Below, in pieces: positions 1 to 64,000 of a DNA stretch of 64,000 nucleotides (its first letter is position 1; every line of letters starts with the position of its first letter). Under the pieces are notes generated by a model that worked only from the letters and a program-made list of their open reading frames with translations, was not told the origin of the DNA and searched no databases. The stretch lies in the NCBI GenBank assembly GCA_965287045.1, contig OZ336882.1:26784001-26848000 (forward strand). Reading direction: 5' to 3'. A program made the translations under genes and the position numbers. This DNA is from Carcharhinus amblyrhynchos. Its lineage: Eukaryota.

Positions 1-711
1 CAATTGTAAGTGAATTATTTATTTAAAAAGGGCAGGCAGGCTGTCAGTATTGGTGACAGTCCGCAGATCACATTATGGGAGACAGCCTGAGGGTGGGTGG
101 TAGGGTGGTTTTATTAGCCCTCCTTTTTTACACGTTTCCCCCCCCCCCGCTAAAAAGATGCACACAAGAGGGGAGGGAGGGGCAGCAGGTGGGGGGGTGG
201 GGGCAGTAAATTGCAGCTCAAGAAGTCAGAAGATTTGACTTTGTGCTTTTGAATTTTAATATGAGACTTTATTTCCCTCAGTTTAATGTGTTAGCGGAAG
301 TCATAATTTTCCTATTTGAATGTTTCTGTTAATATTAATTTTAAAAAAAAACAGATGTTTTGAAGTAGTGCTGTTTTGATTGACAAGCTCACAGCCCTGA
401 TTGCTCGAAAAGAAAATTCTGCCTCTACCACACTGCTAACCCTTCATTAGCCATTTTAAATTGTCTCTGATTCAGACTGAAAACTTGAATTTTATATCAA
501 TTAGTACTGTGGACTCTGAGAAAATTTTTTAAACTCATTTCAAACAGTTGGCAAAGACAGTAGACTTTCAACTGGTCAATCTGGACTGCTGGAAAAAATA
601 GTGCTCCAACGCTCTGTGACATTCACTTCCCTTATGGTAACTATCAATACGATCAAGAATTGGTGTTAATTCAGTTTCTTTCGTGCACCTATTAAGCTCA
701 GAGCAAGTTCA

Positions 712-978
<267 letters not shown>

Positions 979-1142
979 TTATTGACATAGCAGCTTTGAC
1001 ATAGTAATGAAAAGACCTTGGAGGTTTATCTAGAGGTTTATTTAGAGGTCACAGAGATAGGGGGATGATGCCAAAGAGGGATTGATATTAAGGGTGAGAA
1101 TTTTAAAATGAGATGTTGCTTTGTAAAGCAACAATCTCACAA

Positions 1143-1430
1143 TATTATTAGTGTCACAAGTAGGCTTACATTAACACTACAATAAAGTTACTGTGAAAAT
1201 CCTCTAGTCGCCACACTCTGGTCCCTGTTTGGGTACACCGAGGGAGAATTTAGCATGGCCAATGCACCTAACCAGCTCATCTTTCGAACGTGGGAGGAAA
1301 CCAGAGCACCCGGAGGAAACCCAAGCAAACACAGGGAGAACGTGCAGACAGTGACCTAAGGGGGGAATCGAATCCGGGTCCCCGGTGTTGTGAAGCAGCA
1401 GTGCTGACCAGTGTGCCACCGTGCCACCCA
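1143..1430 (-). mobile_element. tRNA-derived V-SINE (HE1-type head/core, tail type A)
   Basis: A-box and B-box (ggttcgattcc-like) head, V-domain core gggtttcctccgggtgctctggtttcctccca, tail ...gtaagcctacttgtgacactaataa; several copies in window. Confidence 0.8.
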
Positions 1431-2219
1431 AGATCACAACTGAAATATTAACAAGTTAAAAGAGATTTGGGATCACCTTAGTTGTGCGTCCAATATTTTT
1501 TGACCTCTGCTCTTTTTAGGTTTGAGCCAATGCAATAATTGAAGGTGGATTTCGGGCAGTTACAAGCACCAGCGGTACAAGTTGATTGGCACACGCAGCT
1601 GAAGCTGAAACGTGCTGGGTTAATGATGATGTCAATAAATATTAATTTGCCTCTTTACACTGTTGGTACTTATCAATCTAGTAAAATCTAGTATGGCAGC
1701 AGGGTGACCCAGTTTCTCTGTTGGGAAGAGCATGAGATCCAATTCTGGACCTCCCTTGATTGAAATTGGAGAATTTTGGGGCTTTGTATGATAAAGCACT
1801 GGCACACAGTATCAACAGGTACACCGCAATGCGTTGCTCTTCCTGAGAATCCAGCCTATACTATCCTGAATGACACAATTGCCCATCAGATAAGTTTCAT
1901 ACATTAGTTTTTAAAGTGCAGTGTGGTTCTGAAAGTGCATCATTTACATTTTATTAAACTAAGATATTGTTATCGAATTGCAGCATCTTTTTACTCTCAT
2001 GCATTACATGCCATTCCCAAGAGATGTGTAACAATGAAGTGAAATTATTTAGAGGAAATATCTCCAATGTAAATCGATTAAGATTCAGATGTTCTAGCTG
2101 ATTATTGTATAGTTAAGCAAAAACTCTTCTGTTTCGCTGAGTTCAAACTAGGTTGGGTTTTGATCTGTTGATCTCTTTAGGCACTGAAAACACTATTTTG
2201 TTGTCCATTACTACAATTT

Positions 2220-2868
2220 GGTCAGGACTTTACTGCCTCGGGAGGCAGGGAAGGAGATGTTGGGGGCCTGGTAAAATCATAGGCATCAGGGATGGCATAA
2301 GCAGATGTTAAAATGTGCCAATTCCAAGGAAAGGGGATGCCAATTTATACCATTAAATGCACAATTAAGACAATTTCAGAGTTTTGTTGGCATTTTCATA
2401 ATTGGAGCAGGGGAGGTGGGGCAGTCTCCCCCCCTGCTGTGTAGGGAGGTCACCAGATAAATGGGAGTTGCCTCTTTGTTGCAATATCTCGTGGAGATTG
2501 TTTATGTGGAACAAAGAAGGGGCCACAGGAAGGGGAAATAGTACCCGCTGCACCAGTGACCTCCCCGCAATGGTTTCCCTTCTGACCCTTAGCCCTGCGA
2601 CTGTTCAAGATTCTTTGCAGTTGCCCACCTTAGGCCCAAGGCTTACATTCCTCAGCAGTAGTCACCTCTGCTGGTGGTATTGCTGAGGTTTCAGAGCTTC
2701 TGCCTTGTGATTGGGCCAGCAGCATCAGAAGCCTGCCCACAGGTGGCCATTTCAGAGACTGGCAGTGGTAAAATTGCCAAGTGGGTTCCACTACTGGCAA
2801 GTGTGGGTTCAGAACCCCCATTTTACTCCAACATCAGGGTCCTGATTTACCTTGTAGAATTCAGTCCT
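2220..2868. mobile_element. Probable degenerate non-autonomous DNA transposon (Harbinger/MITE-like)
   Basis: GC-richer block bounded by imperfect inverted ends ggtcaggactttac ... gtagaattcagtcc, similar to other GGC..AATTTT-ended elements in the window. Confidence 0.35.
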
Positions 2869-3011
2869 ATGTTTCAATTTGGCACTGAGATAGTTTGCAA
2901 AGTTAGCTGCTTTTAAGATTTAATTAATATTTGGTGAGAGTTCATTATGCATGTGGCCTTGCAGATGATACTCCTATAGGTGCCTATTTAGGTTTTTTTT
3001 AATGGTTACGC

Positions 3012-3355
3012 TTTTTCATTTGTTCATGGGATGTGGACACTGCTGGCTGGGCCAGCGTTTGTTGCCCTTGAACTGAGGACATTTAAGGGTTAACTACATT
3101 GCTGTGGATCTGGAATCACATATAAACTAGGCAAGAACAGCAGATTTCCTCCCTAAAGGATATTAATGAACTTAATGGGCTTTTATGAGAATCGACAATT
3201 GTTTCACAGTCTTCATTAGAATTTTAACTCCAGATTTTTATTGAATTCAAATTTCGCTATCTGCCGTCATGGGATTTGAACCCGTGTCTCCGGAGCATTA
3301 CCTTTGGTCTGTAGATTACTAGTCCAGTGACAATACTACTACCGCCACTGCCTCC
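3012..3355 (-). mobile_element. tRNA-derived SINE, family B
   Basis: Head with gggttcaaatccc B-box, core ...ttcactaatgtcctttagggaaggaaatctg, tail ...gctggcccagccagc..cacatcccatgaa. Other copies at about 3975-4230, 15018-15550, 28405-28560, 30048-30410, 33838-34050, 36910-37250, 41690-42025, 52676-52915. Confidence 0.75.
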
Positions 3356-3666
3356 GCTGTCCTTCTAGATAATGGCTCACTTCTTCCTTTTAGCTGGTGG
3401 TTCAGTGGGCGTATGTCCTTTTAGATAATGGCAATGACCTAACTATATGGGCAACTTATAACAGGGAACTTCTACTGCCAAATGCTTACACTCTTAAATT
3501 TCTGTTGTTGATTCTGCATGTACATTATTATTAAAATGCTGAGTATATCAATAAACAGTGTTCATTGTGACACAAATATGATCATTAATTTGCAATTCAT
3601 ATCTTTGATATATTTCTATTATAAGACTAATTGCTGAAACAAGTTTGCCAACAGTTCATGCCATTA

Positions 3667-3924
<258 letters not shown>

Positions 3925-4439
3925 TCATAATAATATAGCATTTCTCATAGAAGGTAGCACACACTGCATCTTTATCTTATTCATTCATGGGGTGTGGCCA
4001 GCACTTATTGCCCATTCCTGAGGACAATTAAGAGTTAACCGCATTGCTGTGACTCTGGGATCAAATGTAGGCCAGCCCAGGTTAGGATGACAAATTTCTT
4101 TCCCTAAAAGACATTAGTGAACCAGATGGGTTTTTACGACAATTGATAATAGTTTAATCGTCATAATTCGACTTTTAATTCCAGATTCTTAATGAATTCA
4201 AATTTCACCATCTGCCATGGTGGGGTTGCTCAAGATATTCTTCTTGTTCAGTTCTCTGCCTGAAGCAGGTCCTTGGCCATTATTTGTTGAGTTGCAACAA
4301 AAGGCCCTGAATCTAGCCCAGCCGGAATAGGGATCAAACCCTGCACTGTTGGCACTAATAGGATCCACGTGCTATCTAAGCAACTGAGGTAACTGGCCCC
4401 TCATGAGAGACAAAACAGATATTAATTATTAAACCCCTT

Positions 4440-4930
4440 AATTGATTGCACTAGAGAAAGTGCAGAGGAGATTCACTAGGATGTTGCTTGGGCTAGAGTG
4501 TTTCAGCTATGAAGAGAGGCTGGTAGCTCTGGAGGCTGTTCTCCTCAGAGCAGAGAAGGCTGAAGGAGGTGCCTGGTTGAGCTGTCTAACATTATAAGGG
4601 ATGTAGATAGGATGGGACTTTTCCCCTTAATAGGTGTGTCAATAACCAAGAGGCATAGATTTAAGGTAATGAGCAGGAAATTTGGAAGGAAGTTAAGGAA
4701 AAATCTTTTCACCCAGAGGATGATGGGAATCTGGAACTCACTGCATGAAAGGGTGGTAGAGGTGGGAATCTTCACTGCATTAAGGAGCATATAGATGAAT
4801 AATTAAAACAACACAGCATATAAAGCTGCATACCAAGTGCTGGAAATTGTATTAGATTCGATAGGTGCTTGTCGGCCAGCACACACACGATGGGCTGAAG
4901 GGCCTCATTCTGTGCTGTGAAACTCTGTGA
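4440..4930 (+). mobile_element. CR1 LINE 3' fragment (degenerate)
   Basis: ORF2 C-terminal remnant LFPL...TKRHRFKV...RKNLFTQRMMGIWNSL followed by gggctgaagggcc tail. Confidence 0.85.
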
Positions 4931-5221
4931 CACTACAAAGGGACTCTGACTGAACGAGTTGCAAATGGTCATTAAACCTTCCTTCCTCAATGTTGCAAAG
5001 TTCTTTTATTTATTTTCTAACTCAGCCAATAAAGTTCAAAGAAGAAGTTTAACTTTTTGGATTAATTGTAACATATTATCTGATAAAATTACGATGCATA
5101 AATATGTTGTATGTAATGCTCTCTTATGCTGAAGTGGGTTAAGACCTTTAATGCTGCTTTCTGATATGCAACTGAAAAGTCAAGCATGGGTGAATTAAAA
5201 ATGACCTTTCAAATTTGGTTT

Positions 5222-6246
5222 TGTGAAGAAATATAGTTTATTTTCAATATTTTAGAGTTTATTGTGCTATTCTCTGAAGTAGGTTTGTTTGTCTGAGTGT
5301 GTGTCTATGTGTTTAATTAAACAGAAGGCAGTTGGGTTGCAAGGTTCAGAACATCAAAGGATTGTAGGTGTGCAAGACTTGCATTTGAATTAAATATAGC
5401 CAAGTTGTATTTTCTACAAGTAAATAAGGCATGGGTAGAAATTTGTATCAGGAGATAAAGAAGGTTTGCTGTGTCAGTTGCCAAATTTCAAGAGGAAGTA
5501 AAAAGGGGTTTACAACTTGGAAAGCATCATAAATAAATAAAGTAAGGTTATTAAATTTTATTTTGCCTGAAAGTGGGGGTAGTATAGGAGGACCATAAAA
5601 CATTTTTATATTCTGGGAAAGGTGAGTTTCAAAGAGGGCTAAGGACTATGAAATAAAAATGAAAGAGAAAAACAAAATAAGGAGGTCGAGAACTGCTTTG
5701 GAAGTGACCATGTAAAATGTCCTGGAGCGCTGCTCTGTGCAGGAAAAAGTTGTAGAGAAAATGAGCAGCCTTCCAGCTAACCAAGAAAAATTCTCTTTTT
5801 TGCTGAAAGCAGTGTTTTGTTTTAAAGTTTCTTAAATTTCCACAGCCGAGTGGGAGATGAGAAACTTAGAGACATCCCTTCCCTACAGGAATGCTAGTTT
5901 TGCCTTGTGGTCATTTTACTGAAATTTTTAAAGTTAAGCATAAGGGATTATTGCCTAAAGAGGTGTTTATTTTGAGTCCAACCCAGTAGATTTTCAGCAG
6001 AATGTTCTATAAGGCTAATTTTACCTTGTTAATGTAATCTTGTGTCTTCAAGTTTTCTTTTGTTAATAAATGGTTCAATTTAATATTTTAAATCCTTAAA
6101 AGCATTATTGGAACTTGTGGCTTCTGACTTCAGCATATGTATCTTCTCATGGTCAACATACAAAAAGGAAATAGATGTGATAAGCTTACCAAGTTTCTGT
6201 TTGAGATTTGGTTTGTGAGGCAATTGCTACCTGCTGGATCATAACA
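5222..6246 (+). mobile_element. Candidate solo LTR (Gypsy/ERV-like)
   Basis: Starts TGTGA, ends ATAACA, flanked by 4-bp direct repeat gttt (5218-5221 and 6247-6250), AATAAA near 6065. Confidence 0.55.
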
Positions 6247-6544
6247 GTTTCTAGTGTAACAATTAGGGAACTTCAAATAAAACTATTGGGTATTAATTTA
6301 ACCATCTAGACTAGAAACTGATGGAATTTGACTGAAGTTTTTCACAGCTTTCCCAATTAAAATTGTGCAATATTTTCAGTGGGTGGTTAATCAAATGTTG
6401 TCAGGATGGTAACAATTGGTTAAAATTATCCCCAGGTGTCCAAATTGTTGGGCCTTGCTCTTAAATATGTTTCAAAATAAGAACCAGTTTTCTGTCGGAA
6501 CCAAGACAGATTATCACATAACATTATATACCATGTACCATGGA

Positions 6545-7030
6545 CACTTGGCCCAAGCAAATACCTGGACTAAGTTGGTTGTCTGATCAGGATAGTTTAG
6601 ACAGGTTGGACATGTTTCCACTAGAGTTGAGAAGAATGAGAGGTGACTTCATTGAAGTTTATAAGATCCCAAATGGTCTTGACAAGGTGAATGTGGCAAG
6701 GAAGTTTCCTCTTTCGTGGGTTAGTCCAAAACTAGAGGTCACTGTTTTAAAATTAAGAGTTGCCGTTCTAGGACCAAGATTAGGAGAACTTTGTCCTCTC
6801 AGAGGGTTGTGTGACTTTGGAACTTCCTGCCTCAGAAGGTGGTGGAGGCAGGGTCAGTGAATATTTTTCAGCAGAGGTCGACAGATTATTGTTCGGCAAG
6901 GGAATCAAAAGTTATCAAGAGTAGATGGGAATGTGGAACTTGTTATACAAACAGATCAGCCATGATCTTGTGGAACAGTGGAGCAGGCTTGAGGGGCTGA
7001 ATGGCCCATCTCTGCTCAGATTTGATGCAT
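6545..7030 (+). mobile_element. CR1 LINE 3' fragment
   Basis: LDRLDMFPLELRRMRGDFIEVYKI motif and CR1-type 3' UTR gatcagccatgatc...gaggggctgaatggcc. Confidence 0.85.
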
Positions 7031-8051
7031 TTGTAGTTCATGCTGATTTCATTCCCACTTGAGTCTCTTCTCATTTTTCCTTATCTAAACCTATTAGCAT
7101 AACCCCCTGTTCTTTTCTTCTTCATACCCTTAATGCATATCAGGGCCTTCCTTAAATATATTCATGCTACTTGTCTCAACTACTCCCTGTGGAAGTATTC
7201 ATTCTTACTTATTGAACTGGAAATTAGTCAAGATAAAGAAGCTTTGCCCTGGGTGCAAACTAAATTGAAGACTCTTGGGGCATTAGCAAAGATGTGGAAT
7301 CCAGATAATAGCTGATTAATTTACATTTCATGCAATAAGCCAGTAGCAAAAGCCAATTTGGGAAGCATTTACAATAATAACTTACATTTATATAGCATCT
7401 TTCATGTAATGAAATGTCTCAAGATGCTGTATAAAGGAACATTACAAAACAGAATTGGTCCCCAACTCCACCCCCAATTTAGAGGTTGTGGGATAGCCCA
7501 GCATGATCCCGCAAGCTGTTTCGCAGCAATTTAATGCCGGGAGCAGAATGCCCCAATTTTCTCTGGAATCGGTCCTACCTTAAAGAGCCGTCGGCCAATT
7601 GGATGACCAGCAGCTCGTAGTCTCAGCAGTGCCAGCTCAGGTTGGTGGTCACTGCTGGGACTGCATGCTGAGCAGCCCAGGTAATTCAGGGGTCAGAGTC
7701 TCAGCGAGGGGGAGTGGTAAGGAGCATTGGGGGGAGGGGGCCAGGTTCGAGAAGCTTAGAGGGGTGAATGGTGTTGGGAGGTGGGAGGAGGGTCCTCTGA
7801 TGGAGATGGACCAAGGGGGCTCACAAAGGAGGTGTTCTCCCCCTTGCCCGATACCTGACTGAACAGCTAAAGCTGCCGGGCTTTCTGTGTGGAATGGGAT
7901 ACCCCATTTCCCAATGGCAGGAGAGTCACCCAACTCTTCCTCAACCCCAAACAGGTCAGGGGCAGGTGAGTAGGCAGCAGGAAGAGAATCCACTGGATTT
8001 GATGTATTCCTCATCACAAAACCCACTGACAGGGGAGTGTACGATCAGCCC

Positions 8052-8425
8052 AATGAATGGGATGGATAGGATAGAGGTGGAGAGACTCTTCCCGCTCAGA
8101 AAGGACAGTAGGACTAGGGGGCACAGCCTCAAGATAAAGGGGAGGCGGTTTAGAACAGAGTTGAGGAAGAATTTCTTCACTCAAAGGGTGGTGAATCTCT
8201 GGAATTCTCTGCCCGTTGAAGTGGTGGAGGCTACCTCGCTAAATATTTTTAAGACGCGGGTTGATGGGTTTTTGATAAGAGAGGGGATTAAGGGTTATGG
8301 GGAGAGGGTGGGAATGTGGAACTGAGCCACGACAGATCAGCCATGATCTTATTAAATGGCGGGGCAGGCTCGAAGGGCTAGATGGCCTACTCCTGCTCCT
8401 ATTTCTTATGTACTTATGTTCTTAT
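8052..8425 (+). mobile_element. Young CR1 LINE 3' end
   Basis: MNGMDRIEVERLFPL...FFTQRVVNLWNSLP...GMWN stop, 3' UTR and (ttcttatg)n tail; near-identical to 23091-23496 and 25745-26120. Confidence 0.92.
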
Positions 8426-8531
8426 TCTCTTGATTCCTTCTCTATGAATGGTAAGTTTTGTCTGTACAGTGTTCAAGAAATAATAGTTTTCACTGTATAC
8501 TAATACATGTGACAATAATAAATCAAATCAA
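8426..8531 (+). mobile_element. Rex1/Babar LINE extreme 3' tail
   Basis: Matches the reverse complement of the tail at 23025-23090 (cactgtatactaatacatgtgacaataataaatcaaatcaa). Confidence 0.7.
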
Positions 8532-8719
8532 TTATCTTGCTTTCTATTACATATTTGTTCCATTTCAAGGTATACGAATTATAAATACCAGCAGACTCAA
8601 GTTGCCACAGCAGGTAATCCAGGTGTTTATAAAACTTAACTTGTGATTAGAAAATAATCAGATTACATGTTATGTGGTATTTGAAGATTGTCTATGACTG
8701 TCAGGTAAGACACTTACTA

Positions 8720-8929
<210 letters not shown>

Positions 8930-9192
8930 TCAGAAAAGTACAACACTGCCGATCAATAGAAAGCCCTAAAGCAGTGAGAATTGTCTTACTTGTTGCAGTG
9001 ATTTAATATAAAGAATTGATTACGGTGAGAGAAAACAAGAAGAAAACAATTGCAAATCTCACAGTTTTGTTAAAAATAAGCAAGATGGTGCATGGAGGAT
9101 GTGGGCAAATAGAATATATCTGGAGATATATTTGGCCAACCCAGGACTCATGTTTAAGTTTATTAGTGTCACAAATAGGCTTATATTAACAC

Positions 9193-10770
9193 TTGTGGAG
9201 GCATTGGTGGTGGTCTTTCAGGAATCACTGGAAGCAGGGAAGGTGATGTGCAGATGCCGGCGTTGGACTGGGGGTAAACGCAGTAAGAAATCTCGTAACA
9301 CCAGGTTAACGTAGCAGAGGACCGGAATGTAGCGAATGTAACACCGCTGTTCAAGAAGGGAGGGAAGCAACAAATGGGAAATTATAGGCCAGTTCGCCTG
9401 ACTTCGGTCATTGGCAAGATTTTAGATTCCATTATTAAAGATAACATCGCAGTATACTTGGAAGTGCAAGATAAAATAGGACTGAGCCAGCACCGTTTCA
9501 TCAAGGGCAGGCCATGTCTGACAAATCTGTTAGAGTTCTTTGAGGGGGTAACAAGGAAGTTAAATAAAGGACAACCAATGGACATGATTTCTTTAGATTT
9601 CCAAAAGGCCTTTGACAAGGTGCTGCATAGGAGAGTGTTGAATAAGTAAGTGCCCATGGTGTTAAGGATAAGATCTTGGCATGGATAGAGGTTTGGCTGA
9701 CTGGCAAAGAGTGGGGATAAAGGGGTCTTTTTCAGGATGGCAGCTGGTGACTAGTGTTGTACCTCAGGGGTCAGTGCTGAGACCACAACTTTCCACAATA
9801 TACATTAATAATTTGGAGGAAGGAACTGAAGGCACTGTTGCTAAGTTTGCAGATAATACAAAGGTATGTAGAGGGACAGGTACTTTTGAGGAAGCAGGGG
9901 GGGCTGCAGAAGGACTTGGACAGGTTAGGAGAGTGGGCAAAGTAGTGGCAGATGGAATACAATGCGGAAAAGTGTGAGGTTATGCACTTTGGAAGGGGGA
10001 ATGGAGGCATAGACTATTTTTTTAAATGGGACAATGCTTAGGAAATCAGAAACACAAAGGGACTTGGGAGTTATTGTTCAAGATTCTCTTAAGGTTAATG
10101 TGCAGGTTCAGTCGGCAGTTAGAAAGGCAAATGCAATGTTAGCATTCATGTCAAGAGGGCTAGAATATAAGAGCAGGGATGTACTTCTGAGTCTGTATTA
10201 GGGTCTGGTCAGACCCCATTTGAATATTGTGAGCAGTTTTGGGCCCCGTACTTAAGGAAGGATGTACTGGCCTTGGAAAGGGTCCAGAGGAGTCTCAAAA
10301 GAATGATCCCTGGAATGAAGAGCTTGGCGTATGAGAAACGGTTGAGGACTCTGGGTCTGTACTTGTTAGAGTTTAGAAGGATGGGGGGGGGAGTCTTATT
10401 GAAACTTACAGAATACTGCAATGCCTGGATAGAGTGGATGTGGAGAGGATGTTTCCACTCGCAGGAATAACTAGAACCAGAGGGCACAACCTCAGGCTAA
10501 AGGGACGATCCTTTAAAACAGAGATGAAGAGAAATTTCTTCAGCCAGAGAGTGGTGAATCTGTGGAACTCTTTGCCGCAGAAGGCTGTGGAGGCCAGGTC
10601 ATTGAGTGTCTTTAAGACAGAGATAAATAGGTTCTTGATTAATAAGAGGGTCAGGGGTTATGGGGAAAAGGCAGAAGAATGGGGATGAGAAAAATATCAG
10701 CCATGATTGAATGGCAGAGCAGACTCGATGGGCTGAGTGGCCTAATTTTGCTCCTATGGCTTATGGTTGA
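9193..10770 (+). mobile_element. 5'-truncated CR1 LINE (RT domain to 3' end) inserted in a V-SINE
   Basis: GNYRPVRLTSVIGK, LDFQKAFDKV, VPQGSVL and KFADNTK RT motifs; flanked by aacac repeat (9188-9192, 10771-10775); SINE halves at 9152-9192 and 10771-11034. Confidence 0.92.
9244..9309 (-). mobile_element. Penelope-derived short element (family 1), 3' tail fragment
   Basis: Reverse complement ttaacctggtgttacgagatttcttactgcgtttacccccagtccaacgccggcatctgcacatca matches the tails at 54420-54480 and 59445-59508. Confidence 0.75.
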
Positions 10771-11994
10771 AACACGCAATTAAGTTAATGTGAAAATCCC
10801 CTAATCGCTACACTTTGGTGCCTGTTCAGGTACACTGAGGGACAATTTAGCATGGCCAATGCACTTAACCAGCATGTCTTTCAGACTGTAACAGGAAACT
10901 GGAGCATCCAGATGAAACCCACACAGACCCGGGGAGAATGTGTAAATTCCACACAGACAGTGACCAAAGCGAGGAATCGAACCTGGGTCCCTGGTGCTGT
11001 GAGGCAGCAATGCTAACCACTGTGCCACCGTGCTGCGTCAACCCACCTTGCAGTTATGCAAGCTGTGGTTTTACTTTGGAGCCAAGTGTGGTCGGTGCAG
11101 ACTCAATGGGCCAAATGGCCTCCTCCTGCACTGTAGGGGTTCTATTCTATTCTAAGTGGTGCAAGAAGTATTCAGTTTATCAGCATTTATCTCACATTTT
11201 ATGACTTGTTGATTAATGATGGCTCTGCATGAAAATGGAGATGTCTGACGTGAAGCCCATGCCAATACGTACTTCCTTTTTGCTTGATGTTAGTGTTGAG
11301 GTCATTTAAATGCTGCTATGAAGCTCATTTAACATTTTAGGTACAGAGGTATTTTGGGAAAGAATAATCCCACCAGTTCAGATGCTGATCCTAACCTACC
11401 ATGCCAACCCACAGATTTAGAGTGGTTGCAAAAACAGTGCTCCAGCGCTGCAGTACCTGCTTCAGGGAAGTGAGGGTAGAACAACTGGGACTTAATTACA
11501 TGGCTCTGATCCTATTATTGTGGATGTAGTAACATAGAAAAGTAAATGAGATGTATTCCTAAAATACTTGTACAGCTATAAGGCAAATAAATTAATATTC
11601 CTTACAGCCCTGTGGTTATTTTAAAATAATTGGTTGCTTTGATGCACAGTGACTGAAGAAAGCATAGACAAGGCAGATCTGTGCCAATTAAGAGATGAAT
11701 GATAGCATTAGAGAATAGAACATTCAGCAGGACTTTCAACCTTGTTGGAAGGGGTAAAACAGGCGCTAGCGACTTGGCCATCAGTTTTACATCTCACTTG
11801 ATAACCACCTTCTAAGGATGGCCTGAAACAGATTATATTAGATCAGTCATCCATTATATATCACTCTTCATTTGTAACCCCTTCGACTTGGCTGGGAGTT
11901 AAACTATGGCAAGATATATAATGGACAGCCGATTTCACACTGTCCATTTTGTACTATCAACAAAGGTTTAAATGAATACGTTATGTTCATTTAA

Positions 11995-12738
<744 letters not shown>

Positions 12739-12949
12739 TTATCAAAAGGTCTACATTTAAATCCTGCTATGAAGCTCATTTAACATCTTAGGTAGGGAGA
12801 TATTTTGTATATAACTCACAGAGGATTTTAAGCACACATTGGAACTTCTTAACATGTGGTCAATCAAGCCAACAATCTTAATTTTCCAGGGGACGAAGGA
12901 ACAGTTGACTGAGAAACACTTATTTAAACAAACAAACAAGGAAAGTGAT

Positions 12950-13080
12950 ACTGTAGAAGGGTCATATGGTCTTGAAACATTAACTCTCTTTTCTCTTCAC
13001 AAGAGGTTGCCAGACCTAATGTGTTTATCTAGCATCTGTTTTTATATCAGATTTTCAGCATCCGCAGTATTCTATTTTTA
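12950..13080 (+). mobile_element. Penelope-derived short element (family 2), degenerate
   Basis: ctgtagaagggtcat...cttgaaacattaactct...cagacct...ttcagcatccgcagtatt, homologous to 16407-16540. Confidence 0.55.
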
Positions 13081-13499
13081 AATGATTGAAGGTGTCTGGC
13101 ATGGGTAGCTGAAATGCCAATTTTGATATAACAATGGTACCATAACAGAGATGGTGCTTTCTGTAAAGAGCAAATGAAGATCATAAAGTATTGTGCACAC
13201 GCCTGCTTGCAATGCCTCCTTTGGTCACTCTTTACAGCTTAGCCCAAATGTTTTTGCTGTCAATCAAAAACTGTCTGACACAATGTACAGAGTATGTCTC
13301 TCAGGACACATTGAATGGATTTTATTTTGTCATTACAATACTGTTCTGTGACCTAATAAAGATAGCAAGGGGACAACATCCTGACTAGGTTACTTACAGA
13401 AAGTATCTTCAGTAGGTTTAGAGAGCAAAGATTAGAATCTTACTGAGACACATCATACCCCAATATGCTTAGATAATACCATGCCATCAAACTCTATTT

Positions 13500-13970
13500 T
13501 TTATTAGTTAATTTAGAGAATGTGGGTATCTCTGGCTAGGCCAGCATTTATTGCTCATCCTTAAAAGGTAGTAGTGAGCTGCCTTCTTGAATCACTGCAG
13601 TCCCACGGTACATCCAAAGTGCTGGTCGGGAGGGAGTTCCAGGATTTTGGTCCAGTGGCAGTGAAGGAATGCTTTCAAAGTCAGGGTGGTGTATGACCTG
13701 GAGGGAAACTTCTAGGTGGTGATGTTGCCATGTGTCTGCTGCCCTTGTCCTTCTAGATAGTAGGGTCATGGATTTGGGAAGTGCTGCTGAAAGGGTCTAG
13801 GTGACTTCCCCCCATGCATCTTGTAGGTGGTACACCCGGCTGCCACTGTTCATCAGTGGTGGAGGGAGTGAATGTTATGGAAGGAGTGCCAAACAAGTGG
13901 GCTGCTTTGTCCTGGATGGTGCCGAGCTTCTTGAGTGTTGTTGGAGCGACATCCCAGCAAGTGGGAAACC
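13500..13970 (-). mobile_element. Old CR1-clade LINE (family C) 3' end
   Basis: Homologous to 31590-32070 including the ccagcatttattgc tail. Confidence 0.75.
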
Positions 13971-14084
13971 CTTAGATAATATCATATTTTCATCTTAGAT
14001 CTCTCTCGCAACCACCCAGAAATCTGAGGCATTTACTAGTAATTATTTTAATGGGTAAATGTAATTATAGAGTAGAATGAACAA

Positions 14085-14620
14085 GAACATATGAACAAAA
14101 GAATAAAGAGCAGGAGTAGGCTGTTCAGCTCCTTTAGCCTGCTTCACTATTTAATAAGATTATGGCTGATCTGTCAGTAACCTCAAATCTGCATTGCACC
14201 AACCCCCAAAAATCTATCATCTCCTTGTTTACCAAGAATCTATCCACCTCTTCCTTAACAATATACAAAGTCTCTGCTTTTACCACCTTTTCAGAAAGTT
14301 CCAAAACCTCTCAGCCCTCTGAGTGAAAATATTTTGCCTCATCTCCATTTTAAATGGGCGACCCTTATTTCTAAACAGTGAGCCCGTAGTTCTAGATTCT
14401 CCCACAAGAGGAAACACCCTTCTAACATCTACCCTGTCAAGACCCCTCAGAATCATATGTTTCAATCAACTCACCTCTTACTCTTCTAAATTCCAGCGGA
14501 TACAAGCCTAGCTTGAGGACTCTTTCCTCATCAGACAATCCTCCCAATCCGGGAATTAGTCTGGTAAACTTGAACTGCATCCAATGCAAAGACATCCTTT
14601 CTTAAATAAGGTCACCAATA
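14085..14620 (-). mobile_element. CR1 LINE 3' fragment
   Basis: ILRGLDRVDVRRVFPLVGESRT...FTQRAERFWNFL and aagaacat tail repeats. Confidence 0.85.
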
Positions 14621-15069
14621 TGCTAAGATTTTGAAAATTCTACTAATTTTTAGGGTGTGTAAGATATTTGGAGTTTAATCTTTAACCATAATTTATCTTC
14701 AGTGGCTCAGTTTGTATTTCTGCTGGTTGGAATTCATGACAGGCAGGCAGTTTGTGAGAATCAGAATTGTTTCATGATTTTAAGCTCCTGAGCAGGACAG
14801 CTGTTCTGCCACAAGACAATTTGATTTTTTTTAATCATTAAAAGACTAAAGCAGTCTGAATGATATAAACAAAACCCATGTATTGATTTAATTGATCTGT
14901 ACCAGAAGGAAGCCTTTACTTTCTGTTGGTATGATTAAATGATATTGACAAGATAATGTGACTTTACTTGGCACTGATCTATACTAATAGAAATGTGTTA
15001 TTTCCTTGTAACAGAATGTTACATGTAGACCAGATCAGGTAAGGATGGCAGATTTCCTTCCCTAAAGGA

Positions 15070-15355
15070 CATAGAATCATAGAATTCCAATAGTGCAGAA
15101 GGAGGCCCATTGAGTCTGAAGTGATGACAATCCCCTTATCCCCATCTACTTACCTTGCTAGTTCCCCTGACACTAAGGGGCAATTTAGCATGGCCAATCA
15201 ATCCAATCCACACATCTTTTGGAGCACCCAGATGACACCCTTGTAGACATGGGGAGAATGTGCAAACTCCACACAGTCAGTGACCTGAGGCTGGAATCGA
15301 ACCCAGGTCCCTGGAGCTGTGAGGCAGCAATGCTAACCATTGCGCCATCATGCCG
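15070..15355 (-). mobile_element. HE1-type V-SINE (CR1-like tail) nested in a family B SINE
   Basis: Interrupts family B SINE between cctaaaggacat and tgagtgagccagatggg. Other HE1-tail copies at 19620-19955, 25150-25500, 46019-46352, 60787-61118, 61965-62238. Confidence 0.8.
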
Positions 15356-16099
15356 TTCATAATGAGTGAGCCAGATGGGGTTTTCTGACAATGGTTTCAT
15401 GATCATCAGTAGATTCTTAATTCCAGATTTTTTAAAACTAAATTCAAATTCCACCATCTGCCGTGGTGGGATTTGAATCGGGTCCCCAGAACATTAGCTG
15501 AGTTTCTGGATTAATAGTCTAGCAATCATACAGCTAGGCCATTGTCTTCCCTTTCAGAATATTCTAAAGATTGGGTGCATCTTCCTTCTCAGAAGCTGGC
15601 TTTAATGGTGCAAGTCAGCTTTAGTTTATGATTCCTTCTCATAATTTTGCATCCCTCACCCAGGTGTACATCCACTCAATAGCTCACATAGCACTGGTTT
15701 CATGTTGAAATCCTTCAAATAAACAGAATTACAACAGAGTGATCCTTTACTATGCCTGTTTTCGGGTCCTGTCTAAATTTGTTGCTCAATAAATTTGAGA
15801 ATCAAGCAAACTAGATTAGACAGAAGGAGAGACACATTTGATACCACAAAGGGTGAGTTGTTTTTCATAAATTTCTTGCTAATGAATTGCTAATATCACC
15901 CCATATTCCTCACAACCTACTGAGTCATGTCATCAGCAGTAGATTAATCATTAGTCCTGTAGGGAAGTGTCATTGCTCACCAGCAACAAGGACTTATTAT
16001 CAGGACTTCTCATCCAGCCTTACAATAGTCCTAAAAGTGAATAAAATGCAAGAAATTGAAGTGATTTATAGTATAAAACTTCAGGCATCAAAAAGTCAT

Positions 16100-16540
16100 T
16101 CAGGATTCTGAAACAACAACAGATAATGCTGGAAAGTCTCAGCAGGTCTGACAGCAACTGTGGGTAGAGAATGGAGCCAAGGTTTTGAGTCTAGATGACC
16201 CTTCATCAGAGCTAACAGCAAAGTGAACCAGCAGAGTTTTATACTATTGGGGTGGGTGGATGGGAGTGGGGTGGAATTGGACAAAGGGAATGCAAATGAC
16301 GATGCAGAAGGCTGAGAAGGTGCCAAGAATATTCGATTCCACACCTGCTCCCCGCCATCCACCTCCCCACCCCAATAGTATAAATCTCTGCTGATTCTCT
16401 TTGCTCTTAGCTCTGATGAAGTTCGTCTAGACAAAAAACGTTGGCTCTATTCTCTCCCCACAGACATTGTCAAACCTGCTGAGATTTTCGACATTTTGTG
16501 TTTTTGTTTCAGGCTCCAGCATCCCCAGTACTTTGCTTTT
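16100..16540. mobile_element. Penelope-derived fold-back element (family 2) with decayed hammerhead motifs
   Basis: Inverted arms about 16100-16215 and 16407-16520; each arm has ctctgatgaag..tc.tctagac..aaaac.tt, a decayed CTGATGA-stem-GAAACGT core. Confidence 0.65.
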
Positions 16541-17685
16541 GCTTCTGAATTAGCCTTGGAGGTCCAATGCTCTTAAAGTTTGTTGAACCTTGAGATCACG
16601 TGATGTATGAATAGGAAAAGTGTTAAAAGAAGTTCTTTGTTAAAGAGGAACAATCATCTAGGTGGGAAGCAATTTTAATGGCCAATTCTGTACTCCTATA
16701 ATCCCAGCCATATTTGCAAGGAGCTCATTGCAAGAAATCACAGGCACGTAACACTTCATCCATTAATGGTCAGCGGGACAGAATCAGAAGCTGTGTGCTC
16801 CCTACTAATGGCACACTTTTGTAGAAGCCTGGGAGCAAGTAATTTGCCTTGTAATTTAAAGCACTCTGTTAGAAATATAGAAAGAAAGGTCATATATAAT
16901 GTCCCTTCTCGAATAATGGGAATAATTACTTTCAACTTCAGCACTTGCCTAGCAACCTGGAGGAGCAAAGTGTTGTAGAACCTGCTTGATTTTTGTTCCC
17001 TTGAAATGAATACATACTGCGATTGATTTACTCTGCCAAGTTACTGCCCAGATGGTGAAATTTGCTCTTAATGTCTTCTCTCTCACATTACACACTATTT
17101 CGTTTGTCAAGAAAAACAATTAGTACGAACGTGCCAAAGAACACGGGAGAATTTTAAAATGGAGGTGCCCCTGGATCAGAAGTCAGTGTGGGTTGTCACT
17201 GCAACACAATGGGAATGCTAAATACACGGTTACCCATTTTCTATTGATTAATCCTTGTTTAATTCACTGCAGAATTGGTCAATAAATTAGCCAGCCAACA
17301 ATTCTCTACCACAAAGCAAATCAGGACATATAGGAAAAGGCAGTGAACTATTTATGTCATTACCAATAAGCAATTTACAACTAAACATTTTTGTGACTAC
17401 AAGCTTCAAATTATCCCATACTTCTCTATTTTAAAGCACCTGGTCAGTTAATACTTGCATGGCTTTTAGATTTGCAACTGTCGCTTCAAAATAATTCTAT
17501 TTGCAAATCTGATTGCAGCAACAGACATAAAGGGAACTGGTAGAAAATGACTACGTGCATTTTATTTGATTGAACATTTGTCAGCCTTGTGTGAAAAATA
17601 ACTTGGTGAAATTTGTACGTCGAATAGAAAATCTTACCAAGCCATTGTTTGCGATATGGTCATCAATTTCCTCTTATCAGCTGTG

Positions 17686-17980
17686 GGGCAGCACAGTGGT
17701 ACAGTGGTTAGAAATGCTGCCTCACAGCGCCAGGGACCCGAGTTTGATTCCTGGCTTGCGTCACTGTGCAGAGTCTGCATGTTCTCCCCGTGTCTGTGTG
17801 GGTTTCCTCTGGGTGCTCCCACAATCCTAAAGACATGCTGGTTAGGTGCATTGGCCATGTTAAATTCTCCCTCAGTGTATCAGAACAGGCACTGGAGTGT
17901 GGTGACGAGGAGAGTTTCACAGTAATTTCATTGCAGTGTTAATGGAAGCCTACTTGTGACACCATTAAATAAATTTAAAC
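17686..17980 (+). mobile_element. V-SINE, tail type A, full length
   Basis: gggcagcacagtggtacagtggttag head to cttgtgacaccattaaataaatttaaac tail. Other copies 27263-27548, 39697-39935, 57200-57505; tail-only fragment 35731-35835. Confidence 0.85.
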
Positions 17981-18681
17981 TTGGTTCCTGCAGCAGACTT
18001 GAGTTCTGCCTTATGAATTACACTGGGGACAACTTATGACTTTAATTACTGCTCCCACCATCCATTTGCACCCTGTCTTGCCATTCTTGCACAGTTTATG
18101 GAAGCAAATGAATTCACCAACTTTCACTGCTCCCATGGATTGCTTTGGAAGGAATAGTTAAGCAAAACATCAAAGTACTGCAGTTTGTAAATGAGACCAG
18201 TGACAGCAATCATCACGTCTATTTTCAGACATTTCCAATTTTATAGTGCTAGTCATAAAATCATTGAACATAAAGGTATTTATCCTACAAGCAGGCTGCA
18301 TCAACCAGCATTTAGCTAGCTATCAACATCTGCATAAATCTCTCTTTCATCAACTACACAGATGCTTGAAGGGGACTTTTTCTGGGCAAGATTTTATGCT
18401 TGAAAATCATCATTCGCCTCAGATTAACATCAATGGTGAGACAGGAAACTAAATTCAATAGCAAGTGTTCCAACTGCCAGATTTTCTCATGTCAGTGATT
18501 CCAATTGACTTGCGACCTCAAAAGTGTAATTGTTGGAACATTATCCACTTTTCCCACAACCAATGTGATTTGAATAGAGTGATTTGTAGGGCACCAGGAT
18601 CATTTGAGACTTCAGGACATGGTCGTCCCTACACTTTTGCGAGTCATCCCAGGCCCAGGCGAGAGCCGTGTGCAACAGTGC

Positions 18682-18778
18682 TTTCCATACACCTGACGAA
18701 GGAACAGCGTTTCCGAAAGCTTATGGGTTTACTATCAAATAAAGTGGTTGGACTTTAACTTGGTGTTGTGAGACTTCT
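18682..18778 (+). mobile_element. Penelope-derived short element (family 1) with hammerhead motif at 18690-18725
   Basis: cac CTGACGA a ggaa cagcgt ttcc GAAA gc TT atg, then caaataaagtggttggactttaacttggtgttgtgagacttct; flanked by aacagtgc (18674-18681, 18779-18786). Confidence 0.72.
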
Positions 18779-19499
18779 AACAGTGCGGAGCCAGTGAACT
18801 GGCAATAGTGGCGGCAGAAGAGCTAAAAGCTCCAGGGACAATGCTTGTTTACAGGACAAGGATCCTTTGGGAAGAGGATTTGCATTTCCTTTAATGCCTC
18901 ATGTATTCTTTTCCCTACTCATATTCCTCATTGCTAACTGAAATTCAAGTAGGAGGCTCTCATGAGCAACTGAATGAGGAAACTGCATGATCACGAGGCA
19001 CAGAGAATTCAGGAAAGGACTTGTCCTTTAACAGATCAGTGAGCTGATTGGGCACAATTAATGGAAACCTGAAAAATGACAAATTCCTTTTGCCAGTCAT
19101 CCGGCAAACCTTGATCAGCGCTTGTCCAAATTTTGACAGGGGAGTACCTTTGTCTGGTTAACTAGCACCAATTACTCCACCCATTGAGTCTCTCACATTG
19201 ATCCTTGAAAAGCCTTTTGTTTTTTTAGCATTGCAGATATAGCATGGGTCTTCTCACATTTTCCGATGGAGCAGCCCGAGTGGATTTTCCACCCCAATTT
19301 TTTAAGTCCAGAGAAAGATCAGCCACAAATCAGGGTTGACCTCAGTGTTATAACTAAAATCCTTTCTTGAAAATTATTTATTCTTTACTGAAATTATTTT
19401 AAGTAAAGAATCATGCCTACTTGGATACTCATGGGTATGTCCTGTACAAATTTATGACCATCTAAAAATATGGTTCAGTAAAAATTGAGTTTCTAGATG

Positions 19500-20690
19500 T
19501 AGATGGATGATGTCAAGCTGGGCATGAATGTAAATTGTGAGGAGGACGCGAGGATATTTCAAGAGGGCTTGCACAGGCTACGTGAATGGGCTGGAACAGG
19601 GCAGATAGAATATAATGTGGGTGGCATGGTGGCACACTGGTTAGCACTGCTGCCTCACAGTTCCAGGAACTTGGATTCAATTTCCAACTTGGGTCACTGT
19701 GTGGAGTTTGCACATTCTCCCCATGTTTGCATGAGTTTTCTCTGGGTGCTCTGGTTTCCACCCACAGTCCAAAGATGTGCGGGTTAGGTTGATTGGACAT
19801 GCTAAATTAACCCTTAGTGTCCTGGATGTGCTAGGTTAGAGGGATTAGGAGGGTAATAAGTGGGGATAGGGCCTGGGTGGGATTGTTGTCAGTGCAGACT
19901 TGATGGGCCGAATAGCCTCCTTGTTCACTGTAGGGTTTCTATGATTTTCTATGATCTAATGTGATTAATCTAACAAACTGAATAAATTCACAAAGGCAGA
20001 ATATTTCTTGGGAAGTTTGGGAAGCTTGAGTATCCAAATGGGATCTGCATTTTAGTGTCCTTGTTCATGAGTCACTAAAAATTAGCATGCAAGTCTGTGC
20101 AGGAAGCAGTTAGGACGGCATATGGAACACTGGCCATCATCACAAGGGGACTTGAGCACAGGACTAAAGATGCTTTGCTCCAGTTATGCAAAGTCTTAGT
20201 GATACCTCACTTGGAGTACTGTGGACAGTTCAATGCTGTTGACTAAGAAGGGATATATTTGTCAAGGAGGGAATGCAATGGAGGTTTCCCAGATTGATTC
20301 CTGAGCTTAAGAGATTGTTTTATGAGGAGAGATTGGGAAGACAGGTCTGTGTTCCCTCAAGTTTCAAAATATGAGCGGTGACCTCATCGAAACTTATGAA
20401 AGAGCATGACAGACTGGCTAGTGAGTCTAAAACCAGGGGACATAATCTCAGAACAAAGGATAGGCCATTTAAAATTCAGATGAGGAGGAATTTCTCTACT
20501 CAAAGAGTGTTGAGTGATTGGAATTTCCTATACCAGAGGGCTGTGGGAGCTCAATCATTGAGCATGTTCAGAAACAGAAATCACTAGACAGCAAGTGATA
20601 TGGAGATAATGCGTGCAAGGGGTCCTGGGTAGGTGACCAGCATGATCTAATTGAATTGACAGGCTGAATGGCCACCTGTTGTTCCTATGG
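19500..20690 (+). mobile_element. Old CR1 fragment interrupted by an HE1-type SINE (19620-19955)
   Basis: DDVKLG...LREWA...IEYNV remnant resumes after the SINE; taatgtg duplicated at 19613-19619 and 19957-19963. Confidence 0.75.
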
Positions 20691-23024
20691 TCTGGTAAAT
20701 ATTGAAGCTACCAAAGGACAACTGTAGATAGAGTGCTGTTGAACACATCAAGTATGGAACCCCTTTCCATTTTTACTTGTGTTGGAATCAAAATCTGGTT
20801 AAATATAACTGCTGCTGAGAGAATCTCCCTCTGCTCTCCTTTGAAAGTGTGCTTTTGGAGTACCCTTATTCTATCTGCCTTATGATCTTTCTAATTGTAC
20901 CTAACCTACTTACAAATGCATAATAAAATTGAATGCAGGGCAATTTTTTTCCATGTATCCGCTCTTAAATTGAAGCTGACTGAACTCAGTTCATCTGGCC
21001 TAGAAAGAAAGCAGAGATTTTCATCCTATCAATTTATGGTGAGTAGGATCACAGGCTTCAGAGGTAAAAGAACAATCTGTTACCTCATTAAATCATCTAT
21101 TCCCCTGGAATGTTTCATTCATTGGATTGATGCTGAATTCAAAAAAGGTTCTACTTCAAGGATCCTCTGTCTGTTCTGGTTGACTAGCTCAGAATTCGTA
21201 CGGATCTCAAAGTGAAATGTTACTACCCATTAAACTGTCTTAACATGTTTTAATTGCACAGATGTCTACAGCATTTACTTAGATCTATAGCGCACCATTT
21301 GATTACAACAGTGGGATGAAGATGACATACTCTTTCATTGAAGTGAACACACAGCTTCTTGTATAAAATGTCTGCAATCAGCCCGAGGCTCAGCTTGGAT
21401 CAACTTATCTAACATTCCTAATAGTCTCTATTCAAAGAACTTTTATCTAATAAGAAATTATGTTTATTAGCAAAAAGAGAAAAAGGCAAAATTAAGTAGG
21501 AGGATTAAGATTCACCAGAGACTATAGTTTTTGATGATATGACTGAGATGTGTAAATTAGGATTACTAAATGAAGCTGAATTATATAACATTGTAATTCA
21601 ACTTTTGGATATGATAATTGCATGTTGTTCAATATGTTTCAATCCAGCGCTGAAGGTTTCAAACAGGATTGAGCAACATTGATAAACGTGGATTCAAAAA
21701 TAAGCGGATTTAGTCCATAATTTCTTGAGAACCCAGAAACCTAAATCACTCCCGGGGTGGTGGTGGGAGCAGGCACGATAGTGACATTTACGGGACAACT
21801 AGATGAATACATTAATACGATGGGAATGGAAGGATAGGAACTCCGTACGTAAGTGCAAACAATTTTAGTTGAGGCAGGCATCATGATCAGTGCAGGCTTG
21901 GAGGGTCGAAGGGCCTGTTCCTGCACTGTACTTTCTCTTTGTTTCTTTGTACTATCATTTGATTATAATTGGGGACATATAATAATCAACATCAGTATTA
22001 TTGCGTTTTGGATTTCTTTTCAGAAAGATCTACATATTTGGTGTTACGCCTGGCAACGCCTTTGTGACCAAGATGGAGAGAGAAATTGTTCTAAGGTCAG
22101 TGTGGGCCACAGGTGATCCAGCTGGAATCATTTGTAGGAATCCATAGGGAGAATCTCATCTGGCCGGTCAGCTAGCCTCTCAGTATATATAACCACAGCA
22201 TGAATTGTTACCACTCCTTTCAATGGAGATTACAGTAAAGCAGGATTGCATGATAATTTACACTTGATATTGGATACTGAGGTATAAATGGATTTAATCA
22301 TATGCCATCATGTTGAAATGTAAATGGCAGGGCCTTTAATCCTGAGATTAATTTGCACTCTTGGTAGGAAGCCTCATTCATAGGATCTCCGAACGGAGGT
22401 TCAGGGCATATCGTACATTTGGTTGTCTGTTGTGCGTGATTTTTTTGCTCAGAAGCATTAATGGTCAGAGAATCAGGCACGGTGTGTGAATCACGATGTC
22501 TGCAGGGAGTCAGGAAATAATCCCGAATATCCATTCTATCTAGTTTTAACAAACAGCTGATCGATTTACAACATCAACTGAGAGAAACAGTCCCTAAGAC
22601 TGCTTACTGTGAATCTGGTACATGTACCTGTCAACCCCATCTTCTGAATTCTGAGCTGCATACTGATGTCTATATCTTAGCATATCTAGTGGTAACAAAA
22701 GATGATTCATACTTGCAACACTTCTTTCAAAAGGAAAATTCATGTTCTATTAGCCGGGAGAGATTTGCAAACAGGAGAGCTTGTCCCTTGCCTGAATAAA
22801 TATCCAGGACTCAGGGCCCTACTTTGAAAATCGAATGCTCATTGACCATTGAGTGTATGTTTGTAGCCATGTTTCCCTTCATTATAAAAATGATTACAAT
22901 TTAAAAGTACTTAATTGTTACTATAGAGCTTTCAGACATCCTGAAATCATAAAAGGCACTTGGATGATGTTGTGTTGCTGGACACAGAGGAGCTCCAGCT
23001 TGTCAAAGTAGTATCCTTTTGTTT

Positions 23025-24225
23025 TGATTTGATTTATTATTGTCAAATGCATTAGTATACAGTGAAAAATATTGTTTCTTGCGTGCTATATAGAAGAATG
23101 AGGGGAGATCTCATTGAGACGTATAAGATGATGAATGGGATGGATAGGATAGAGGTGGAAAGACTCTTCCAGAAAGGACAGTAGGACTAGGGGGCACAGC
23201 CTCAAGATAAAGGGGGGGCAGTTTAGAACGGAGTTGAGGAAGAACTTCTTCACTCAAAGGGTGGTGAATCTCTGGAATTCTCTGCCCGTTGAAGTGGTGG
23301 AGGCTACCTCGCTAAATATTTTTAAGACGCGGGTTGATGGGTTTCTGATAAGGGAGGGGATTAAGGGTTATGGGGAGAGGGCAGGAATGTGGAACTGAGC
23401 CATGACAGATCAGCCATGATCTTATTGAATGGCGGGGCAGGCTCGAAGGGCCAGATGGCCTACTCCTGCTCCTATTTCTAATGTTCTTATGTTCTTAAAG
23501 CGTTCTGTTCATAGAAAAGGAAAGGAGTGCAGAATATAGTGTTACAATCATAGCGAAGGTGTAGAGAAAGATCAACTTAATATGAGGTAGGTCCATTCTG
23601 AAGTCTGATAGCAGCAGGGAAGAAGAAGTTGTTCTTGAGTCAGTTGCTACATGTCCTCAGACTTTTGTATCTTTTTCCCAATGGAAGAAGGTAGAAGAAA
23701 ATATGTCCAGGGTGCATGAGGTCCTTGATTATGCTGCCTGCTTTTCCAAGGCAGTGGGAAGTGTAGACAGAGTCAATGGATGGGAGGCTGGTTTGCATGA
23801 TGGACTGGCTTCGTTCACAACCCTTTGCAGTTTTTTTGCAGTCTTGGATAAAGTAGGAGCCATACCAAGCTGTGACACAACCACAAAAAATGCCTTCTAT
23901 GGTGTACCGATAAAAGGTGGTGAGATCGTAGTGGACATGTCAAATTTCCTTAGACTGCTGAGAAAGTAGAGGCGTTTTGTAACTATAACGTTGGCATGGA
24001 GGTACCTGGATAGGTTGTTGGTGATCTGGACACCCAGAAACTTGAAGCTCTTGACCATTTTCACTTCCTTCCCGTTGATGTAGACAGGGGCGTGTCCTCC
24101 ACTATGCTTCCTGAAGTTGATGACTATTTCCTTCATTTTGTTGACATTGAGGGAGAGATTATTGTCTTTCCTGTATTGCATCTCATTTTTGTTTGAGATC
24201 CAACCCACTACATCCTTTCGTAATG
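23025..24225 (-). mobile_element. Rex1/Babar-clade LINE 3' portion
   Basis: DNNLSLNVNKMKEIVINFRK...VYINGKEV..VKSFKFLGVQITNNLS...RLYFLSSLRKF is the typical Rex1/Babar post-RT region; (tttga)n tail. Further copies 29136-29375 and 55168-55615. Confidence 0.8.
23091..23496 (+). mobile_element. Young CR1 LINE 3' end nested in the Rex1/Babar tail
   Basis: Near-identical to reverse complement of 25745-26163; Rex1 tail sequence resumes at about 23497. Confidence 0.92.
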
Positions 24226-25744
24226 TGCATATTGGTATTGACCAAGTGATGTTGGTGCCATCCACAACTTCTTGGATCACAGAAAATCTTTGTAAATGAT
24301 AATGCCCCGAATTTCCCAGCTTGCAAGATTGTTACTTCTTTGACTTGCGTCCAACACTAAATGTGAGGAGCTCATGGATTATTTAATTGCAAAGGAAACT
24401 ACCACTCATTCAGATATCTCTGCTGCCTCTACTATTTTTCATTTCCCTCTCACCCATTTGAGCTCCTGCTCTATCCTGTTTTCCTTGTTCCTATTTTCTC
24501 CCTTCGTGGAATACTTGGACAAATTGCAAGATCCCTTGTTCTTTCCCCATTTCATTTGATGAGTCTATGAGAGGGTCAACATCGACCCCATCAGCTTGGC
24601 TGGGCCTTGGTCTATAGGCAGTTAAAAGCAAAGGGGTTTCTTACCAGCTTGCAACTCAATCCTTTCTCCATTCATGATTTTAACTAAAACTAAAGCAAGC
24701 AGGGGCCTTAAACATACGCACATTGATCCAGTCCCAATTACATTTTAACTGGAGCCTGAGTTCATAGCCAAGCTTTCCAATTGGGCTGAAGCAAATCTGC
24801 AGCTGACATTGAAATAAGTGTAAAATTATCCGTTGTGAGACTCAGTATAATAATACTCTTCCAGGCCTCACAGGAAAGGTCAGGGAGACTCCAGGCATTC
24901 CAAATCCTCCCAAAACTCCTTTCCTGAAAGTTACCTGACCCTTCAAAAAGTCTCTTGAATTCATTCGATGAACTCTTTCTCCAAGTTAGTTTGCTAATTT
25001 GGTTTGCTTAGTCTATATAAAGATTGAACCCCCCAGGATTATTATATTAGTCTTGTTAATTGCTTCTTTAATTTCTGATTTATATTCTTCTCAATACTGT
25101 GATTATTGTTGGGGGGATTTCAGCAGTGTTTTTTGTTATTTTGTAACTCCATAGAATCCTTACAGCACAGACAGGGACCTTTTGTCCCGTCAACTCTACA
25201 TGGACTCTTCAAAAGAGCATCTCACCGAGGTCCACTTCCCGCCATATCCTCATCACCCCATGCATTTACCATGGCTAATCCAGCCAATCTACGCATCTTT
25301 GGACACTCAGAGGCAACTTAGCATGGCCAATCCACTTAGCCTACACATTTTTGGATTGTGGGAGGAAACTGCAGGACCCGGACGAAACCCAGGCAGACAT
25401 GTGGAGAGCGTGCAAACTTCACACAATCACCCAAAGTTGGAATCAAATCCGGGTCCCTGGCACTGTGAGACAGCAGTGCTAATCACCGTGCCACCATGCT
25501 ATCCCAATACTAGTTCTATCATTATTTCATCCTATGTAATGAAGGAAACATCACCTCCTTTTCCATCTTGCCAACTTTCCTAAAAGTCAAGTGTTCTGGA
25601 ATATTTAGTTTCCAACTCTGTGACTACAGGCGTGTAGCAATGTGACACAACTCACGCGCTGCCATCTCGAGCTACCTTGTTTTACACATTTAATTTGACT
25701 TTTACGTAATTAATTTGCTTGATTTATTTAAAACACATCAGTCT

Positions 25745-26585
25745 AAGAACATAAGAGCATAAGAACATAAGAAATAGGAGCAGGAGTAGGCCATCTAGCC
25801 CTTCGAGCCTGCCCCGCCATTCAATAAGATCATGGCTGATCTGTTGTAGCTCAGTTCCACTTTCCCGCCCTCTCCCCATAACCCTTAATCCCCTCTCTTA
25901 TCAAGAACCCATCAACCCGCTTCTTAAAAATATTTAGCGAGGCAGCCTCCACCACTTCAACGGGCAGAGAATTCCAGAGATTCACCACCCTTTGAGTGAA
26001 GAAGTTCCTCCTCAACTCCGTTCTAAACCGCCTCCCCTTTATCTTGAGGCTGTGCCCCCCAGTCCTACTGTCTTTTTTGAGCGGGAAGAGTCTCTCCACC
26101 TCTATCCTATCCATCCCATTCATCATCTTATACGTCTCAATGAGATCTCCCCTCATTCTTCTAAACTCTAACGAGTACAAGCCTAGTTTATTCAGCCTCT
26201 CCTCATAGCTCAATCCCCTCAACTCCGGTATCAGCCTAGTAAACCTCCTCTGCACTCCCTCCAGGGCCAAAATATCCTTGCGCAGGTGCGGCGCCCAAAA
26301 CTGCACACAGTACTCCAGCTGCGGCCTCACCAATGCCCTATACAGCCGCAGCAAGACCTCCCTACTTTTATATTCAATCCCCCTCGCTATGAAGGCCAGC
26401 ATCCCATTCGCCTTCCTGACCACCTGCTGCACCTGCAAGCTGGGTTTTTGCGACTCATGCACAAGGACCCCGAGGTCCCTCTGCACCGTCGCCTGCTGCA
26501 GTTTTTCGCCACGTAAGTAATAGTCCTTCCTACCATTCTTCCTACCAAAGTGGACCACCTCACACTTGCCAACATTAAATTCCAT
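25745..26585 (-). mobile_element. Young 5'-truncated CR1 LINE with uninterrupted 244-codon ORF2 C-terminus
   Basis: ORF 25851-26585 (MEFNVGKCEVVHFG...[13 protein letters not shown]...FFTQRVVNLWNSLP), CpGs retained, aagaacat tail repeats, possible TSD agtcta (25740-25745, 26589-26594). Confidence 0.95.
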
Positions 26586-26668
26586 TTAAGTCTAGCTGAA
26601 AGGGTCATCTCCTTCCCCATCTGCATTGAAGTCCCACCCTCAGCAAACACCAAACTTCCCATACAGGT

Positions 26669-26806
26669 AAAAGCAAATTACCATGGATGCTGGAAATTGA
26701 AACAAAAACAGAGAGAATGTTGGAATATCTCAGCAGGTCGAACAGTATCTGCCGAGAGAGAATAGATCCAATGTTTCAAGCCTGGGTAACTCTTTGTCAG
26801 GGCTGA
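26669..26806 (-). mobile_element. Penelope-derived short element (family 2)
   Basis: Reverse complement ccctgacaaagagttacccaggcttgaaacattggatc...gacctgctgag...tccagcatcc; decayed hammerhead core. Confidence 0.6.
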
Positions 26807-29800
26807 ACTTCCCACGTTGTTTATCTTAGTAACTTTTGAGGGTGGTGATAAGAAAGGAAGAGACCATAATGTATAGGAGCAGAAGTAGGCCACTTGGCCC
26901 ATCGAGGGTGCCCCACCATTCAATGAGATCATGGTTGATCTGACGTGATAATCCTCAACTCAACTTTGGACGGGTTTATTCACTGACTCCCCCTGTATAT
27001 ACGATACACAATAAAACACTTCAGAAAATACTTGGTCCAATTCAAAGTGCATGTTAATTATTGTATGTAGAGCTTTGGTAGATATCTTGCCAGTCATTGA
27101 TACTCAGGTAGAGGCTAGAATAAACTTTCAGTGCTTTCTGGTTACCTACTCTTGCTCCCCTCCCCAGGTTCCAGTGTTTACATTCATTATTGCTTATTTT
27201 TCTAGAAAAATAGTTTATGTTTGTAATAGTGAGCTAGTTTCTCTGTTAATAAAAGCTTACATTTTATTTAGTCATGTCACTATAAGGCTGACATTAACAA
27301 TACAATGAAATTATTGTGAAAATCCCCACTCTCCGGCGCCTGTTCGGGTACACCGAGGGAGAATTTAGCATGGCCAACATGCCTAACCAGCATGTCATTT
27401 GGACTGTGGAAGGAAACCAAAGCATCTGGTGGAAACGCAGACAGACACAGGCAGAAGATGCAGACTCCGCACAGACAGTGACTTCAGACGAGAATCAAAC
27501 CTTGGTCCCTGACACTGTGTGGTAGCAGTGTTAACCACTGTGCCACCCTAATATAACACTGTTATTCCAGGAAAAATCTATAACAAACAAAGCTGAAAGA
27601 TACTTCTCAAAACTCCTGACGTTTACAAGAAGATAGGGAAGTAATGAATGCTTCAATTAAAGAGGCACTGATCGAACATGGGGTGCTTGTAAAACGAGGC
27701 TGGCTGATTGCAGGCTTTCCTGCTACTCTCACATATTGACTCACACCTGATTTTTATTTTCATGAGATTATTGGATATATATTTTTCTGTACCCTACATA
27801 CCAACCACATCTGGATTCAATGTTAATCTTTGCAATTATTGCTTGTCATGCTGTTTTAACATGGAAGTCATTTGGTTGCTGTGATCTGCAGCCTGCTACA
27901 GGCAACGTTTAATATTGGGATGAGGACTTTTCTGTAATTGCGGTCAGTGCTTGGATCATCCACAGACAGGCCACGGTGGAGAAATGCACATTGATTTACC
28001 ATGCCCAGGAATAAGGATCACAAAATGAGTGCAGTAGAAGTTAGCATATACCATGCTGCCCACAAGCTAGACTTTATTTTCTTGTCAAAATGGCTCTTAA
28101 CCATTTGGTGACCAATACTAATCTCACAGTACCTTTTGTATACAGAATTTGTGACATTCGTAACTTCAAACAACTTATATTTGAAGGATAAATGTATTAT
28201 TCTGAATTGCCCCATAATTGTAAGAAGCACCAGTTAGGGAAAATGAGGTTAATAATTTAACCTGCGAAGTCTACTTCTTCCACAGCAGACCATGTGCAAT
28301 CCACATCATCACTAACATCCCATCCATTTAATTTCCTGAAGGAAGGTTCTAAATAATCCCTTATTCTCACGGGGAAAATTAGTTCAGCACGATGTGAAGG
28401 AGCAATTTTTTTACTCGTTCGTGGGATGTGGGTGTCGCTGGTTGGATTTAATGCCCATCACTGAGGGCATTTAAGAGCCCACCACATTGTTGTGGATCTG
28501 GACTCACATATAGGTCAGACAGACCAAGTAAGGGTAACAGATTTCCTTCCCTAAAGGACAGATGGATTTCAATGATAACAGACTGTGATGCTACTGTGAC
28601 TTTAAGAAGTGTGTTTTTAATCATGTTCTCTGCAGTCTGTAAGCAAGCCTGTTTTTCTCTCTGTTGGCACTGTGAGGTCTGTAGTGGCATCTTTTATTGT
28701 TGCTAGGATAATATAGTAGGCATTTTGTTTATTTTTAATCTGGGCTTAATGCACTCTGCTGGAGTTTTTGATCTTTTGGCATTGTTGGGGGGGTGGGGGG
28801 TGGGGGTGGGGGCACAGAATGATTGACCAGTCAAGTGATTTTCTACCTTTTGCTAGCTCTATTTCTATCTCAAGCTGTGCTGGGAGCTTCTTGTCTTAGG
28901 GCACACAGTCGGAAAATCCCGCCCACGGTCTCAGAAACAGCAAAAACAAAAATGGTAGGATTTAATGCCTTTGCTGATAGCGAGCTTGGGGGCAGTGAGG
29001 TGCATTTAATTGAGAGGGGGTGTGTGGGGGGAAGGGTGCCAGGTGGAGACCCCTGCTACTTTTCCACCTTATGATTAAGACTGGGTGGGAAAGCCTTTGG
29101 ACAGCATTCCCAACTGCAAGTTAATTAATTTTTAATTTGATTTGATTTATTATTGTCACATATGTCAGTATACAGTGAAAAATATTGTTTCTTGCATGCT
29201 ATCAGACAAGGCATTCCGTTCATAGAGAAGGGAAGGAGACAGTACAGAATGTAGTGATACAGTCATAGCTAGGCTGTGGAGAAAGATCAACTTACTGTGA
29301 GGTAGGCCCATTCAAAAATCTGATGGTAGCAGGGAAGAAGCAGTTCTTGAGTCAGTTAGTATGTAACCTCAGACTTGATGCCTCTAAGTGGGCAATTAAT
29401 GCCTGCTTAATAGCCTCGATGCACCGTGCTGGTATTTAACCAGAAGGGGACTGAAAAGCAAGCTCTTGTCAGGTTTGCTTGTAGACTTCCAGGGTGTGGG
29501 GATGGGGATCCTTTGTTCAAAAGTGGTCAGTGCCTGATCATGAGACCTGGCATCTTGAAAGTAGTCTGTCATCAATCATGGACCTCTGCTGGGTGCATTA
29601 CCAGCAGCTGCCACTGCTCCCAGTGGCACAAATGGGCAGTGGGGAGCTGCTGGCTTTTGATTGTCTGGCAGCTCTTAGAAGGTGGGGTTCTGCCCCTGAG
29701 GAGGGCTTGGTGTTGGCCCCTGGGATCCTGAACTCAGGGGAAGGCTTAGCGTTGGCCAGTTAATTGCTTGATGGACACTTAATTTTGTCAGGCGTTCCCC

Positions 29801-29934
29801 AGTGCATTAACTCGGGGCTCCTGCTGGTTGTCCAGCCGGCAGGTGAGAAACTGTTTGCCAACATTACACTCTACCCAATGTTTTCCAACAATTTACTGAT
29901 GTTGGTTTTGGACTATATTTGTCCAAAAAGGAAA

Positions 29935-30030
29935 GATTTTCACTCATATTGCACCTTTTACGATCTCAAGGCATCCCAAAGTGCTTTAAAATCAATTAAG
30001 TACTTTTGAAGTGTAGTCACTGTTGTTACA
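29935..30030 (-). mobile_element. Ancient L2-tailed SINE fragment (SacSINE1/DeuSINE-like)
   Basis: Reverse complement has aaagtacttaattg...aaagcactttgggatgccttgag...aaaggtgcaata, an L2-type tail; related pieces at about 22870-22960 and 34115-34250/34733-34755. Family name is recalled, not searched. Confidence 0.5.
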
Positions 30031-30789
30031 TTGTGATATGAGGTGAGAGTGGTGTAGTGGTAATTTCACTGGGCAAGTGATCCAAAAGCCAGGCCTAATG
30101 TTTTTAGAACACAGGTTCAAATCCCACCACTGCAACTGGTGGCAATTAAATTCAATTAATAAAATCTGGAACTCAATGTTAGTCTTAGCAATAGTGACCA
30201 TAAAATTATTATCAATCGTCATAACCAATGACCATTAGGAAAGGAAATCTGCCATCCAATCTAGCCTACATGTGACTCCAGATTCACAGTAGTGTGGTTG
30301 ACTCTTAAATACCCTCTGAAATTGTAAGTTACTCAGTTCAAGGGGCAATTAGGGATGGGTAACAAATGCTTGCCTTGCCAGTGACGCCCACATTCTGTGA
30401 AAGAGAAAAGTTTTAAACAAATTTAGACAGGAAGAGTGAACCTGATGAGGAACAGTGATGGAGACCTACAGATGAAAGGAATGTGGAGCGGTATGCAGGA
30501 GCAGAGTGAATGTGTTTGGGGAAAAAACGAGGAAGAAAATCTAAGTATGATCTCAGAGGAAAGCAGAGTAGTGCACATTTGAATATTTCTCTTTGTCTCT
30601 CCCTAAACTAGGAAATTCATTTAAATTCAGAGTTTGGAAATTAAAGTTTTCAATCGGGTTAAGTATACCGTTGATTGAATTAATAGAAGTATTAGAGCTA
30701 CAGAGCAGGTCCAGAGGCATTAATTAAAATTAATATTTTAGACAAGATACCAACTGGATTTTAAAAGAGGATGGGCTAAATTATAATCG

Positions 30790-31530
30790 GGCAGCGGAGT
30801 TGCTTGCAGTTCGTGTCACGTCCAGGAGCTTCAGGATATTTCATGTATTGTGGGTGAAGCTCTGTTTGCGGGAAATGTCTCCAGCAGCTTGTGTTTAAGT
30901 TCCAGATTTGTGAGCTGGAGTCACTGGGACGGGGTGGATGACAGCTCCTGGAAGCGTCATCACATAGGCAGTGAGAGCTCAGGATAATGTAGGTAGCCAT
31001 TTGGAAGAACGGCAAGTTCTCCCTGTGTCTGCAGGTGTTCCAGTTTCCTCCCACAGTCCAAAGATGCGCAGGTTAGGTAGATTGCCCCTTAGTGTCAAGG
31101 GACGAGCAGGATAAATATGTTAGGTTACATTGATAGAACACGTGTGGGATTGTTGTCAGTGCAGGCTTGATGGGCGAAATGGCCTCTTTCTGCACTATAG
31201 GGATCCCAAGATGGAGATTATAACCTTTGCTTCACACTATCAAACTGGTACCCAGATCTGAAGACTGCTTGGAGTGATAACACCTTGGAAAAGTGCAGTG
31301 CAGACCATTGCAACAACAGAGAACAGACTGCACACTAGGGAACAGCAAAGAGTGAAATGCAGTCATTATATGAAATACCATTGTTAGGGGACAGGCAGGC
31401 ATTCCTAAAACCATGATGTTATGTCCATCATGTGTCAAGGTAAAAGATATTACCGGGTGTCAAATATTCTGCAGAGGCAACAAAGGGACTGAGCCAGAAG
31501 TTAGTTCTACAATGCACTGAACTATCAAAA
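30790..31530 (+). mobile_element. Degenerate CR1 ORF1 remnant (zinc finger/leucine zipper plus esterase)
   Basis: Frameshifted VACSSC ... VCGKCLQQLVFKFQICELE and downstream IVRG / VKDI / PEV remnants; interrupted by a V-SINE fragment at 31017-31207. Confidence 0.55.
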
Positions 31531-31589
31531 AAAATTCTACAAACTCATCTTCCAGACCACCTCTGCCAAATTGATTGGTCCAGTTTTTT

Positions 31590-33835
31590 TAAATAATTGT
31601 TCATGGGACATGGGTGTCACTGGCCGGCCAGCATTTATTGCCCATCCCTAATTTCTCTTGAGAAGGTGGTGCTGAGCTGCCTTCTTGAATTGCCGTAGTC
31701 TATGTGGTGTAGGTACAACCACAATGCTGGTAGGGAAGGAATTCCAGGATTCTGATCCAGCAACAATGAAGGAACAGCAACATATTCCCAAATCAGGGTG
31801 CTGAGTGGTGTAGAGGGGAACTTCCAGGTGGTGCTGTTTCCAGGCATCTGCTGTTCTTAACCTTCTAGATGGTAGCAGTCATTGATTTGGAAGCTGCAGC
31901 CTTAATGAACTTCTTCAATGAATCTTGTCGCTGGTACACACTGCTGCTACTGGGTGTTGGTGGTGGAGGGAGTGAATGGTTTTGGAAGAGGTACCAATCA
32001 AGGGGGCTGCTTTCTCCTGGACAGTGTCAAGCTTCTTGAATGTTATTTGAGCTGCACTCATCCAGGCATGTGAAGTGTATTCCATCACACTCCTGACTTG
32101 TGCATTGTAAATGGTGGAAAGGCTTTGGGGAATCAGAAGTTTGAGTTATAAGCTGCAGGATTCCTAGCTGCTGACTAGCTCTGTAACCACATGCCAGAAT
32201 CTTATTATCATTCACGCCAGCAGGATTTTCCCATCCCGCTGCAGTGAACAGAGATTTGACTGGCTGTCAAATTCTCCAATCTAGATGCAGCGGGAGTGTG
32301 ACATGGACATCAGGTAAGATTGCACCCATAGTATATATATGACTAGTTCAGCACATTTCCTGGTTGGTAACCCCCAGCATGTTGATACTGGGGGATTCAG
32401 TGATGCCATTAAATGTCAAGGGTGATAGTTAGATTGTCTCCTGTTGGAGATGATCATTGCCTGGCGCTTATATGGTACGAATGTGCCATTCTCAGCCCCA
32501 AGCCTGGATACTGTCCAGCTATATTGAAGTCAGGAGCTGAGTGGATCTGGTGGAACTCAAACTGAGCATCAGTGAGCAAGTTGTTGCTGACTAAGTGCCA
32601 CTTGATAGGATTGTTGACAACACTTTCCATCACTTTGTTGATGATGGAGAATAGGAGTAGTAATTAGCCAGGTTGAATTTGTCCTGTATTTTGTGGACAG
32701 GATATAACTGGGCAACTTGCCAGATTGTTGGGTAGATGTCAGTGTTGTAGTTGTACTGGAACAGCTTGGCTAGGGGCTTAGTTAGTTCAGGAGCACAAAC
32801 CTTCAGTACAATTCCTGGAATGTTGTCAGGGCCCAGAGCCTTTGGAGTATCCAATGCCTTCGGTTGCTTTGTGTAATCTTGTGAAGTGAATCGAATTGGT
32901 TGTAGACTGGCATCTGTGATGCTGTGGACTTCAGGAGGAGGCCAAGATGGATCATCTCCTCTGAACATTTGACTGAAAGTAATGACAAATGCTTCAGCCT
33001 TACCTTTTGCACCGATGTGCTGGGCTTCCACTTTATGAGGAAGAGGATATGTGCGGAGCCTTCTCCACCAGTTAGTTTCTTTAATTGTCCACCACCATTC
33101 ATGGCTGGATGTAACAGGATTGCAAAGCTTTGATCTATTCCATTGGCTTTGGAATCACTTAGCTCTCTCTGTCCCTTGCTACTTCCATTGTTTGGTATAC
33201 AAGTAGTGTTGTAGCTTCACCAGGCTAACATCTCATTTTTAGATATGTCTGGTGCTGCTCCTGCTATGCTGTTCCGCACTATTCATTGAACCAGGGTTCA
33301 TTTCCCAGTTTGATAGTAAAGATAGAGTGGGGGATATGCAAGGCCATGAGATTACAGATTGTGGTTGTCTGCAATTCTGCTGCTGATGGCCAACAGCACC
33401 TCATGGATGCTCAGTTTTCAATTGCTAATTCTGTTTGAGGTCTATTCCGTTTAGCATGGTGATAGTGCCAGACAATGGAGGGTATCCTCAATGGGATTGT
33501 GTCTCCTCAAGGACTATGTGGTGGTCACTCCAAAAAGGCTGTCATGGGCAGATGCATCTGCAATAGGTATATTGGTGAGGATGAGGCCAAGTAGGTTTCT
33601 TCCCCCAGACCCAGTTTAGCAGCCATATCTTTTAAACTTCAGCAAGCTTGGTCAATAGTGGTGCCACTCTTGCTGATGGACTTTGGACAGTGGATATTCT
33701 GTTTCCTTGCCACGCCTAGTGCTTCCTCCAAGTGGTGTTTGACATGGAGGAGTACTGAATCATTAGCTGAGGAGGGTCAGTGCGTGGTAATCAGCAGGAG
33801 GTTTCCTTATCCATGTCTGAGGTTATGGGGTCCAG
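31590..33835 (-). mobile_element. Old CR1-clade LINE (family C), endonuclease to 3' end with internal deletions
   Basis: KALGPDNIPGIVLKVCAPELTKPLAKLFQY...PVHK.QDK.NLANY pre-RT motif; tail gggatgggcaataaatgctggcc. Confidence 0.82.
32194..32327. mobile_element. Short MITE-like insertion inside the family C LINE
   Basis: Inverted ends (aatctta...taagatt) and internal cccgctgca / tgcagcggg; LINE sequence resumes either side. Similar short elements at 38259-38386, 46488-46598, 51849-52030, 59955-60075. Confidence 0.5.
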
Positions 33836-35559
33836 AGTCCCTCCCTGAATGGCATTAGTGAACCAGATAAATTTACAGTAATCAACAAAAGTTTCAAAGT
33901 GACTATTATAAGGTGTTTTTAAGTCCAGATTTATTGAATTGAAATTCCACCCATTGCCTTGGTGGGACTTGAACCCATGTCCTCAGGGCTTTTGCCGAAG
34001 CCTCTGGATTATTAGTCCAGTGACATTATCACTAGGCTACCACCTTTCCCAAATATGAAGATTAAAGTCCCCCACAAGCAGCAACTTCACAATGATTAGA
34101 TAATTTTTATATCATGTCAGTTGAAGAATAAATATTGGTCAGGAATACACAGTTAATTAATTTTTTAAAATTCTGCTGTGGAGTATTTCCGTGTGCTTAA
34201 GATGAAGACTCAGGGTCTTTGTTTAGTGTCGCATTCAAAAGACAGCACATTGGAAGAGCAATGAACCACTTAGCCCCTTAACCTGTTCCACTTTGCGTGG
34301 AGATCAATTAAATCTGTGACCTAACTCCAGATACCTGTCTTTTCCCCCAAAACCCTGCATACCTCCAGTTAAGAAAAACATCTAACAATCTTAGATTTTA
34401 AATTAACAATTCGTTGACGATGGATTGCGAAGAAATGTCCAAGCAAATCCAGATTTTGACTATTGAAATATTTTCAAATCTCACTCCTGAAATGTCCAGG
34501 TCTAATTTTTCAAATATCCTCCTCCTTGTAGTGCCTCCATCTAGTGAAATTATTTCTTTCTATCTAACCCATTTCTTCTTGTTAATATCTTGAAATTTTT
34601 GATTAAATCATCCCATGACCTTCTAAAGTCGAGGAAATACAATCCTATGTTTTGTAATCTCTCCTTGTAATTTAACACGAGCATCCAGGTATCAATCTTG
34701 TAAATTTATACTGCATTCCCTCCAAGGACAAGTTCTGACATTGCAGCACTCCCTCGGATTTCCAGAACAGCATTCATTGTCACATCATGAATTGCGACAC
34801 AAAATAAGTATTCATGATGTAGTGGATAACATATTCGCACGGATCAATGACTGTGTTAGCTAACGAGAAGCAAAGAGTAGGGATAAATGGGTCATTTTGG
34901 GATTGGAAAGGTATAACTAGTGTAACTAGTTAGCTGAGATTAAATACCCAAGTCTATTCCAGAGGAATCAAACTTTAAGCCATAAACTTCTGACACAAAA
35001 GTCAAGCTTGATACATTACCTACTTTTGCCACTTTGCATATTACTGATGTCAGTCTGTATTGCTTTTAAAGCTATTTAGCTGCGGTGCAGTATTGATGCC
35101 TGAAAGCTAGGAATATCAACAAAGGTTGGCTACACTCTGCTATTGTGAGCCCAGAATATAATCCTGGAATTGTCATTGTTCTTTGCACCATTGTTCTTTT
35201 CAGCTGTCAGATCCTCAAAATAGCAAATAATGGGCTCAATGCTATCTCAATGCACCTGCCAGCTAAAGAGTAGGTTTGGGTCAAATGCCCATTCTAGTTT
35301 CCTCTGAAGCTGGACTGGAACAACAATTAAAATCAAGACTAATATGCCAAATATAGCCTCATCCATAATCTCATCATGGGCAGTGGCTGTCTTTCGATTG
35401 GAGGATGATGTTTACTCAGGGCCGTGAATTTGAACCATGGATCTTTATGAACTGAACAGGTCAATTCTTGACCCACACATCTTTGGGCAGGCAGGACAGG
35501 ATATCTTGTGAGATAGGGTGATCCGGTGTGCATGAGTTGTTTCATATGAAAATATTAAT

Positions 35560-36435
35560 TAGAAGCAGGAGTAGGCCATTCTGCCCCTGGAGTCTATTCT
35601 GCCATTTGACAAGATCGTGGCTGATCTGATTGTGGCCTCAACACTATTTTCCTCTCTACCCCCTCGATCCTTTGACTCCCTTGTCAGTCAAAAATCTGTC
35701 TAACTCAGCCTTAAAAATATTCAAATATTCGAACAGGCGCCGGACTGTGGCGATTCGGGGATTTTTGTAGTAACTTCATTGCAGTGTTAATGTAAGCCTA
35801 CTTGTGATCCCAACAAATAAATAAACTTTCAACTTTGTTCCTAACTCCAGTGCTCTCTGGGGAACAGAATTCCATAGATTAACAACTCTCAAAGAGGGAA
35901 ATATTCTCCTAAACTCCATCTTAAATGGGAGATTATGTTCCCTTGTTCTAGTCTCTCTCAGAAGGGGAATCATCATCTCAGTATCCAACCTGTCAAATCT
36001 CATCAATATCCTATATTTTCCAATAAAATTACCCCTGATTGATTCAGGCCCAACCTGTCAAACTTTTCCACATGAAATAACCCTTCATTACAGGAATCAG
36101 TCAAGTGCACCATCACTGTAATGTTTCTAATGCAATGATATCCTTTCTTAAGTAAGGAGAACATCACAGCATCCCAGATGTGCAAAATGTCCTCATTTTT
36201 ATATTCCATTCCCCTTGCAATGACCATAACATTCCATTTGCCTTCCTAATCACTTGCTGTACCTGCAAACTAATATTTTGTGATTAATGGACTGGGACAC
36301 CCAGATCCCTCTGTACTGTAGGGATCAGCAATCCCTACAGTCCCTACTTAATTAATACAACGCTTTTCGATTCTTTTGACCAAAGTGGGCAGGTTCACAT
36401 TTTCTCACATCATGCACAATCTGCCAAATTTTTGC
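35560..36435 (-). mobile_element. CR1 LINE 3' portion (degenerate)
   Basis: IARGMEYK and RVVNLWNSVPQRA remnants; agaagcaggagtaggcc tail. Confidence 0.8.
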
Positions 36436-38201
36436 CCACTCGTTAAATATAGCTCAGGTTTGTCCAACCCAGGGCTTGTGGCTACAAAGCCCATCTTTGT
36501 GGCCCATGAAACAGTTGTTCAAATTGCCAGTAAAACAGGTCAATGAGATTGAGGATTTCTGCAAGGGGTTGCTCCTCCAGTCGTTTCTCTCACTAGTCTG
36601 CCTTTCACTGACTCCTGTCACCACCCTTCCTGCCTCCTGTCACCTTTTCCCTGGCTCTCATACCGCTTTCCCCCAGCTCTCGCCATGCACCAGCACTCAG
36701 GTGCGACAAAGCCTCAAGCCTCACTCCAGTTCTCATTTCCACTCTGATTGCAACAACCTCCCCCATCCCCTGTCCCCCCCCCCCCACCTCTGCGCCCCAC
36801 CGATTTTGTGTGCATGTGTGAGAGAGAAAGAGAGAGAAAGGGGTGAGTTTGTGAAGTGTATGTATGACAAAGTAGTGTGTAAGAGGGAGTGGTGTGTGAG
36901 AGAGAGGACTTTTTATTATTTATTCATTTGTGAGACATGGGCATTACTGGCTGGATAGCATTTATTGCCCATCGCTAATTGCCTGAGGGCAATTGAGAGT
37001 CAACCACATTGCTGTCGGCCAGAACAGGTAAGAGCGGCCTTCCTTCCCTCAAGGACATTAGTGAACCAGATGGGTTTTTAAGACAATTTATAATGTTTCA
37101 TGGCTATCAGTAGATTCTTAATTCCAGATACTTTTTGTTGAATTCAAAGTCCACCATTTGCCATAGAAGGTTTCGAACCTGGTTCCCAGAACATTAGTTG
37201 AGTTTCTGGAATAGTAGTCTAGTGATTATACCACTAGGCCATTGCCTCCCCAATTCTCATTCACCCTACTCTCACACACCAACATGTACTCTCACCAATT
37301 CTCATAGTGGGTGGGGGTGAGTGAGTAAGCACTTTAGTGATCGTTTTTATTTTTTATTCATCCCTTGTTTTGATTTTTTTATTGTTTAGCAAGTCATTTT
37401 TTTCATCAATCAATTTATTTTTGAAAATCATGTTTAATGTTGTGTCAAATATTCTTTTTCTGAAATTTGCTCCTTAAGTGAGAAAAAGATTCAATGTGAC
37501 CCCCCCCCCACCCCGCCCTTTGTCATGCAAAAAGGTTGGACAAGACAGACCTAGCTATGTCTCTTTACAGAGTCTTGATATCCTCCTCACAACTTAAATT
37601 TCTATCTAAACTTGGAGTCAACAGAAAATTTATGTATCTGATTGCTTTATCCAAGTCATCTACATAGATTGTAAATAGTTGAGACTCCGGAGTAATCCTT
37701 GTGGCACTCTATGAATTAGAGTTTACCAATACAAAAATTATCAACATATCCCTAATCTCTGTGTCCTGTTAGTAACCAGTCCTCTGGTTGATGTTAGTAT
37801 GTTACCAGCTACAATATGAGCTCTTATTTTGTGCAGCAACTTTTGATGCGGCACCTAATCAAGTGTCTTTGACTTAATTCTCTTTTAATTGCCTTCATTT
37901 AAGTTTAAAACACTAGTCTTAAACCTACTCTTCTCTTCTCAGAATGTCGAATTTAATCAAATTATAATCACTGCTTCTGAAGGCTCTTTTACAAAGAGGT
38001 CATTAATTAATCCTGCTTCAATGCATACTACCTGGTCTGGAATAGCCTCCTGTCTGGTTGGCTCCAGAACAGGCTACTGTAAGAAATTGTCCTGAAAACG
38101 CCATGAACTTATCTTCCAGGCTATCTCTGCTGATCTGATTTATCTGTTTAGATTACCATACCATTCTTATACGCCCCCATTATTTCTTCATATATTCTCC
38201 T

Positions 38202-39263
38202 TGTAAGGGGAAGAAACCCTAATAGGTTTATAAAGATTTTTAAACCATTAGACATTCTGGCTGGAATTTTATTGGCATGCTCGTCCTGATTCTGGGGGAT
38301 GGGCTAGCCTTGGAGAATGGTATTCCCTTTGGTCTCAGGTGGAATCATGCAAACCTAAGGCGGATTTGCCAGTAAAATTGTGCCCTAAGACACTGATAGA
38401 ACTACCAGCATTGAGTTAAATGACTTTAAAACAGATGAATAAGCTAACAAGAAAGCAATTTACATGCATATGAAATGCAGTAAGAGATTTAAACAAGTGA
38501 TTGTGATTTTAAAACTCAAATGTTGATATTTTGAATTTATTAATGTATTTTTAAGAATCATTGTTCACTTTAGCTAAAGACATATTGCTGCAAAGCATCA
38601 TGGTAAAGGGCATTAGGACAAAGCATATTCTAAGGGAATACTGAAACCTTGGAAATATGTAAGTTTTACCAGCAGAGTTTTTAATAGTATGAACATTCAG
38701 AATGCTTAATCAAACTTCATGAATAGGGTTTATTCGCTGTCCAGATAGGATGGATGCGTGCCCAGACATGGGATCATGTGTTAGTTTGGTTTGGCAGTGA
38801 CCTGGAGGGGAACTTCTGGGAATGTTAACTTTGAACTTGGTGGCCAGGCATCCAGTTGCTAAATGATAAAAGAAGCTGGGCTAGCCAAGAGCAGAGGAAG
38901 CATCCAGATTTTAAGGACTAATGAAATGCCTTTACGCTGGAGGATAAGATGCAATTGGCTGTAATATATGACAGGTATTATTGTTGATTTATAGATGTTG
39001 AAGATGATTGATTTAAAGCTAATGAAAGGCAGGAGCAATTGATAAGAAAATCTATAATTGATCTGCTTTGAATTGTATATGTTAGAAATCATTGGAGAGG
39101 TCGAGCTCTCCATCTCAGGAGCTACTCCAACCCTTTGATGGTTTCTCCTAGTGGTTGTCGGTCAAAATAAAGGTTATGTCTTTAAACTGAGACGCTGGCT
39201 TTGTGATACTTGTAATGTCTGAAATTTCTGATGGTAACCAGCCACTTTGAAAACCCCACAACA
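38202..39263 (+). mobile_element. Possible solo LTR
   Basis: TGTAA start, ACAACA end, AATAAA near 39166; interrupts old CR1-like sequence; no clean TSD seen. Confidence 0.3.
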
Positions 39264-42200
39264 TGCCCTTCCTAAAGTGTGGTTACTTTTAGGAAACCTA
39301 TAAACTACACTTTACAAGTTACTTCTTACTTATACTATTTCTTTTCTCCATCCAAACTGATTCTACATCTTGATCTTTAGAACTAAGGGCATTGCTCAAT
39401 ATTATACTCATGTCATCCTTACTTAATAGAGTTAATAGTTTCCTTTGCTTTCTCTGACATCAATCTGCCTCATCGTTAAGAGGTTGAGATTCAAAGTGTG
39501 ATGCAGCTTTATAAAGGTTAAAGTAATAAATAGTATATTCCCTGCACAGTGCTGCTGGGTTGGGCTCTGTTAAGGTGCACTGTGTGCCGACGCACATTTC
39601 GGCTGACCTCAGCAAAATGTCAGCTCAGTTCACTTAAACTAATGGCATTACCCATATGTACTTATGACAGGTCAGTAATGGCATAAAGGAGGCCAAGGTA
39701 AAGTTAAAGTTTATTTATTAGTCACAAGTAGGCTTACATTAACACTGCAGTGAAGTTACTGTGAAAATCCCCTATTTGCCACACTCTGGTGCCTGTTCGG
39801 GTACACTGAAGGAGAATTTAGCATGGCCAATGCACCTAACCAGCTCGTCTTTCAGAAACCAGAGCACCCGGACGAAACCCATGCAAACATGGGGAGAATG
39901 TGCAAACTCCACACTGACAGTGGTCCGAGCTGGTAGGAACGTGGTACCGGTAGGGATCATACTGTAATCAGGGTGCATTTTGTGCACTGAAAAACATTGG
40001 CTTCCAGCTACCTATATTACATTATGGCACAAGGTGGATTGACAGTTCCAAATTCAACATCTTCTGCGAGAAGTAGTTCTTCCTCATCTCAGTGTTAAAT
40101 CTACCACCTCTCAAGCTATACCTATTCTAATGTTTTAAAATATTGCATGTGTTCTCCTCCAAATAGTTTATGACTAGCGTAGACAGCAGGAAATGTAAAA
40201 CACTCCTACACAAATTCTATTTGTCGTTCTCGATTGTCCCACAAGCGGAAACATTTGGTCTATGTTTATTTCATCAATCCATTTTAGTATTTTATATACC
40301 TTAATCAGATCCCTCACATCCTTCAAAACTCCATCCAGTATAAGCCAAAACTCATACGTCAACCCTTTCATCCCTAGAATCAATCTGGTGAAAATCCTTT
40401 GAACTGCCTCCAATGCCAACACACCCTTCAAATAAGGAGACCAAAACTGGACACAATACTCTAGATGTTCCCAGAAGGGAACATGAGTGAACGAAAGGGG
40501 TTTATACATCAATCGTCTAGTTTCATGGTCATTATTAATGAGCCAGCATTTCATTGCGGATTTTTATTAATCGAATTTAAATTCATCCAGCTGTTGTGAA
40601 CTCACATTTCTAGAGCATTAGTGCAAGCCTTTGGCTTACTATTCCAGCAATATTATTACTATCTTCTTGTCTGCACACCCAACAATGGAAGCAGCCAGCA
40701 CTCAATGTACTGGAGTGCATCAAATGCATTCTCATTTCATTAACAATCCCATTGTCAAATGTTTTCATCTTTGATAAGCTTTGTTAAATGTAAGCTTCAA
40801 ATTGGCTGGAAATTTTAAGTTAGTCATCAAAAATTAGACTTCAATTATCTATTTGTCTATTTTTAAATTATAGTTATACATTGTGCATATATTTCAGGCT
40901 TCCTGTTTAAATTATTCACATCATAATTCACCTGCAGTTTCAGCATTTTTTTCCATATGATCTTTTTATTTGTCAACAGGTCCAAGTGCTTGCTATCATC
41001 AAAAGCTTTAAAATATTGCATGTGTTCTCCTCCAAATAGTTTATGACTAGCATAGACAGCAGGAAATGTAAAACATTCCTGCACCAATTCTATTAGTTGC
41101 TAAACCTTTTCCATTTATAGTCACCTTCTGCTTCCTATTCATGAATCAATTCTGTTTAACTGAATAAATCACATCAATTCATAAGTCTTGCTCAACTTTA
41201 AAAGTTTCACGCACAAAACCTTATGGAAAAATCCAAATAAACTATGTTCACCGGATATCCACCATCTATTAATTTAGATTTGCGAATCATTGCTCCTGAA
41301 ATTATGCCAACTATGCAGCTTAATCCTGAATTCCAGAAAAGGAGATATTACTTAAAGATGCCTGTCACTTAGTCATCTTACCTCATCATATCTGTTATGG
41401 ACAGTAGACATTGGACAAATGCAACTACACTCTCTGGTAGTCAGGTATACAGCTCTGAGCCATGGCTTTGATCTGATTGGTAGAAATGTCCGATTGAGTG
41501 CTTTACCATTCTACCCTGCAATTCTCCTGGGCCTATTTCAAGTTTTGCATCTAAAGGTACAGTAGCACAGTGGGATTACCAATGATCAGGGGATGTGAGC
41601 CTAAACACCAACATGGCAGCTGGACAATTTAATTCCAGGTAGCTGAATAAATCTGGAATAAAAATCTATAATCAGTAATGGTGATGCATAGTGGTATTGT
41701 CACTGGACTAGCAATCCAGAGAACCAGAGGAATGCTCTGAGAATTCTGGTTCGAATCCCACCATGGCAGATGGTGAAATTTGGATTCAATAAAAATCTGG
41801 AATTCAAAGTCTACTGATGACCATGAAACCATTGTCAGTAGTCTTAAAAAAAAACCCATCTGGTTCACTTATGTCCTTTAGGGAAGGAAATCTGTTACTC
41901 TTACCTGGTCTGGCCTACATGTGACTCCAGATCCACAGCAATGTGGTTGACTTTTAAATGCCCTAGGGATGGGTAACAAATGTTGACCCAGTCGACGATG
42001 CCCACATCCCATGAGCAAATAAAAGAAATGAGCACCATAAAACCCAGCTCCTTTACAAATCCGCAAGCCTTACCTGGTGATTCCAGTCCCCCAGCAATGT
42101 GACCGACCCTTAACTGTTTCCTGAATTGCCCTAGCAAATACTCAGTTGTATCAACCATTAACAAAAAGTCTAATTAATAAAGCCATTATCTGACATAAAC

Positions 42201-42608
42201 ATACTCACCCCATTGTACCTTTCCAGACTCCTCTATTATAATCCCAAGAGATGGTGGTGGCTAGTGGTATATAGTTGGAATGCACTAGCCCTGGAAGTCT
42301 TAACCATTGATTCTAAACCTAAAGAAATCTCATGGCAGAAGTTCAGATATGAGCAAAAATGTCTCCTGCAGAGGATAAAATGATATTCCTCCATGTACTT
42401 GCAATAAGCATGGGGGGTGGGGTGCAGGAAGAGCATAGAATGTACTCTGGATGCGAGGCTTCAATGGCCATCACCATGAGTCGCTCGGTGACACCACTCC
42501 TGATTGAGTTAGCTGAATCCTGAAGAACGTAGCCATTAGATTGGTGCTATGAGAACCAAGAAGGGGAAAACTACCGAACTACATCCTCACCAAGTGTCAT
42601 TGATGCTT

Positions 42609-43585
42609 CTTTACATAGATGACTTGGAATTAGGGACAAAGTGTAGTGTGTCAAAATTCGCAGATGACACTAAGATGGGTGGCAGAGCGAAGTGTGCAGA
42701 GGATACTGAAAGTCTGCAAAGGGATATAGATAGTCTAAGTGAGTGGACGAGTGTCTGGCAGATGGAGTACATTGTTGGGAAATGTGAGGTCATCCATTTT
42801 TGTAGGAATAACAGCAAAATGGACTATTATTTAAATGGTAAAAAATTGCAGCATGCTGCTGTGCAGAGGGACCTGGGTGTCCTTGTGCAGGAATCTCAAG
42901 GAGTTGGTTTGCAGGTGCAGCAGGTAATTAAGAAGGCAAGTGGAATTTTGTCCTTTATTGCTAGCGGGATGAAGCTTAAAAACAGTGAGGTTATGTTGTA
43001 GCTGTATAAGATGCTGGTGAGGCCACACCTGGAGTACTGTGTGCAGTTTTGGTCTCCTTATTTGAGAAAGGATATACTAGCACTGGAGGGGGTGCAGAGG
43101 AGATTCACTAGGTTGATTCCAGAGCTGAGAAAATTGGCTTATGGGGAGAGACTGAGTAGACTGGGCTATACCCTTGGAATTCAGAAGAATGAGAGGAGGT
43201 TTTATAGAAACATATAAGATTATGAAGGGAATAGATAAGATAGATGCAGGGAAGTTGTTTCCACTGGCGGGTGAAACTAGAACTAGGGGGCATAGCCTCA
43301 AAATAAGGGAAAGCAGATTTAGGACTGAGTTGAGGAGGAATTTCTTCAGACAAAGGATTGTAATCTATGGAATTCCTTGCGCAGTGAAGCAGTTGATGCT
43401 ACCTCATAGAATGTTTTTAAGGCAAGGATAGATAAATTTTTGAAGAGTAAAGGAATTGAGGGTTATGGTGAGCAGGCAGGTGAGTGGAGCTGTGTCTATG
43501 AAATGATCAGCCATGGTCTTATTGAATGGCAGAGCAGGCTTGAGAGATCAGATGGCCTACTCCTGCTCCTAGTTCTTATGTCCTT
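42609..43585 (+). mobile_element. 5'-truncated CR1 LINE
   Basis: YIDDLE...SKFADDTK RT catalytic motif, [17 protein letters not shown], 3' UTR and tail. Confidence 0.92.
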
Positions 43586-45426
43586 CTATCCATGTCAGTA
43601 TTGGTAGCAGGAAGACACCAGACATTCCTGAGAAGACAAGTCCTGTCTTTTTAATGTATTCGAGCTTCACCAACCTGGTAGATGATTTAATCGTCTGAAC
43701 CAATTTCAAGATCACAGATGGCAGTAATGCTGGGAAATCAACACCTTCATCCAAATAATTTGGGTTTGTAAGCCTCATTGTGTTGTGTGGCATTATTATT
43801 AAATGGGATAGATTCAGAACAGACCTATAAAACTCAAAAACTACATATCCACAAGGCGCCGTGGGCCATAAACAGCATTGAATTATATAAAACCACAATG
43901 TGTAATCTTACAACCTGGCAAATCCCTCACTCCACCAAAGGATAACCCAGATTTAATTAGGAATGCATGCCAAGATCCACACCAGTAAAAAATGAGGGGT
44001 CAAGCTGGTGAAGCTCAAACACAGGACCACATGCATGCTAACCAGCAGAAACAGCATGCTACCAATGGATCAGATCAAAACTCTGCAGTGATGGGTAACT
44101 ACAGAACTAAAAAGAAGACAATACATTATGCATATTCCCATCCTCAATGAGTTTGTCTTTTAAAAAGCATTTAGACAGTTACATGGGTCAAATGGGTATA
44201 GAAGGATATGGACCAAATGTAGGCAACTGGTACTAGCTTAGCAGTTAAAAACTGGGCGGCATGGACAAGTTGGGCCAAAGGGCCTGTTTCCATACTTAAA
44301 CCTCTATTTCTCTATGACTCTATAATGGTGGAGCCCACCATGTGAGTGCAAAATAGAAGGCTGCATTTGTAACTAACTTTAGCCAGAGGTTCTGAGTGTA
44401 TGACCCATCTTGACATCTTGCTGAAGTCCCCACTATCAGCTGCTTCGATGAGTACAAACATGCACACATCTGACATTGGTCATTAGAGTCAAGGTTGGGA
44501 AGGAACAACAATGTGCTGTGGATAGGAGGAGGCCATGTGGTTAACTTTTCTGTATCAGATCAGCGACAATACAATTGATTCTCAAATGCTTGGAACAAAG
44601 CCATGGACATGTGCAGCCATAGACTATTGATGTTATGGACCGTTGCTGATTGCATGTTTGCTACAATGAACACTGAAACTGAGGTTACAGAATGTCACTT
44701 GGCAGCAATTATAAGCAGTGCTGAACCTATCTGTCGAGCTGGATTCAGTCTCTGGTTTCCATTTGGTAGATGATTTAATCCTCTCAACCAATTTCAAGAT
44801 CACAGATAGCAGAAATGCTGGAAAATCAGCACCTTCATCCAAATAATTTGGGTTTATAGGCACTTTAATGAGGAGGACCTCTTAGAATGCAAACTCCCTG
44901 ATTAAGGCAGTAATGGCTTATTCAATCAGGGAGCCCAGCATGTTTATATAATGTGTAGTGTAAGGGATACTGGCACTCCAGGTTTATACTCTGTAAGAGA
45001 AAATACATGTCTGATTGTTGCTTGCTATGCATATACATCTAAGTTTGGTGAAGAGAAACCAACCTCGGAGGAGTTATTTCAGAGTTAAAAGCATTTTTTT
45101 TTGATAGGGCATACACTTATTGAAAAATGACACCAGCTGAAAAAAATTACTTTTTTTAACAAGTGGTTTTGCTACACCATCAGCCACTTGTATAAATGAC
45201 CTTGTGAACTCACTGAAAAGCATTGCTGAAAAAGGACTGTTCACTCGGCTTTGGCATTAAGAAGAAAGCTCTGGACATTAATTGTTGTATCAGAAGGTGT
45301 GAAATATAAAGTGACTCATCCAACGTCCTCACTCACACCAAAATAATGCCCATGATTTGGCCCAAATTAACAGTCACATTTCGGAATTGAGAAATCTGTA
45401 AATAATACATTCAAAAATCATTTAAA

Positions 45427-45896
45427 CAGGTGGCAAAGAAGGATAATCTGGATTTATTTCATTTGTACAGGTTTTTAAATATAGATGCTTCAATGTAGAT
45501 ATTTAAATGTATGCTCTGCGTTTCACCCCTTTGTTCAAGTAGGTTTCCAGCTCTGTCGAGACGTGCTGCAGGAGGCTTACATAACAATTGATTACATCTA
45601 GATTGTGAGATGTTCTATTGTTGCATTCCTGATGAATTCCAAGAAGAAATTTCTTGAAGGAAGGAAGAATCTGACATTTTAAAAATAATTAGTTTACAAT
45701 GTTTCCTCCAAACATGAACTCAGTTTAGCACAGTTAAATTCCAAACACAATTGTTGTAAAGACTGCCAGGCAGTTTGGAAAAGGGAAAAAGACAGGGGCA
45801 AAATGCAGATCATCCATTTAAATACCTACATTGAAGCATCGATATTAAATATTTGTACAAATAAAATAAATCCAGATTATCCTTCTTTGCCACCTG
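45427..45896. repeat. Inverted repeat, arms about 104 bp (45427-45530, 45794-45896)
   Basis: caggtggcaaagaaggataatctggatttattt... is the reverse complement of ...aaataaatccagattatccttctttgccacctg. Confidence 0.9.
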
Positions 45897-46364
45897 GTAA
45901 GTAAACTAGCAGCATGGAAACCACAGATAATGATTAGCGGGGGAGATGTGGAAGTCTGGATTCTAGCTCCTAACTTAGTTTCCCTCCCTCTAGTAAGCCA
46001 AGGAGACATGACAGCCTTCATAGAATCCCTACAGTGCAGAAGGAGGCCATTCAGCCCATTGAATCCACACTAATTCTTTGACCGTGGATCCCATCGAGGC
46101 CCTTTTTTCCTGTAACCTCACAGATTTACCCCACTAATCCCCCAACCCTACACACCTTGGGGCACCAACAGGCAATTTAACATGGGCAATGCACCTAGTC
46201 TGCAGATCTCAGGACTGTGGGGGGAAGCTGGAGGAAACCCACACAGACACAGGGAGAATGTGCAAGCTCCACACAGACAGTCACCTGAGGCTGGAATTGA
46301 ACCTGGGTTCCTGGCACTGTGAGGCAGCAGTGCTAACCACTGTGCATCCATGCCTTCCAAATAG

Positions 46365-46673
46365 CTAAAATACAGCAGATGTTGAGGTCTGTAATAGAAA
46401 ACAGAAATGTGCTGGGAAAACTCAACATCCGTGGAGAGCGAAAAACAGAACATTTCGAGTCATAGTGAACTTGAAACGTTAACTCTGGTCAAAATTCTCT
46501 CACCTCATCTGCTGTGGGAATTGTAGCGAGCGAGACATAAAATTTGGTGGACCATTCAAAGGTCCGTTGAACTCGGGCGAGAATTTCCAATCTTGGGGTT
46601 TCTCTCTGTTTCTCCCTCCACAGATTCTGCCAGACCTGCTGAGTTTTTCCAGCACTTTTTGTTTTTACTTCAG
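46365..46673. mobile_element. Penelope-derived fold-back element (family 2) interrupted by a MITE-like insert
   Basis: Left arm aaatacagcagatg...catttcgagtc inverted relative to right arm acttgaaacgttaactctg...cagacctgctgagtttttccagc. Confidence 0.55.
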
Positions 46674-47156
46674 TTTAGAATAACTCAGAAATGTTGTATA
46701 TTGTAATAACTCCAGGAGTCAGCCATGTAAGGGGGTGGTGCTTGATTGCACAAAATAAAGTAAAGCAAAAACCACAAGACTGTGGTGAACACAAGCAGGT
46801 CCCAACCAGGACAATGGAATAATGGACCCACTCAGGGGCCTGCTTTATGTGAGGGTCAGTATACCAGTTCCACCTGGTAAGGTGATTACCAATATTCAGG
46901 GAGATCGTATTCAATGAGTCCAACAGGGAGGTCAATCAACAATTCCCATGCATGCCCTGGGCAAAGGATAAGCATTACACCATTCTCTGCAGCTATACCC
47001 TCGCATTTTGTACAACTTGATGGAGTCCAACTGTTGTAAAAAGTAAAACGGAATATGATTGGTAAACATGAAGTGGAATCTGTTAAACTTTACTGTAATG
47101 TCCTTCACTCCCCAAACATTTCTATTATATTGCGTACAGAGATAGATGGAAAATGA

Positions 47157-47771
47157 ACCATAGAGTCATAGAGGTTTACTGCATGGAAACAGGCCCTTCG
47201 GCCCAACTTGTCCATACCGCCCTTATTTGTTTTAAGCCCCAAAGCCAATCGCAATTGCCTGCATTTGGCCCATATCCCTCTATACCCATCGTACCCATGT
47301 AACTGTCTAAATGCTTTTTAAAAGACAAAACTGTACCCGCCTCTAATACTACCCCGGCAGCATGTTCCAGACACTCACCACCCTCTGTGTGAAAAAGTTG
47401 CCCTCTGGATACTTTTGTATCTCTCCCCTCTCACCTTAAACTTATGCCCTCTAATTTTAGACTTCCCTACCTTTGGGAAAAAATATTGACTATCTACCTT
47501 CTCTAAGCCCCTCATTATTTTATAGACCTTTATAAGGTCACCCCTCAGCCTCCTATGCTCCAGAGAAAAAAAGTCCCAGTCAATTCCGCCTCTCCTTATA
47601 ACTCAACACATCAAGTCCCAGTAGCATCCTAGCAGATCTTTTCTGCACTCTTTCTAGTTTAATAATATCCTTTCTATAATAGGATGAACACAATTGCACA
47701 CAGTGTTCCAAGTGTGGCCTTACCAATGTCTTGCAAAACTTCAACAAGACGTCTCAACTCCTGTATTCAAC
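47157..47771 (-). mobile_element. CR1 LINE 3' fragment (different subfamily, catagagt tail)
   Basis: Tail ggcccttcggcccaacttgtccat shared with 44155-44320 (+); ORF2 remnant gtaaggccacacttggaacactgtgtgca. Confidence 0.82.
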
Positions 47772-49743
47772 CAGGGGAGAGGTTAGGATCTATAAACAGA
47801 TTCTTTTGTGGATTTATTTGTGACAAACAATGTCATAATGTTTGAGCCAACCATCTTTTCTCATTGAGTGTCTCTCAGATTGCACCTTCAGGTGTTGTTT
47901 GATACGTATTACCTCCTACATTGGCATTCTCAGCATCTCAGCAAAATCAATCTAAATTTAAAATAAGTGTTCAAACAATAGAAATGCACCGACATTAAAA
48001 TATTACCTGATGCAAGTTGTCACATGCACAAGGTTTGGCTAGCTGTTACCATTTTGGTTCATGATAATGTTGAGGGGAAATGTGTTGAAAACATGCCCTG
48101 TGTAAGGGAATTCAAAAGAATCAGAAACCTGACAGCAGCCCAATTTTTACTGGTGAAACCAGCCTATCATGTAAACTTAGTGATTTCACACACAGAATAT
48201 CATGTCTGCCTTGCTCATATTTACCATGAACATATCATATTCCTTAATCAAATCACAGAGTCAGACATGCCAGGTTCAAAGTCTGGGCAACCTGCGCAGC
48301 AGCCTGCTTTACTATTCACGTCTCCTGCCCTGCAGTCTCTTTTTGTTCTAAACCACCTTGATTGACAATGGTTCAGCAGAGCTTTGGTATAAATGGTAGA
48401 TACAACCTGACATTATTGTTTGCTTGAATAATTGTGTTATCTTTAATTATGCAAACGCACTTTTTATTTTGTACCTTTCGGTGATTGCACTTTTTCACTG
48501 TCCATTACGCTGCCACATTAAATGTGCTCTGACTGAAGTTGCCGTGAGATTAGTTTTAGTCTGCAGACTGACATGTCTGTTAATTACTGGGCCAGTCCGA
48601 TTATTTTCCCTTTGTGGACGCCTACTGTAACTTAAGAGAGATAAGATGCCTCAAGCTTTCCTCTTGACAATTTGAGATAAATGTGTGCTCTGCTAGCTTC
48701 TCAATTTGACGACCATGAGAATTTCAGCACAGTGCATGAATAAAAGTATTTTACCGCTTCCATGTATTGGAGAAACAATGGCTGTGATTTTCCCAAAAAT
48801 ATCTAAGGGGTAAATTTTCAGGTGCCCCCACTGTGGGAATCATAATGGATGAGACAGAAATTTTGGCAAAATGTTTGAAGGTCAGTTGACCTTGGTTGAG
48901 AATTTTCAGTCTTGGGGCGCGTGCAGTCAAAAGTCCTGCCCTGAGTGGCATAATGTCCAGAAAACAGGGACGACAGGCGCAATTGTCCCGTACTCAGTCA
49001 TGTTTTGAGAGAGCGGACAGTTGTGCACCAGTTCTGGGATGGGGAAGGGATGGTGTAAACATGTCGGTGAGCCTGGCTGCAAAGTTTTGGAAGGGTGCCC
49101 ATACACCCAGTCACCCAAAGCCGGAGCTGAACTCAGGTTCCTGGCACGTGAGGCAGCAATGCTAACCACTGTGGTACCGTGCTGCCCATTAATGCTGTGA
49201 AACACCCTAAGGTGCTTTAATTATCAAATAAAACATAAATACGAATCAATCAGATCTGTACTGTTTGTGCTAAACATCCACACTTGCTGATTTGCCAAGT
49301 ATCTTCTTTCAATGAAAGCATATGGAAGTGATAGAATCATAGAATCCTACAGTGCAGGAGGTGGCCACTCGGCCCATCAAGTCTGCACTGACCACAATCT
49401 CACCCAGGCCCTATTCCCATAACCTCATGCATTTACCCTAGCTGGTCCCCCTGACACTGAGGGCAATTTAGCGTGGCCAATCCACCTAACCCTTTGGACT
49501 CCAAAATTCCAGATTCCAAATTATCAGCTAGATTTTTCTTATAACATGTGAAATTAGGACTTTAAAGAAATCTGACACTGATATGGATCTCTGGGATTTA
49601 TTCCCCAGAGGAGTTGGCATAGGACCTGGGTGGAGTTGGATGAGGAGTGTACAATAAGTAGATATTGCATGGATAATGTGGCAGTTTACCCAAGAAAAAT
49701 GAATATAATTCCAAATAGAGACCAGCAGAGGCAGGATACATCA

Positions 49744-51102
49744 GAGTAATGTCACACTGCCACCAATTACAACAACTCTATAAAAGTGTGAACACTCACG
49801 TGGACAAAACCCTTTAGGGTGCTCGAGGCTCTGAGGGCACAGGGGAGATGCAATTAAATGTAATCCAGGGCCAATGGTTGGAGGGGTTTAGTCTGGGGAT
49901 GGGTCCATTGCAGCCCCCGCCTTCCACTCATTTCTCCTCAAAAGGGTTTGGTGGCTGGCTTGCAGGCAGTGTCTCCCATGTCTTCCCCACTTGGCTTATT
50001 TTCCATTCCGCACTGAGTGAGTGCCCTACCTTTGTGCGATCTTGAAGTTGGGTCAAGGGAGGAATGCATAGGTCATTACTGGTTTCCACTCTGAGCTGCA
50101 ATGCTTTGGTGTGACAACAGATTCCTAGGGCACAGTGGGGAAGTGGGGGGGGGGTCTTCCTTCCTGCTGCATGAAGCCACAAGATCCTCCAACAGGGGGG
50201 AGGATGAATGCAGTGTGTTTTAACCCAAATGGGTTTAGTTGCATGGAAGTGGAAATCCACTTCTCAGGGAGGTTTAACTGTCGAGAATAAGTCTAGGTGA
50301 GCGTGGGAAATGCAGCGGTCTTTGTGAAATTGAACACTTTTTAACTTAGCAAGGTCAAATTGAATCTGGATAATTCATAACGAGTTATGATGAGGCGCAG
50401 CTAATTCCTGATAAGACTGCAATTAGCATGTCAGATACTTTCCAATAGGGCTCTCTCAGGTCACAAGGGCTGTAGAGTTGAACTGCCTTCCATCAGCCAC
50501 AGCCACGCTCACCCAGACTTATTCTCGACAGTTAAACCTCCCTGAGAAGTGGATTTCCACTTCCGTGCAACTAAACCCATTTGGGTTCACACACTGTTGC
50601 CTGAATGTGGGGTTAAAAACACACTGCATTCATCCTCCCCCATGTTGGAGGGTCTTGAGGCTTCATGCAGCAGGAAGGAAGACACCCCCCCCCCCCCCCC
50701 CACCTTCCCCACTGTGTCCTAGGAATCTGTTGTCACACCAAAGCATTGCAGCTCAGAGTGGAAACCAGTAATGACATATGCATTCCTCCCTTGACCCAAC
50801 TTCAAGATCACACAAAGGTCGGGCACTCACTCGGTGCGGAATGGAAAATAAACCAAGTGGGGACGACATGGGAGGCACTGCTTGCAAGCCAGCCACCAAA
50901 TCCTTTTGAGGCAAAATGAGTGGAAGGCGGGGGCCGCAAAGGACCCCTTCCCAGACTAAACCCTTCCAACCATTGGCCCTGAATTACATTTAACTGCATC
51001 TCCCCTGTGCCCTCAGAGCCTTGAGCACCCGATAGGGTTTGTCCACCTGAGTGTTCACAGTTTTATAGAGTTGTTGTAATTGGTGGCGGTGTGACATTAC
51101 TC
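49744..51102. repeat. Long inverted repeat, arms 49744-50306 and 50503-51102
   Basis: gagtaatgtcacactgccaccaattacaacaactc... pairs with ...gagttgttgtaattggtggcggtgtgacattactc; mirror ORFs 49848+/50808- and 49928-/50665+ are near-identical. Confidence 0.95.
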
Positions 51103-52914
51103 CTGTGAATATTCTATGAGGAGTGAAAATCCCGTGTGAGTGCTTGATAATGAGAAGTAAATGTATTAAAATCAGATTCTCGACCTTTCTCGGCATGATC
51201 TATGCTACACCGCCGGTGAAGGGCTTTGAAAATCGCACCACTCGACCAGTCGCACTTCCAGTTCTCAAAGTATTTTGACACCACTCTGGGAAACCTGCGC
51301 ATGGAGAGTGTGGGGATCAAAATCCCTCCCATTGCCTTCAGATGATATATTTAATTTAATAAACACTGCGTGGGGAATCATCAAGCAGTTCATCTTTGAG
51401 TTGGGGTCTAAGGCTTCGATCAAGCTACAAACTCCTGTTAACATTTGTTCCTCAACTAGTTCAAATCACCAAATACTGCAGGTCTTTTTTTTAATAACAT
51501 GAGCCCAATTTCTAAGTGCATTTATAATCACTACCCTCTCAAGGCAATTAGGAATGGGCAATAAATGCTGGCCTTTCCAATGATGCCCAAATCTCATGAA
51601 TAAATTAAAAAAATTATATTACAACATATTATAAGTTGCTTAAAGGAATCTATCAGCTATATATCACTTTTGACATTATGATAAGCCCTATATAAATGCA
51701 TGTTCTTATTTATCCATTGCTGAAGGCTCTCATTCAAGGCACAATTATGATGAATTTAACAGGGAAATGATGAAATTATATTTTACAGCTCAAATGAAAG
51801 TAATTTGAAACTGTGGAATCAAAAATGGCCACTTGCGACGTACATTAAGGCTAAGATTCTCTGGCCTCTTTGTGCTGTGATTTTCAGCAGCGGGAGACGG
51901 CCTGCCATTGTCTGGCAGTGAGATCTTCTGGACCCCGTTGTGGTTCCCACTGAATTCACTCCACACCGGCGGGAAACCTGTGGCAGGATGCACCAACGGC
52001 AGGACCAGAAGATCACACAGCGAGTTTCTGATTTTCACAGACTTTTCATTGTGGATTGTACCTGACTTATTTATCTCCTAAGGTCAAATGTCGCACACGT
52101 TCTTCCTGATCTTCAGAGTGGTTCATACAAAATCTATAATACTCTTACACTGCCTTTATGTAACTCTCTTCACAGATATTTTCACTGCCTTAACAACATT
52201 GGAGAAATTATGTTCACTGTACCATATTATCTGTGTGCTTCTATACATGTAATGATTAATTCTTTCTCTTTCCATATTTTTCAAATATCTGCTTCCCTTT
52301 ACACTTGTGTCTTAATCTCCGGAAACATTCACTAGCATTGCAATTGCCCTTGGTTAACTTATTTATCATCATTTTCAATCTGATATCCTAAGCTAATTTT
52401 GCATTGAACCCTTCCTCCAGCAAAAAGAATATTGTTTCTTCAATGTGAAAGGGATTCAGATCCATATCTCAAGGAAAGATACATGGTGTGAATCCACTGT
52501 GATGCCTAATGCTTAAAAGGCATTAATTAGAATCATAGACAGATAGAACACAGAAGAAGGCCATTCAGCCCATCATGCCTTGCAAGTGTTTTAAAAGAGC
52601 TATCTAGTTCATTCTGACTCCATGCCTCTTCCTCGTAACCCCAATTCATAGAGCATGTCGTAGAACAGAATCGTAGATTTCAATAAAAATCTGGAATTAG
52701 CAGTCTAATTATGACCATGAAACCATTGTCGATTGTCATTAAAACCCATCTGGTTCACCAATATTCCCTAGGGAAGGAGACCTGTCATGTTGACCTGGTC
52801 TCACTTACATGTGACTCCGGGTCCACAGCAATGTGGTTGATTCTTAAATCCTCTCAGTTGGGTAATAAATGTTGGCCCAGCCAGTGATACCCACAGCTCA
52901 TGAGCAAAAAAAAA

Positions 52915-53562
52915 AGGCAAACTGGATATTGGCACTTATTGCAAGGGAAATGGAATATAGGGAAGTTTTATTGTAGTTGTTTCAGACATTGGTGAGGCGA
53001 CACTGTGCACAGTTTTGGTCTCCTAATTTGCAAAAAAAAAGGTATAATTATCTTAGAAGCAGTACAGAGAAGGTGGACTCAGCTCATTCCTGGGATGAAG
53101 GGTTTATCTTTGAAGAAAGGTTGAACAAGTTGGGCCTATACCCATTAGAGTTTAGAAGAATGAGAGGCGATCTTTCTGAATCATATTAAATCCAGAAGGG
53201 ATTGACAGGATAGATAATGGTAGGACACTTCTTTGCGTGGAGGAAACTAGAACAAGGGGATGCAGTTTAAGAACAAGATCTCCCTTTTAAGAATGCAATG
53301 AGGAGAAATGTTTCCTCTCAGAAAATCATTAGTGTGTGGAATTGTCTTCCCCAGAAGACAGGAGGTGGCTGAGGCATTGAATTTATGCATGACAGAGGTG
53401 GACAATAGTTTTGACAGACAAGGGAATCGAGGGTTATGAGGGAAAGACAGGAAAGTAAGGTTGAGACCACAGCTAGGTCAGCCATGATCTTATTGAATGA
53501 CACAGCAGGCTTGAGGGGCTGGATACCCTATTCCTGTTCCTAAGTTCTCTGTTCCTATGTGC
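52915..53562 (+). mobile_element. CR1 LINE 3' fragment
   Basis: [21 protein letters not shown] motif and CR1 3' UTR. Confidence 0.85.
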
Positions 53563-53689
53563 TATTTCTTTCCATTCAAGGATTTATCAAATTTTCTTTG
53601 AAAGCTTCTATTGAACTACCTTGTGCTACCCTTTCAGGTAATAATTCCAATTCATAACAACCAGCTGCATGAAATATCTGTTGGAAGAT

Positions 53690-55810
53690 AGATTGATGGC
53701 ACGGTAATTGGCTGGGTTGGATTTGTCCTGTTATTTGTGGACAGGACATATGTGGGCAATATTTCACATGGTCAGGTAGATGCCAGTACTGTTGTTGTAC
53801 TGGAACAGCTTGGCTAAGGGTATGGCACGTTCCGGACCACACGGTATCAGTATGAGTGCTGCAATGTTGTCAGGGCTCATAGTCTTTGCAGCATCCAGTG
53901 TTTTCAGTCATTTTTTGATGTCACGGGGAATGAATCGAACAGGTATCTGTGACACTGGGGACCTCAGGATGCCAAGATGGATCATCCACTCTGCACATCT
54001 GGCTCAAGGTGGCTGCAAATGATTCAGCCTTGACTTTTCTACTGATGTGCTGCACTCCCTCATCAATGATGATAGGGATAATTGCAAAGGCCTCCTCCTC
54101 CTCCTCCAGTGAGTTGTTTAATTGTCTACTGCCATAGACAACTGAATGTGACAGGACTGCAGAGCTGTGATCTGATCTGTTGGCTGAGAGATTGCTGAGC
54201 TCTGTCTATTACCTGCTGCGTATGCAGCCTCCAATGTTTTACATGAAAGTAGTCCTGTGTCGTAGCTTTACCATGTTGACGCTTCATTTTTAGGTCTGCC
54301 TGCTGTTGCCCTGCTGCACTCTTCATTTAGTAAGAAGTCTGACAACACCAGGTTTAAGTCCAACCGATTTATTTGATAGTAAACTCACAAGCTATTAAAT
54401 AAATTGGTTGGACTTAAACCTGGTGTTGTCAGACGTCTTACTGTGTTTACCCCAGTCCAACGCTGGCATCTCCACATCATGACTACTATCAGCACTTTTC
54501 ATTTAGCCTGATTTGACCTTAGGATTGGTGTTAATTGGGATTTGGGGGATTTGCCGGGCCATGAGGTTACAGATTGTGGTTGAGGATGATTCTGCTGCTG
54601 CTGGTGGTCCATAGTGCCTCATGGATGTCCGGTTTTGAGTTTCTAAATCTGTTTGATCCCATTTGCATGGTGGTAGTGCCACACAACACGATGGAGGGCA
54701 CCCTCAATGTGAAGATGGGACTTTGTCTCTACAAAGACTGTGTCCTGGTCACACCTATCAACATGGACAGATGCATCTGCAACAGGTAGATTGGTGAAGG
54801 GGAGGCCAAGTAGGATTTTCCCCATTGTAGGTTCCCTCACTGCATACCAGACTAGGAGCTATGTCCTTTAGGCCAGTTTGGTCAGTAGTGGCGCTACCCA
54901 GCCACACTTTGTGATGGACATTGAAATCCCCGAGCCAGAGTACATTCTGTGCTTTAGACACCCTCAGTGCTTCCCCCAAGTGGTGTTCAACTTGGACGAG
55001 TGCTGGTTTATTTGTAGAAAGGGGATGGTAGCTGGTAATCAGCAGGAGGGTTCATCGTCCATGTTTGACCTAATGCCATGAGACTTCATGCAGTCCAGAG
55101 TTGATGTTAAGAACACCCAGGGCAAATTCTTCCCACTGCTGTTTAACACCACACTGCCACCTCTGCTGATTTAATTTGATTTGATTTATCATTGTCACAT
55201 GTATTAGATTACAGTGAAAAGTATTGTTTCTTGCTCGCTATACAAAGCATAGTGTTCATCGAGGAGGAAATGAGAGAGTGCGGAATGTAGCATTACAGTC
55301 ATAGCTAGGATGCAGAGAAAGATCAACTTAATGTGAGGTAGGTCTATTCAAAAGTCTGATGACAGCAGGGAAGAAGCTCTTCTTGAGTCGATTGGTACAT
55401 GACCTCAGACTTTTGTATCTTTTTCCCGAAGGAAAATGGTGGAAGAGAGAACATCTGGAGTGCGTGGGGTCCTTAATTATGCTGGCTGCTTTGCTGAGGC
55501 GGGGGGAAGTGTAGACAGACTCAATGGATGGGAGGCTGGTTTGCGTGATGGATTGGGCTACATTCATGATCTTTTGCAGTTTCTTGTGCTCTTGGGCAGA
55601 GCAGGAGCTATACTGGACCTGTCCTATCGGCCGGACAGAACATACCCAGGAATGGTGATGGTGGTGTGTCAATGGGAGGGGTGGTTTGACTAGTCTGTGG
55701 GGCAGCTCTTCCAAATTTTGCACAAGCCCCAGATGTTAGTAAGGAGGAAGTTACAAGGTTGACAGCGCTGGATGTGCTGTTGTTTCTTTCCGGTGCCCAG
55801 GTCGATGCCG
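53690..55810 (-). mobile_element. Old CR1-clade LINE (family C), endonuclease region, with nested inserts
   Basis: AQNVLWLGDFNVHH APE-endonuclease motif; homologous to 32660-33835; interrupted by 54331-54491 and the Rex1 copy at 55168-55615. Confidence 0.8.
54331..54491 (+). mobile_element. Penelope-derived fold-back mini-element (family 1), hammerhead core absent
   Basis: About 50-bp inverted arms (54330-54379, 54392-54441) plus tail ccccagtccaacgctggcatctccacatcatg; TSD gcactYttcatttag (54316-54330, 54492-54506). Confidence 0.85.
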
Positions 55811-58459
55811 GATTATCTGTTTTGTTTCTTGGAATGTGAGCTGTTGTTGGAGTTGTGGCGACTTACTTTACTTCCTTTTATTTGCTTGTATGTATTTTTT
55901 TTGTGTAGATCATTGAACAGTTTGGTTAGTTTCATTCACCCTCCGGTTATTCAAAGTGTTTACAAATTAAATCTAATTTTGTTCCTGTGGAAGTATGATA
56001 TTTTTGCTGATGTAGTGAAGCTGGCTGAATATAAAAAGGCTGCTAGTGTATGCAATGTTATCATTTAAAGTGCATTCCTTATGGAAAAAAAGTAATTGTA
56101 AGGGGAAAAAAAACCATTTTTCCAAAAGCATTGTTTTTGTTGTGTTCATTGCCTATTTTGAACTATTATTGAACATGCCAAGTCATTTCGAAACACAAAA
56201 GGCAAATTGACAATTTGAAAACTGCATTAAATACATTCACACATCATTATTATAATCGAGAGGCGAAGGGAAACATTCAAAGGTTTTTTAAATGATGTGG
56301 TACTGGAGGTTAATGATCATCTTTGACCTTGAGAATGAAAGATATAAGGCTGACAGCGTTATGGCTGTCACTCAAAATCTTGTTACATTATTCTTCATCC
56401 AATTCCCCGTAACTAGTATTTTTTTATGAGGCGTATCAAATTCAGGAAACAATAGCTTTCAACTTTCAGTTTTCAGTGTTGTTATATCGATGATACAATT
56501 CAATTTGAATGAGAAGTTATGTCTAACCTAAACTATTTGGAGGTCAGAGGTCATATTTTCCTGGGTCTCCTCGAGGCATTTTATTGTGTGAAAGGCACTA
56601 TAAGTTGTTGTTGCTATAGTGCAGTATAATCTTTTTTACAGAATATTGCAATCACTATTTCCACCCAGAGAAGACTGTGGAACTTATTTCTGAATGCCCA
56701 AACTATCTCTTATGTCTTTTCTCCAATCCATTAGGCTCCTCGAGTCAATTCATGCTTTAGGGTACAGCTATGTAAGGATATTCCACAAGATTGCGGCCAA
56801 TGTGTGTACACACTCATTCCTTCTGGCCCTCAGGTCAAATCACCGCCAGTCAGCTCTCTCCCTCAAAGTGGAGAGCAGCCTATGGTCATCTGGATCAATG
56901 GCGCTTTTACCGTTATGGAAATCAAATACAGTTCTAAAGAACAGCTTGTACGTTCAGTGGTGAATTTTCCAGCCCTTTGATGTTGGACTGGGAGGTGAGA
57001 AGGCTGGTAATATAATGGGGGAACAGAGCCTGATATCTGCCCATCACTAAGGTAATTTATCAGTGGCAGGAACCTTAGCAATGTGGATGCCCATTGGGTG
57101 GTCCAGTGAGCTACTTAACCCAATTAAGGGCCACTTACCACCCTGCCAGCACCTTGCACATGTTGGTAGAACCCACCACCTGGTAAACCTATGAGGCCTC
57201 TAAAGTTAAAGTTTATTATTAGTCACAAGAAGGCTTACATTAACACTGCAATTAAGTTACTGCGAAAATCCCCTAGTCGCCACACTCCGGTGCCTGTTCA
57301 GGTGCACTGAGGGAGAATTTAGCATGACCAATGCACCTAAAGAGCACGTCTTTTGGACTGTGAGAGGAAACTGGAGCACCTGGAGGAAACTTACGCAGAC
57401 ACAGGGAGAACGTGCAGACTCCGTGCAGACAGTCACCCAAGCTGGGAATTGAACCCGTGTACCTGGTGCTGTGAGATAGCAGCGCTGACTACTGTGCCAC
57501 CGTGTCACTCAAGGGTTTCCAGGTAGAGCCCCCCCTTCTGTTTGCACCAGGGCCCTTGGCAACAATGTCTTGCCTTATGGCTGCATGCTGCCACTTGAAG
57601 GTGCCCTTCCTATCCTGCGTTCAATTACTGGGCATGTCTGCCTGGTCCTGGCTCATTAAAACAAGCCTAGCTGTCTTCCAGGCACTTTGGCACTGGACCT
57701 CCCTCTCCTCCCACTTACAATCTCAGTAGTGGCTACTGCAGCAGTGATACTCAATTGGACAGTGACCCAAATGGTAACCCGTTAATTGGCCACCATTGGT
57801 AAATGCCACCTCAGGGTTCCACTGGTACTGGTCGTTAGTCCTTGGGTCCGGTCACAAAAATTCTTAGAACGAGACACCTCTATATATTCAAACCACAAAT
57901 CCTGACAGCGGTCACATCATTTATTTTTTTAACCTCATGCAGCAACAGATCAAAAGAGCAAGCAATCCAACTGTGAAGATCTGAAATTGATTTTCACTGC
58001 GGAAACAAATTCCAGCCTTGTTAAAATCAATGGCGTTGCTTCTGTCCACCGACTCAGTTAATCTCCCAGGCACAGCATTATTCAGGCCATCAGAGGGATT
58101 ATGGATTTAAACCTACTCCATTACCACATTTACCCACTTTGGTTGCCATTAGTAATTGTGGAAGATTCACTCACATACGGCTTAATGCAGTTAATATATT
58201 AGGATGTTGCTGGGTGAGTTCAGATTTTAATTCTTTTCGCTTTAACAGTCAAATGCACCGATGGTGCTACAGGAATTACTGCACAGTTCATCAATTTCAT
58301 ATTGAGGCTTAAATCCAGAATTCTCTGCTTGAAGCGTGTTTGAATACAAACTACCTTGGTCACCCTGTGCTGTAAAAGAATATAAGCTGCTGAACTCCGA
58401 ATATGGACATTGATAGGGAGCACACTCACTCAGGGTGTTCGCTGTCTCATATCCTATGA

Positions 58460-58892
58460 CCAGAAGGAGAAATTGATTGAATAAACTAGGGTTGTTTTCA
58501 CTGGAAAGACGGGGGCTGAGGGAAGACCTGATAGAGATCTATTAAATTATGAGGGGTATAGACAGGGTGGACAATCAAAGGCTTTCTCCCAGGGTGGAAG
58601 TGTCAATTATAAGGGAGCACAGGTTCAAGGTGCGAGGGGGAAAGTTTAAGGGAGATGCACGGGGGAAGTTTTTCATGCAGAGAATAGTGGGTGCCTCGAA
58701 TGCACTGCCAGAGGAGGTGGTGGAAGCAGGCATATTCGCAACATTTAAGATGCATCTGGATAGATACACGAATAGGGAGGGAATAGAGGGATATGAAATG
58801 AGTAACGGCAGGTTTTTTTCAGTTTAGCTAGGGCATCATGATCAGCATGGGCTTGGAGGCCTGAAAGGCCTGTTCCTGTGCTGTACATTTCT
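58460..58892 (+). mobile_element. CR1 LINE 3' fragment
   Basis: MRGIDRVD...HRFKVRGGKFKGD.RGKFFMQRIV...NALPEEVVEA; tail shared with 21745-21945. Confidence 0.87.
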
Positions 58893-59020
58893 CATTGACT
58901 CACTCGCCTGATGAAGGAGCAGTGTTCCGAAAGCTCGTGCTAAAGCTGTTGGACTTTAACCTGGCATTGTGAGACTTCTTACTGTTCCTATCCCAGTCCA
59001 ACACTGGCATCTCTACAACA
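58893..59020 (+). mobile_element. Penelope-derived short element (family 1) inserted in the CR1 tail
   Basis: TSD tgtacRtttct (58882-58892, 59021-59031); hammerhead motif followed by gttggactttaacctggc...ccagtccaacactggcatctc tail. Confidence 0.82.
58905..58939 (+). ncRNA. Minimal type I hammerhead ribozyme motif
   Basis: CGC-CUGAUGA-A-GGAGC agu GUUCC-GAAA-GC-UC-GUG: conserved core, stem II, palindromic AGCU helix III, UH site, 3-bp stem I. Confidence 0.72.
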
Positions 59021-59295
59021 TGTACGTTTCTTTGTTCTTTATCTTTATTGAAATGTTGGAATATCAGGAGCAGGGGGTTGGAGGACGGAGGGGGTGTTGC
59101 AGAATGAAGCCAATGGATGTCCAGGATTTTAAGATTGGCTATGGAGAGACAGAGGGACAAGTATCAGGCACCCTGATGTGACCTGCGCTGTATCACACAT
59201 GTCTTCATTCACAACAACGCTAAAAGGAGTGGGGAATGACAATGATGGGACACATTCCAAAACAGCGATGGGAGAAAATGCTGAAATTTAGATCG

Positions 59296-59508
59296 TAAAA
59301 AGTCTGACAACACCAGGTTTTAGTCCAACCTATTTATTTGATAATATTCTCACTAGCTTTCGAGGGGACAGCCTCTTCGTCAGGTGAATGGAGAGTTCCC
59401 CTCGAAAGCTAGTGAGAATATTATCAAATAAATAGGTTGGACTAAAACCTGGTGTTGTCAGACTTTTTACTGTGTTTACACCAGTCCAACGCCGGCATAC
59501 CCACATCA
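59296..59508 (+). mobile_element. Young Penelope-derived fold-back mini-element (family 1)
   Basis: Perfect 74-bp inverted repeat (59295-59368, 59397-59470), family tail, perfect 14-bp TSD tgaaatttagatcg (59282-59295, 59509-59522). Confidence 0.9.
59351..59386 (-). ncRNA. Minimal type I hammerhead ribozyme motif
   Basis: Reverse complement CAC-CUGACGA-A-GAGG cugucc CCUC-GAAA-GC-UA-GUG: intact core, 4-bp stem II, AGCU palindrome, CAC/GUG stem I. Confidence 0.75.
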
Positions 59509-62500
59509 TGAAATTTAGATCGACAGGAGTTTCCTAAAGCACAGTTAACAGTCTGGATTTGATTTCGTCACAAAGTAAAGGGTTTTTTTTTAAATTCACT
59601 GGCTTCAGCAACAAACTATTATTGTGTAAAATCCTTGCTACTTTCTTGCAGTAGCTCAAAGGCAGGAATGGTGGGAGGATTTTTTAAATAGTACAATTAT
59701 CTCTGAGATGAAAAGAACATTAAATGATACATAAAAATAGCCATATAAAAGGAAAATGAGACATACAGCACTTGCTGATGTATGCAGAATTTATAATAAA
59801 ACAGAGGACAAACAGATCACCGATGATTGCGGAGTTAATCATTATTGCTCATGACGATGATTCTCTGAACATGTGAAGCAGAGGCAGAGATGGGGCGAGG
59901 GGAAGAAGCAAGTTTGTTTGATTGTTTTAGGTGAGAATTGGCAGAGACACGATGGCTGGGATTTTATGACCTTGCTTGGGCGAGACTCGTAGAATCCCAT
60001 CCGAGGCCAACAGAGAATTCCATCCTGCGAGCCTCGTCCGCCCCAATTCTGGGGTGGGCCTGCCAGTAAAATAGCTTCCTTTTGTACTGTAAGCTTCAAT
60101 GGCTCTTACTTATTCTGGTGAGGTGACAACAACAATGGCAAGAATTGACATTTACATGGTGCCGTTAGCATAGAAAACGTCCCATGGCAGGTTACAGAGG
60201 CATGATCCGAGAAGATGGACACTAAACCAAAGCAGAAGGTTATTAGAAGTGGTGACAAAGTTGGTTTATAAAGTGTCCTAAAGAAGGAAAAGAAAGTGAT
60301 AGTGACGAGGCAGACGAGTTTTCCTTTCATATTTCAAATGGTGTGAGTTGGTGGTGGGGGGGTTGGGGGGGGGTGGTGGGTGGGGGGGCACGCATTGACT
60401 GAAAACATGGCCATCAAAAAGGCAGCAAAAATGAGGATGCGCAAGTAAGTCAAACCTGGAGGAAGAGAGAGTTTGCAATGGAGGGTTCTAGGGATAGATT
60501 AAGTAACAGTGACAGGGAAGAGTGAGACCGTGAAGAAATTTAAGTGCAGTAATGATATTTTTAGATCGGAAATTGGACTATCTTTGGACTGTGGGAGGAA
60601 ACTGGAGCACCCGGAAGAAACCCACGCAGACATGGGGAGAACATGCAAAGTCCTCGCAGACCTGGACCCGAGCCGGGTATTGAACCTGGGTTCCAGCGGT
60701 GCTAACCACTGTGCTGCCCTAAATAAATACAGAATTTTACTGTTGATGCACCTCCAGCTTTGTCCTTTTCTGGAGTTCAGCAATCCCGGGCAGCACAGTA
60801 GCATAGTGATTAGCACTGCTGCTTCACAGCTCCAGGGACCTGGGTTCGATTCCCAGCTCGGGTCACTGTCTGTGTGGAGTTTGCACATTCTCCTTGTGTC
60901 TGCATGGGTTTCCTCTGGGTGCACTGGTTTCCTCCCACAGTCCAAAGATGTGCAGTTAGATTGATTGGCTATGCTAAAATTGCCCCTTAGTGTCCTAGGA
61001 TGGTTAGGTTAGGCGGATTAGCGGGTAAAATATGTAGGGATATGGGGCCTGGGTGGGATTGTGGTCGGTGCAGACTTGATGGGCCGAAGGGCCTCTTTCT
61101 GCACTGTAGGGTTCAATGAAATAATGGAGACCTGCACTTGGTTTGCCATAGAAGATGGACAGCAAACACTTGCATGACCTCTAGGTTATGGAGGATGACA
61201 AATGGGAGAGCAGACAGAGGAGCAATCTGAGCATTCAAGGAATAATTATGCATTGCTTGAACTTTGTTTTCCTCAGTTTAGCTGAGTCGCTCAAACAGAT
61301 TTATATATTACGAAAATGAGTGCACTTCATCGCTTTCCAAACTTGGAATAAACACAACAGAATGTTCTGTCAAGTCAGGCTCTGGTTGCCAACTTGCAAA
61401 GGCTACACTCAAATTGTGCAGGCAGTTGAGCAAACAAAGTCACAATGTTCAATCAACCCAGAGAATCAAAGACATGAGCTGTGAGGAAAGTTTTAAAAGG
61501 CACCTGAGTTATCTTACAGAAGTGATTGAGGCAGACAAAGAAATAACAATGGTAAACGTGTATGTCTGCCTGTTGACTGAAATATATTCAGCAACCAGGC
61601 CCAACCAATCACTCTCTCCTCGTAATCCATCCATATCCCGGACCTTTCTCTGTACTGCCTTCAATGTCGGAATATTTTTCCTGAGAAACCATTTACAGTA
61701 TTCCATGTACAGTCTAACTAGTGCTTATATTTTTATGCTCCATTCCCTTTGAAATGAAGGCCAACTTTCCATTTCCCTTCCATTTTATATACATTGCATC
61801 AACTGGATTCTCTTATCTATCCTGTTCACTATCACCTCAAAGAATTCTAATAAAATTGTCAAGCATGATTTCCCCTTCATGATGTCAGGCTGACTCTGTG
61901 TTTATTTGACACATCTGTCAGTGTCTGGCTAAATTGTTATCAGAGGATCCTACAGTGCAGAAGGAGGCCATATGGCCCATCGGTCTGCACCAAACACAAT
62001 CCCATCCAGACCCCATCCCCATAACCCAATGTATTTAACCTAGGTAGTCACCCGCCACGAGGGAGCAATTTATCATGGCTAATCCACCTAACCTGCATAT
62101 CTTTGGACTGTGGGAAGAAACTGGAGCACCTGGAGGAAACCCACGCAGACATGGGGAGAACATGCAAATTCCACGCAGACATGGACCCAAGCTGGGAGTT
62201 GACCCTGGGTTCCAGTGGTGCTAACCACTGTGCCACCCTAAATAAATACAGAATTTTAATGTTGATGCACCTCCAACTTTGTCCTTTTCTGGAGTTCAGC
62301 AATCCTGTCCAGCTGAGCAGAGCAAGGACAGTATTATGTCCTCTTTCCGCCAAACTCTTCACAGCTGTTTCTGTGACCATTGTCTTCTTGTGCTCAGGTG
62401 TAAGGTCGGCATCCCGAACTCCTGAAATGGACCCACTGAAGTGAGAATATCTGATAGATATAGACATTTGATAGGTGGAGGAATAGGGGACTATGGGGAG

Positions 62501-62859
62501 ATGGCACAGAGAAGGAGCTGAGGTCAGCATAGATCAGCCATGATCATATCTATTGGTGAGGCAGATTTGAAGGGCCTGCTGGCCTACTCCTGCCTCTATT
62601 TCTTGTGTCGTTGTGATAAATATTTGCACTGGCACATGGTTGTAGGTTTATGATAGTTTTCTGAAGGAATGAGATCCTTTGAGGAATCATCTTCATGGCT
62701 GTCCTCTGATTTTGGATGATAAAGGAAAGCAATATGATTTAGCCATGGCAAAACCACAATCTTGGCTATATTCAGACTTCTCATGGTTCAATCGCTGGTA
62801 CAATTAAATTAGAATATGTGAGTCAGGGATATTTGTAATTCTGTCTCCAGCTGTCCGTG

Positions 62860-62990
62860 AATTTCTCATTTTTCTATCTCCAACTGCCGCTTATCTACAG
62901 GATCTATTTCTCTCAGATAAACTGTTTGTGGTGGCCCACCTCCCATCCTGGTCCTCTTCCTTGCACTCTTTTCTACTACAGACTTGGAGT
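62860..62990 (-). mobile_element. Possible PIF/Harbinger Myb/SANT-gene remnant
   Basis: EKSARKRTRMGGGPPQTVYL resembles the EK..HN.RE...TGGGPP motif of Harbinger Myb-like proteins. Confidence 0.4.
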
Positions 62991-64000
62991 GCATGAAGAT
63001 TTGCTTTACACCCATTGGGTACAGCCCATTGAGTGAAGCTGACTGTGAGGCACATGCATCACAACACAAAAGGATTATAAAAGGCTTGAGGTGGATGATG
63101 GATAAATGAGAAGGTTAGGAAGTGAAGACTGGATGGAAGGTGAGTGTAAGGAATGATGAGATGGAGAATACTGAACACGGAATTAAAGTGCTTTATGTAT
63201 CATTCACGCTGTACCCTTTCAATAAAATGTGTGGACTGTCCCTTTAAATGGAGCTGGGATCTTGCTATGCAAGTGCTTGGAGACACAAAATCTGAAAGTC
63301 AAAGTTTATTGGTACAGTTGAGTTGAGGTCACAGATTTCCATCTATTCTGTTGACTTAAAAGATTCCCCCACACAATTCCAACCCTTCCACCTAGAAGCT
63401 ACTTTCTAATATTGGGATCAATGATTCCAGGCCAGTCTCTGCGGAGTTCCTAACAAACTAGGATCCTAAACTATAACATTGTGAATCTTTCAACAAACAA
63501 TCAGGTGCCAAGTGAGGGAAACTTTAGGTTCTTTCTGGATGCAGATTAAGATGGGACAAATTACATTCCTCATCAGTAACTGTAATCTTGAAAACATGCA
63601 CTGCTTGCACTCAGCAGGGACTGTTATTCCTATGGTCTAAGTTGGATTTGAACTCAGGGAGTACAATTTTAAGGTCATTGCACAAGCCCACCACTTTATA
63701 TGGCCTGCTAGCTCAATAAGAAATTAATGACAACTGAGCTACTAATGTGCAAGATAGCCAACAACAAACCCTTTTCCTTTGATGAGTATTATGTTGCAGC
63801 AGTTTAAGAGTTTTCTCATTGCAATCTACAGCAGCTGAAATGAAGCATTTCATGAATTGGATAATCACGTGTACAACAAGGATATATAATTCAGACGACA
63901 CATTCATTACCCAAATTGTGGTGAGCCTGCAGAATTCATTGTCACAGAAGTGAAGCTAAAACATTGAGTATATTCAAGAGGCAGCTAGATATATCACTTG

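Follow-up and report, generated by a model that had tools for sequence, protein, structure and literature searches.

The window analysed here, a 64-kb stretch of Carcharhinus amblyrhynchos DNA, contains four minus-strand exons, at 12.7, 8.8, 3.8 and 0.85 kb, that resemble shark follistatin-like proteins. The one nearest to the insertion described below (12496..12675, tblastn span) corresponds to the first half of Ig domain 1 of an FSTL4-like gene, and the further ones (about 8723-8857, 3670-3837 and 739-891) are Ig-domain exons as well. One 45-aa stretch of exon sequence matches proteins of Scyliorhinus torazame, S. canicula and Cetorhinus maximus at 100% identity. Among the matches listed, 103 of 120 proteins bear the name FSTL4, and the closest shark proteins are called "follistatin-related protein 5-like" (NCBI); judging from these similarities, the host gene is likely to be FSTL4. 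No upstream exon was found between 12.7 and 64 kb by tblastn with ten full-length proteins, and the insertion at 59 kb would be separated from the closest exon by about 46.6 kb and lie within an intron of more than 51 kb.

At 59 kb, an insert of 213 nt (59296-59508) is flanked by a 14-bp target-site duplication (TSD, 59282..59295 and 59509..59522), identical at 14 of 14 positions. When flanking repeats were scored at 5000 random pairs of sites with the same spacing, the longest was 11 nt, and none (0/5000) attained at least 12 nt. One repeat end is present in the insert twice, each time 5'-truncated; the two copies meet head to head, and a 38-nt extension is carried by only one of them. The leftward piece is inverted (59296..59396, minus strand, 101 nt); it stops at a position that we call end site A, lacks the extension and holds a whole hammerhead motif. 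The rightward piece (59397..59508, plus strand, 112 nt) starts within loop II of the hammerhead and stops at end site B, after the extension (59471..59508, plus strand), which matches the "tail" of Penelope elements. Together they form inverted arms (59295..59368, minus strand, and 59397-59470) that are complementary at 74 of 74 positions and separated by a 28-nt loop (59369..59396, minus strand), which is confined to the inverted piece and contains the 5' half of the hammerhead. The 3' half recurs at 59397..59414 on the plus strand, and the complement of this segment would form a lock on the minus-strand transcript. The hairpin fold has a z score of -21.8, and none of 200 shuffles was equally stable. 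The final G of the left TSD is also the end of the inverted piece, and the initial TG of the right TSD is also the continuation (ATG) of the element; because this TG and this G at the edges of the TSD belong to element sequence as well, the limits of the insert can be placed only to within 1-2 nt. The perfect TSD, the perfect 74-bp arms and the 213-bp size had all been claimed in an initial annotation of this DNA, and they are confirmed.

A retrotransposed origin, also claimed there, is supported by the 14-bp TSD, by arms that are not terminal and by the presence of direct copies with a single arm. The long hairpin, on which Rfam miRNA models do score, could otherwise be taken for a MITE-like DNA element, a miRNA precursor or an assembly artefact, with a hammerhead-like string present by chance, but we regard this as extremely unlikely. 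A MITE or fold-back DNA transposon was rejected, as the 38-nt tail on one side leaves the arms non-terminal and the junction differs between the two fold-backs of the family (see below). The top Rfam matches are plant miRNA models on the long hairpin, far under their cut-offs (62.9 bits against 200), and a miRNA precursor was rejected on this ground. The flanking TSD argues against a fold-back artefact of the reads, and the recurrence of the motif with compensatory changes argues against a chance string.

The hammerhead (59351..59386, minus strand, 36 nt) is a complete minimal type I motif. From 59386 to 59351 it reads CAC-CUGACGA-A-GAGG-CUGUCC-CCUC-GAAA-GC-UA-GUG, with the CUGANGA and GAAA core (here CUGACGA), an extra A, a GAGG/CCUC helix II, a palindromic AGCU, a UH site and a closed helix I, CAC/GUG, that can extend to 4 bp. 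These are features described for the minimal hammerheads of Penelope-like elements (PMC4209133), and the complete minus-strand core proposed by the initial annotation stands. From hammerhead numbering, cleavage is predicted 3' of the CUA triplet (59354..59356, minus strand), that is, between 59354 and 59353.

A descriptor of the minimal hammerhead (helix I, CUGANGA, helix II, GAAA, palindromic helix III core, UH) matched twice in the window, at 59351..59386 on the minus strand and at 58905-58939 on the plus strand; 300 dinucleotide shuffles gave a mean of 0.007 matches (2 of 300 with one), a control that leans favourable because the descriptor was drafted once the motif was known. Across the three hammerhead copies of the window, all core positions are invariant except N7 and H17, and the extra A after A9, the G10.1-C11.1 pair and the palindromic AGCU of helix III are found in 3 of 3. 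Within helix II, three of the four pairs are altered on both sides and yet remain paired, a covariation that is no more than suggestive, as it comes from n=3 and is equalled in score by 31 of 500 shuffles. A match to the Rfam hammerhead covariance models, which had been put forward as a check, was not obtained: the window gave 0 matches at gathering score, and no hammerhead family was among the 11 matches at E<=10. In an unconstrained co-fold of two motifs, the lowest-energy form was not the helix III dimer.

Searches with blastn and with a profile derived from the copies located five insertions of the family in the 64-kb window, amounting to seven pieces. The nearest of the four siblings, all of them overlooked by the initial annotation, is 260 bp away. 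An older direct copy (58882..59031, plus strand) has a full hammerhead (58905-58939), the tail, an internal deletion and a candidate 11-bp TSD with 1 mismatch. A second head-to-head fold-back, 5 kb away (54316..54506), has a 161-nt insert, a 15-bp TSD with 1 mismatch and 51-nt arms with 3 mismatches; it lacks the CUGANGA core, its breakpoints are unlike those of the 59-kb copy on both arms, and its junction sits on an AGCT palindrome. The others are a direct copy without tail (18672..18787, plus strand), in whose hammerhead (18690-18725) the inner helix I pair is broken, and a short 3' fragment (9244..9312, minus strand), which ends at end site B and carries no hammerhead. Three family copies thus have no inverted arm. 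TSDs were sought at all five insertions; none was found at 18672..18787 or 9244..9312, and at the three others their length varies (14, 15 and 11 bp), with an AT content of 60-73% against 58% for the window, a weak contrast. The 3' ends of the seven pieces fall into two clusters about 38 nt apart: three pieces end at end site A or within about 5 nt of it, and four at end site B or at most 12 nt past it. In both family fold-backs, the tail is confined to the forward piece. At 16108-16525 lies a third, older fold-back, which belongs to a different hammerhead-like family; with it and the second fold-back of the present family, such structures are common in the window.

The perfect arms and TSD, together with variants that the two arms have in common and that are absent from other copies, could suggest that the 213-bp unit itself propagates as a non-autonomous fold-back mini-element, as the initial annotation had it. 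This is very unlikely. The junction 59396/59397 is present in only one of the five insertions, the fold-back at 54316-54506 is truncated elsewhere on both arms and is devoid of the CUGANGA core, and the three remaining copies have no inverted arm; a single source RNA serving as template for both arms would likewise give them private variants in common. A propagating fold-back family was rejected, since breakpoints differ between the family fold-backs. Most likely, the hairpin arises anew at each insertion, because the 54-kb fold-back was formed with other breakpoints and without the ribozyme core.

The architecture and the class of the motif, rather than an ORF, support the assignment of the family to a Penelope-type terminal repeat, an origin that the initial annotation had also favoured. 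Penelope-like insertions are described as having a TSD, an inverted 5'-truncated copy and a tail of 30-40 bp that is usually confined to a single end (10.1101/2021.04.23.441226; PMC3846280; PMC8969392), and the 59-kb insert has these hallmarks, with its head-to-head inverted truncated repeat, 38-nt tail at one end and TSD. The same head-to-head inversion, one-end tail and TSD appear in the insertions of Arkhipova et al. 2013 (PMC3846280) and Craig et al. 2021 (10.1101/2021.04.23.441226). There, the tail is 31 bp in Pen2a and 30-40 bp generally, against 38 nt here, and the TSD is 8-10 bp, against 14 bp. Unlike the insertions described in these papers, both copies are here truncated within the terminal repeat, and only the repeat is left. 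Compared with the Penelope pLTR minimal hammerheads of Cervera and de la Pena 2014 (PMC4209133), the host is a shark, no linked ORF was found in the frames and protein searches described below, and helix II has 4 bp, whereas 7-8 bp are given for Schistosoma families.

The repeat has no reading frame that is conserved along its length; the insert is non-coding, as had been stated, and the repeat was rejected as a coding sequence. No Penelope-type or GIY-YIG domain was found by Pfam in 450 of the 579 stop-to-stop frames of at least 45 aa (all but the 129 shortest). Reverse transcriptase and endonuclease matches do occur at 9.3-10 kb and 54.8-55.1 kb, and by sequence type we take them to be CR1/L2-type LINE fragments. 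A 42-aa frame through the 54-kb copy gave, in a word-indexed protein search, six candidates, none of them at E<=10, and in an exhaustive search three matches, P0124, P0125 and P0126. The first two were discarded as unrelated tandem-repeat translations, with summed weak matches at 35-37% identity. P0126 (77% identity), translated from a contig, is spurious, its DNA being another copy of the family: it contains translated hammerhead, body and tail in the same order, diverges at end site B and has no Pfam domain. A pattern scan of prokaryotic genomes, aimed at stray host contigs, gave 0 matches, and the phage collection none either. Penelope is not mentioned in the main text of the catshark genome paper (PMC11979771).

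We consider it probable that the 59-kb insert came from a shark Penelope-like element, or from a non-autonomous derivative mobilised by its protein, as a doubly 5'-truncated insertion that was dead on arrival. That no ORF was found with the family would also suit a parent that is itself non-coding, namely a non-LTR retrozyme (short, tandemly arranged, with a type I hammerhead and expressed as circular RNA) that uses a Penelope protein. Retrozymes are reported in the one chondrichthyan sampled, with a mean consensus of 363 bp, and those of Xenopus derive from Penelope pLTRs (10.64898/2026.07.22.740005). As described, non-LTR retrozymes (PMC7229834; Li et al. 2026, 10.64898/2026.07.22.740005) are like the present family in being non-coding and pLTR-related, with a type I hammerhead and TSDs of more than 4 bp; they are, however, head-to-tail tandem units with a hammerhead each, whereas the insert is a head-to-head fragment with a single motif (same sources). 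Tandem head-to-tail units are found in none of the five family insertions of the window, and the one-sided tail and inverted layout are described for Penelope elements proper. Moreover, past end site B the 54-kb copy reads ATG-ACT-ACT-ATC, which may be the start of an ORF. A retrozyme parent is therefore rather unlikely. It overlaps with the preferred origin, differing in the template alone, and the insertion would be inert in either case.

If the insert derives from a Penelope-like element, the endonuclease of the element would cut an AT-rich site by one nick in each strand, with a stagger of 12-14 nt to judge from the TSD. Each 3' end would then prime reverse transcription on uncleaved element RNA, through a microhomology of 1-2 nt; one cDNA would start at end site A and the other 38 nt downstream at end site B, which are the end points observed. 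Both would halt early, at about 101 and 112 nt, and be joined head to head, giving the structure that is seen. The hammerhead would have come along with the terminal repeat, as cargo whose structure had been selected in parent lineages. The priming and joining steps are drawn from two fold-back copies.

Published data on the anole Penelope bear on several of these steps. Its protein cleaves and extends both target strands and favours AT-rich DNA, and its reverse transcription uses two internal start sites, which bound the tail, with mainly uncleaved RNA as template (PMC11167929). In the window, the cleavage site is spanned by five of the seven pieces and none (0/7) starts there, which fits uncleaved RNA as the main template, as in that report (PMC11167929). 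The Anolis Poseidon element PAc (Frangieh et al. 2024, PMC11167929) is thus alike in its two tail-bounding end points, AT-rich target and templates spanning the cut site. It differs in that its ORF begins inside the hammerhead, with priming 111-118 nt into the ORF, whereas the repeat here has no conserved frame; and its priming is reported as non-homologous, so that the 1-2 nt of microhomology at both ends of the TSD is a point against the parallel (PMC11167929).

For the inversions themselves, self-priming on an antisense template is a published proposal (PMC3846280), and the 54-kb junction, on its AGCT palindrome, fits it. We put forward, tentatively and at somewhat less than even chances, that a single uncleaved RNA serves as template for both nicked strands, which prime at the two tail-bounding start sites, the polymerase primed upstream being ahead. 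If so, the tail-less piece should nearly always reach further 5', and the arms should be identical at birth. In both family fold-backs (2 of 2) the tail-less piece does have the longer 5' reach, the excess being 28 nt in one and about 14 nt in the other. Such two-strand priming would explain the inversion, the one-sided tail and the TSD in a single step, for a mechanism that the papers cited here call undefined; among titles and abstract openings on Penelope twin priming of inversions, nothing on two-strand priming was found.

The initial annotation had called the insertion young, and this holds in a relative sense. The 54-kb copy has differences at 3 of 51 arm positions and 1 of 15 TSD positions, and the 59-kb copy is younger than its neighbours. 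The word recent is not established: with 0 differences in 87-88 paired sites, divergence is bounded at less than 3.4%. With the rate known from the epaulette shark, 7e-10 per site per generation (PMC10587355), this bound is compatible with as many as about 24 million generations. Absolute dating was rejected, this bound being uninformative. In addition, the arms of the hairpin may have been homogenised after insertion.

The 59-kb insert is a well-preserved but ordinary Penelope-type truncated insertion, of an already known kind. Many animal genomes are reported to contain thousands of hammerhead-bearing Penelope fragments (PMC4209133); with five family insertions in 64 kb alone, a single locus is of little importance. 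Its value is that of an unusually clean record of the insertion mechanism. If the abundance in the window holds genome-wide, there should be many short shark fold-backs with intact TSDs, and these could be used to test the origin of Penelope inversions and tails from sequence alone.

The motif and all four exons are on the minus strand, and the hammerhead is in the sense orientation of the host gene, as had been claimed. In this it resembles the RECK-type ultraconserved intronic hammerheads of amniotes, which are also of type I and sense-stranded within introns. The amniote motifs are each conserved at a single locus and have tertiary contacts (PMC6155905), whereas the present one is a minimal motif in a repeat copy, with no sign of conservation at the locus.

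On the minus-strand transcript, the hairpin sequesters 18 of the 36 nt of the hammerhead (59368-59351), and the complementary arm is transcribed ahead of it. In silico, the penalty of an active-like fold is 34.2 kcal/mol with the arm against 8.0 without, and the probability of helix II is 6e-10 against 0.55. The lock on one half of the hammerhead, proposed by the initial annotation, is thus borne out in silico, although it covers 18 nt and not 11.

The further proposal, that this is a built-in off-switch, fared less well. A single minimal hammerhead gave no detectable cleavage in vitro and dimers cleaved weakly (PMC4209133), the anole Penelope hammerhead required the protein of its element (PMC11167929), and no cleavage was seen for 8 of the 9 Xenopus retrozyme dimers (10.64898/2026.07.22.740005). 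There is probably nothing to switch off. The 59-kb hammerhead is single, without a dimer partner and buried in a hairpin, and cleavage of the host pre-mRNA by it most likely never occurs.

The hairpin could still be a selected switch, or the outcome of a survival filter, if an intronic hammerhead on the sense strand damages the host gene whenever it is not locked. The lock is indeed strong and co-transcriptional in silico, the introns of Xenopus are depleted of retrozymes relative to intergenic DNA (10.64898/2026.07.22.740005), and among the three hammerhead-bearing copies of the intron, the lone sense one is locked while the two unlocked ones are antisense. This is a count of three copies, however, and a fold-back devoid of the core is present 5 kb away. 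The inactivity of the monomer and of most dimers in the studies cited above also counts against it, as does a cleaved intron that may still be spliced, intron cleavage having failed to stop splicing (Dye et al. 2006, cited in PMC4410947). As single minimal hammerheads are reported inactive, an off-switch is unnecessary; and since any second arm extending more than about 56 nt from end site A always covers the motif, locking needs no design. We hold a selected switch to be very unlikely, and the lock is a by-product of the geometry of insertion. Copies of this kind, if abundant in the genome, could also serve to test orientation-dependent selection on intronic hammerheads. The hammerhead half on the plus strand is likewise locked in silico.

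A second fold-back of the focal family, that is, two 5'-truncated copies of one repeat end joined head to head, was found at 54316-54506, flanked by a 15-bp target-site duplication. At its junction lies an AGCT palindrome, with an overlap of approximately 2 nt. The forward piece runs 12 nt beyond the usual family end, reading ATG-ACT-ACT-ATC, and this continuation is possibly the start of an ORF.

In the focal element (59436-59492) and in sibling copies, the repeat body is joined to the tail, the stretch between the two clusters of 3' ends, by an 8-bp stem in which GTTGGACT is paired with AGTCCAAC. This stem encloses end site A, one of these two clusters, and was the lowest-energy fold in two of the three family copies folded. 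Such a structure could act as the signal for the two start sites.

An older head-to-head fold-back, belonging to a distinct repeat family, is present at 16108-16525. Its two arms are 83% alike, and both carry a decayed hammerhead-like motif, in which CUGAUGA-A-helix II is present and GAAA has decayed. Further pieces of this second family lie at 26685-26804 (minus strand) and 46610-46673 (plus strand). Two other inverted repeats were noted: a MITE-like element of about 600 bp (50127-50727, a single copy within the window), with imperfect terminal inverted repeats of 180-220 bp, and an inverted pair of presumably SINE-like copies (60580-60949), 80% complementary across 115 nt.

Pfam domain matches to RVT_1 (9299-9974) and to an endonuclease domain (54761-55051) lie in probable LINE fragments. 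A 244-aa frame at 25851-26585, also listed as a LINE fragment, gave no match in the Pfam search; its sequence reads like a reverse transcriptase C-terminus.

As for the host gene, shark proteins matching the exons at 739-12675 are annotated FSTL5-like, whereas the closest tetrapod and coelacanth matches are named FSTL4; the shark annotation is possibly a mis-naming.
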